Notes under the pieces: model-generated
Database searches by the model: none
Told to the model about the DNA's origin: nothing
Seen by the model: only the letters and a program-made list of their open reading frames with translations
Made by a program: the position numbers and the translations under genes
Shown: piece after piece, positions 1 through 34,116 of the stretch
Layout: every line of letters begins with the position of its first letter
Position numbering within the stretch: position 1 is the first letter of the stretch
DNA from: Chthonomonadaceae bacterium
Lineage (GTDB): Bacteria; Armatimonadota; Chthonomonadetes; Chthonomonadales; Chthonomonadaceae
NCBI GenBank assembly: GCA_035650735.1
Contig: DASRGZ010000127.1
Location: 1-34,116 of the forward strand
Reading direction: 5' to 3'
DNA length: 34,116 nt

Positions 1-438
1 CGGATCGGGCTAGATGTGTCGCGGCTGCGGATGGCGGATGGGTCGGGGCTATCGCGCAGGAACTATGTATCGCCGCGTAACCTCGTGCGCCTGCTGGTCT
101 ACCTTCATACGCTGCCGACTTTCCCGATCTTCTATAACTCCCTGCCGATCGCTGGGGCGGACGGCACGCTGCGGCGGCGTCTGCGAGGCACGGCGGCGGC
201 AGGGAACTGCCACGCGAAGACCGGCTCCCTCGCGCACGTCAGCAGCCTGAGCGGCTACGTGACCACCCGCGACGGCGAGATGCTGGCCTTCTCCATCCTG
301 ATGAACAACCACCTGGCCCCCAATCGTGACTGCGCCGCCGTACAGGATAAGATCGTGGCGCTGCTGGCCAGCTACTCCCGCAAGAGCGCTCTTCATTCCA
401 ACAGGATGAACAGGATTTCTCAGGATTTACAGGATTAA
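1..438 (+). CDS. dacB: D-alanyl-D-alanine carboxypeptidase/endopeptidase (PBP4, peptidase S13), 5'-truncated by window edge
   Basis: ADGSGLSR.N and AKTGSL..VSSLSGYV motifs typical of the S13 C-terminus; frame open from base 1. Confidence 0.9.
   Translation, partial: RIGLDVSRLRMADGSGLSRRNYVSPRNLVRLLVYLHTLPTFPIFYNSLPIAGADGTLRRRLRGTAAAGNCHAKTGSLAHVSSLSGYVTTRDGEMLAFSILMNNHLAPNRDCAAVQDKIVALLASYSRKSALHSNRMNRISQDLQD
401..437 (+). repeat. CAGGAT(T/G) ~9-10 bp tandem repeat x4, one arm of a REP-like element
   Basis: acaggatgaacaggatttctcaggatttacaggatt; same unit as at 18785-18928 and 23568-23660. Confidence 0.75.
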
Positions 439-501
439 AATTTTCCTCTCCAATAGGAGCCAGGCATTTTCCAGCGCTATCGGATGGAGGCAAGGTAGCC
501 T

Positions 502-678
502 ATGCGCGACGCGAACAGGAAGGTTCTCTGCCTGGCTGTATTGGCAATTCTGCTGTCTCTTGGCTCCGGCTGCGGCGGAGGAGATCACAGCGGAGGAGAT
601 CACAGAAGCCAGCAATACTATTCCTGCCAGGATAATTGTGACTTCCAAGTATCAGGCAGCACGGCAGAGAGCCGATGA
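502..678 (+). CDS. Small putative lipoprotein (58 aa), possibly a truncated remnant
   Basis: Own translation MRDANRKVLCLAVLAILLSLGSGCGGGDHSGGDHRSQQYYSCQDNCDFQVSGSTAESR*; GGAGG upstream; basic N-terminus, hydrophobic core, lipobox-like GSG-C; too short for the ORF track. Confidence 0.5.
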   Translation: MRDANRKVLCLAVLAILLSLGSGCGGGDHSGGDHRSQQYYSCQDNCDFQVSGSTAESR

Positions 679-832
679 TGACTACGCTCAATGTATTTCA
701 ATCCCAATCACCCCTCCCATCGAATGCAGACAACAGCATGATCTGGCTCTTCAGTTGCCGCAGAGCGCCTTATCCAGTTGCTCGGATAGATGTCTGAGTT
801 ACTAGAATTAATCTGAAGGTGTGGAGTAAGCG

Positions 833-1963
833 ATGAGTGATAGGATGCAAGTTGGGAAAAGGGAAATGGCGCGGGCGGCGGTGATGCCGGGGCCGGGACT
901 GGCTCCGGAGGTCCGCCGCTATCCGGTGCCGGAGGTGGAACCGGGCGCTGTCCTGCTCAAGACCATCGCCTCCGAGGTTTGCGGAACCGATGTGCATCTG
1001 TGGCATGGGCGGCTGGCGGGCGTGCCGTATCCGCTGATTCCCGGCCACGTCAGCGTCGGCCGGGTGGAGGCGACTGGCGGAGAGATCCGGGATGCCGATG
1101 GCGTGCCGGTGCGGCCCGGAGACGTCATTACGTTTTTAGATGTCCATGGGACGTGCAATTCCTGCTGGTACTGTCTGGTGGCGAAGGCGACGACGCGCTG
1201 CCCACACCGGCGGGTCTATGGCATCACCTACGGGGCGGAGGATGCGCCGGGGCTGTCGGGCGGCTGGTCGGAGCGTATCTATCTGCGGCCCGGAACGAAG
1301 ATCGTGGGCCTGGCGGAGGGCGTCTCCCCGGAGGCCTGGATCGGGGGCGGCTGCGGCCTGCCGACCGCCGTGCATGCCATTGACCTGGCGCAGATACGAT
1401 TGGGCGACCGGGTGCTGATCCAGGGCAGCGGGCCGGTGGGATTGAGCGCGTGCGCGCTGGCGATGCTGAGCGGGGCCGGCTGGGTTGGCGTGCTGGGAGC
1501 GCCCGCACAGAGGTTAAAGGCAGCGGAGGCCATGGGCGCCGACTGGAGGCAGGACGTGACGCAGACGACACGGGAGGAACGCGCCCGCGCCGTGCGCGAT
1601 GTCACTGGAGGGCGCGGCCCGGACATCGTGATCGAGGCCAGCGGCAACCCGGAGGCCGTTCCCGAAGGCTGCGAACTCGTGCGGGATGCGGGCCGGTACG
1701 TGATTGTAGGGCAATATACGGACAATGGCAGCATCGAGCTCAACCCACACCTGCATATCAACCGCAAGCACCTGGAGATACGCGGCTGCTGGGGCTCGGA
1801 CTACTCGCACGTCTATCGGGCGATGGAGATCCTGGCCCGGTTCGGGCGGCGCGTAGACTGGTCGGCCCTTATCACTCGCCGCTACGGCCTGAGCGAGGTC
1901 GGCGCCGCCCTAGCGGACGTGGAGGCCCGGCGGGTCGTGAAGGCGGTCATCGTGCCCGAGTGA
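833..1963 (+). CDS. Zinc-dependent alcohol dehydrogenase (MDR family)
   Basis: VCGTD, GH, CxxCxxC...C structural Zn site, QGSGPVG NAD-binding motif. Confidence 0.9.
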   Translation: MSDRMQVGKREMARAAVMPGPGLAPEVRRYPVPEVEPGAVLLKTIASEVCGTDVHLWHGRLAGVPYPLIPGHVSVGRVEATGGEIRDADGVPVRPGDVITFLDVHGTCNSCWYCLVAKATTRCPHRRVYGITYGAEDAPGLSGGWSERIYLRPGTKIVGLAEGVSPEAWIGGGCGLPTAVHAIDLAQIRLGDRVLIQGSGPVGLSACALAMLSGAGWVGVLGAPAQRLKAAEAMGADWRQDVTQTTREERARAVRDVTGGRGPDIVIEASGNPEAVPEGCELVRDAGRYVIVGQYTDNGSIELNPHLHINRKHLEIRGCWGSDYSHVYRAMEILARFGRRVDWSALITRRYGLSEVGAALADVEARRVVKAVIVPE

Positions 1964-2011
1964 CCTACTCCACCGCACAAACGGAAAAGCCCAAAATCTC
2001 TTGAAGATGTT

Positions 2012-2374
2012 TTATTTGCTTTGCTCCGGGTGGGGACCGAGGCGGTCGCGGTCTTCGATGTGGTTCCAGGCCGTTTCGTAAGAGATCTGGCCGGCGCGGT
2101 AGAGCTTGAGGATGGAGTCATCCATCGTCTGCATTCCGGCGTCACGGCCCGCTTCAATCGCCAGCCGCAGATCGGTGTGCCCCTCCGCAATGAGCTGCTG
2201 GACGCGCGGGGTTGCGATGAGAATCTCGTTGGCGGCGACGCGTCCGGGGCCGTCGGCGCGCGGCAGCAGGCGCTGGGAGATGATGGCGACGAGCGTGCGG
2301 GCCAGCGTGCGTCGAATGCCCTCGCGCGCCTGTTCTGGGAAGACATCCAGAGCATACTGGAGCGTTGGGCCCGC
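2012..2374 (-). pseudogene. C-terminal fragment of a PilT/PilU twitching ATPase
   Basis: Own translation ...ALDVFPEQAREGIRRTLARTLVAIISQRLLPRADGPGRVAANEILIATPRVQQLIAEG...GRDAGMQTMDDSILKLY...*; no Walker A or B; preceded by an in-frame TGA. Confidence 0.8.
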
Positions 2375-2697
2375 TCAGACCAGATGCAGGGAGCGCTCCT
2401 GCGGCGGCGGGTAGGGCAGGATGATCGCCGGGGCTTTACGCATCGGCTCTGGGGACGCGCCGCCAGCTGACGGCGCAGCGCGGCCATTTCCGCCCGCACA
2501 GCCTTCAGCTCAGCCCGCAGGGCGCGCACTTCGGCCAGCAGTTCCCCGACCTTCAGGCGCTCTATCTCCTGTACCTCGGCGTCGCCGAGCAGTCGCGCGG
2601 CAAAGCCCACGAGACGCCGCTGGCAGGCTTTCACCAGCCGCCCGAACGCCTGCGCATCGCCCTCTGCGATCCGTTGGATTAAGGCGTCCTCCTCCAT
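2375..2697 (-). pseudogene. ECF sigma factor N-terminal fragment fused to a coiled-coil (anti-sigma-like) tail, frameshifted
   Basis: MEEDALIQRIAEGDAQAFGRLVKACQRRLVGFAARLLGDAE resembles the start of ECF region 2; it switches to ELLAEVRALRAELKAVRAEMAALRRQL, and another frame ends ...PAIILPYPPPQERSLHLV*. Confidence 0.6.
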
Positions 2698-2765
2698 GCG
2701 CCGTCCCTCCCTCATAAAGAGAAACGCAGGATGGGGGAGCGTGATTCACAGAATTTAGGGAAAAG

Positions 2766-2814
2766 GAGGAGGTAATTTGCGCCGTAAGAGGAGGTAATTT
2801 GCGCCGTAAGAGGA
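2766..2814 (+). repeat. 22-bp tandem duplication (2.2 copies)
   Basis: gaggaggtaatttgcgccgtaa at 2766-2787 and 2788-2809, then gagga. Confidence 0.9.
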
Positions 2815-2875
2815 CCGCTGACCGTTCTGGCGAGCCATCACGGCATGAACTGGTCGCTTTGCTGGTTCGAATCGC

Positions 2876-2904
2876 TTGCGCTTTCCGCGTTAACCTGTTA
2901 TAAT
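2876..2904 (+). promoter_or_regulatory. Sigma70-type promoter for the kdsC operon
   Basis: TTGCGC-17 bp-TATAAT with extended -10 TG. Confidence 0.7.
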
Positions 2905-2928
2905 GGGTTCAGAAACCGAGAATTCAGG

Positions 2929-3513
2929 ATGGGCAGTCTGGAAGCGCAAGGGGCCGATATCTGCGCCAAGCTGGCGCGCATCCGCCTGCTGGCAATGGAT
3001 GTGGATGGCGTGCTCACCGATGGAACCATCGGCTATGATGGGCAGGGAGCCCAGCAGAAGCGATTTCACGTCGCCGATGGCCTGGGGCTTGTGGTGCTGG
3101 GGCAGGAAGGGATCGCGGTCGCCTGGGTTACGGGACGCAGGGATGCTGCCGTCGAGCGCCGCGCCGCCGAACTGTCCGTGCCCTATCTACTGCAAGGCGT
3201 GCGGGATAAGGGCCGTGCCTTGCGGCAGTTGGCTGCCCAATTGGAGTTGGCGCCTGAGGAGATCGCCTATATCGGCGATGACTGGAACGATCTGACGGCC
3301 TTTGCCGTGGCCGGTGTGCGCCTGGCAGTCGCCAACGCCGCGGAAGAGGTCAAGGCGCAGGCCGATCTGGTCACCACCCGCAGCGGCGGCCTGGGGGCCG
3401 TCCGTGAGGTGTGCGAATCGATCCTCGAGGCGCATGGCCGGCGTGGCGATGCCGTCGCGGCCTATGTCGCCGCGCTCTGTCAGGGAGGAGACGTGCCGCC
3501 GTCCGGGCAATAG
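2929..3513 (+). CDS. kdsC: KDO 8-phosphate phosphatase (HAD IIIA, KdsC family)
   Basis: MDVDGVLTDG, FHVADGLG, YIGDDWND, GGLGAVRE motifs. Confidence 0.88.
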   Translation: MGSLEAQGADICAKLARIRLLAMDVDGVLTDGTIGYDGQGAQQKRFHVADGLGLVVLGQEGIAVAWVTGRRDAAVERRAAELSVPYLLQGVRDKGRALRQLAAQLELAPEEIAYIGDDWNDLTAFAVAGVRLAVANAAEEVKAQADLVTTRSGGLGAVREVCESILEAHGRRGDAVAAYVAALCQGGDVPPSGQ

Positions 3514-3546
3514 ACCTCCTGATAAGCGCCCATGGACAACGCAAAG

Positions 3547-3702
3547 CGATTCCCCGCAGGTGCGGAGGTGAACCGCACGACGCTGGAGTGGTTTCTGTGC
3601 CTGGAGCCGACCTATTCCCCACGCGCGTGGGGGTGAACCGAGGATCGCCACGGTCGGCATGCCGGATCATCCGGCTTTCCCCACACACGTGGGGGTGAAC
3701 CG
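3547..3702 (+). CRISPR. Orphan mini CRISPR array with type I-E-like 29-bp repeats (3 repeats, spacers 36 and 33 bp)
   Basis: CGATTCCCCGCAGGTGCGGAGGTGAACCG (3547-3575), CTATTCCCCACGCGCGTGGGGGTGAACCG (3612-3640), GCTTTCCCCACACACGTGGGGGTGAACCG (3674-3702). Confidence 0.8.
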
Positions 3703-3716
3703 CGGAGGCGAGATAG

Positions 3717-4103
3717 ATGTCCCCTGTTGATTACATGTCTTGTCCGCATTGCCAGGTGAATAATCTGCCGGATCGCTCCGTTTGCTGGCGATGCGGCAGG
3801 GCGTTGCCTGTCTTCCTTGGCCCGGATGGGCATCGGCGTTCTAACGCCGGCTCCCCAGAGAGCAAATTGAGCCGCGACGAGATTGAGGCCCTGCTGGCGC
3901 AGGCGCAGGTCGTGGATGTCGAGAGCGCCAAAAAAGGCACGCCTCCGACGGGTGGACCGCCCACGAAAGCCGAACCGCTCAAGAAGCTCCGGGAGTTGCT
4001 GAAGAAAAAACCGTCCAATCCCTCTCAGGAGGACGCTGCCAGCTCCAAAGATGTGGCCAAAGTGTGGCTGGGGCGCGGGAAGCGGCGTCAGCCGGAACTT
4101 TAA
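3717..4103 (+). CDS. Hypothetical protein with N-terminal zinc ribbon
   Basis: CPHC...CWRC; GGAGG RBS; co-oriented within the operon. Confidence 0.7.
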   Translation: MSPVDYMSCPHCQVNNLPDRSVCWRCGRALPVFLGPDGHRRSNAGSPESKLSRDEIEALLAQAQVVDVESAKKGTPPTGGPPTKAEPLKKLRELLKKKPSNPSQEDAASSKDVAKVWLGRGKRRQPEL

Positions 4104-4124
4104 ACCCCGTGGCCGGGAGGAAGC

Positions 4125-5009
4125 ATGGCTGTCGGCAATCGGGGACGACTGACCCTGCTGCATACCAACGACTTTCATAACCGTTTGACTGAGGCGCAGG
4201 CGATCCGTCTGCGCCTGCTCCATGACTCCCTGGCCCCGGAATGCTTGCTGCTGGATGCCGGCGACGCCATCCGCGCCGGAAACATCACCTATCACCCGCG
4301 CGGCGAGCCGATCTTGCATCGGATGACCCAAATCGGGTACGATGCCATGACCGTCGGCAACCGGGAGTTCTATTTTACACGTGTTGGGTTTCATTGCAAG
4401 CTGGCGCGCGCCGGCTTTCCGGCCCTGTGCGCCAATGTTCGCCCCGCGCGCACGCCGCAGGGGGATACCACCTGCGATGCGACTGGAGTCGCCCTGGACA
4501 GGCGCGCAGAGGCGGGCGCTCCGGAAGAACCGGAGAGCAAATTGAGCCGCGCGGAAAGTTCGCGCGCTCACGGCGGTGCGGAAACCCTTCCGGTTCGCCC
4601 CTACATTGTGCGCCAGACGCCGGCGGGATGGCGCGTCGTCGTCTTCGGGCTGACCGTTCCCATGATTACCGAGCGGATGCTGGCGCGCAGGATCTCCGCC
4701 TATGTCTTTGAGGACCCGCTGGCGGCGGCGGCGCGGCTGGTGCCGGCACTGCGCGGCCAATATGCCCCCGACCTGTTGATCGCGCTCACGCACATCGGCC
4801 TGGCCCGAGATCGGCAGCTCGCCGAAGCGGTGCCCGGCATTGACCTGATCCTCGGGGGACATACACATGCGGCGCTGGATCAGGGCGAATGGGTCGGCGG
4901 GACGCTGCTGGCGCAGGCCGGCGCGTTCGGGCGCTTTCTGGGGCGCGTGGAAGCCTGGAAAGAGCCGGAGGGCCGCCTGCGCCTGAGCGCTTCTCTGGAA
5001 TCGTTATGA
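4125..5009 (+). CDS. Metallophosphoesterase, 5'-nucleotidase/CpdB N-terminal-like
   Basis: LHTNDFH, LLDAGD, GNREF, LTHIG, ILGGHTH motifs; no 5'-nucleotidase C-terminal domain. Confidence 0.85.
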   Translation: MAVGNRGRLTLLHTNDFHNRLTEAQAIRLRLLHDSLAPECLLLDAGDAIRAGNITYHPRGEPILHRMTQIGYDAMTVGNREFYFTRVGFHCKLARAGFPALCANVRPARTPQGDTTCDATGVALDRRAEAGAPEEPESKLSRAESSRAHGGAETLPVRPYIVRQTPAGWRVVVFGLTVPMITERMLARRISAYVFEDPLAAAARLVPALRGQYAPDLLIALTHIGLARDRQLAEAVPGIDLILGGHTHAALDQGEWVGGTLLAQAGAFGRFLGRVEAWKEPEGRLRLSASLESL

Positions 5010-7261
5010 AGTCCTTACTGCTGCTCGTGTGTGCATTGTGGATCGCCGCCGGCGCGGGGCGGCTGCTGATGGGGCGGCTGACCGTGCTGCGCGGTTGGCC
5101 TCTGGAGCGCTTTGTCTATTCCGCCGCGCTGGGCCTGGCCGCCGCCGCCTATGGCGTCTTCGCGCTGGGCCTGGTCGGGCTGCTGTCCTTTTGGCCCATC
5201 ACCGCCTGGTGGCTGTTTCTGGCTGCCATCGGCATGGGCGGGATGATCGCCAACGCCCACGACCTGAGGGACGGTACGCACGCCTGGATGGCCAGTTTGC
5301 GTCAGGGCGGCCTGGCGCGCGTCGGCTACCTCGCCGCCACCCTGGCGCTGATCCTGTGCGCCGGGATCGCCGTCCTGGCCTGCTTTCTGCCGCCTGGCGG
5401 CCCGGAATGGGACGCCCTGGCCTACCATCTGGCAGATCCCAAGCTCTTCCTCGAACACGGGCGAATCGTCAGCTTGCCCACCGAGCATCACAGCAACTTC
5501 CCCTTTACGATGGAGATGCTGTTCACGGTCGGCCTGCTCTACGACGGCTACGCCCTGGCCAGCCTGTTCCACTTCCTGATGGCGGCGCTGACGGCGCTGG
5601 CGCTGATCGCCTTCTGCGCGCGCCGCCTGACGCCGGCGGTCGGGTACCTGGCCGCCGTGATCTTCGCCGCGACCCCTTTAGTGGTCTGGGAGGCGCACGC
5701 CGCCTATATTGACCTCGGGCTGGGCCTGTTTGCGACGCTGGCCGCATTTGCCGCCGTGTCGGCGGTGGGGGAGGGGGACGCCGATGCGGGACGCTCCCTC
5801 TCCATCAACGCTAGTTGCCCGGATGCGCTGGCTGCGGGGGACGACGCCGGTGCGGAGCGCTCCCCGGCGGACCAACGCAGGGTGGGGGAGTGGGCGCTGC
5901 TGGCAGGCGCGGCGATGGGATTCGCGCTGGGCATCAAGTACCTGGCGCTGGTGCCGTTTGCGCTGGTCGGCCTGTTGCTGGTGTTGCGGCGCGCGCCGTG
6001 GCGGGCGGTAGCCGTCTACGCGGGCCTGGCGCTGGCGTTGGCCGCGCCGTGGTACATCAAGAACCTCGTCCTCGTTCATAACCCGGTCTATCCCTATTTT
6101 TATAAGGCGTTCCCGCAGAGCCGCTACTGGAGCGCAGACCGCGCGGCCACCTACGAGTCGGAGCAGAAAAGCTTTGGCGTGCCCCGCACCCCGGACGGCC
6201 AGGCCCGTAACCCGCAGGCCCCGCTTCCCGACGAGCTGCGCAGCCTGGCCCAGATCCCCTGGTACGTGCTGATCCATCCCGGCTACTTCACCAATACCGG
6301 CAACAATACGTTCATGGAGCAGTTGGGCGGGCTGTATGCGGCCTTCGGCTTTGCGCTCGTGTTTGTTCCGGGCGTGCCCCGCTCGGTGCGGGAGGTGATG
6401 CTGCTGGGCGTGGCGCAGCTTGTCGCCTGGTTCTTTGTGGCCCAGATCAGCCGCTACCTCATTTCCATTCTGCCGCTGCTGGCGGTGGGGGCGGGCTATG
6501 CGGCCTGGCGGCTCTCCCAGCCTGCCCGGTCGCCGGCCTGGCTGCGCGTTGCGGTCGTGGGCGCCCTCGCCGGGCAGATGGCTGTTCTGCTGTGGGGCGT
6601 CTTTGCGCTGCCCACGCGGGCGCAGGAGGCACGGGAGGAGGACGTACCCATCACGTCGCTTTCGGTGCCGGAGGTTGTCTCGGCGCTGACCCAGCCGCAG
6701 GGCGCGCAGGATCTGCTGTCAGCGCGGCTGGAAACCTATCGCTGCACGCAGTGGATCAACAAGAACACGCCGCCAAAGGCAGGCGTGATCCTCTACGATG
6801 AGACACGCGGCTTCTACCTGGATCGGAACTACCTCTGGGGCAACGGCGAGCACTCCGCCTATATTCCTTACGAGACGATGCGCTCCGGAGAGGACCTGAC
6901 GCGCTGGCTGCTGGCACACGGGTATCAGTATGCCCTGATCAACCTGCGCTACTCGCCGGAACGGAGCCTGCCGAGCTCGCCCTATCCGTTCGGTCCCAAG
7001 AGCCGCGAGGAGACAGAGGACGCCCTGCGGCTCTGGTACGAGCAGACGAAGGCGCCGCCCGGCTCCTGGCGGCGTATTTTGGGCGACGCGCTGCGCTCTG
7101 GCGGATGGCAGGTGGAGTGCGCGGAGAACGGAGTGGTGGCGCTGCGCATTGGCGAGGCGCCGGCCATTGGGCGGACGGTCCTGACTCCCCCGTTTCCCTC
7201 TCCGGCCCCAAGGAGGAAGGAGGAGACAGAGGGGGGAGGGGAGAGAGGGTGGGCTGGTTGA
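5006..7261 (+). CDS. Polytopic membrane protein, GT-C fold glycosyltransferase (ArnT/PMT-like)
   Basis: ATGA overlap with the upstream gene; WDALAYHL, PWYIKN...NPVYP, RYLISILP motifs; many TM segments. Confidence 0.7.
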   Translation: MKSLLLLVCALWIAAGAGRLLMGRLTVLRGWPLERFVYSAALGLAAAAYGVFALGLVGLLSFWPITAWWLFLAAIGMGGMIANAHDLRDGTHAWMASLRQGGLARVGYLAATLALILCAGIAVLACFLPPGGPEWDALAYHLADPKLFLEHGRIVSLPTEHHSNFPFTMEMLFTVGLLYDGYALASLFHFLMAALTALALIAFCARRLTPAVGYLAAVIFAATPLVVWEAHAAYIDLGLGLFATLAAFAAVSAVGEGDADAGRSLSINASCPDALAAGDDAGAERSPADQRRVGEWALLAGAAMGFALGIKYLALVPFALVGLLLVLRRAPWRAVAVYAGLALALAAPWYIKNLVLVHNPVYPYFYKAFPQSRYWSADRAATYESEQKSFGVPRTPDGQARNPQAPLPDELRSLAQIPWYVLIHPGYFTNTGNNTFMEQLGGLYAAFGFALVFVPGVPRSVREVMLLGVAQLVAWFFVAQISRYLISILPLLAVGAGYAAWRLSQPARSPAWLRVAVVGALAGQMAVLLWGVFALPTRAQEAREEDVPITSLSVPEVVSALTQPQGAQDLLSARLETYRCTQWINKNTPPKAGVILYDETRGFYLDRNYLWGNGEHSAYIPYETMRSGEDLTRWLLAHGYQYALINLRYSPERSLPSSPYPFGPKSREETEDALRLWYEQTKAPPGSWRRILGDALRSGGWQVECAENGVVALRIGEAPAIGRTVLTPPFPSPAPRRKEETEGGGERGWAG

Positions 7262-8586
7262 GCTCGACGGTGCGCCGCAAGCCGCTCGGAGCGCCCGGCC
7301 CGCCGCTCGCGCCGCTCCCGCCCCCGCAGGAGGCGCCCCGGGGATTCTGGCGGCTGGCACTGCCTGTCTTATTACTGCTGTATCTGGCGCTTGCCGGCAT
7401 CCATGCCCGGCTGGTGCCTCTCGGCGCGACCGGATATCAGAACGCGCCCGATGAGGCTGCGCACATGGCCTACGTGCGCGCCGTCGCTGGCGGGCAGCTT
7501 CCCACGCGCGACAAGGCGGCGCAGAACCCCATCGGCTACGAGTGGCATCAGCCGCCGCTCTACTACTGGCTTGCGGCGCGTCTCCTTCCCTGGGGCGAGC
7601 GCGCCGTGCGCGGCTTTTCCGTTCTCTGCGGCCTGGGAGGGCTGCTGCTCATCTATCGCGCGGGACGCCTGCTTTTCCCCAACGAGCCTGTCCTGGCGAT
7701 CCTGGCAGCCGGCATCGCGGCCCTGACTCCCACCCACATCGCCATCACCTCGACCGTCAACAACGATCCGCTGCTGGAGGTCTGCTTTAGCGGCACGCTG
7801 TTGGTCCTCCTGGGGGCGTTTCTCGGCGGCTTTACGCTGTGGCGGGCCGGATGGCTGGGGCTGCTGCTCGGCGCGGCGCTGCTGACGAAGGCGACGGGGC
7901 TGCTGCTGCTGCCGGTCGTAGTCTTGGCACTGTTCCTGCTCTGGCGCGCCGGCGAAAGGCCGCAGGACCTCCTGCGGGGCGCCGGCTGGATGGCGCTGTT
8001 GATGCTGGCGGTCAGCGGCTGGTGGTTTGTCCGCAACGCCCGGCTCTACGGCGAGCCGTTGCCGCTGCGGGCGTTTGCCGCCTCCTTTGCCGGCACGATG
8101 CAGGCGCAGACGGTGGCGGACCGCCTGGGCGGCTGGCCGGAATACCTGCTCTTCATGACCTGGGGCATCTTTCGCAGCTTCTGGGCCGTCTACGGCACGC
8201 GGCAGGATGCGGTGCTGGGCGTGCCGCGCTTCCTGCCCGATCAGATCTATGGGGTGCTCGGGGGCGTCTCTGTGGCCGGGCTGGCGGGGCTGATCCGGCT
8301 GCATCTGCGCCGCAGAACCGACTTCACGGAGACGCAGCTCTACTTCCTGTGGATCCTGTTTGCGGCCGTGGGCGTGGTGGCGATATCGTTTCTTGCCTTC
8401 ATCCTCCAGTACTTCCAGATGCAGGGGCGCTATCTCTATCCGGCGATGCTGCCGATCTGCCTGCTGTTGGCGCTGGGCTGGCGGGGCGTGTTTCCACCAC
8501 GCTACCGCGACCTTGCCAGTGGGATGCTGCTGGCGCTGCTGGCGGCGGCAGCGGCAGCCTTTCTGCGTTCTGTGGCGCCCCTATGA
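7258..8586 (+). CDS. GT-C fold membrane glycosyltransferase (PMT/DUF2142-like)
   Basis: APDEAAH, YEWHQPPLYY, VNND, LLTK, QGRYLYP motifs; start is TTG 7258 (TTGA overlap) or GTG 7249. Confidence 0.75.
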   Translation: MSSTVRRKPLGAPGPPLAPLPPPQEAPRGFWRLALPVLLLLYLALAGIHARLVPLGATGYQNAPDEAAHMAYVRAVAGGQLPTRDKAAQNPIGYEWHQPPLYYWLAARLLPWGERAVRGFSVLCGLGGLLLIYRAGRLLFPNEPVLAILAAGIAALTPTHIAITSTVNNDPLLEVCFSGTLLVLLGAFLGGFTLWRAGWLGLLLGAALLTKATGLLLLPVVVLALFLLWRAGERPQDLLRGAGWMALLMLAVSGWWFVRNARLYGEPLPLRAFAASFAGTMQAQTVADRLGGWPEYLLFMTWGIFRSFWAVYGTRQDAVLGVPRFLPDQIYGVLGGVSVAGLAGLIRLHLRRRTDFTETQLYFLWILFAAVGVVAISFLAFILQYFQMQGRYLYPAMLPICLLLALGWRGVFPPRYRDLASGMLLALLAAAAAAFLRSVAPL

Positions 8587-8913
8587 CCCACGGGAATCAC
8601 GCCACTCCACGTAAAGACGACCAGGAAATAGGCAGGACGTCCGTATGACCCACGGGAATCCTGCTCCGCCTGGTCCATCGGCGCCTCCGCCTAAAGTTGG
8701 GGGCCTGCTTTCATCAAGGGGAGAATGGTGGGAACTGTTTGGGGGCCAAAACCGTCTGATCTTCCTAAAGACAGGCAGGATGCCTGGCCCGGAGAGGGCG
8801 CCGCACTATCCTCTCGGCTTTTCGCATTGTGTTCCCCGTGCATCTTTTCCATGCAAGCGTAAAGCGTAAGCCGAATGAGACGAGCGATTGGCGGCAGGCA
8901 GGGGGTTAACCGT

Positions 8914-9723
8914 ATGGCGCAGACGGGGGATTGGAAGCAAGACCTGCAGGGCTCGGATTTCGCGGACCCGGAGGAAAGGGACGATCCCGAGATCGAGGCG
9001 ATCCTGGATAGCAGCTATGCTCAGCTGGACGGCTTTGTCGCCTGGCTGGAGGATGCGCTAGGGCTGGATACGCGCACAGCCCAGCAGGACTGCTTCAACG
9101 CCGAGACGTTGATAGATTACCTTGCCAACCAGCAGCACAAATCGGTGCTGGATATGAATGAGTTCGATCTGCGCTGGTTCCTCTTCAGTCACTATATTCG
9201 CAAGGCGATGGCCGACGCAGAGACGGAAGAGCGTCTGCCGGATTCGCTGCGGCGCTTCTTTGCCTACCTGGCTTCCACGCAGGGCTACGATACGCCGGCC
9301 TGGGTCAATTCCGCGCTGGATGAGCGCGCGTTCTACCTGGCGCGGCGCAATGCCTACGGGAAGCTCAATACCCGATATGAGCGCAAGTGGCAGGCAGGAT
9401 ATCGCGCCTGGTGCGCCGAGCTCGAAGATCATCTGGATGCGCGCGGCCTGTGGCTGCCCCGCGAGTTGGGAGAAGGGATGGTCTGGGGCGAGCTGATGGG
9501 CTGGCGAGAGGCGACGCTGCGGGACGAGGCCAATCGTCTCTGGCAGGAGGAGCGGGAGGCGCTGCTGCGGGAAGGATTGGACTACGAAACCGCGCGCCAG
9601 CGCCTGATCGACTCCTACCACCTCTGGCTGGATACGCCGCAGATGCGGCTGGAAGGCGCGACGCCGCGCGAACTGATCCTGGAGGAGCGCCGAGAACGTG
9701 CGGAGGAAGCGGCGGGCCAATAA
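8914..9723 (+). CDS. Hypothetical protein: recombinase core-binding-like N-domain plus MbcA/ParS/Xre-like C-terminal motif
   Basis: LDGFVAWLEDALGLDTRT...DLRWFL...SLRRFFAYL; C-terminal WLDTPQMRLEGATPRE; domain calls are by visual resemblance. Confidence 0.7.
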   Translation: MAQTGDWKQDLQGSDFADPEERDDPEIEAILDSSYAQLDGFVAWLEDALGLDTRTAQQDCFNAETLIDYLANQQHKSVLDMNEFDLRWFLFSHYIRKAMADAETEERLPDSLRRFFAYLASTQGYDTPAWVNSALDERAFYLARRNAYGKLNTRYERKWQAGYRAWCAELEDHLDARGLWLPRELGEGMVWGELMGWREATLRDEANRLWQEEREALLREGLDYETARQRLIDSYHLWLDTPQMRLEGATPRELILEERRERAEEAAGQ

Positions 9724-9888
9724 GCACCGCCACCCCAGGGTTTCCATTTTTGCCTCATATCGGGTAGTATCGTAGCAGTCCCCCTGCGCGGACTTACCGA
9801 ATCCCTCATCTCCCTTCCCTAATGCGTTCTCTCCGCTCCCCAGGAATTGAGGCGGGGCAGTGGGGAAGGGGAGAACAATGAGCTTGCG

Positions 9889-11484
<1,596 letters not shown>

Positions 11485-11507
11485 ACCGCCGCTAAGACTC
11501 CATTGAC

Positions 11508-12077
11508 GTGCGGAGCGCGAAGTTGGAGCACGAGCACGAGCTGGAAGTATTGATCACCGAGGAGCAGATCGCGCGTCGGGTGCGGGAGTTGGGAGCCGCG
11601 ATTGCCCGCGACTATCCCGATCCCGCGCAGCCGCTACTGCTGGTCGGCGTGCTTAAAGGGGCCACTCTGTTCCTGGCGGATCTGGTGCGCTGCATCGAGC
11701 GGCCCGTGGAGTTCGACTTCGTGGCGCTGGCCTCCTATGGCGCGGCGACACGCACCTCCGGCGAAGTGCGCATCCTCAAAGACCTGGAAGCGCCGGTGGC
11801 CGGACGGCATGTGATCATCGTCGAAGATATTCTGGATACGGGGCTGACCCTGCGCTTCAGCTACCTGATCGAAAGCTTGCGCGCTCGCCATGCCGCCAGC
11901 GTCAAGGTTTGCGTCCTATTAGATAAGCCGGCCCGCCGTCGCGTCGAGGTGCCGGTGCACTATCGCGGGTTTGAGATAGAGGATAAGTTCGTCGTCGGTT
12001 ACGGAATGGATTACGCCGAGCGTTATCGGAACCTGCGCTATATCGGCGTTCTGCGCGCGCAGGAGCAAGGGGCTTGA
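11508..12077 (+). CDS. hpt: Hypoxanthine phosphoribosyltransferase
   Basis: GVLKGA, VIIVEDILDTGLTL PRPP motif, FVVGYGMDY..RYRNL. Confidence 0.95.
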   Translation: MRSAKLEHEHELEVLITEEQIARRVRELGAAIARDYPDPAQPLLLVGVLKGATLFLADLVRCIERPVEFDFVALASYGAATRTSGEVRILKDLEAPVAGRHVIIVEDILDTGLTLRFSYLIESLRARHAASVKVCVLLDKPARRRVEVPVHYRGFEIEDKFVVGYGMDYAERYRNLRYIGVLRAQEQGA

Positions 12078-12279
12078 CGAACGGCTCCAGGATTTTGCTG
12101 ACATCGGCGTTCTGCGCGCGTGGGGAAGGGAAAGCCGTTGCGATGAGATAGTCCAATTCGCTTCGGCGCTGGCCCCGCAGAGGTCGTCAAGGAGGGACTG
12201 AGGTCTTGCAGGCAGTCCACTTGTGCCGTATCGCAAGAAAACCTGCAACCGTTGGGATATTCTTCATCGTAAAAAGAAT

Positions 12280-12308
12280 TGGACAACGGCGAAATTCTGT
12301 GCTATAAT
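12280..12308 (+). promoter_or_regulatory. Sigma70-type promoter of rho
   Basis: TGGACA-17 bp-TATAAT, extended TG, upstream A-tract. Confidence 0.75.
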
Positions 12309-12683
12309 AGAAGCAAAGGTCCGCTTCCCGTTCGTCCTGGTGTGCCGCAGGCTCCGGGCGAACGCCGCATAGCATCCTCGCGCTCTGTCTTTCCGAACTG
12401 ACATTTTCCTTATCTTGCGCGACTCTCAACCGGGTGTCCTCCACTGTGCGGCCTGCGTGGTCGCTGCCCACTACGGCCTGGCGCCTTGAGGCATCGGTAC
12501 CGGCGTTCCCTTGGGGACGCACTTCGCGATCCTTCTCCTGGGATACACGCTCTTATCCGTTTTTATCGAACCTGGATGGCAGCGCAAATCGTGAGGTTTG
12601 CGCGCCGTACCCCTTTCTTGCTGACCGCGCGCGTCCGTCCTGCGCAGACGTGCCGCTTCTACCGTATGAGGTGAAATAACCGA

Positions 12684-13970
12684 ATGGACGAGAATACGAC
12701 TGTCAATCTCTCCGACCTGGAAAACAAAAGCCTGAACGACCTGCAAGAGCTCGCCAAAGAGTTCGGCATCAACGTCGGCAACGGGGCAGGCAATCTGCGC
12801 AAGGATGAGCTGATTGCGCGCATCCTGCAACAGCAGACGGAGCGCAACGGTCTGATCTATGCCAAGGGCATTCTGGAGATCCTGCCGGACGGGTGGGGGT
12901 TCCTGCGCCGCAGCAACTTCTCCCCCCATGCCGAGGATATCTACGTCTCCCAGACCCAGATCAAGCGCTTTGGCCTCAAGACCGGCGACGAGGTCGCCGG
13001 GCAGGTGCGCCCGCCCAAGGATTCGGAGAAGTATTTCGGGCTGCTGCGGGTGGAGTCGGTCAACGGGGTGGACCCGGAGGTCGCTCGCAACCGCGTCAAC
13101 TTCGATGATCTAACGCCTATCTATCCCAACGAGCGGCTGGTACTGGAGACGAGCCGCAACGAGATGGCCGGGCGCATTATGGACCTGATTTCGCCAATCG
13201 GCAAGGGGCAGCGCGGCATGATCGTCGCCCAGCCCAAGGCCGGCAAGACGACCCTGCTCAAGACCATCGCCAACGCCATCACCACCAACCACCCGGAGTG
13301 CATCCTGATCGTGCTGCTCATTGACGAGCGCCCGGAAGAGGTGACCGACATCCGCCGCTCCGTCAAAGGAGAAGTCATCAGCTCCACCTTCGACGAGACG
13401 CCGGAAAACCACATGCGCGTGGCCGACATGGTGCTGGAGCAGGCCAAGCGCCTGGCCGAGAGCAAGCGCGATGTGGTCGTGCTGATGGATAGCCTGACCC
13501 GCTATACGCGCGCCTCGAACCTGACGGTGACGCCCAGCGGACGCACGCTCTCGGGTGGCCTGGACCCGGCGGCGCTCTATCGACCGAAACGTTTCTTCGG
13601 CGCCGCGCGTAACATAGAAGAGGGAGGCAGTCTCACTATCCTGGCGACCGCCCTGGTCGAGACCGGCAGCCGCATGGACGACCTCATCTTTGAGGAGTTC
13701 AAGGGCACGGGCAATATGGAAGTGGAGCTAGATCGCAGCCTGGCCGATAAGCGTATCTTCCCGGCGATCTCGCTGAAATCCAGCACCCGCCACGACGAAC
13801 TGCTCTACGATGAGGAGACCTTCAAGCAGATCGTCAAGCTGCGGCGCCTGCTGCATAGCCTGGACCCGGCGGACGCCACCGAGTTGTTGAAGGATCGCCT
13901 CCAGATCACAAAGTCCAACAAGGAATTCCTGCAGATGGTGGAGAAGACTATTAAGAGCGATGTAGACTAA
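12684..13970 (+). CDS. rho: Transcription termination factor Rho
   Basis: [54 protein letters not shown]. Confidence 0.98.
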
Positions 13971-13995
13971 GAGAGTGCCAAACAAAACCCGTTCT

Positions 13996-14030
13996 CCCTC
14001 TGCCTTGCAGGGAGAGGGCCGGGGTGAGGG
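13996..14030. repeat. CCCTCTCCC/GGGAGAGGG REP-like palindrome
   Basis: ccctctgcct-tgc-agggagaggg-ccggggtgaggg; related copies near 7185-7250, 9805-9875, 21865-21980 and 29764-29898. Confidence 0.65.
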
Positions 14031-14171
14031 TAGAGCCTCACGGCCCAGTTTGGTTAGGGGCTCTAATCCTGGTGCCGGGTGGAAATGGCCTCTGGGGGCC
14101 TTTCTGGACCTTCTCTCAACTCAGGGCCGGTTCCGTTGGATTCGCGTTAATGGTTAGAACGGAGGCAAGCG

Positions 14172-14708
14172 GTGGGCAACGACTTCAAAGACCTGTTCGG
14201 TGATTGGCGACCAGACGAGGAAGGCCGCGTGCCGCCGGAAGGGATACCCGCAGAGCCCGAGAATCTGGGGCGCCGTGCGCTCAACGAAAAAGAGGTCGCT
14301 GTGGTCGGTGTCTATGAGGAACGCTCCGACTCAGGCCTGGGATTTTCGATCGACAAATTTTTCGTGTTGCTGCGGGATAACAAGCGGCGGGAATTTCGGA
14401 TCTGGATCGCGCGAGATATGGCGTGGGCTATCTCGATGGCATTGGACAACGAGACGCCCGACCGGCCTTTCACTCATGATCTGATCAAGACTCTTTTAGA
14501 GCGTCTAGGTGCCACCATCGATCGCATTACCATAGACGATATATGGCAGGATACGTTCTATGCCAAAATCACGCTGGCGGTCAACGGCGAAACCGTAGAC
14601 ATCGACGCGCGGCCCAGCGACTCTATCGCTCTGGCATTGCGTTTCCGGGCCCCGATCTATGTGGCCGAGTATGTGCTGGAAACAGTCGCTCAGCGCAGTG
14701 ATTACTGA
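14172..14708 (+). CDS. Bifunctional nuclease family protein (DUF151)
   Basis: IWI...A.AI, RPFTHDL, TFYAKI, IDARPSDSIALALR..APIYV. Confidence 0.9.
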   Translation: MGNDFKDLFGDWRPDEEGRVPPEGIPAEPENLGRRALNEKEVAVVGVYEERSDSGLGFSIDKFFVLLRDNKRREFRIWIARDMAWAISMALDNETPDRPFTHDLIKTLLERLGATIDRITIDDIWQDTFYAKITLAVNGETVDIDARPSDSIALALRFRAPIYVAEYVLETVAQRSDY

Positions 14709-14735
14709 GGTCTGGCCAACAAGCGGAGAGCAATG

Positions 14736-14768
14736 CCCCGGTTCGAGTCGAACCGGGGTTCTTTTTTT
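14736..14768 (+). terminator. Intrinsic terminator after DUF151
   Basis: ccccggttcga-g-tcgaaccgggg followed by ttcttttttt. Confidence 0.85.
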
Positions 14769-15336
14769 GCGGTTGTTCCCGCGCCTCGCGCCGCAAGGCG
14801 TTGGTGCCAACGGTTACGTTGCGTGTGGGCGTCCCCCACCGTATTTTTACTTCATACCAGGTATTATCGGACGTTAAAAAAAACACAAAATCAAAAAGAT
14901 CAAATGTACAACGAGCGGTCCTGCCTCGTTCCCATTTTTGCTTGTTTTACTTGTCCGCTTGCCACTCCTCTGGCGTTAGCACCTTCTGTCTGCCGATGGA
15001 AACCGCAAAGGATTGGGCGTTCTGATAATCCAGCGAACGCTCAAAGTCCAGCCGAAGCGTTTGGGCCATACGGTTGCCCCGCCACTTGACCTCGGAAGAC
15101 TGAACCGGCAGCGCGCCGGATCGGAACAGGCGTTACTATGGGCCAAAGAGATGAATCCGGGCCAGTAGATAGACCCACCACGACAACGCGCGGCAGGAGC
15201 CCTACCTCCTACCTGCCGATTCCCATTAGGACAGAGACGCGCCAACAGACAAGCGCAGCGTTCAGAAAGTCCTTTCCCCCGGCCCCGCGTTCCAGGCCGA
15301 ACTCCCGGCAGACTGCGGCTGCCTCAATAAACCACA

Positions 15337-15386
15337 GGGCGAATAGATGGCGCCGTAAATGGCTATCTATTCGCCCCGCGTTTTTT
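15337..15386. terminator. Hairpin terminator, possibly bidirectional
   Basis: gggcgaatagatggc / gctatctattcgccc stem, T6 at 15381-15386 on the + strand. Confidence 0.55.
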
Positions 15387-15407
15387 AAGCTTGTAATGCC
15401 TCACAGC

Positions 15408-15683
15408 CTACGACCCGAGCACCGGTTCGCCATTTGCCAGCGTGCGCACGCCGGAGGGCCGCACCGACTTGGGAGCGACGAGGTCGGGCAAATGCTCTTC
15501 GATCTCGCGGATTTTACTGTAGCAGTCTGCGAGGACTTCCTGGACGCCACGCGTCGTCGTGGAAAGATTTTTAAGGCTTTGTTCTCGCCACTTCATAATG
15601 GCGGCCACCGCGACGATGCCGGCCGCCGCCGCCGTAACCCCCACCCAGACGATCACGTTGGAGTGCTTGCCTGATTTCACCAA
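15408..15683 (-). CDS. Small single-pass membrane hypothetical protein
   Basis: GGAAAGGA RBS, TM segment VIVWVGVTAAAAGIVAVAAI, helical C-terminus; follows the response regulator. Confidence 0.65.
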   Translation of the reverse strand: MVKSGKHSNVIVWVGVTAAAAGIVAVAAIMKWREQSLKNLSTTTRGVQEVLADCYSKIREIEEHLPDLVAPKSVRPSGVRTLANGEPVLGS

Positions 15684-15740
15684 GTGTTTCCTTTCCCGTT
15701 ACTGGATGAAACGCAGCACGATCACCGTATGCCGAGGGAA

Positions 15741-16148
15741 CTACCCCAGGTCATACCGATTGCCGCCCTCGTCCTCTTCCTGCGACTTGAAAATGCGCTT
15801 GACGAAGACGATCAGTTCCATCGGGTTGAATGGCTTGGTCAGGTAGCAATCCACGCCGCTCTGCCAGCCCCGGAACACGTCGGCATCCTGGGCCTTGGCC
15901 GTCAGCATGATTACTGGCAGATCGCGGGTGTTGGGATCTTTGCGCAAATGCTGCAGCACCTCAAAGCCGTCCATGTAGGGCATCATCACGTCCAGTACCA
16001 CCAGATCGGGATGCTCCGCAGCGACCTTCTCCAGCGCTTCCTTGCCGTCAAAGGCCGTCACGACCTGGTAGCCGGCGCGCTCCAGGTTGACCTGCACAAG
16101 CCGGACAATATGTCGTTCGTCATCCACCGCTAGGATCTTCTTAGGCAT
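15741..16148 (-). CDS. Single-domain response regulator (receiver only)
   Basis: KILAVDDE, PDLVVLDVMMP, IMLTA, YLTKPF; no output domain. Confidence 0.92.
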   Translation of the reverse strand: MPKKILAVDDERHIVRLVQVNLERAGYQVVTAFDGKEALEKVAAEHPDLVVLDVMMPYMDGFEVLQHLRKDPNTRDLPVIMLTAKAQDADVFRGWQSGVDCYLTKPFNPMELIVFVKRIFKSQEEDEGGNRYDLG

Positions 16149-16162
16149 CGGTTCCGTTCCTT

Positions 16163-16186
16163 TTCTCCACTTCTCCACTTCTCCAC
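16163..16186. repeat. 8-bp tandem repeat (TTCTCCAC)x3
   Basis: Seen directly, just upstream of the response regulator start. Confidence 0.85.
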
Positions 16187-16189
16187 AGA

Positions 16190-16366
16190 TGGTTCCCCCC
16201 GCGCGTGCGGGGAATATTAGGGGGTTAGGGTTCTAGGGTTCTGTAGGGTGCGAGGGTTCTAAGGTGCTAGGATGCTGCTTCATCCCCGCGCGTGGGGGAA
16301 CAGCCCAGAACCTTAGAACCCTCTAGAACCCTAACCACGGTTCAACCCCGCGGGTGCGGGGAATAG
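16190..16366 (-). CRISPR. Degenerate type I-E-like mini array with repeat-derived, mutually complementary spacers
   Basis: Minus strand: CTATTCCCCGCACCCGCGGGGTTGAACCG (16366-16338), CTGTTCCCCCACGCGCGGGGATGAAGCA (16303-16276), ATATTCCCCGCACGCGCGGGGGGAACCA (16217-16190); intervals 34 and 58 bp. Confidence 0.6.
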
Positions 16367-16403
16367 CGATACAGCTCCATTCGTTTTACCCGAGCCTACG
16401 AGA

Positions 16404-16432
16404 AGTATATCACAACCGCTTCACCGTGTCAA
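16404..16432 (-). promoter_or_regulatory. Near-consensus sigma70 promoter reading into the array and response regulator
   Basis: TTGACA-17 bp-TATACT with extended TG; -35 overlaps the lipoate ligase stop codon. Confidence 0.8.
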
Positions 16433-17274
16433 ATACACGGGTCGGCAGCTGTCCTCCCCTGCGTCCAGCTCGCGCAGGCGTAACGCTCCGCTACCAGATG
16501 GGACGCGCGCACGCGCTCTTCAGGCGTTGCCTGGCTCGCCGTAAAGGACGCGCCCAGCGCCGCCGCAAACCCGTGCAGGATGGCCTCGGCAACGGCGGTG
16601 GCCTCCATAGAGGGCCACGCAGCCGGCGCGTACTCCGCGCTCGCGCCCTTGAACACGGCGGCGCTCAGAGCAGCGTAAGCCTGTCGTTGCTCCGGGTCCA
16701 GGTTGAAAACCAGGGGCAGCGCCGTCTGCTGCAGCACCCATTCCCCACGCCGATGCAGCGCCGTGCCTAGCAGCTTCCGCCCCGTCGCAGCCTCCACGAC
16801 ATCGGCGCGGCTCGTGATGGCGAAGCAGTCCCCCCGTGCGTCCTGAGGCTGTGGGCGAGCGCCATTTCCCATCGTAGCCGCAATGCCTAATTCGGCGAAG
16901 GCGTGCAGCAACCCTTCCGCCAGCCGCGCATAGAGGGCGGCGATGCTAGCGGAGGCGCCGACCGCAAAGCCCAGGGCCTCTATCGGCGCGGCAATGCTGA
17001 TGGTCAGATCGCACCCATGCAGAATGCCGCGCCCGCCCGTGATCCGGCGCACCAACGGCACGCCGCGCGCCGCGCATTCCTCTCGGTGGACCGTACGGCG
17101 GAGGTCCTGAAAGCGGCCCAGGGTGACAGCCGGGCGTTCCCAGCGATATAGGCGCAGTGTGGGCGGGACGACGTTGGCGCTAACGGCCTCCAACAGCGCC
17201 TCATCGAGCGCCATGTTCCAGGCCGCCTCCCCTGCCCCATCCCGGATCATGCGCCACGGACGCGCCGAGCCCAC
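16429..17274 (-). CDS. Lipoate-protein ligase family (LipM/LplA-like octanoyltransferase)
   Basis: NMALDEALL, PTLRLYRW, VRRITGGRGILH, CF, GRKLLG; follows the gcv genes. Confidence 0.88.
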   Translation of the reverse strand: MGSARPWRMIRDGAGEAAWNMALDEALLEAVSANVVPPTLRLYRWERPAVTLGRFQDLRRTVHREECAARGVPLVRRITGGRGILHGCDLTISIAAPIEALGFAVGASASIAALYARLAEGLLHAFAELGIAATMGNGARPQPQDARGDCFAITSRADVVEAATGRKLLGTALHRRGEWVLQQTALPLVFNLDPEQRQAYAALSAAVFKGASAEYAPAAWPSMEATAVAEAILHGFAAALGASFTASQATPEERVRASHLVAERYACASWTQGRTAADPCI

Positions 17275-17276
17275 TT

Positions 17277-18758
17277 CTAAGCCTCACAAACGGCCGTGTA
17301 GCGCAGGTCGAGGTTCTTGACGGCGGCGGTCTCATCCAGGCGGGAGACCACCGTCCGATGCGGCGCGGCCTTGACGACCTCCGGGTTTTCCTGCGCCTCC
17401 CGCGCAATCGAAATCATCGCCTCGATAAAGGCATCGAGAGTCTGCTTACTTTCGGTTTCCGTCGGCTCGATCATCAGGGCTTCCGGCACGATCAGCGGGA
17501 AATAGTTGGTCGGCGGGTGGAAGCCGTAGTCCATCAGGCGCTTGGAGATGTCGAGCGCGCGCACGCCACTCTGCTGCTTTTGGCGCACCGCGGAGAGCAC
17601 CACCTCGTGCATGCAGGGCTGGTTGCCGTAGGCGACCTCAAAGGCGTCGGCCAGGCGAGCGCGGATATAGTTGGCATTGATCACCGCGTTCTCCCCGGCC
17701 TCGCGCAGCCCCTCCGGCCCCAGGCTGCGGATATAGGTATAGGCGCGGACGGCGATGAGGAACGCCCCGTAAAAGGAGTGGATCTTGCCGATGGAGCGCG
17801 GGCGGTCGCAGTTGAACCGATACCTCGCTCCCGGCTGTTCCCGCGTCTCCACCTTCTCCACAATGGGTACCGGCAGGTAGGGCTCCAGGCAGGGCTGGAC
17901 GCTGACCGCGCCGCATCCGGGCCCGCCGCCGCCGTGGGGCGTGCTGAAGGTCTTGTGCAGGTTGAAGTGCATCACATCAAAGCCCATGTCGCCGGGCCGC
18001 GTGATGCCCAGCATAGCGTTCATGTTGGCGCCGTCGCAGTAGACCAGGCCGCCCGCCTCGTGTACCATCCGGCAAATCTGAACGATGTCGCTCTCGAACA
18101 GGCCGACCGTGTTCGGGTTGGTCAGCATGAGCGCGGCGACGTTGTTGTCCAGCGCCGCCGCCAGCGCCTGCAGGTCCGTACGGCCCTGCGCGTTGGAGGG
18201 GATGGAGCGCACCTTGAACCCGCAGCGCGCGGCGCTGGCCGGGTTGGTGCCGTGCGCCGAGTCAGGGATGAGGACGATATCGCGATGGGCCTCCCCGCGA
18301 TCCGCATGATAGGCCTTAATCATCATCATGGCGAGCAGCTCGCCATGCGCTCCGGCGGCGGGCTGCAGGGTCGTCGCCTCCATGCCGCAGACCTCGGCCA
18401 GCATCTTCTGCAGCTCATAGAGGACCGCCAGCGCGCCCTGCGCCGTCTCTTCCGGCTGCAGGGGGTGCAGCGCCGCAAAGCCCGGCAGGCCCGCCGTGCG
18501 CTCGTTGACCTTTGGGTTGTACTTCATCGTGCAGGAGCCGAGCGGATAAAAGCCGGTATCAATGGCGTAGTTGCGCTGCGAGAGGCGCGTAAAGTGGCGC
18601 ACGACCTCCAGCTCGGAGACCTCCGGCAGCGGCAGGTCCGGGCGCAGATTATCCGCGCCCAGCAGCACCGACGGGTCCGTATAGGGTACGTCACACCGGG
18701 GCAGATTGGCCCCGTGGCACCCCGGATCGCTCTTTTCAAAAATCAGCGGTTCACTCAT
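17277..18758 (-). CDS. gcvPB: Glycine dehydrogenase (decarboxylating) subunit 2
   Basis: [45 protein letters not shown]. Confidence 0.97.
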
Positions 18759-18784
18759 CTACGGTGTCCTGGATACGACAAGAT

Positions 18785-18928
18785 TTTTAGACAGGATTAA
18801 CCGAATTTCAACAATATGGATAAACCCATGAGAGGGCGCAATCTCAAACTACCATTTCAGGCGGGGCTACCAACCTTGCTATTCTGTCTTGCCGTAATTC
18901 TGTAAATCCTGTTAAATCCTGTCTAAAA
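18785..18928. repeat. REP/MITE-like inverted-repeat element between gcvPA and gcvPB
   Basis: Perfect 14-bp IR ttttagacaggatt / aatcctgtctaaaa with internal AATCCTGT units. Confidence 0.75.
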
Positions 18929-20296
18929 GGCTTTTGCTGTTTCCGGTTCGGCAAGAGAGGCAGCGACGGCATCTACCAAGCGGTCTACGTCTTCCTTCGT
19001 TTTGGTCTCTGTGACGCAGAGCAGCATGCCGTCGGCAAGCTCGGGATAGTACGGCCCGAGCGGCAGGCCGCCGACGATCTTATGCGGGAGCAGGCGCCGG
19101 TTGACCGTCTCCGGCGCGACCGGCAGGCGTACCACGAACTCCTTGAAGAACGGGACAGAGCCGAAGGGCGCCGAGACGCCGGGCAGCTCCAGCAGGCGCC
19201 TCTGCGCGTAGTGGGCTTTCTGGAGGCAGAGATCGGCGACCTGGCGCATCCCCGCCTTGCCCATCTCGCAGAGGTAGATGGTCGCCGCCAGGGCCAGCAG
19301 CGCCTCGTTGGTGCAGATGTTGCTGGTCGCCTTCTCGCGCCGAATATCCTGTTCGCGGGTACGCAGGGTCATAGTGTAGCCGCGCCGCCCCTGCCGGTCC
19401 ACCGTCGCGCCGACGATGCGGCCCGGGAAACTGCGGATAAACTTCTGCTTGCAGGCGAAAAACCCCAGCAGCGGCCCACCGAAGGCCATCGCATTGCCCA
19501 GCGATTGCCCCTCCCCGACCACAATATCCACATCGTATTCGCCGGGCGGCTTGAGCAGGCCCAGCGCAATGGGGTCCACGCAGGCGACGGCCAGTGCGCC
19601 GGCGCGGTGGGCGATCTCCACACAGGCGGCGACATCTTCCAGGCAGCCGAAGAAGTTGGGGTGCTGGACGATGACACAGGCGGTCTGATCCCCGACGGCG
19701 GCGCGCAGGGCCTCCAGGCTGCTGACGCCCCCCCCCGCGGGCGCTTCGACCATCTGATAGCCCGTGGAGTTCAGATAGGTGGCGATGACCTGCCGGTAGT
19801 GAGGATGGACGGCCTGGGAGACGACGACCTGCCCGCGCTCGGTGATGCTGGCCGCCATCAGCGCGGCCTCGGCCAGCCCTGACGCGCCGTCGTACATCGA
19901 GGCGTTGGAGATCTCCATTCCGGTTAGCGCGCAGATGAGCGTCTGATACTCATAGATAGCCTGCAACATCCCCTGGCTGAGTTCCGGCTGGTAAGGAGTA
20001 TAGGCGGTGGAGAATTCGCCGCGCCCTGCCAGGTAGGCCACGACGGAGGGACGGAAATGGTCGTAGATGCCCGCGCCCAGGAAACAGCGGTGCGATTCCA
20101 GATCGGCATTCTGCGCCGCCAGGGATTGCAGATGCCGTATAACCGCCGCTTCGTCGAGAGCGGCGGGTAGATTCAGGTCGCGCTTGAGCCGGATCGATTC
20201 GGGGATCGGCGTCAGCAGATCCTCCAGGGAACGGACGCCGATGGCGGCCAGCATCTCGGCGCGGTCGGCCTCCGTATTGCTTACGTAGCTGCTCAC
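18923..20296 (-). CDS. gcvPA: Glycine dehydrogenase (decarboxylating) subunit 1
   Basis: FLGAGIYDH, YTPYQPELSQG, NASMYDG, REQDIRREKATSNICTN. Confidence 0.97.
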   Translation of the reverse strand: MSSYVSNTEADRAEMLAAIGVRSLEDLLTPIPESIRLKRDLNLPAALDEAAVIRHLQSLAAQNADLESHRCFLGAGIYDHFRPSVVAYLAGRGEFSTAYTPYQPELSQGMLQAIYEYQTLICALTGMEISNASMYDGASGLAEAALMAASITERGQVVVSQAVHPHYRQVIATYLNSTGYQMVEAPAGGGVSSLEALRAAVGDQTACVIVQHPNFFGCLEDVAACVEIAHRAGALAVACVDPIALGLLKPPGEYDVDIVVGEGQSLGNAMAFGGPLLGFFACKQKFIRSFPGRIVGATVDRQGRRGYTMTLRTREQDIRREKATSNICTNEALLALAATIYLCEMGKAGMRQVADLCLQKAHYAQRRLLELPGVSAPFGSVPFFKEFVVRLPVAPETVNRRLLPHKIVGGLPLGPYYPELADGMLLCVTETKTKEDVDRLVDAVAASLAEPETAKAF

Positions 20297-20300
20297 GAGG

Positions 20301-20693
20301 TCAGTGACCTCCTTCTTCCAGGAATTTGCGATAGTCGTCGGCGCTCAGCAGGCCCGCCAGCTCGGAAGGGTCGCTCAGGCGCACCTTAATTAGCCAGCCG
20401 TTGCCGTAGGGGTCTGCGTTGACGACTTCGGTGTTGTCGGTGATGGCGGTGTTGGCCTCGACGACTTCGCCGGAGACGGGCGAATAGAGTTCTGAGACCG
20501 CCTTGACCGACTCGACCTCGCCAAACTGCTCGTCGTGGGCCAGCATCCGGCCCGGCTCCGGCAGATCCAGATAGACGATATCGCCCAACTCGGCCTGCGC
20601 GTGGTCGGTGATGCCTATGGTGGCGATGTCGCCCTGGACGCGCGCCCACTCATGCGTCTTGGAGTATTTCAAATCCTGGGGTACGTTAGCCAA
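20301..20693 (-). CDS. gcvH: Glycine cleavage system H protein
   Basis: YSKTHEW, GITDHAQ.ELGDIVY, VESVKAVS lipoyl lysine; TTG start after GGAGGG. Confidence 0.96.
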   Translation of the reverse strand: MANVPQDLKYSKTHEWARVQGDIATIGITDHAQAELGDIVYLDLPEPGRMLAHDEQFGEVESVKAVSELYSPVSGEVVEANTAITDNTEVVNADPYGNGWLIKVRLSDPSELAGLLSADDYRKFLEEGGH

Positions 20694-20756
20694 TGGTCCT
20701 CCCTCCACAAGACGTTTCTCTTGACCAGAGAAGCTCCCTATTCATCAGGGGAGCCG

Positions 20757-21845
20757 TCAACTCTCCAGCAAGGCTTTTTTCGGCACAACGGTCGCGGCGG
20801 CGCGCTTGTCGCGGATAGCGATCTCGACCTCGGTGCCCGGCCTGGCGTAAGGCGTGGCGACATAGCCCATCGCGATGCTGTGGTTGCGCGTCGGCGAGAA
20901 CACGCCGCTGGTGATCTCTCCGACGGCCTCCGGCCCGACGTAGATAGTATACCCCTGACGCGGCACAATTCGTTCCCTGAGAGTCAAACCGATCAGGCGG
21001 CGTTTTGGCCCCTGCTCTTTGACCGCCTGAATCGCATCGCGGCCCGTGAAGTCGCCCTTGTCCAGCTTGACCACCCACATCAGCCCGGCCTCTACCGGCG
21101 AGGTCGTGTCATCAATCTCGTGACCGTAGAGAGGATAGCCAGCCTCGATGCGCAGCGCATCGCGCGCCCCCAGCCCGCACGGCGCCACGCCCGCCTCCCG
21201 GAGCGCCTGCCAGACGCCGGGCGCGGCCCCGGCGGGGACGATGATCTCGAAGCCGTCCTCGCCGGTGTAGCCCGTGCGGCAGAAGGTCGCCTCCGCGCCG
21301 GCAATGCTGCCCGTCGCGTACTGGAAGCGGTCCAGGGAGAGCAGGCCCCTGTTGCCCACCACCTGCCCTACCCTGGCCGGGGCGTTCGGCCCCTGGACGG
21401 CGATCATGGCCGTCTCGTCGGTTCGGTTTTCGATAGCGACGTCGGCGGGCGTGTGGGAATAGATCCAGTTCAAATCCTTATCGGTGTTGCTGGCGTTGAC
21501 GACGACCAGGTAGGCCTGCGCGCTCTCCCGATAGACGATGATGTCGTCTATGATGCCGCCCTGCGGGTTGGTCAGCAGCGAATACTGCGCGCGGGAGGGC
21601 GCGAGCGCGGCGACGTCGTTGCTGGTAAGCGTTTGCAGCAGCGTGGTTGCGCCGGGGCCGGCAACGCGCAGACGCCCCATGTGGCTGATGTCGAACATGC
21701 CGGCATCGGTGCGGACGGCGCGCGTCTCTTCCAGAATGCCGGTATAAAGCACAGGCATAGCCCATCCCGCAAAATCCACGATGCGGGCTCCGGCAGCGAT
21801 ATGGGCGTCGTAAAGCGGCGTATGCTTGAGACTGGTGTCTGTCAT
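20757..21845 (-). CDS. gcvT: Glycine cleavage system aminomethyltransferase T
   Basis: LKHTPLY, FAGWAMP, FDISHMG, RTGYTGEDGFE, GLGARDALRIEAG. Confidence 0.97.
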   Translation of the reverse strand: MTDTSLKHTPLYDAHIAAGARIVDFAGWAMPVLYTGILEETRAVRTDAGMFDISHMGRLRVAGPGATTLLQTLTSNDVAALAPSRAQYSLLTNPQGGIIDDIIVYRESAQAYLVVVNASNTDKDLNWIYSHTPADVAIENRTDETAMIAVQGPNAPARVGQVVGNRGLLSLDRFQYATGSIAGAEATFCRTGYTGEDGFEIIVPAGAAPGVWQALREAGVAPCGLGARDALRIEAGYPLYGHEIDDTTSPVEAGLMWVVKLDKGDFTGRDAIQAVKEQGPKRRLIGLTLRERIVPRQGYTIYVGPEAVGEITSGVFSPTRNHSIAMGYVATPYARPGTEVEIAIRDKRAAATVVPKKALLES

Positions 21846-21907
21846 GGTTGTTCCTCTGCGGTTTTCCCCTCTCCCGCCGCGTGGATCGCAAGGCGGAGGG
21901 CCGGACC

Positions 21908-22783
21908 TCAACGGTTCGGCCCTTGCAGTAGGGGCCAGGGATGAGGGCCGCTCCCCTTCTCTTGCGAAGGCGAGGGACCGGTAGCAGGCGGAACCGTCGC
22001 CCTTCCGCGAATGGTCACGAAGCGGTCCCCTATTTCGATGTCGGTCAGGGTAAAAAAGCCGGAGAGCCCCAGGTCGGTCTGCACGTCCAGGACGGGATTG
22101 ATGCCTTTGAGCAGCGATTGCGCCACCTGCGGAGCCAGAAAGGATCGATTGAGCAGAATGACGGGATCAGCGAAATCAATATAGCGTCCTGCGCGGGGAG
22201 CCAGGGTGCCGGTGGCGATGAACGGCACCGGCGCGGTAAAGAGCGCGATACGCCCTTTGAGATGGATTTTTTGGTTTTGTATCCAAATCTCAACGTCCGA
22301 TAATGTTTGATGATATTTATGAGAAATAAAGGTACGCAATCCTTCCGCATCCACTAACGCTGTTACCGGCCCGGTCCCCGCGCTGCGCAGCCGCAGGCGG
22401 TCCTTCCAGATCGCGTGCCCGATGTCGAAGGTCACGAACGGGAGATCGGCCTCAAAGCGCGCAATGGGCAGCCCGGACAGCGTGAAATCGGTCAGGTGCA
22501 GGCGCAGGTGCCGGATGCTCCCCTTCCAGCCCGGCCTCGGATAGACGTAGAACGGCAGGCGGTCAGTCCGCTGGTGCTGCCCGTAGATGTCCACCGCCCA
22601 GACGTCGCTGGCGTAGAGGCCGAACAGGCCGCGCGGCTCCACGCTCGCCTGAATCGTCCCGGTGTTGTTGAACGCCTCGCGCATCTGCCGCGTCGCGTTG
22701 TGCCTGGCCCGCTGCTCCAGGCCGCCGTGCAGCAGCGCAAATACGAATAGCCCTATCGTCAGGTTCTTGAGGGTATCATCCAT
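21908..22783 (-). CDS. LmeA/DUF2993-like exported beta-rich protein
   Basis: N-terminal TM anchor; beta-strand-rich body ending ...INPVLDV...LTDIEIGDRFVTIRG. Confidence 0.55.
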   Translation of the reverse strand: MDDTLKNLTIGLFVFALLHGGLEQRARHNATRQMREAFNNTGTIQASVEPRGLFGLYASDVWAVDIYGQHQRTDRLPFYVYPRPGWKGSIRHLRLHLTDFTLSGLPIARFEADLPFVTFDIGHAIWKDRLRLRSAGTGPVTALVDAEGLRTFISHKYHQTLSDVEIWIQNQKIHLKGRIALFTAPVPFIATGTLAPRAGRYIDFADPVILLNRSFLAPQVAQSLLKGINPVLDVQTDLGLSGFFTLTDIEIGDRFVTIRGRATVPPATGPSPSQEKGSGPHPWPLLQGPNR

Positions 22784-22790
22784 GCGCCTG

Positions 22791-23498
22791 CTATTCGCCC
22801 AGGTAGGCTTTGCGCACCTGGTCGTTTTGAAGGAGATTGGCGGCGGTATCCTCCAGGACCACGCGCCCCGTCTCCAGCACGTAGCCGCGATGAGCGATCC
22901 GCAGGGCCTGGTGGGCGTTCTGCTCCACCAACAGGATCGTCACGCCCCGTTGGTTGATCTCTTGAAGGATGCGGAAGATGCTCTGCACCAAAAAGGGAGC
23001 CAGTCCGAGTGAGGGCTCATCCAGCAGCAGGAGGCGCGGGCGGGCCATCAGCGCCCGCCCGATAGCCAGCATCTGCTGCTCCCCGCCAGAGAGCGTGCCG
23101 GCCGACTGGCCGAGACGCTCCTTCAGGCGCGGAAACAGCGCAAAGACGCGCTCCAGATCGGCCCGAACTTCCGCGGCCTGCCCCTGGCGCGTATAGGCCC
23201 CCAGCTCCAGGTTCTCGCGCACCGTCATGTTGGCGAAGACGCGCCGTCCCTCCGGCGCCTGCCCCACCCCCAGCTTGACGATCTCGTGCGGCGGCAGACG
23301 GTGCAAGGGCTTGCCCTCAAACAGGATTTCGCCCTGGCGCGGGCGCACCAACCCCGACACGGTACGAATGGTCGTGCTTTTGCCCGCGCCGTTCGCCCCG
23401 ATCATCGTGACGATCTCGCCCTGCTTGACCTCCAGCGAAACGCCGTCCAGCGCGCGTATCGCCCCATAATAGACATATAGATCAGAAATCGTCAGCAA
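22791..23498 (-). CDS. livF: Branched-chain amino acid ABC transporter ATPase
   Basis: GANGAGKST, PEGRRVF, LSGGEQQMLAIGRALM, LDEPSLGLAP, EQN. Confidence 0.95.
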   Translation of the reverse strand: MLTISDLYVYYGAIRALDGVSLEVKQGEIVTMIGANGAGKSTTIRTVSGLVRPRQGEILFEGKPLHRLPPHEIVKLGVGQAPEGRRVFANMTVRENLELGAYTRQGQAAEVRADLERVFALFPRLKERLGQSAGTLSGGEQQMLAIGRALMARPRLLLLDEPSLGLAPFLVQSIFRILQEINQRGVTILLVEQNAHQALRIAHRGYVLETGRVVLEDTAANLLQNDQVRKAYLGE

Positions 23499-23515
23499 CC
23501 CAACGCTCCATTAGA

Positions 23516-23719
23516 ATCCACAGATTACACTTGCACAGATTGACACAGATTAAAGACAAAAGCCTTTGGACAGGATGAACCGGATTTCCAGGCTTGCACA
23601 AAGACAGGGAAGCAAGGCTTGTGTGGGTTTTAGAAATCCGGTTTAGCCCCTTCATCCTGATCTAAAAATCTGGTCTTTTGTTTTTTCTTAATCTGTGCGA
23701 ATCGGTGTAATCTGTGGAT
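23516..23719. repeat. Nested REP-like inverted-repeat element (outer CACAGATT family, inner CAGGAT family)
   Basis: Outer 15-bp IR atccacagattacac / gtgtaatctgtggat; inner caggatgaa / ttcatcctg and aaccggatttc / gaaatccggtt. Confidence 0.8.
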
Positions 23720-25826
23720 CTCGCTTTCTCTGTTCGCCGTCCGGGACGCCATCGGCGTCGCCGAACTCCTCGCCCAGATAGGCGGCGATCACCTTCGGGT
23801 TGCGGCGTATCTCCTCCGGCGTGCCCTCGGCAATGATGCGCCCGTAGTCGAGGACGTAGATGCGCTCACAGATGCCCATGACCAGCTTCATATCGTGCTC
23901 GATGAGCAGGATCGTCAGGTCGTACTCGTCGCGCACCTGCCGGATCAGGCCCATCAATTCTACTTTCTCCTGCGGGTTCATGCCCGCCGCCGGCTCATCC
24001 AGCAGCAGCAGCTTCGGGCGCGTCATCAGCGCGCGGACGATCTCCAGGCGGCGCTGGTCGCCATAGGGCAGGTTGCGCGCCTGCTCCCCCGCCTCCGCGT
24101 CCAGGCCGAACTCCCGCAGCAGCGCGTGCGCCCGTGCCCGCGCCTCCCGCTCTTCGCGCGCCATGCCCGCCGTCTGGAACAGCGCCGAGAAGAGATTGGT
24201 GCGCCGCCGCCCGTAGGCGCTCACGAGCACGTTTTCCAGCACAGTCAGGTCGGGAAACAGGCGAATGTTCTGGAACGTGCGCGCCAGGCCCAGATGGCTG
24301 CACTGGTAGGGCTTGAGGCCGGGGAGATTGCGGCGGCGGTGCCGCGTCGTTGCCAGCGCCAGCGCGGCGGAGGCGACTACGAAGGCCCAGACCACGCCCG
24401 AATGCGCTCCGATGGCAAATACCTGGAGCAGCTGTGTGGGCGCGATGTTCAGGTCGGTAATCGAGGAGAAGACGACCGTGCCGACGATATAGCCGCCGAG
24501 AGCCGCCAGCAGCGTATCCCAGGCCAGCAGGAGCGCGCGCCTGGCCGGCGGATAGGGCCGGTCGCCCTCATACTGCGCGCCCTCGAACAGGACCGCGCCG
24601 GAGGTCGGCTCGTAGACGCCGGTAAGCAGGTTGAAGGCGGTCGTCTTGCCCGCCCCGTTGGGACCGATCAGCCCGACCAGCTCGCCGGGCCGCAGGTAGA
24701 TATTGAAGTCGTCCACCGCGACCAGGCCGCCGAAGCGCTTCGTTACCCCCTCACAGCGCAGCGTATCTGCACCAGTGGATCTCTGTTCCCGCTCCTCCAG
24801 AGGCAGGCTGCCCGTCCCCGCCTCTTCCTCGCCACGGCGGCGAAACAGCGTTAGCTCGCCGCGCCCCAGAATTCCCTGGGGACGCAGGAGCATTACCAGC
24901 ACCAGCAGCAGCGCAAAGGCGACCAGACGGTACTCATCCTTATAGTAATGGGCGATCAGGCCGGTGTTCACGTTGCGCAGGAACTCCGGCAGCGCCGTAA
25001 GGACAATGGCGGTAATGGTCGCGCCCGTAATGCTGCCCAGCCCCCCCAGCACGACCATCACCACGAGCATGATGGACATAATAAAGTTGAAGCTTTTGGG
25101 CAACAGGAACTGCTCGTTGTGCGCGTAGAGGCAGCCCGCCGCGCCGGCCAGAAACGCGGCCAGCACAAAGGCGGTCACCTTGACCTTCGTGGTGTTGACC
25201 CCCATCGCATCGGCGGCGATCTCGTCTTCGCGCACGGCCAGGAAGGCCAGGCCGTGCAAGGAGCGCTTGAGGTTGCGCGCCAGCGCGATGGCGACTACCG
25301 CCAGGCCGAACACCCAGAAGAAGTTGGTCAGTCTCGGAATGCCGTTAAAGCCAACGGCGCCGCCCATAAAGGCCAGCGGTGGAATTTTGTCCGTATTCTC
25401 CAGCAGGACGCGAATGATCTCGCCGAAGCCCAGCGTGACGATAGCCAGGTAATCGCCGCGCAGACGCAGGCTCGGCACGCCGACCAGCCAGCCGAAGAGC
25501 GCCGACACTCCGCCGCCAACAAGGCAGGAGAGCAGCAGCCCGAACCCGTTTTGCAGGCCCGGAAACTTATACGTCACCGCCGCGCCGACGTAGGCGCCCA
25601 CCGCCGCGAACCCGGCGTGCCCGATGGAGAACTGGCCGGTGAAGCCGTTGACGATAGTGAGGCTGACGGCCAGCGTCACGAAGATGCCCGACAGCAGCAG
25701 CAGGCGCAGCACAAACGGGTCGAAGACCGGCTGGCCGTTGCGCTCCAGCGAGAGCACCGCGTTCACGCCGTAGAGCAGCAGGGCGACCGCGAGGCAGATC
25801 AGTACATGCCGGATCAGGCGCACCAT
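23688..25826 (-). CDS. Fused LivM permease-LivG ATPase with a hydrophobic insertion in the ATPase domain
   Basis: GQFSIGHAGF, LRLRGDYLAIVTLGFGEI (LivM); GPNGAGKTT, ARTFQNIRLF, LPYGDQRRLEI, LDEPAAG, IEHDM (LivG). Confidence 0.92.
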   Translation of the reverse strand: MVRLIRHVLICLAVALLLYGVNAVLSLERNGQPVFDPFVLRLLLLSGIFVTLAVSLTIVNGFTGQFSIGHAGFAAVGAYVGAAVTYKFPGLQNGFGLLLSCLVGGGVSALFGWLVGVPSLRLRGDYLAIVTLGFGEIIRVLLENTDKIPPLAFMGGAVGFNGIPRLTNFFWVFGLAVVAIALARNLKRSLHGLAFLAVREDEIAADAMGVNTTKVKVTAFVLAAFLAGAAGCLYAHNEQFLLPKSFNFIMSIMLVVMVVLGGLGSITGATITAIVLTALPEFLRNVNTGLIAHYYKDEYRLVAFALLLVLVMLLRPQGILGRGELTLFRRRGEEEAGTGSLPLEEREQRSTGADTLRCEGVTKRFGGLVAVDDFNIYLRPGELVGLIGPNGAGKTTAFNLLTGVYEPTSGAVLFEGAQYEGDRPYPPARRALLLAWDTLLAALGGYIVGTVVFSSITDLNIAPTQLLQVFAIGAHSGVVWAFVVASAALALATTRHRRRNLPGLKPYQCSHLGLARTFQNIRLFPDLTVLENVLVSAYGRRRTNLFSALFQTAGMAREEREARARAHALLREFGLDAEAGEQARNLPYGDQRRLEIVRALMTRPKLLLLDEPAAGMNPQEKVELMGLIRQVRDEYDLTILLIEHDMKLVMGICERIYVLDYGRIIAEGTPEEIRRNPKVIAAYLGEEFGDADGVPDGEQRKRDPQITPIRTD

Positions 25827-25831
25827 CGGCG

Positions 25832-26986
25832 TCAGACCTTTTCCACCGTGAACCGGCCCAGAAGCCCGGCCGGACGGAACAGGAGGATGGCGATGAGGAT
25901 AACGAAGGCAATCGCGTCCTTATAGGAGCTGAAAGGCGAGCCAGCGACAAAGGTTTCCGCCACGCCCATGATGACCCCGCCCAGCACGGCCCCGCCCAGG
26001 TTCCCGATGCCCCCCAGCACCGCCGCCACAAACGCCTTCAGGCCGAACATCACGCCCGTCAGCGTGTCGAAGGAGAACTGGGTCAGGCCGTAGTTGAGGA
26101 AGCCCGCCGCGCCGGCCAGCGCCGAACCCAGGAAGAAGGTGAAGGCGATGACGGTGTCGGTGTTAATGCCCATGAGCGCGGCGGCCTCGCGGTCAAAGGC
26201 CACGGCGCGCATCGCCTTGCCCAACCGCGTCTTCTGGACAATATAGAGCAGCGCCGCCACCAGGACAATCGCGGCGACAAGCACGATCATCTGCCCGCGA
26301 TTGACGCTGAGGGCCACGCTGCCCAGGTGCAGGTTCAGCGAGGCGCCGATAAGCTGCTGCCCGCCGGGCAGCGTCGCCAGGGAGTAGGCGCGCGGATTGG
26401 CCCCGAAGACGGCCTGCCCGCCGTTTTCCAGCAGCAGCGAGACGCCGATGGCCGTGATCAGAGCCGTCAGGCGTCCCGCGCTGCGAATCGGCTTATAGGC
26501 CGCGCGCTCGATGAGCACTCCCAGCAGGGCGCACCAGACAATGCAGACCAGCAGCGCCAGAAGACCGCCTGTGAGCACCGAGCGCTGCGCGGCGGCGGTC
26601 AGGCCGCCCATCATCCGCGTGCCGAAGGCCAGCAGCGCATTCACGAGCGGCCCCAGCAGCGCCAGGATCAGCCCGAAGCCGACGATGCGCGCCGCCAGCC
26701 TCTTCGGGTCGCGCCCGTGCCCGCGCAGCGAGACCAGAAAGGTGACAAGCAGGATCATCGCCAGCACAATGACCATGGCCTGCCTGTCCACGGAAGCGGC
26801 GGCAAAGCCGGTCACCACAAACAGGCCCATGAACGCCCCGACCATGTAGACGTCGCCGTGCGCGAAGTTGATGAACTTGAGCACGCCGTAGACCATGGTA
26901 TAGCCGACGGCGATGAGCGCGTAGACGCTGCCCAATTCGATGCCGTTGATGAGTTGTTGCAGGAAGAGCTGAAGCGATTGCCCCAC
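25832..26986 (-). CDS. livH: Branched-chain amino acid ABC permease (elongated)
   Basis: QQLINGI.LGSVYALIA.GYTMVYG...INFAHG, GLKAFVAAVLGGIG, RPAGLLG. Confidence 0.93.
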   Translation of the reverse strand: MGQSLQLFLQQLINGIELGSVYALIAVGYTMVYGVLKFINFAHGDVYMVGAFMGLFVVTGFAAASVDRQAMVIVLAMILLVTFLVSLRGHGRDPKRLAARIVGFGLILALLGPLVNALLAFGTRMMGGLTAAAQRSVLTGGLLALLVCIVWCALLGVLIERAAYKPIRSAGRLTALITAIGVSLLLENGGQAVFGANPRAYSLATLPGGQQLIGASLNLHLGSVALSVNRGQMIVLVAAIVLVAALLYIVQKTRLGKAMRAVAFDREAAALMGINTDTVIAFTFFLGSALAGAAGFLNYGLTQFSFDTLTGVMFGLKAFVAAVLGGIGNLGGAVLGGVIMGVAETFVAGSPFSSYKDAIAFVILIAILLFRPAGLLGRFTVEKV

Positions 26987-27002
26987 GTTGCAAGCTCCCG
27001 CG

Positions 27003-28196
27003 TCACGGATGCTGAATGGTCGTCACGTACTTGAACTCGCGCCCTCTGATCTGGAGAATGACGGCGGGCTTCTCGGCGTTGCGCTCCGAGTTAATGGTGA
27101 TGGTGCCCGTGACGCCCTTAAAGTTTTGCGTGTGGGCCAGCGCATCCCGAATGGCGGGGCCATCCAGCGAATCGGCTCGCTTCATCGCATCGGCCAGGAT
27201 ATTCATGGCATCATAGCCCAGCGCCGCCAGCGCGCCCGGCTTGCCTCCATACTTCTTCTGATAGGCGCTCACGAACGCCTGCACCGTCGGATCGGGCTGA
27301 TCCACGGCCATGTGGTCGCTGAAGTAGCAGCCTTCCAGGGCGTTGCCCGCCGTCACGAAGATGTCCTGCGAGTCCCAACCGTCGCCGCCCAGGAGCGGCA
27401 CCGTAATGCCCAGCTCCCGCGCCTGCTTTGCGATTGCGCCCACGCTCTTATAGTAGCCGGGCACCAGGATCGCCTCCGGTCTGGCGGCTTGGATTTTGGT
27501 TAGCTGGCCCTTGAAGTCCGTATCGGTGCCGGCATAGGCGGCTTCGGCCACGATCGTGCCGCCCATCTGGGTGAAGTTCTTCTTGAACTCCTCGCCGAAG
27601 TCTTTGCTGTAGGCGCTGTCGTTCTGGACGAAGATGGCGGCGTTGTTGACCTTCAGATTATCGTGGGCAAACTTGGCGACGACGTAGGCCTGGAACGGGT
27701 CAATAAAGCAGACGCGGAAGATATAGTCCCCCACCTGCGTCACCTTGACGTTGGTAGAGGAGGGCGTCACCATCGGGACGTGGTTGCTCTGGCAGATCGG
27801 CGCGGCGGCCAGGCTCAGGCTGCTGGCCACCTCGCCGACGACGGCCACGACCTTATCGTTGGTGATCAGCTTGGTCACGGCGCTGGCCGCCTTAGCCGGA
27901 TCGCCCTCGTCGTTTTCCAGATGGATGGCGATTTTCTTGCCTTTGACGCCGCCGCTGCCGTTGATCTGATCCACGGCCAGGCTGAGGCCCTCGTTGGTCT
28001 GCTTGCCAAAGTCGGCCTCGCTTCCCGTCATGGAAAGATAGGAGCCAATCGGGATGGTATCTCCGGTCACCACGTTGCCGCGGCCCCCGCCGCCGCCTGT
28101 GCCGCCTCCGCCCGCGCCGCCGGTGGTATTGCATGCGGGAAGCAAGGCAAACACAGCCAGCAGTGCGCCCGCCAGCCAGCGTTTTGGAAAGTGCAT
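27003..28196 (-). CDS. LIV-type ABC substrate-binding lipoprotein
   Basis: Lipobox LPAC, Gly-rich linker, GEVASS, YIFRVCFIDPFQ, LGGDGWDS, GYDA, FKGVTG. Confidence 0.92.
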   Translation of the reverse strand: MHFPKRWLAGALLAVFALLPACNTTGGAGGGGTGGGGGRGNVVTGDTIPIGSYLSMTGSEADFGKQTNEGLSLAVDQINGSGGVKGKKIAIHLENDEGDPAKAASAVTKLITNDKVVAVVGEVASSLSLAAAPICQSNHVPMVTPSSTNVKVTQVGDYIFRVCFIDPFQAYVVAKFAHDNLKVNNAAIFVQNDSAYSKDFGEEFKKNFTQMGGTIVAEAAYAGTDTDFKGQLTKIQAARPEAILVPGYYKSVGAIAKQARELGITVPLLGGDGWDSQDIFVTAGNALEGCYFSDHMAVDQPDPTVQAFVSAYQKKYGGKPGALAALGYDAMNILADAMKRADSLDGPAIRDALAHTQNFKGVTGTITINSERNAEKPAVILQIRGREFKYVTTIQHP

Positions 28197-28200
28197 GGAA

Positions 28201-29058
28201 CTATCCCCCCTGAGAGTCCTGAGAATGCGGTGCGTGGGCGGCAGCCGCCGCGATGTGGGCCGGCGTGGTGCCGCAGCAGCCGCCGACGATGTTGGCGCCC
28301 GCCGCAAACAACTGCCCCGCGATCCGGGCGTACTCCTCCGGGCCAACGGGATAAACCCAGCGTCCTTGTGCATCGGAGACGGGCAGCCCGGCGCTCGGCT
28401 GCAAGAGGAGGGGCGCATCGGTTGCGGCGCGCATCCGGGCGGCAATCTCGACAAAGGCGGCGGGCGTTTCGCCGCAGTTGCCGCCGACGACATCGGCGCC
28501 GGCCTTCCGAAGCGCGCGTGCCGCCTCTTCCGGCGTCGTTCCGTCCGGCATTCGGCCATGGGCGCCAAAGTGACACGTCACCGCCAGCAGGTCCAGCGGC
28601 AGCTCGCGGGCGGCCTGCGCCGCCGCCAGGGCCGTTTCCAGCCCGGTGCAGGTTTCGATCAGCAGCGCGCCCGGCCAGTGCGGGACGTGCTCCGCCAGGA
28701 AGCGCAGGGTCTCGCGTTCGGCCTGGACCAGCCCCGGCACCAGAGACACCCATACGCCCACATCCTGCGGGCTCTCCCGGGCCGCGCAGACGCCCAGGCC
28801 GATCCCGGCGCGCAGGGCCTGCGCCCAATCGTCGCCGGTGCGCAGGCCGAAGGTGTTACAGGTGAGAATGCACGCCCCGGCCCGCAGATACCGGTCATGG
28901 ATGGCGCGCACCGCCTCCGGCAGGCCGATATTGGCGCGCAGCGTGTCTTCCGGCGCGACGCCATAGCGAATCAGCTCGGAACCCATGCCGCCGTCGGCCA
29001 GAAAGCGCTCGCCGGCGCGCAGGCGTTCCCTCAATTCCCGCGCGGGTTGTAAGGGCAT
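28201..29058 (-). CDS. Homocysteine S-methyltransferase family protein (stand-alone MetH N-domain/BHMT-like)
   Basis: LADGGMGSEL, IH..YL.AGA, GGNCG, PSAGLP, IVGGCCGTTPAHI. Confidence 0.88.
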   Translation of the reverse strand: MPLQPARELRERLRAGERFLADGGMGSELIRYGVAPEDTLRANIGLPEAVRAIHDRYLRAGACILTCNTFGLRTGDDWAQALRAGIGLGVCAARESPQDVGVWVSLVPGLVQAERETLRFLAEHVPHWPGALLIETCTGLETALAAAQAARELPLDLLAVTCHFGAHGRMPDGTTPEEAARALRKAGADVVGGNCGETPAAFVEIAARMRAATDAPLLLQPSAGLPVSDAQGRWVYPVGPEEYARIAGQLFAAGANIVGGCCGTTPAHIAAAAAHAPHSQDSQGG

Positions 29059-29132
29059 AGCGGTACTACAGATTTCCTCCCGGTGCTATCGAACGAGATG
29101 CCCTGTGCCGTGAGTTGATTGACATAGCGGTA

Positions 29133-29534
29133 CTATAGGTTTCCTTCCAGCAGCGCCTGGCACACTTCCACCCGACTCAGCATGCCGACGATCTGGCCAT
29201 CTTCGGCCAGCACCGGCAGGCGCTTGAGGTGGCGCGTCCGCATCAGCTCGGCTACCGCGCGCACCTCCATCGTCTCCGGCACGGAGAGGGCCGGGCTGGT
29301 CATAAAATCGCCCACGCGCAGCTCTTCCGGTCGCGCTATCGGCGCCGCGACCGCATCGGCAAACAGCGCGCGAAAGACGTCGCCTTCCATCAGCATACCG
29401 ACCAGGCGACCCGTCTCATCCACGACCGGCAGGCCGTTGACCTGGTAGAGGTCCATCATATCTACCGCCTCCAGCAGGGTGGCGTCCGGCGTGGTTTTGA
29501 CGATATGGCTTCGCATCAGTTCCAGCGCGCGCAT
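29133..29534 (-). CDS. CBS domain pair protein
   Basis: GLPVVD..GRLVG, VGDFMT, KRLPV...GQIVGMLSR. Confidence 0.9.
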   Translation of the reverse strand: MRALELMRSHIVKTTPDATLLEAVDMMDLYQVNGLPVVDETGRLVGMLMEGDVFRALFADAVAAPIARPEELRVGDFMTSPALSVPETMEVRAVAELMRTRHLKRLPVLAEDGQIVGMLSRVEVCQALLEGNL

Positions 29535-29556
29535 AACGGCGTCCCCTCATCGCATG

Positions 29557-29584
29557 ACTATACAATTGTACCTTGTGCAGGCAA
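29557..29584 (-). promoter_or_regulatory. Candidate sigma70 promoter for the CBS-HMT-liv-gcv operon
   Basis: TTGCCT-16 bp-TATAGT, overlapped by the palindrome TACAATTGTA. Confidence 0.5.
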
Positions 29585-29763
29585 ATTCCTGCCTGGCCCC
29601 CACCCCGGCCTGCGGCCACCCACTGCCAAGGTCGGACCTGCAACGGACTGCCATGGTTGGGCCCCTGCTCGGGTCGGCGCTGCCATGGTTCGCGCCTCCG
29701 CCTAGCCACACCTGGCCACAGCCCTCCGCCTGGCGACATGGCTCCGCCTTGCGATCCACGCTG

Positions 29764-29898
29764 CGGGAGAGGGGGAACGGAGAAGCCTTGTTCTCCCCTC
29801 CTCCCCGGCCCTTCTCCCTGCTAGGGAGAAGGGGGAGGAGAAGTCAACTCTGACTCCCCTCTCCCACAGCGTGGGAGAGGGGGACAGGGGGTGAGGGC
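29764..29898. repeat. Cluster of CCCTCTCCC/GGGAGAGGG REP-like palindromes
   Basis: cccttctccct-gct-agggagaaggg (29809-29833) and cccctctcccac-agc-gtgggagagggg (29856-29882). Confidence 0.75.
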
Positions 29899-32246
29899 CT
29901 CAAACGGAGGGCTGCGCCCGCGATGGCCGTCAGCGCGCCGCAGGCAAGCAGCGTCAGGTAGAGGCCGAGGCGCAGCCCGTCCGGCGCATATACCAGGCGC
30001 ACCTGATGCGTCCCCGGAGGCAGCAAGAGGCCCATCAGCGCGCCATCAGCCCGCAGCAGGCGGGCGGGGCGCCCGTCCACCGTCGCTTTCCACCCGGGAT
30101 AGGCGGTTGCCGCGACCACCAGAAAGCCCGGCGCCGCGCCCGCGTTCGCGTGGAGATGCAGGACGCCCGCTGCGCGTGCGGTTATCTGGATCGGCGGCGC
30201 AGGCGGGATATCGCTCCCCCACCCTAGTTCATTCACGCTCCGGTCCGTGCCCGCGGAGACAATCGCCACCTCCCGCGGATCGAAGTCCGGGGCCGCCAGC
30301 GCCGCCAGTATTCGCTGCCTCCCTTCGACATGGCGCGTGCGCCGCACGATCCAGGCGCGCGGTGTGGCATCCAGGTTGCGCCAGGCGCGCAGGTTACGCA
30401 GCGGTTGGGAGGCCGAGGGAGGCAGCAGGCGCGGATCGGCCACGCGCAGGCTCCTGGGCAGCGCCAGCGTCGTCGCGTTCAGCAACGCCATGAGGCGCGA
30501 TAGGTTCGGCTCGCCGCGCCGGTAGGCGGCGCGCGCCAGCCCTTCGACTGATACGGCTGCATCTATCGGAACCGGCTCGTAGCCGGAGGCCATCTCCAGT
30601 CCAAAGCGCATCGGGAGGTTGGGCATCAGCGTCGCCGTCTCCTCTGCGACAAAGCGCGGATCGGCGGGGCCGTAGTCCCGATACCCTTCGGTGATATAGC
30701 GTTTCCAGAAAAGGTCCTGACCGGGCAGGTAGAGCCGGCCGAAGCCCATCTGCGGGCGCAGCGCGCTCGCGGCGGCAGGGCGAGACGCCAGGGCAGCGGG
30801 CGGCGTGGCCGGGTTCCAGTCCTGCCCATACCACCAGAGAGGCGCGGCGATCAGCGCCAGCGCCGTCAGGCCTACGAGAGAAGAGCGCCGGCGCACCTGC
30901 GCCAGCCAGGCATCCAGCCCTGCCGCCGTCAGGGCGGCGAAGGCCAGCGTGGTCACAAATAAGAAACGGGCCGGATCGTGGAATTCGGAGAGGCCCGGCA
31001 CCACCCAGAAGGCCAGGGTAAACAGCCCGCCATCCCGCCCCAACGCCAGCCAGAGGCTTCCCAGCGCGACCACGATCCAGAAGCGCACCCAGCGCTGCCG
31101 AATACAGCGCGCCGCCACATACCCGATCAGCAACAGCGGAAGCCAGCCGACGAAGAGGGCTGGCTCCCAGGCGTTGCCCCCGCCCCAGTAGTCGCCGCTG
31201 GCGGGATGGCCGAAGAAGCGCGGGGCGATCAAAGTGAGCAGTTGGCGAAGCTCCAGCACAAACCGGTTCGCCTCGGCCACCGTCATGCGCTCGCGCACGC
31301 TCTCGTGGGCCAGTTGCAGCGCGGGCAGCAGATGGGCCGACGCCAGCAGCAGCCCGAGGCCGCCGGAGGCGAGCAGCCATAGCGCCGCCGGAACCGGCGA
31401 GGTACTGCCCGGCTCTGCGGCCTGTCTCCGATAGGCAGCGAGCAGACGTGCCCCGGCGTAGAGGACGGCGCCGGCAAAGATCAGATAGGCCATCTGGGCA
31501 TGGGCGGCGAACAGCGTCAGCCCGACGACAATTGCGGTCGCGGCTCCGGTCCACGGCCCCGGCCTCTCCACGCACGCATCCACGCAGGCCAGCAGCAGCG
31601 GGAAGTACGGCGCGGTCTGGATCATCGGCGGAAACTGGATGCGCCCGACCAGGCTCGCGCTGCCCATGTAGACCAGCGCGCCGGAGAGCGCCGCCGCGCG
31701 CCGGTGCGTCCAGCGCCGCAGGAAGAGATACGCGAACGTCCCGCACAGAAACAGGTGCACGATGGTGTTGAGACTCAGGAACAGCCAGACGGGAACCAGG
31801 GGCAGTAACGCCGTCGTGGGATAGAAGAGGGCACTTTGTGGATTGCCCACGTAGGGCTGGCCGCACAGCACATAGGGGTTCCAGAGCGGAAGACGCCCCT
31901 GCCGCAGCGACTCGCTGGCAAAGCCCAGCATCACATGGAAATAGAGCAGGATATCCCCCCAATAGAGGCTGCGCCCGAGACAGAGAGGCCAGAGCAGCGC
32001 CGCCGCGAAGAGCAGCAGCGCCACATAGGGACCGAACTGCCGCGTCAGGGCGGAGGGAACCGGTCGGAACGGTATCAGAGTGCCGAGCGCCGGTTCCACA
32101 AGCGGGCGCGCGCTATCCGGCGCCTCGATCACCGGAGGACCGGAGGCTATCGGCTGCACAGGGCACGCGACATCAGCAGCAGAAGGTTTTCTATGCAAGA
32201 CAGACCTTTGCCAACGCCCGACGCTCCCGCGCAGATCGTCCCCCAT
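29844..32246 (-). CDS. YfhO family membrane protein (GT-C fold); true start probably further into the ORF
   Basis: PLWNPY..CGQP..GNPQ...FYP, PARF, AYPGWKATVDG, LPPGTHQVRLVY.P. Confidence 0.85.
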   Translation of the reverse strand: MGDDLRGSVGRWQRSVLHRKPSAADVACPVQPIASGPPVIEAPDSARPLVEPALGTLIPFRPVPSALTRQFGPYVALLLFAAALLWPLCLGRSLYWGDILLYFHVMLGFASESLRQGRLPLWNPYVLCGQPYVGNPQSALFYPTTALLPLVPVWLFLSLNTIVHLFLCGTFAYLFLRRWTHRRAAALSGALVYMGSASLVGRIQFPPMIQTAPYFPLLLACVDACVERPGPWTGAATAIVVGLTLFAAHAQMAYLIFAGAVLYAGARLLAAYRRQAAEPGSTSPVPAALWLLASGGLGLLLASAHLLPALQLAHESVRERMTVAEANRFVLELRQLLTLIAPRFFGHPASGDYWGGGNAWEPALFVGWLPLLLIGYVAARCIRQRWVRFWIVVALGSLWLALGRDGGLFTLAFWVVPGLSEFHDPARFLFVTTLAFAALTAAGLDAWLAQVRRRSSLVGLTALALIAAPLWWYGQDWNPATPPAALASRPAAASALRPQMGFGRLYLPGQDLFWKRYITEGYRDYGPADPRFVAEETATLMPNLPMRFGLEMASGYEPVPIDAAVSVEGLARAAYRRGEPNLSRLMALLNATTLALPRSLRVADPRLLPPSASQPLRNLRAWRNLDATPRAWIVRRTRHVEGRQRILAALAAPDFDPREVAIVSAGTDRSVNELGWGSDIPPAPPIQITARAAGVLHLHANAGAAPGFLVVAATAYPGWKATVDGRPARLLRADGALMGLLLPPGTHQVRLVYAPDGLRLGLYLTLLACGALTAIAGAALRLRPSPPVPLSHAVGEGSQS

Positions 32247-32295
32247 CCCCTACTTACCGGCGCATTCGGTTTTTCTGGTTGGAGGAGGGATTCGC

Positions 32296-32325
32296 TTGCG
32301 CCGGGCCGCCGTTTGCGAGTAGAAT
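32296..32325 (+). promoter_or_regulatory. Candidate sigma70 promoter (rightward)
   Basis: TTGCGC-18 bp-TAGAAT. Confidence 0.45.
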
Positions 32326-32398
32326 GCCAGATGGGAATATGCGTCACTCAAACGGTCTGGCCTGGCCCACTAGAAAGAGACAGGCATGGAACACGGGC

Positions 32399-32428
32399 AG
32401 TGTAGCACGCGCCTTCTGCCTTTGTCAA
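32399..32428 (-). promoter_or_regulatory. Candidate sigma70 promoter (leftward, YfhO gene)
   Basis: TTGACA-18 bp-TACACT with extended TG. Confidence 0.6.
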
Positions 32429-32474
32429 GCGGAGGAGGCGCAGGCCACAGGGTCGGGACGGTAAGGAGGTTGTC

Positions 32475-32759
32475 ATGCAATCCCTGACTGCTTTTCCGAG
32501 ATTAAGCTTTGAGTGGCGCTACAATTTTTTCAACACGGCCTTTGTCATTAAAGACGGTAGCGGAAACGACTTACTATCTTTCACCTCCATCACAGGAGCC
32601 GCCAAGAACCAGCCGTACTCCTGTGGGGCAACGATGGAATTTAAGGTGCCAGCGGAAGCGCTGGCGGAAGTGGCATTCCTCGCGCTGGCAGGGTGGTATA
32701 CCCTTCTGCCTGCCATCCAGAGTTTCGATGGAGACGGCGGTGTTATAACGTCCCATTGA
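32475..32759 (+). CDS. Hypothetical protein, possibly a truncated fragment
   Basis: Perfect TAAGGAGGT RBS; 94 aa; lower GC than its neighbours. Confidence 0.55.
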   Translation: MQSLTAFPRLSFEWRYNFFNTAFVIKDGSGNDLLSFTSITGAAKNQPYSCGATMEFKVPAEALAEVAFLALAGWYTLLPAIQSFDGDGGVITSH

Positions 32760-32850
32760 GCTCGTTGACGAGGGTGAGGCTGACGGCGGGCGTGCCGTAG
32801 ATGTCATGTTGGAGAGCCGTAGGAAGAAGGAGAAGGAAACGGACGGCAGG

Positions 32851-33618
32851 ATGGAAGGACATATTGCGATTATTGGCGGCACCGGACTGGAGGAGTTGCC
32901 GCCGGAAATATTCGTCGAGCCGATCCAGATCGAGACACGCTTCGGGCTGGCCCGTGTGCTGAGCGCGTCCTACAACTACGTGGAACCGTACAAGCTGTAC
33001 TTTCTAGCACGGCACGGCGCGGCGCACGGTTTGGCGCCGCATCAGATCAACTACCGGGCCAATATCGCGGCGCTAGTAGCGCTTGGCGTGCGTTATGTGT
33101 TTGCGACCAACGCCGTCGGGTCATTGCGGCCCGACCTTGTGCCGGGCACGCTGGTGCTGCTGCACGATTTTATTGACTTCACCCGGAGCCGTCCCCTCAC
33201 CTATTTTGCCGAGGGCGAGACCTGGCAGCATACCGATTTCTCGGTCCCCTATAGCCCGCGCCTGCGGACTGCGGTTCTGGAGGCGGCGCGGAAGCTGGGG
33301 ATCGCCCTCGCGGAGCGCGGTGTCTATCTCTGCTGCGACGGGCCGCGATTCGAGACGCCCGCCGAAATTCGCCTTTTCGGCCAGTGGGGCGCTGATGTCA
33401 TCGGCATGACGGGCTTACCGGAAGCGATTTTTGCGCGGGAGGCGGGCCTAGAGTATGCGGCGGTCGCCATCGTGACTAACTTCGGCGCTGGGATCACGAA
33501 CCTGCCGGTGGATCATCTTGCCGTGGTGGAAGCGATGCGCGCTACCGGCGCCCTGGTCCGAGAACTGCTGATGGAAGCAAGCGGTATTCTGGTCGAAGAG
33601 CTAGCCTCGAACCGATAA
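32851..33618 (+). CDS. mtnP: Methylthioadenosine/purine nucleoside phosphorylase (MTAP family)
   Basis: IAIIGGTG, FLARHG..H...PHQINYRANI, AVGSL, GPRFETPAE, GMT..PEA..AREAGL. Confidence 0.88.
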   Translation: MEGHIAIIGGTGLEELPPEIFVEPIQIETRFGLARVLSASYNYVEPYKLYFLARHGAAHGLAPHQINYRANIAALVALGVRYVFATNAVGSLRPDLVPGTLVLLHDFIDFTRSRPLTYFAEGETWQHTDFSVPYSPRLRTAVLEAARKLGIALAERGVYLCCDGPRFETPAEIRLFGQWGADVIGMTGLPEAIFAREAGLEYAAVAIVTNFGAGITNLPVDHLAVVEAMRATGALVRELLMEASGILVEELASNR

Positions 33619-33781
33619 CCTTCAGTGCTTTCGCGCCCTCACGCCAAACATGACCGCAGGCTTGTCCCCCAATTTGCCAAGGCAAATTAGCGCAATGGCC
33701 TGGCATCAGCTTTCCTTATCCATTTTTCTTATCCATACGTCCGATAATGTTTGATTGAGACTAGCAAATCTGCCGGGAAAG

Positions 33782-33817
33782 GTTTTTGTGGAGCGCGCTA
33801 GCGCGCTCCACAAAAAC
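33782..33817. repeat. Perfect 36-bp palindrome between convergent genes
   Basis: gtttttgtggagcgcgct|agcgcgctccacaaaaac. Confidence 0.9.
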
Positions 33818-33869
33818 GCGCGGGCCGCCACGCGGCCCGCGCTCTCGTCTTCCTTTATCCAATCGGCGT

Positions 33870-34115
33870 CTAGCGGCGACGGTCGTTGATATAGTTCACC
33901 AGCGACTCCGCGGCCTGCCTGTCCCGCAACGGCCCGATCTCCCAATCGTTGCGGTCCAGGATCATCTTGATGCGCCCCGCCGTAATCACCGTGTTGTTTA
34001 ACACAAAGACCAGGTGCTCGTTGAGGTGGTTATGTGACCACTGGAAGAACCGTGACCGGCCCTCATCCGTCAGCCCCAGATGGACGGTGTACGTTTTGGA
34101 GCCAAGCAGCGGCTC
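33870..34115 (-). CDS. 3' end of a protein with a SecDF P1 head-like domain (partial)
   Basis: Own translation ...YTVHLGLTDEGRSRFFQWSHNHLNEHLVFVLNNTVITAGRI...AAESLVNYINDRRR*; no TM helices follow. Confidence 0.6.
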   Translation of the reverse strand, partial: EPLLGSKTYTVHLGLTDEGRSRFFQWSHNHLNEHLVFVLNNTVITAGRIKMILDRNDWEIGPLRDRQAAESLVNYINDRRR

Positions 34116-34116
34116 A

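What the first reader, a model, noticed from the sequence alone, without database searches (positions are those of the whole stretch)
3547..3716. Orphan type I-E mini-array inside an operon, ending at the next gene's RBS
Seen: three non-identical 29-bp repeats whose hairpins vary in a compensatory way (CCCCGC/GCGG versus CCCCAC/GTGGGG), all ending GTGAACCG. The array starts 33 bp after the kdsC stop, has no AT-rich leader, and there are no cas genes in the window. The last repeat is followed by GGAGG and an ATG 14 nt later. Known: Cas6e cuts I-E repeats at the hairpin base leaving an 8-nt 5' handle, and degenerate mini-arrays can be regulatory (CreA-type crRNA-like RNAs). Inference: a trans-acting Cas6e could cut the kdsC-GT-C polycistron, releasing two guides and a handle-capped Zn-ribbon mRNA.
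Basis: partly seen in the sequence, partly recalled or inferred. Interest (0 to 1): 0.72.

Follow-up and report, generated by a model that had tools for sequence, protein, structure and literature searches.

The report
Stranded type I-E CRISPR mini-array
The three repeats are a real but decayed CRISPR mini-array, one of about seventeen scattered through a soil bacterium's genome that lacks the matching CRISPR enzymes, so it looks like a leftover of misplaced spacer insertion and not a proven gene switch.

Summary
Three 29-nt type I-E-like repeats lie at 3547-3575, 3612-3640 and 3674-3702 (+). They sit between a KdsC-family gene and a small Zn-ribbon ORF, with GGAGG and an ATG 14 nt after the last repeat.

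The array is not unique. The same repeat family occurs at 17 intergenic loci, with 1-5 copies each, in this Chthonomonadaceae MAG. A second array lies in the window at 16189-16366 (-). In 15 of 17 loci the repeats point the same way as a gene that starts 0-130 nt downstream. Five spacers at other loci are exactly 32 nt.

Relatives carry long canonical I-E arrays with this repeat next to full I-E operons. The window's genome (97.6% complete) has no I-E gene, only a type I-B-like/III locus. The same-genus relative has the same gene pair but no repeats there. The spacers match nothing in the genome, phage or plasmid collections.

The genome also holds 86 "unique 30-nt duplication plus about 37-nt insert" footprints of off-target spacer integration, five of them with the I-E 28+33 ruler.

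Best reading: an isolated, degenerate I-E mini-array left by promiscuous CRISPR adaptation. Cas6e processing or regulation is unsupported but not excluded. This scan has seen related neo-CRISPR cases on other DNA.

The parts
2845..3513 (+). KdsC-family HAD phosphatase gene, directly upstream of the array
   Evidence: Pfam Hydrolase_3. NCBIfam TIGR01670 at 138 bits, above its cut-off of 107. The stop codon lies 33 nt before R1.
3547..3575 (+). Repeat R1, the most degenerate copy (stem CCCCGC/GCGGAG with one mismatch; handle GTGAACCG)
   Evidence: The nhmmer E-value is 1.3e-4. The canonical hairpin does not form in the minimum-energy fold.
3576..3611 (+). Spacer 1 (36 nt), unique
   Evidence: No match of more than 17 nt elsewhere in the genome. 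No phage or plasmid match beyond chance.
3612..3640 (+). Repeat R2, a canonical I-E repeat sequence (perfect stem CCCCAC/GTGGGG; handle GTGAACCG)
   Evidence: The exact 29-mer recurs in a normal I-E array of an Anaerolineae MAG. Plasmid hits to this part are I-E arrays, for example in Thermus and Streptomyces.
3641..3673 (+). Spacer 2 (33 nt), unique
   Evidence: The exact 24-mer 3641-3664 is absent from viral contigs.
3674..3702 (+). Repeat R3 (perfect stem, loop ACAC, handle GTGAACCG). It ends 14 nt before the next start codon.
3704..3708 (+). GGAGG Shine-Dalgarno-like site of the downstream ORF
   Evidence: The orthologous GGAGGCGATAGA stretch lies before the same ORF in the same-genus relative, which has no repeats.
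3717..4103 (+). 128-aa Zn-ribbon-like ORF (CPHC...CWRCG) with no Pfam or NCBIfam family
   Evidence: Homologous ORFs follow the KdsC gene in relatives L022, L024 and L030.
16189..16366 (-). Second I-E-like mini-array in the window. It has three degenerate repeats (16338-16366, 16277-16303, 16189-16216). Its two 'spacers' are GGTTCT-rich and AGAACC-rich inverted arms. It lies downstream of a TTGACA-17-TATACT promoter-like site and 40 nt upstream of a response-regulator gene.
   Evidence: The downstream ORF 15744-16148 (-) matches Pfam Response_reg at 2e-30.

Best explanation
The element is a genuine but degenerate type I-E CRISPR mini-array with three repeats and two spacers. It is isolated from any I-E cas genes. 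It is one member of a set of at least 17 scattered I-E-type repeat loci in this Chthonomonadaceae genome.

It most likely arose through the lineage's I-E spacer-integration machinery acting away from a proper leader-linked array. It now persists as a stranded passenger in the kdsC/Zn-ribbon intergenic space, where an insertion does no harm. Being in sense orientation with no promoter or terminator of its own, it is probably transcribed as part of the kdsC transcript (inferred).

It would give two crRNAs and cut the transcript only if a Cas6e/Cascade were supplied, and the assembly does not encode one.

Shown: the identity of the repeat family, the dispersal, the lack of I-E genes in the assembly, the lack of spacer targets, the absence of the array at the orthologous site of a congener, and rampant off-target integration in this genome.

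Inferred: the origin by misplaced adaptation, co-transcription, and present-day inactivity.
For: 1. Repeat family. In 41 genomes searched (the window's genome plus 40 relatives), 12 have the repeat. Six of them (G002, G005, G012, G034, G035, G039) have long arrays of identical repeats with a 61-nt period. Cas6e lies beside the array in G012 and G034. G034 has the full cas3-cse1-cse2-cas7-cas5-cas6e-cas1-cas2 set.

2. Made by an I-E ruler. Spacers at C114, C126 (three) and C147 are exactly 32 nt. C109 has three identical variant repeats with 32-nt spacers.

3. Dispersal. There are 17 loci, 10 with 2-5 copies and 7 with single copies.

4. No I-E genes in the assembly. PF08798 and PF09344 gave no match. 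Only one Cas1 was found, in the C93 locus. tblastn with 69 ORFs of at least 120 aa from the I-E loci of G034 and G012 gave only a 28-30% Cas3 match to the C93 locus, hits from translated array repeats, and one unrelated gene. The G034 Cas2 (111 aa) fell below that size cut and was not queried.

5. Degeneracy. R1, R2 and R3 differ at 5 and 7 positions, so no recent acquisition happened here.

6. Not ancestral or conserved. The congener G001 has kdsC, a 225-nt spacer and the Zn-ribbon ORF, with coding identity of 72-79%, and no repeat was detectable there. Conversely, the G001 mini-array before NIF3 and the G018 array before folD are absent at the G000 orthologues.

7. Promiscuous adaptation in this genome.
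- 86 loci have a unique 26-40-nt direct duplication around a 32-49-nt insert. The peak is sharp at 30 nt with a 67-68-nt period: 72 pairs fall in the 60-69 period bin against at most 9 in any bin outside 60-79.
- Only 19 of 86 lie inside a long ORF, against 753 of 1000 random segments.
- 7 inserts are exact or near-exact copies of other genome sites. All 7 have C/G-only bases at the two positions before the protospacer, and 3 end in GCCG.
- 5 loci show the 28+33 or 29+32 I-E geometry, several on palindromic sites.

8. Static locus. Contigs from runs of three studies carry the 1-kb stretch with 0 differences. These runs may include the source sample.

9. Self-derived low-complexity 'spacers' in the sister arrays C127b, C109 and C19 argue that no I-E interference polices these arrays.
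Against: - The MAG is 97.6% complete in 224 contigs. Cas islands and arrays are often left out of bins, so absence of I-E genes is not proven.
- The exact 28-nt duplications with 33-nt inserts imply that an I-E integrase acted recently.
- All 12 differences among R1-R3 avoid the 8-nt handle (about 0.02 by my arithmetic if differences fell at random). R2 and R3 differ only in the loop and the first three bases, which is the pattern expected under continued constraint by I-E proteins and not free decay.
- 15 of 17 loci point the same way as the downstream gene (one-sided binomial 0.0012, my arithmetic). A neutral-relic model does not predict this.
- How near-canonical repeats reached 17 separate intergenic sites is unexplained. 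No flanking target duplications were found at 15 loci tested.
Confidence: 0.58

Rival explanations
1. A Cas6e encoded elsewhere (unassembled, or on a mobile element) cuts the kdsC polycistron at the three hairpins. This releases two crRNA-like guides and a Zn-ribbon mRNA that starts with the 8-nt handle, so the array acts as an operon-embedded guide or regulatory device.
For: - R2 and R3 have perfect 6-bp stems and canonical handles and fold as hairpins.
- No promoter or terminator separates the array from its neighbours.
- 15 of 17 loci are in sense orientation just upstream of genes.
- No differences among the repeats fall in the handle.
- I-E-ruler footprints with exact duplications show that I-E adaptation proteins were recently present.
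- The assembly is incomplete.
Against: - No I-E gene was found by Pfam or by tblastn with relatives' I-E operons.
- Mini-arrays also persist in relatives where Cas6e was not found: G022 (5 contigs, 97% complete), G001 and G018.
- The spacers have no host or mobile-element match.
- The array is absent at the orthologous site of the congener.
- R1 has a stem mismatch and does not form its hairpin in the minimum-energy fold.
- The deep R2-like short contigs in the metagenomes can come from unrelated organisms, because R2 is a widespread canonical repeat.
Confidence: 0.15
2. Cas-independent co-option. The CRISPR-derived hairpin plus GGGGGTGA tail has been kept in 5' UTRs and intercistronic spacers as an RNA element. 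It could act as a stabilising stem-loop or a structured ribosome-binding region, in the way REP hairpins act in operons.
For: - The sense bias is 15 of 17 loci.
- The last repeat ends 0-16 nt from the start codon at 6 G000 loci: C32 at 0 nt, C105 at 3 nt, C94 at 10 nt, C115 and the window array at 14 nt, and C98 at 16 nt. It ends 1 nt before the start in G001:C210.
- In G022 three repeats lie between a TTGACA-17-TATCCT promoter-like site and the rpoB start.
- Such loci persist in genomes where Cas6e was not found.
- The GGGGGTGA stretch resembles an extended Shine-Dalgarno sequence. This resemblance comes from my own knowledge of the 16S 3' end and was not tested.
Against: - None of the three orthologous sites compared between species shares the repeats: window locus, NIF3, folD.
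- Distances to the start codon range from 0 to 130 nt, and 2 of 17 loci sit at convergent 3' ends.
- The 227-nt region folds no better than shuffles (z = -1.1).
- The window gene has its own GGAGG, which is also present in the repeat-free congener.
- The 61-nt periodicity with unique 32-nt spacers is a mark of integrase action, not of an RNA motif.
Confidence: 0.15
3. An ordinary REP/MITE-type mobile palindrome that only resembles a CRISPR repeat and is spread by a Y1 (RAYT-type) transposase. Spacer integrases would then occasionally seed mini-arrays on it.
For: - The repeat is dispersed, intergenic and palindromic, and seven loci are single copies.
- The genome is rich in other dispersed hairpin families.
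- Earlier notes of this scan describe arrays seeded on REP-like repeats in other genomes.
- The genome has Y1 transposase genes.
Against: - The sequence is near-identical to the working I-E repeat of relatives and of an unrelated phylum, which chance resemblance cannot explain.
- There are only about 30 copies, and none are identical to each other.
- There are no inverted REPIN-type pairs.
- The two better-scoring of the three Y1 transposase matches (both on C166) are flanked by other repeat families, and no I-E-like repeat was found around them. The third match, on C52, was not examined.
Confidence: 0.05

Closest known systems
Orphan or isolated CRISPR arrays (arrays away from cas genes)
   Same: It is an array of a recognisable subtype (I-E) with no cognate cas genes nearby or in the assembly. 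A 2026 preprint introduction lists three proposed origins: transfer by mobile elements, loss of the cas operon, or off-target spacer acquisition (passage seen). The primary paper (Shmakov et al. 2020, CRISPR J) is not held and is recalled only.
   Different: - There are seventeen small loci of 1-5 repeats instead of one or a few arrays.
- The repeats within a locus are non-identical.
- There is no leader.
- The loci are placed tightly between housekeeping genes, and 15 of 17 are in sense with the next gene.
Neo-CRISPR loci from non-canonical (off-target) spacer integration by I-E Cas1-Cas2 (Nivala, Shipman and Church 2018)
   Same: This genome carries 86 loci with exactly that signature, a duplicated local sequence flanking a spacer-sized insert. 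Five of them have I-E geometry. The paper is known to me through a preprint that discusses it (passages seen) and from recall. That preprint says it is unclear how common such events are in nature.
   Different: The window's repeats are not a duplicated local sequence. They are near-canonical I-E repeats, so this array is not itself a simple neo-CRISPR. No flanking target duplication was found.
Regulatory crRNA-like mini-arrays and standalone repeats (CreA/CreTA-type; Shmakov et al. 2023)
   Same: It is a short, degenerate array of two or three repeat-like units that could give a crRNA-like RNA (abstract seen).
   Different: - Those elements lie inside CRISPR-cas loci.
- They are conserved between related loci.
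- Their spacers are partly complementary to cas or cargo promoters.
- Here there is no cas locus nearby, no conservation in the congener, and no complementary host site.
REP/BIME intergenic palindromes of bacteria
   Same: It is a dispersed, GC-rich, hairpin-forming element in transcribed intergenic spacers.
   Different: - The copy number is low.
- Multi-copy loci show CRISPR periodicity (61 nt) with unique spacers.
- The sequence matches a working CRISPR repeat.
- There is no link to the Y1 transposases examined in the genome.

Membership tests
Type I-E CRISPR array | A 28-29-nt repeat with a GC-rich stem-loop and an 8-nt 3' handle ending in ACCG, the same as in arrays next to I-E cas operons | tested here: met
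   R2 equals the repeat of canonical arrays. Cas6e and a full I-E operon lie beside such arrays in G012 and G034.
Type I-E CRISPR array | Regular unit of about 61 nt (29-nt repeat plus 32-33-nt spacer) | tested here: inconclusive
   The window periods are 65 and 62 nt, with spacers of 36 and 33 nt. Sister loci C114, C126, C147 and C109 have exactly 61 nt.
Type I-E CRISPR array | Identical repeats within an array, apart from the terminal one | tested here: not met
   R1 differs from R2 at 7 positions and R2 from R3 at 5 positions.
Type I-E CRISPR array | AT-rich leader with a promoter upstream of the first repeat | tested here: not met
   33 GC-rich nt separate the kdsC stop from R1. No promoter-like site was found in 2600-4300.
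Type I-E CRISPR array | Cognate cas genes (cas6e, cas7e, cse1, cse2, cas5e, cas1e, cas2e, cas3) in the genome | tested here: not met
   No matches. The only Cas1 and Cas3 belong to the I-B-like/III locus on C93. The assembly is 97.6% complete, so absence is not proven.
Type I-E CRISPR array | Spacers derived from mobile elements | tested here: inconclusive
   No match in the phage collection, the plasmid collection or viral contigs for one exact 24-mer. Viruses of this phylum are poorly sampled.
crRNA-like regulatory mini-array (CreA/CreTA type) | Location inside or beside a CRISPR-cas locus | tested here: not met
   There are no cas genes in the window. The only cas locus is on another contig and is of another subtype.
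crRNA-like regulatory mini-array (CreA/CreTA type) | Spacer partly complementary to a host promoter or gene | tested here: not met
   The best non-self matches of the two window spacers are words of 15-18 nt with E-values of 0.026 or higher, spread over many contigs.
crRNA-like regulatory mini-array (CreA/CreTA type) | Conservation of the element in closely related genomes | tested here: not met
   The same-genus genome G001 keeps the flanking genes but has no detectable repeat.
Neo-CRISPR (off-target integration product) | The repeats are a duplicated local non-CRISPR sequence flanking a spacer-sized insert | tested here: not met
   The window repeats are near-canonical I-E repeats, and no flanking duplication was found. 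The feature is met by 86 other loci of the genome.
REP/RAYT elements | Many near-identical palindromes, often in inverted pairs, that flank a Y1 transposase gene | tested here: not met
   There are about 30 non-identical copies in direct order. The two Y1 transposase genes examined on C166 are flanked by other repeat families.

The most novel reading that the evidence does not exclude
In this lineage CRISPR adaptation has spilled over the whole chromosome. Near-canonical I-E repeat units have been planted in, or selected to stay in, transcribed 5' UTRs and intercistronic gaps in sense orientation. Host promoters would then express them as operon-embedded guide genes, to be processed by an I-E effector supplied in trans or intermittently.

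Alongside these, some 86 off-target single-spacer insertions form a natural, unselected record of spacer uptake. That record includes self-spacers from one chromosomal hot spot.
Probability: 0.2. Interest if true: 0.8.

Novelty: new variant of a known kind. Interest (0 to 1): 0.55.

Why it matters
Orphan and isolated arrays are usually treated as a few leftovers per genome. Off-target spacer integration has mainly been shown in E. coli with over-expressed Cas1-Cas2, and a preprint that discusses that work says it is unclear how common it is in nature.

A single wild genome with 17 scattered I-E-type repeat loci and 86 integration footprints would show that adaptation enzymes can remodel intergenic DNA on a large scale. 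Some of those footprints carry exact self-derived spacers and a PAM-like flank.

Such a genome would give an unselected view of what Cas1-Cas2 picks up. It would also raise the question of whether CRISPR repeats placed in mRNA leaders affect gene expression.

For the window itself the practical message is caution. A neat hairpin array next to a ribosome-binding site is not evidence of regulation.

Tried and rejected
- RNA evidence: no RNA holder is listed for window 3200-4200, so processed ends could not be examined.
- Contigs laid from four DNA runs: no variant of the array was seen. Extra deep short contigs match R2 and R3. I first took these as a hint of an unbinned I-E array of this organism. 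I dropped that after finding that R2 is a widespread canonical repeat.
- Rfam: only a chance microRNA hit at E = 0.6.
- Spacer targets: none in the own genome, phages, plasmids (those hits are to the repeat) or viral contigs (one exact 24-mer only).
- Insertion as a repeat-containing spacer: no flanking direct duplication at 15 loci, with none above the 95th percentile of shuffles.
- RAYT/REP mobilisation: rejected for the two Y1 transposase genes examined.
- Contig C15 as a mobile element that would explain four self-spacers: rejected. 17 of 20 ORFs scanned have Pfam hits. All are ordinary cellular families apart from one DNA methylase, and none is a phage or plasmid hallmark.
- Alignment of the G000 and G001 intergenic regions: only weak, unconvincing colinearity.
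- Per-position conservation over 24 copies: biased by how the copies were found, so used only descriptively.
- Papers: Shmakov 2020 could not be read. One literature search failed on a formatting error.
- Earlier notes on this genome: none.

Full report
**1. What is in the window**

The sequence and the repeat finder confirm three direct repeats in register. Read as 29-mers they are R1 at 3547-3575, R2 at 3612-3640 and R3 at 3674-3702, on the + strand. The spacers are 36 and 33 nt.

All three repeats end in GTGAACCG. R2 and R3 have the perfect stem CCCCAC/GTGGGG. R1 has CCCCGC/GCGGAG with one mismatch.

A degenerate pattern of the repeat, with up to 3 mismatches, hits the window four times against none in 100 shuffles. 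The fourth hit belongs to a second array at 16189-16366 on the minus strand.

The upstream ORF 2845-3513 passes the KdsC subfamily cut-off and ends 33 nt before R1. After R3 come 14 nt containing GGAGG, then the ATG of a 128-aa Zn-ribbon-like ORF that has no family assignment. No promoter-like site was predicted in 2600-4300, and no terminator-like site lies between the two genes; the one terminator-like site found sits inside the Zn-ribbon ORF. As RNA, R2 and R3 form their hairpins but R1 does not in the minimum-energy fold. The 227-nt region is no more stable than shuffles (z = -1.1).

**2. The repeat is the working I-E repeat of the lineage**

Titles of the nearest public relatives of the KdsC gene place the genome in the Chthonomonadaceae, phylum Armatimonadota.

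Among 41 genomes searched (the window's genome and 40 relatives), 12 carry the repeat. Six of them have long arrays of identical copies with a 61-nt period. In G012 and G034 a Cas6e gene lies next to the array. G034 has the complete cas3-cse1-cse2-cas7-cas5-cas6e-cas1-cas2 operon.

The exact R2 29-mer also occurs in an ordinary I-E array of an Anaerolineae MAG. Plasmid hits to the R2 part are I-E arrays of Thermus, Streptomyces and others. Membership of the I-E repeat family is therefore solid.

**3. The window's array is one of many, in a genome without I-E genes**

The window is contig C127 of a 6.52-Mb assembly with 224 contigs, 97.6% complete.

Pattern, regex and nhmmer searches and inspection give 17 loci with about 30 copies:
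- Ten loci have 2-5 copies: C19, C42, C69, C94, C109, C114, C126, C127 twice, and C147.
- Seven loci are single copies: C32, C59, C96, C98, C105, C115, C219.

No two copies are identical except three in C109. Spacers at C114, C126 (three) and C147 are exactly 32 nt. C109 has three identical variant repeats with 32-nt spacers. This is the mark of an I-E integrase, not of a REP element.

The genome nevertheless has no I-E gene:
- Cas6e and Cas7e models find nothing.
- The single Cas1 and the Cas3 belong to a Cas6/Cas7/Cas5/Cas3/Cas4 plus Cas10/Csm2/RAMP locus on C93. That locus has an 80-repeat array of a different 29-nt repeat.
- tblastn with 69 ORFs from the I-E loci of G034 and G012 finds only a weak Cas3 match to that same locus, array-repeat translations, and one unrelated gene.

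The positive controls show that the lineage's I-E proteins are detectable by these means.

**4. Position and orientation**

In 15 of 17 loci a high-GC3 ORF on the same strand starts 0-130 nt after the last repeat. At six loci it starts within 16 nt: C32 at 0 nt, C105 at 3 nt, C94 at 10 nt, C115 and the window array at 14 nt, and C98 at 16 nt. Two loci (C42, C219) sit at convergent 3' ends.

Three of the downstream genes were checked by Pfam. Two have families, a response regulator and a PilT-like ATPase, and one has none.

Relatives show the same habit:
- G022 has three repeats between a TTGACA-17-TATCCT site and the rpoB start.
- G001 has two repeats ending 1 nt before a NIF3-like gene.
- G018 has four identical repeats with an AT-rich leader before folD.

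Cas6e was not found in G022 (5 contigs, 97% complete), G001 or G018.

The sense bias (0.0012 by a one-sided binomial, my arithmetic) is the main observation that a purely neutral reading does not explain.

**5. Not conserved**

The same-genus genome G001 has KdsC, a 225-nt spacer, the Zn-ribbon ORF and the phosphoesterase in the same order, at 72-79% coding identity. Neither nhmmer nor alignment finds repeats in its spacer. Only the GGAGGCGATAGA ribosome-binding stretch is shared.

Conversely, the G001 NIF3 mini-array and the G018 folD array have no counterpart at the G000 orthologues. These loci therefore turn over faster than species diverge.

The window locus itself is identical in contigs from runs of three studies. 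Some of those may be the source sample.

**6. Spacers**

The two window spacers, and those of the sister loci, have no second match in the genome beyond chance words. The exception is the 19-nt C69 'spacer', which is complementary to a site 70 nt downstream.

There were no phage or plasmid matches, and no exact match of one 24-mer in viral contigs. The CreA-type idea, a spacer aimed at a host promoter, therefore has no support.

**7. A genome full of misplaced spacers**

While listing arrays, I found that the genome has a sharp excess of unique direct duplications of 29-31 nt with a 65-69-nt period. For repeats of 24-45 nt, 72 pairs fall in the 60-69 bin and 26 in the 70-79 bin, against at most 9 in any other 10-nt bin up to 500.

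After dropping four rows (two from the C109 array, a coding tandem repeat in C23, and an internal tandem in C84), 86 loci remain. Their properties are:
- The duplicated sequences and the inserts are mostly unique.
- Insert lengths of 36-38 nt match the spacers of the C93 array, which are 36, 37 or 38 nt in 34, 24 and 14 cases.
- Only 19 of 86 lie inside a long high-GC3 ORF, against 753 of 1000 random segments.
- Seven inserts are full-length copies (six exact, one 35 of 36) of other sites in the genome.
- Four of those seven come from one 43.5-kb contig, C15, which carries ordinary chromosomal genes.
- The bases before these protospacers end in GCCG three times, and in CCCG, GGCC, AGCC and GGAC once each.
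- Five loci have the 28+33 or 29+32 geometry of I-E integration, several on palindromic or CTATTCC-like sites.

This is the signature of off-target Cas1-Cas2 integration described for E. coli by Nivala et al. 2018. I know that paper from recall and from the passages of a preprint that discusses it. The 28+33 loci imply that an I-E integrase worked in this lineage recently, although its genes are not in the assembly.

Earlier notes of this scan report similar neo-CRISPR cases in other genomes. They prompted the RAYT check. The two Y1 transposase genes examined are flanked by other repeat families.

**8. Weighing the readings**

The best-supported reading is that the window element is an isolated, degenerate I-E mini-array. 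It would be a by-product of adaptation in a lineage where integrases often act off-site, tolerated because it sits between genes, and probably carried on the kdsC transcript.

Points in favour of continued function:
- None of the 12 differences among R1-R3 touches the handle, and the R2/R3 differences are confined to the loop and the first three bases.
- The loci show a sense bias.
- The assembly is incomplete.

Points against continued function:
- No I-E gene was found.
- Similar loci persist in relatives where Cas6e was not found.
- Sister arrays have self-derived low-complexity spacers that an active I-E effector should not tolerate.
- No spacer targets were found.
- The array is not conserved in the congener.

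Compensatory stem changes are weak evidence on their own. Both stem variants exist as working repeats in relatives. Palindromes can also be corrected by templated repair; that point is general knowledge and was not tested here.

How near-canonical repeats reached 17 sites remains unexplained, since no flanking target duplications were found.

**9. Comparison with known kinds**

The element is a member of the I-E repeat family. As an array it fails several defining features: identical repeats, a leader, and cognate cas genes. It fails all three tested features of regulatory crRNA-like mini-arrays (abstract seen). It is not a simple neo-CRISPR and not a REP element.

It is closest to isolated or orphan arrays, for which off-target acquisition is one proposed origin (passage seen). 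The variant here is the number of loci, their tight placement in mRNA leaders in sense orientation, and the accompanying mass of off-target footprints.

**10. Verdict**

- The array itself is of moderate interest. The genome-wide context is the more surprising result and deserves follow-up with a closed genome and RNA data.

Noticed in passing
G000 contigs outside the window, e.g. C10:5082-5175, C11:15898-15994, C15:24204-24301, C1:10060-10148, C65:114-202, C135:1248-1337: There are 86 loci where a unique 26-40-nt sequence is directly duplicated around a unique 32-49-nt insert, with a peak at 30 nt and a 67-68-nt period. They are mostly intergenic. This looks like large-scale off-target CRISPR spacer integration (neo-CRISPR). 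Five loci have the I-E 28+33 or 29+32 geometry, and about 15 have 35-39-nt duplications with a 72-75-nt period, which suggests a third integrase ruler.
   Followed up: partly
G000:C15 (L093, L094), sites 2024-2055, 4215-4251, 17136-17172, 32865-32903: Four of the seven self-derived inserts of those loci copy sites on one 43.5-kb contig that carries ordinary chromosomal genes. This suggests a chromosomal hot spot of spacer uptake. The protospacers are preceded by GCCG-like bases, a possible PAM.
   Followed up: partly
window 16189-16366 (-); also G000:C109:6185-6463 and G000:C19:53100-53307 (L001): Three loci share a composite build. An outer near-canonical I-E repeat and an inner array of a nearly full-length palindromic variant repeat (CTATTCCCCCACGCGCGGGGGGAACYAG) are bracketed by GGTTCT-rich and AGAACC-rich inverted arms. 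In C19 the inner array is inverted.
   Followed up: partly
G000, at least 16 further loci, e.g. C59:69172, C96:86610, C159:1469, C186:1184: There is a dispersed intergenic hairpin family built from TAGGGTTCTAAGG-like units on one arm and their complement on the other. Other dispersed families were also seen (GGGAAGGGGGTGACCCG-like, TAGGGTGTAGGGG-like).
   Followed up: no
L018 (G022:C4:960546-960700): In a near-complete relative where no Cas6e was found, three I-E-like repeats lie between a TTGACA-17-TATCCT promoter-like site and the start codon of rpoB.
   Followed up: partly
G000:C69:3855-4010: Two I-E-like repeats lie only 48 nt apart upstream of a release-factor-2-like gene that has a CTT TGA C frameshift-like site. 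Sixteen nt of the 19-nt 'spacer' are exactly complementary to a site about 70 nt downstream, so the second repeat would sit in the loop of a larger hairpin.
   Followed up: no
window 3515-3519 and 3704-3708: In the minimum-energy fold the CCUCC just after the KdsC stop pairs with the GGAGG of the Zn-ribbon ORF across the whole array. This may be chance.
   Followed up: no
window 2766-2814: A perfect 22-nt tandem repeat (2.2 copies, GAGGAGGTAATTTGCGCCGTAA) lies just upstream of the KdsC start.
   Followed up: no
G000:C93:2502-21337 (L021): The genome's only cas locus combines type I-B-like genes (Cas6, Cas7/DevR, Cas5, Cas3, Cas4) with type III genes (Cas10, Csm2, RAMP, Csx1-like) and one Cas1. 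It sits beside an 80-repeat array. None of that array's spacers matches the genome.
   Followed up: partly

Follow-up and report, generated by a model that had tools for sequence, protein, structure and literature searches.

The leader of a small response-regulator gene in the bacterial genome studied here (G000) contains three CRISPR-like repeats that alternate with arrays of a short octamer, which raises the question of whether CRISPR machinery has been coupled to the expression of a signalling protein or whether the arrangement has another origin. The initial annotation of this locus had offered three answers: a hairpin leader that is cleaved by Cas6, a guide against a genomic repeat family, and a CRISPR repeat that has become a REP-like dispersed element. 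We think it fairly probable that the composite is instead a relic type I-E mini-array joined to a selfish octamer hairpin, a lineage-specific insertion tolerated in the leader of the regulator rather than a Cas6e switch.

The source genome is a draft of 6.52 Mb (63% G+C) in 224 contigs, with a marker-gene completeness of 97.6%, and the window, by which we mean the whole stretch of 34,116 nucleotides that was analysed, is its contig C127. The composite (16189-16366) sits in a 280-bp gap separating two minus-strand genes, and the order read on that strand is promoter, three type I-E repeats with two inverted TAGGGTKC octamer arrays, and regulator gene. Gene annotation of the window gives the gcv operon, the lipoate ligase, rho, guaA and an ABC transporter as neighbours, and family searches of the window genes returned no cas gene. 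The features are, in the direction of transcription:

16429..17274, minus strand: lipoate-protein-ligase-like gene (lplA), last in the row gcvT-gcvH-gcvPA-gcvPB-lplA and upstream of the leader
16404..16432, minus strand: predicted sigma-70-type promoter of the response-regulator gene, with 11 of 12 consensus matches and a TG before the -10 box
16149..16397, minus strand: predicted 5' UTR of about 249 nt, from promoter position and fold
16338..16366, minus strand: promoter-proximal orphan I-E repeat, A type, CTATTCCCCGCACCCGCGGGGTTGAACCG, with 2 mismatches to the 29-nt genome consensus and its 6-bp stem intact
16304..16337, minus strand: first octamer arm, 34 nt, with TAGGGTTC-type units on the RNA, pairing with 16218-16277
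16278..16303, minus strand: central degenerate repeat (palindromic B type) that caps the long hairpin, its stem reduced to 4 bp
16218..16277, minus strand: second octamer arm, 60 nt, with GMACCCTA-type units on the RNA, pairing with the first arm
16189..16217, minus strand: gene-proximal repeat ATATTCCCCGCACGCGCGGGGGGAACCAT, stem intact, with a 1-nt deletion in its B-like 3' handle
16163..16186, minus strand: three tandem GTGGAGAA 8-mers (TTCTCCAC on the plus strand; period 8, 3.0 copies, 100% matches)
15741..16148, minus strand: receiver-only (CheY-like) response regulator of 135 aa (Pfam PF00072, E 2.1e-30)

The regulator lacks an output domain and scores under every NCBIfam equivalog cut-off. 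Its near-consensus promoter (TTGACA-17-TGnTATACT) is present as the initial annotation described it, with TTGACA at 16432-16427, a 17-nt spacer and a TG-extended TATACT at 16409-16404; the -35 box shares bases with the TGA stop codon of the lipoate-ligase-like gene upstream, and transcription is predicted to start at about 16397. A consensus scan of 15500-17500 finds 1 promoter-like site where 0.3 would be expected from shuffled sequence. Moreover, TTGACA-N17-TAnnnT precedes the orthologous regulator gene in 11 of 11 relatives, in which the protein is 84-93% identical in amino-acid sequence, and the gene order around the composite is syntenic with that of the relatives, both flanking genes being well conserved. 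The promoter thus conserved appears to be genuine. The predicted leaders of these 11 relatives are 58-133 nt long, unrelated in sequence and contain 0 I-E cores and 0 octamer units, while that of G000 measures 249 nt, of which the composite accounts for 178 nt. Since the promoter is kept in every relative and the leaders there are short and carry neither repeat, the 178-bp composite is a lineage-specific insertion into a pre-existing and genuine 5' UTR.

The predicted 252-nt leader RNA has a folding energy of -102.7 kcal/mol (z = -3.05), and only 2 of 200 shuffled sequences fold equally well. Each outer repeat is predicted to form a hairpin of its own and the octamer arms to form a duplex that the central repeat closes. 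The arms, which tandem-repeat analysis (TRF) describes as period 8 with 5.5 copies, are complementary at 81% over a 27-nt stretch and at 94% over a 17-nt stretch; this complementarity and the predicted fold bear out the earlier suggestion that the two oppositely oriented arrays can pair around the middle repeat. Between composite and start codon, the GTGGAGAA 8-mers form a purine-rich tract with several Shine-Dalgarno-like GGAG motifs. No Rfam family reaches its gathering score anywhere in the window, and the composite locus gives nothing even at permissive E-values.

What kind of CRISPR repeat this is can be settled by comparison with relatives. The genome-wide consensus, CTATTCCCCGCACGCGCGGGGGTGAACCG, is 29 nt long and recovers 25 copies at ≤7 mismatches (reversed control, 0); the repeats have the 28-29 nt length, stem-loop and 8-nt 3' handle of type I-E, and GTGAACCG, at the end of their sense strand, resembles the I-E handle. 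Repeats matching CTATTCCCCGCACGCGCGGGGGTGAACCG form long arrays with a 61-bp period that adjoin cas6e, and lie on the cas6e strand, in five members of the same family or order as G000 (G034, G002, G012, G039 and G035), which fixes both the type I-E identity and the sense strand. That sense strand is the minus strand in the window, i.e. the strand of the regulator gene, and the regulator transcript would hence carry the repeats in crRNA sense; the coordinates and the sense orientation that the initial annotation had assigned to three I-E-like repeats are correct, the strand being the one that cas6e occupies in the relatives. In all, orphan I-E repeats are present at ~16 intergenic loci of G000, mostly with 1-4 copies each, amounting to ~27 A-type copies. 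Self-complementarity covers 22 of 28 positions in the B repeat, compared with 14 of 29 in the A repeat, and the B repeat is a palindromised form of the I-E repeat.

The ~61-bp period and unique 32-33-nt spacers of a type I-E array are found on C126, C114, C147 and C109 but not at C127, where the intervals are 34 bp (16304-16337, the length originally given) and 60 bp and both consist of octamer arrays. By comparison, 10 of the 13 true spacers extracted from G000 are 32 or 33 nt long. The window locus is one of three paralogous composites, the others being C109:6170-6463 and C19:53100-53307, all with the order A repeat, arm, B repeat(s), arm, A repeat, and with conserved junctions. C127 and C109 are near-identical over >60 nt, their A-repeat/arm junctions being nearly the same, and the B-repeat junctions of C127 are homologous to those at C109 and C19. 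Three B repeats are present at C109 and two at C19, in both cases with a 61-bp period and spacers of 33-35 nt, and a single decayed one at C127; the arms of C109 measure ~35 and ~54 nt. The shared order and conserved junctions suggest that the composite formed once and was then copied.

One of the C109 spacers (6322-6354, L159) is identical at 33 of 33 positions to C91:1275-1307 (L158) and has an AAG-type PAM, a comparison that does not apply to the octamer intervals of C127. The AAG precedes the C91 protospacer in the sense orientation, and its G is shared with the end of the repeat, which is the pattern of I-E acquisition. A perfect self-match with this PAM implies that I-E adaptation was recently active in the lineage, and the inner repeats appear to have been a live I-E array not long ago. 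No other self-match of the true spacers was seen at E ≤ 0.01 beyond this pair and a hairpin on C69. The gene that contains the protospacer (C91:965-1423) is a 152-aa ORF with a DUF5615 gene and an ADP-ribosylglycohydrolase gene as neighbours; Pfam and PHROGs searches of this gene and its neighbours turned up nothing phage-like, matching only DUF5615, ADP-ribosylglycohydrolase and a polysaccharide export protein.

The octamers are another kind of repeat. The pattern TAGGGTKC has 41 hits at ~20 loci in G000 (reversed control, 0), the majority of them without a CRISPR repeat, and its usual form is a [TAGGGTKC]n-loop-[GMACCCTA]n hairpin, of which four loci have the loop GAGGTAGTTAG in common. Hence the view that the 'spacers' of the composite are not captured foreign DNA has held up, since they are members of a dispersed family of octamer-array hairpins. 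None of 40 relatives contains the pattern, including the sole genome of the same genus (89% complete). Scanning one genome per species, on the other hand, revealed more than 119 octamer loci (L039-L157 being those listed) in very distant groups (e.g. L070, L094, L042, L098 and L139); many belong to Acidobacteriota/Vicinamibacterales, and others to Dialister, Paludibacteraceae, Lentisphaeria, Flaviaesturariibacter, Armatimonadota, Chloroflexota and Actinomycetota. Of the 119 loci listed, 14 take the form of forward/reverse hairpins, and an I-E repeat core lies close to 0 of them. Rfam searches at permissive E-values with octamer hairpins from other phyla yield only sub-threshold microRNA-precursor look-alikes. 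A phage origin of the arrays was considered and rejected, there being just 2 matches in a collection of viral contigs. The tandem forms GGGTTCTAGGGTTC and GAACCCTAGAACCC have 0 occurrences in the 20 best-ranked of the 2,063 papers containing the 8-mer strings, none of those 20 being relevant, and literature searches on STRR or octamer repeats returned nothing relevant. Judged by these distributions, the octamer arrays form a hairpin-forming, dispersed family that appears to be separate from the CRISPR repeats and expanded in G000, and they may represent an undescribed class of bacterial dispersed repeat.

Efforts to find the machinery that would act on the I-E repeats of G000 have been unsuccessful. 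The Cas6e family (PF08798) has 0 hits in the assembly; in the 14 control genomes this profile gave a hit only in Thermus, and the sensitivity of this single search is therefore limited, although it found 8 relatives and so works in the clade. No I-E-type Cas1 was found, the one Cas1 that PF01867 detects belonging to a type I + type III locus with Cas4, and tblastx of six loci (cas6e plus flanks, from five relatives) against G000 gave scattered noise and no coherent match that could be a remnant of I-E cas genes. G000 thus offers none of the cognate genes expected of an I-E array (cas6e, cas1/cas2, Cascade, cas3), an absence to be read against a 97.6%-complete draft in 224 contigs, in which an island could be unassembled or strain-variable. 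The sole assembled CRISPR-cas region is C93:2502-20000 (L003), with an array of ~80 repeats of the type GTTTCAATTCCA... followed by cas1, a Cas_APE2256 gene, a RAMP gene, csm2, cas10, cas4, cas3, cas5 and a DevR-type cas7. By its gene content, this locus is a composite of type I and type III and has no relation to the I-E repeats. We infer that G000 has lost its I-E cas genes, and the perfect self-target would fit a later loss of the interference genes.

In the reading that we prefer, a relic mini-array with a selfish hairpin, the composite has two components. One is the orphan I-E mini-array, consisting of two outer A-type repeats and a central, palindromised B-type repeat; the other is an inverted pair of TAGGGTKC arrays from the dispersed hairpin family. 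The chimera would have arisen once and been copied to three loci, one copy landing in the regulator leader. There the conserved promoter would drive transcription of the composite within the mRNA leader, and the leader RNA would form three hairpins, one of ~30 bp. Any present role would be that of a passive RNA structure at most, possibly as an RNase III target or stability determinant, and would not operate via Cas6e, the I-E cas genes being presumed lost in keeping with the self-targeting spacer.

A neutral relic alone leaves one pattern without explanation, however. The genome-wide search for orientation that the initial annotation had called for shows that the repeats are dispersed but not randomly oriented: 14 of 16 orphan loci face a downstream gene that runs in their own direction (one-sided binomial p = 0.002), and each of the 12 loci flanked on both sides by co-directional genes is in sense (p = 0.00024 in the same test), counts that rest on GC3-filtered gene calls, some upstream neighbours being called on GC3 alone, and on loci that are not fully independent, since the three composites are paralogues. 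Pfam confirms 10 of the 14 downstream genes (PspA, release factor, PP2C, TatA, Fpg, MetRS, an epimerase, a GT2 glycosyltransferase, a PilT-like ATPase and the regulator). The outer A repeat at C19 is flipped relative to the composite and yet is still co-oriented with its gene. In addition, the 3' end of the repeat lies ≤25 nt from the start codon in 7 of 14 repeats. The solitary sense repeat before fpg (C105:11275-11303) stops 3 nt short of the GTG start, from which Pfam aligns at residue 1, and that at C32:19718-19746 abuts its ATG (0 nt). These distances leave GGGGGTGA as the only candidate Shine-Dalgarno sequence at both genes, where on the predicted starts it would have to serve as the ribosome-binding site. 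The stem of the orphan repeats is paired in 154 of 168 cells, with one pair being G-C in 13 cases and A-T in 9. This sense bias, the position of the repeat at the two start codons and the maintained pairing hint at selection, or at a mechanism tied to transcription.

It is possible, though to our mind rather unlikely, that the repeats have been exapted independently of Cas as a leader module in which the I-E hairpin, the Shine-Dalgarno-like GGGGGTGA and the arm hairpin tune mRNA stability or translation for the regulator and a dozen other housekeeping genes. The sense placement at 12 of 12 tandem-context loci, the proximity to start codons and the provision of the sole possible ribosome-binding site at fpg and C32 would all follow from such a role, as would the retention of the stem with G-C and A-T alternatives, and the release-factor leader on C69 has a comparable repeat with a flanking 16-nt inverted pair. 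Similar leaders also exist in two relatives without cas6e. Three sense repeats lie between a promoter-like site and rpoB in G022 (L021, G022:C4 ~960500-960700), the last of them merging into GGAGG, and four sense repeats precede folD in G018 (L022, G018:C56 ~5050-5270), with TATACT abutting the first. The positions of the orphan repeats are not shared between genomes, however, which argues against long-term constraint: the folD array of G018 is absent before folD in G000, whereas the rpoB comparison is empty, as the N-terminus of G022 rpoB has no tblastn match in G000 at 1e-20. Moreover, both the G-C and the A-T stem variants are present as array repeats in relatives, so that the covariation may be inherited, and the central repeat at C127 has decayed.

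An evolutionary extension of the same idea, to which we assign a low probability, is that the I-E repeat escaped from immunity and spread as a Cas-independent leader module with the Shine-Dalgarno-like GGGGGTGA, the octamer chimera being one product. On this account Cas6e would cut such leaders, and spread would have become possible only once Cas6e was gone. The genes served, always with the repeat in sense a short way ahead of them, would include those for the response regulator, the release factor, MetRS, TatA, Fpg and the PilT-like ATPase, together with rpoB and folD in the two cas6e-less relatives.

The relationship between scatter and cas6e also bears on the idea, put forward in the initial annotation, of a Cas6-cleavable leader that couples CRISPR activity to signalling. 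For this to apply, the leader repeats would be cleaved by an enzyme encoded on an unassembled or strain-variable I-E island, and CRISPR activity would in this manner be tied to expression of the regulator. Accessory islands are often absent from draft assemblies, and this draft could have missed one; furthermore, two of the three repeats have an intact I-E stem and lie in sense behind a strong predicted promoter, and the self-spacer with its AAG PAM points to recent I-E adaptation. Nevertheless, cas6e was found in 8 relatives, 5 of which match the repeat pattern, and in those 5 the repeats are confined to one or two contigs each and lie in arrays among the matches listed. Scattered repeats instead occur in genomes without cas6e, which is the opposite of what the coupling predicts. 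(The only repeat in G005, on C343, is at a contig end.) G000 itself has no detectable cas6e, I-E cas1 or other I-E cas remnant, its only cas locus uses a different repeat, and a perfect self-targeting spacer would be lethal if interference were active. We consequently regard this coupling as very unlikely.

Even less can be said for a leaderless but working mini-array whose crRNAs would be made from a borrowed host promoter, octamer 'spacers' guiding Cascade to the TAGGGTKC family. An array that borrows promoters would need to lie in sense downstream of them, as these repeats do, and one interval, at 34 bp, is close to spacer length. The other is 60 bp, however, and the C109 arms are ~35 and 54 nt, against the 32-33 nt expected; the arms are shared with two paralogous loci and their family also occurs without CRISPR repeats; and the ~20 chromosomal targets would amount to autoimmunity. 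With the genes for the Cascade effector also not found in G000, the guide function suggested at the outset is extremely improbable.

Finally, contigs from three sequencing runs (three studies), some of which may be source data, span 15600-17000 or 15861-17000 with 0 differences, and contigs of four runs show no indel or joint within 16149-16428. This agreement between runs argues against local misassembly of the composite region, which is unlikely. The suspicion that repeats were collapsed or misjoined in a metagenome-derived draft of 224 contigs has almost no probability when single contigs cross the locus and the composite lies between two well-conserved genes in the syntenic order of the relatives.

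Several known systems resemble the composite in part. Orphan or degenerate CRISPR arrays reportedly persist after cas loss, often with self-targeting spacers, and the I-E repeats of G000 are like them in being without cognate cas genes, in having decayed copies and in including a perfect self-targeting spacer with a PAM. They differ in being scattered over ~16 loci, in the leaders and intercistronic gaps of housekeeping genes, in their strong co-orientation, and in their fusion, at three loci, with a hairpin repeat of another family. Cas6/Csy4 sites have been engineered into 5' UTRs to insulate gene expression, and the C127 repeat hairpin similarly lies between promoter and ribosome-binding site, but the engineered design depends on a nuclease and none of that kind was found in G000.

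Dispersed repeats offer a second set of comparisons. REP and BIME elements are short, extragenic, hairpin-forming repeats that are dispersed in one genome, often transcribed as part of operons and associated with RAYT transposases. The G000 repeats are likewise short, extragenic, imperfect palindromes with many dispersed copies, although in modest number (tens rather than hundreds), and unlike REP/BIME the A repeats keep the direct orientation and 61-bp period of CRISPR. The proposal of a REP-like element therefore stands as regards dispersal; it is weakened by the fact that the RAYT-like genes are flanked by other palindromes and by the lack of target-site duplications. A RAYT link was rejected on the basis of two full PF01797 matches on C166, both flanked by unrelated palindromes (a weak third match on C52 is excluded from this count). 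These two Y1 transposase genes, C166:80092-80433 (L178) and C166:12640-12873 (L179), have inverted REP-like palindromes of their own, of the GCCGGGTACTTTCAGTGCCCGGC and GCCCGGCCCTAAAGGACCGGGC types. Target-site duplications of the kind that border MITEs were not seen for 27 I-E repeat copies, whose 45-nt flanks have a longest direct match of 4-7 nt, no different from 300 random sites. As for the octamers, the cyanobacterial STRR heptamer arrays and the Nezha MITE are intergenic, hairpin-capable tandem arrays of 7-8-nt units with lineage-specific expansions. The octamer arrays are also intergenic, hairpin-capable and expanded in one lineage, but their unit is the octamer TAGGGTKC, they occur in many non-cyanobacterial phyla, and a mobilising gene was not found.

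A third set comprises CRISPR-derived elements with a function. The available text of one preprint describes crRNA-like regulatory mini-arrays as stand-alone or two-repeat units, often with a degenerate distal repeat, and proposes that repeat recombination yields raw material for exaptation (Shmakov et al. 2023, bioRxiv 10.1101/2023.03.03.530964). The G000 units share with these mini-arrays and with CreTA a derivation from CRISPR repeats. As portrayed in that text, however, such elements lie in or beside cas loci, need an effector and have a spacer that is partly complementary to a promoter, whereas the G000 composite has neither cas locus nor effector, and at C127 there is neither a neighbouring cas locus nor a promoter-complementary spacer with a PAM. 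RNA anti-CRISPRs (Racrs) are described, in the accessible part of their report, as repeat units that occur singly in phages (Camara-Wilpert et al. 2023, PMC10651486). The solitary repeats of G000 also lie outside arrays, with predicted expression; by that partial account Racrs are viral and act on host Cas proteins, whereas the G000 repeats are chromosomal, stand before housekeeping genes and have no detected cognate Cas. Orphan arrays and stand-alone repeats are thus known, for the most part as remnants or as regulators within cas loci, and what G000 adds is their presence in the leaders of core genes, co-oriented with transcription, with cognate cas genes undetectable and some repeats fused to a second repeat family. 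If selection lies behind this pattern, CRISPR repeats would have been reused for ordinary gene expression; if a mechanism lies behind it, the pattern would be informative on the origin of ectopic mini-arrays.

Other repeats in and around the window deserve mention. A second orphan I-E mini-array at 3547-3702 (plus strand) consists of three sense repeats, all diverged, separated by spacers of 36 and 33 nt; it begins 33 nt past a HAD-hydrolase gene and stops 14 nt short of the ATG of a 128-aa ORF (3717-4103) that gave no family match. The release-factor leader at C69:3800-4000 has TTGACA-17-TATACT followed by two sense repeats at a distance of 48 bp; the 19-nt spacer between them has 16 nt complementary to a stretch just upstream of the ribosome-binding site, a second instance of an inverted pair around a CRISPR repeat, and this complementarity is flanked by repeat-derived CCG and not by a PAM. 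The intergenic DNA of G000 is unusually rich in repeat families, as illustrated within the window by ACAGGATTT 9-mers at 401-436, with the complement of ACAGGATTT at 18903-18927 in the gcvPB/gcvPA gap, by a CCTGGCCACAGCCCTCCG-type repeat at 29700-29750, of which C19 and C66 contain further examples, and by a 22-mer in ~2.2 copies at 2766-2814.
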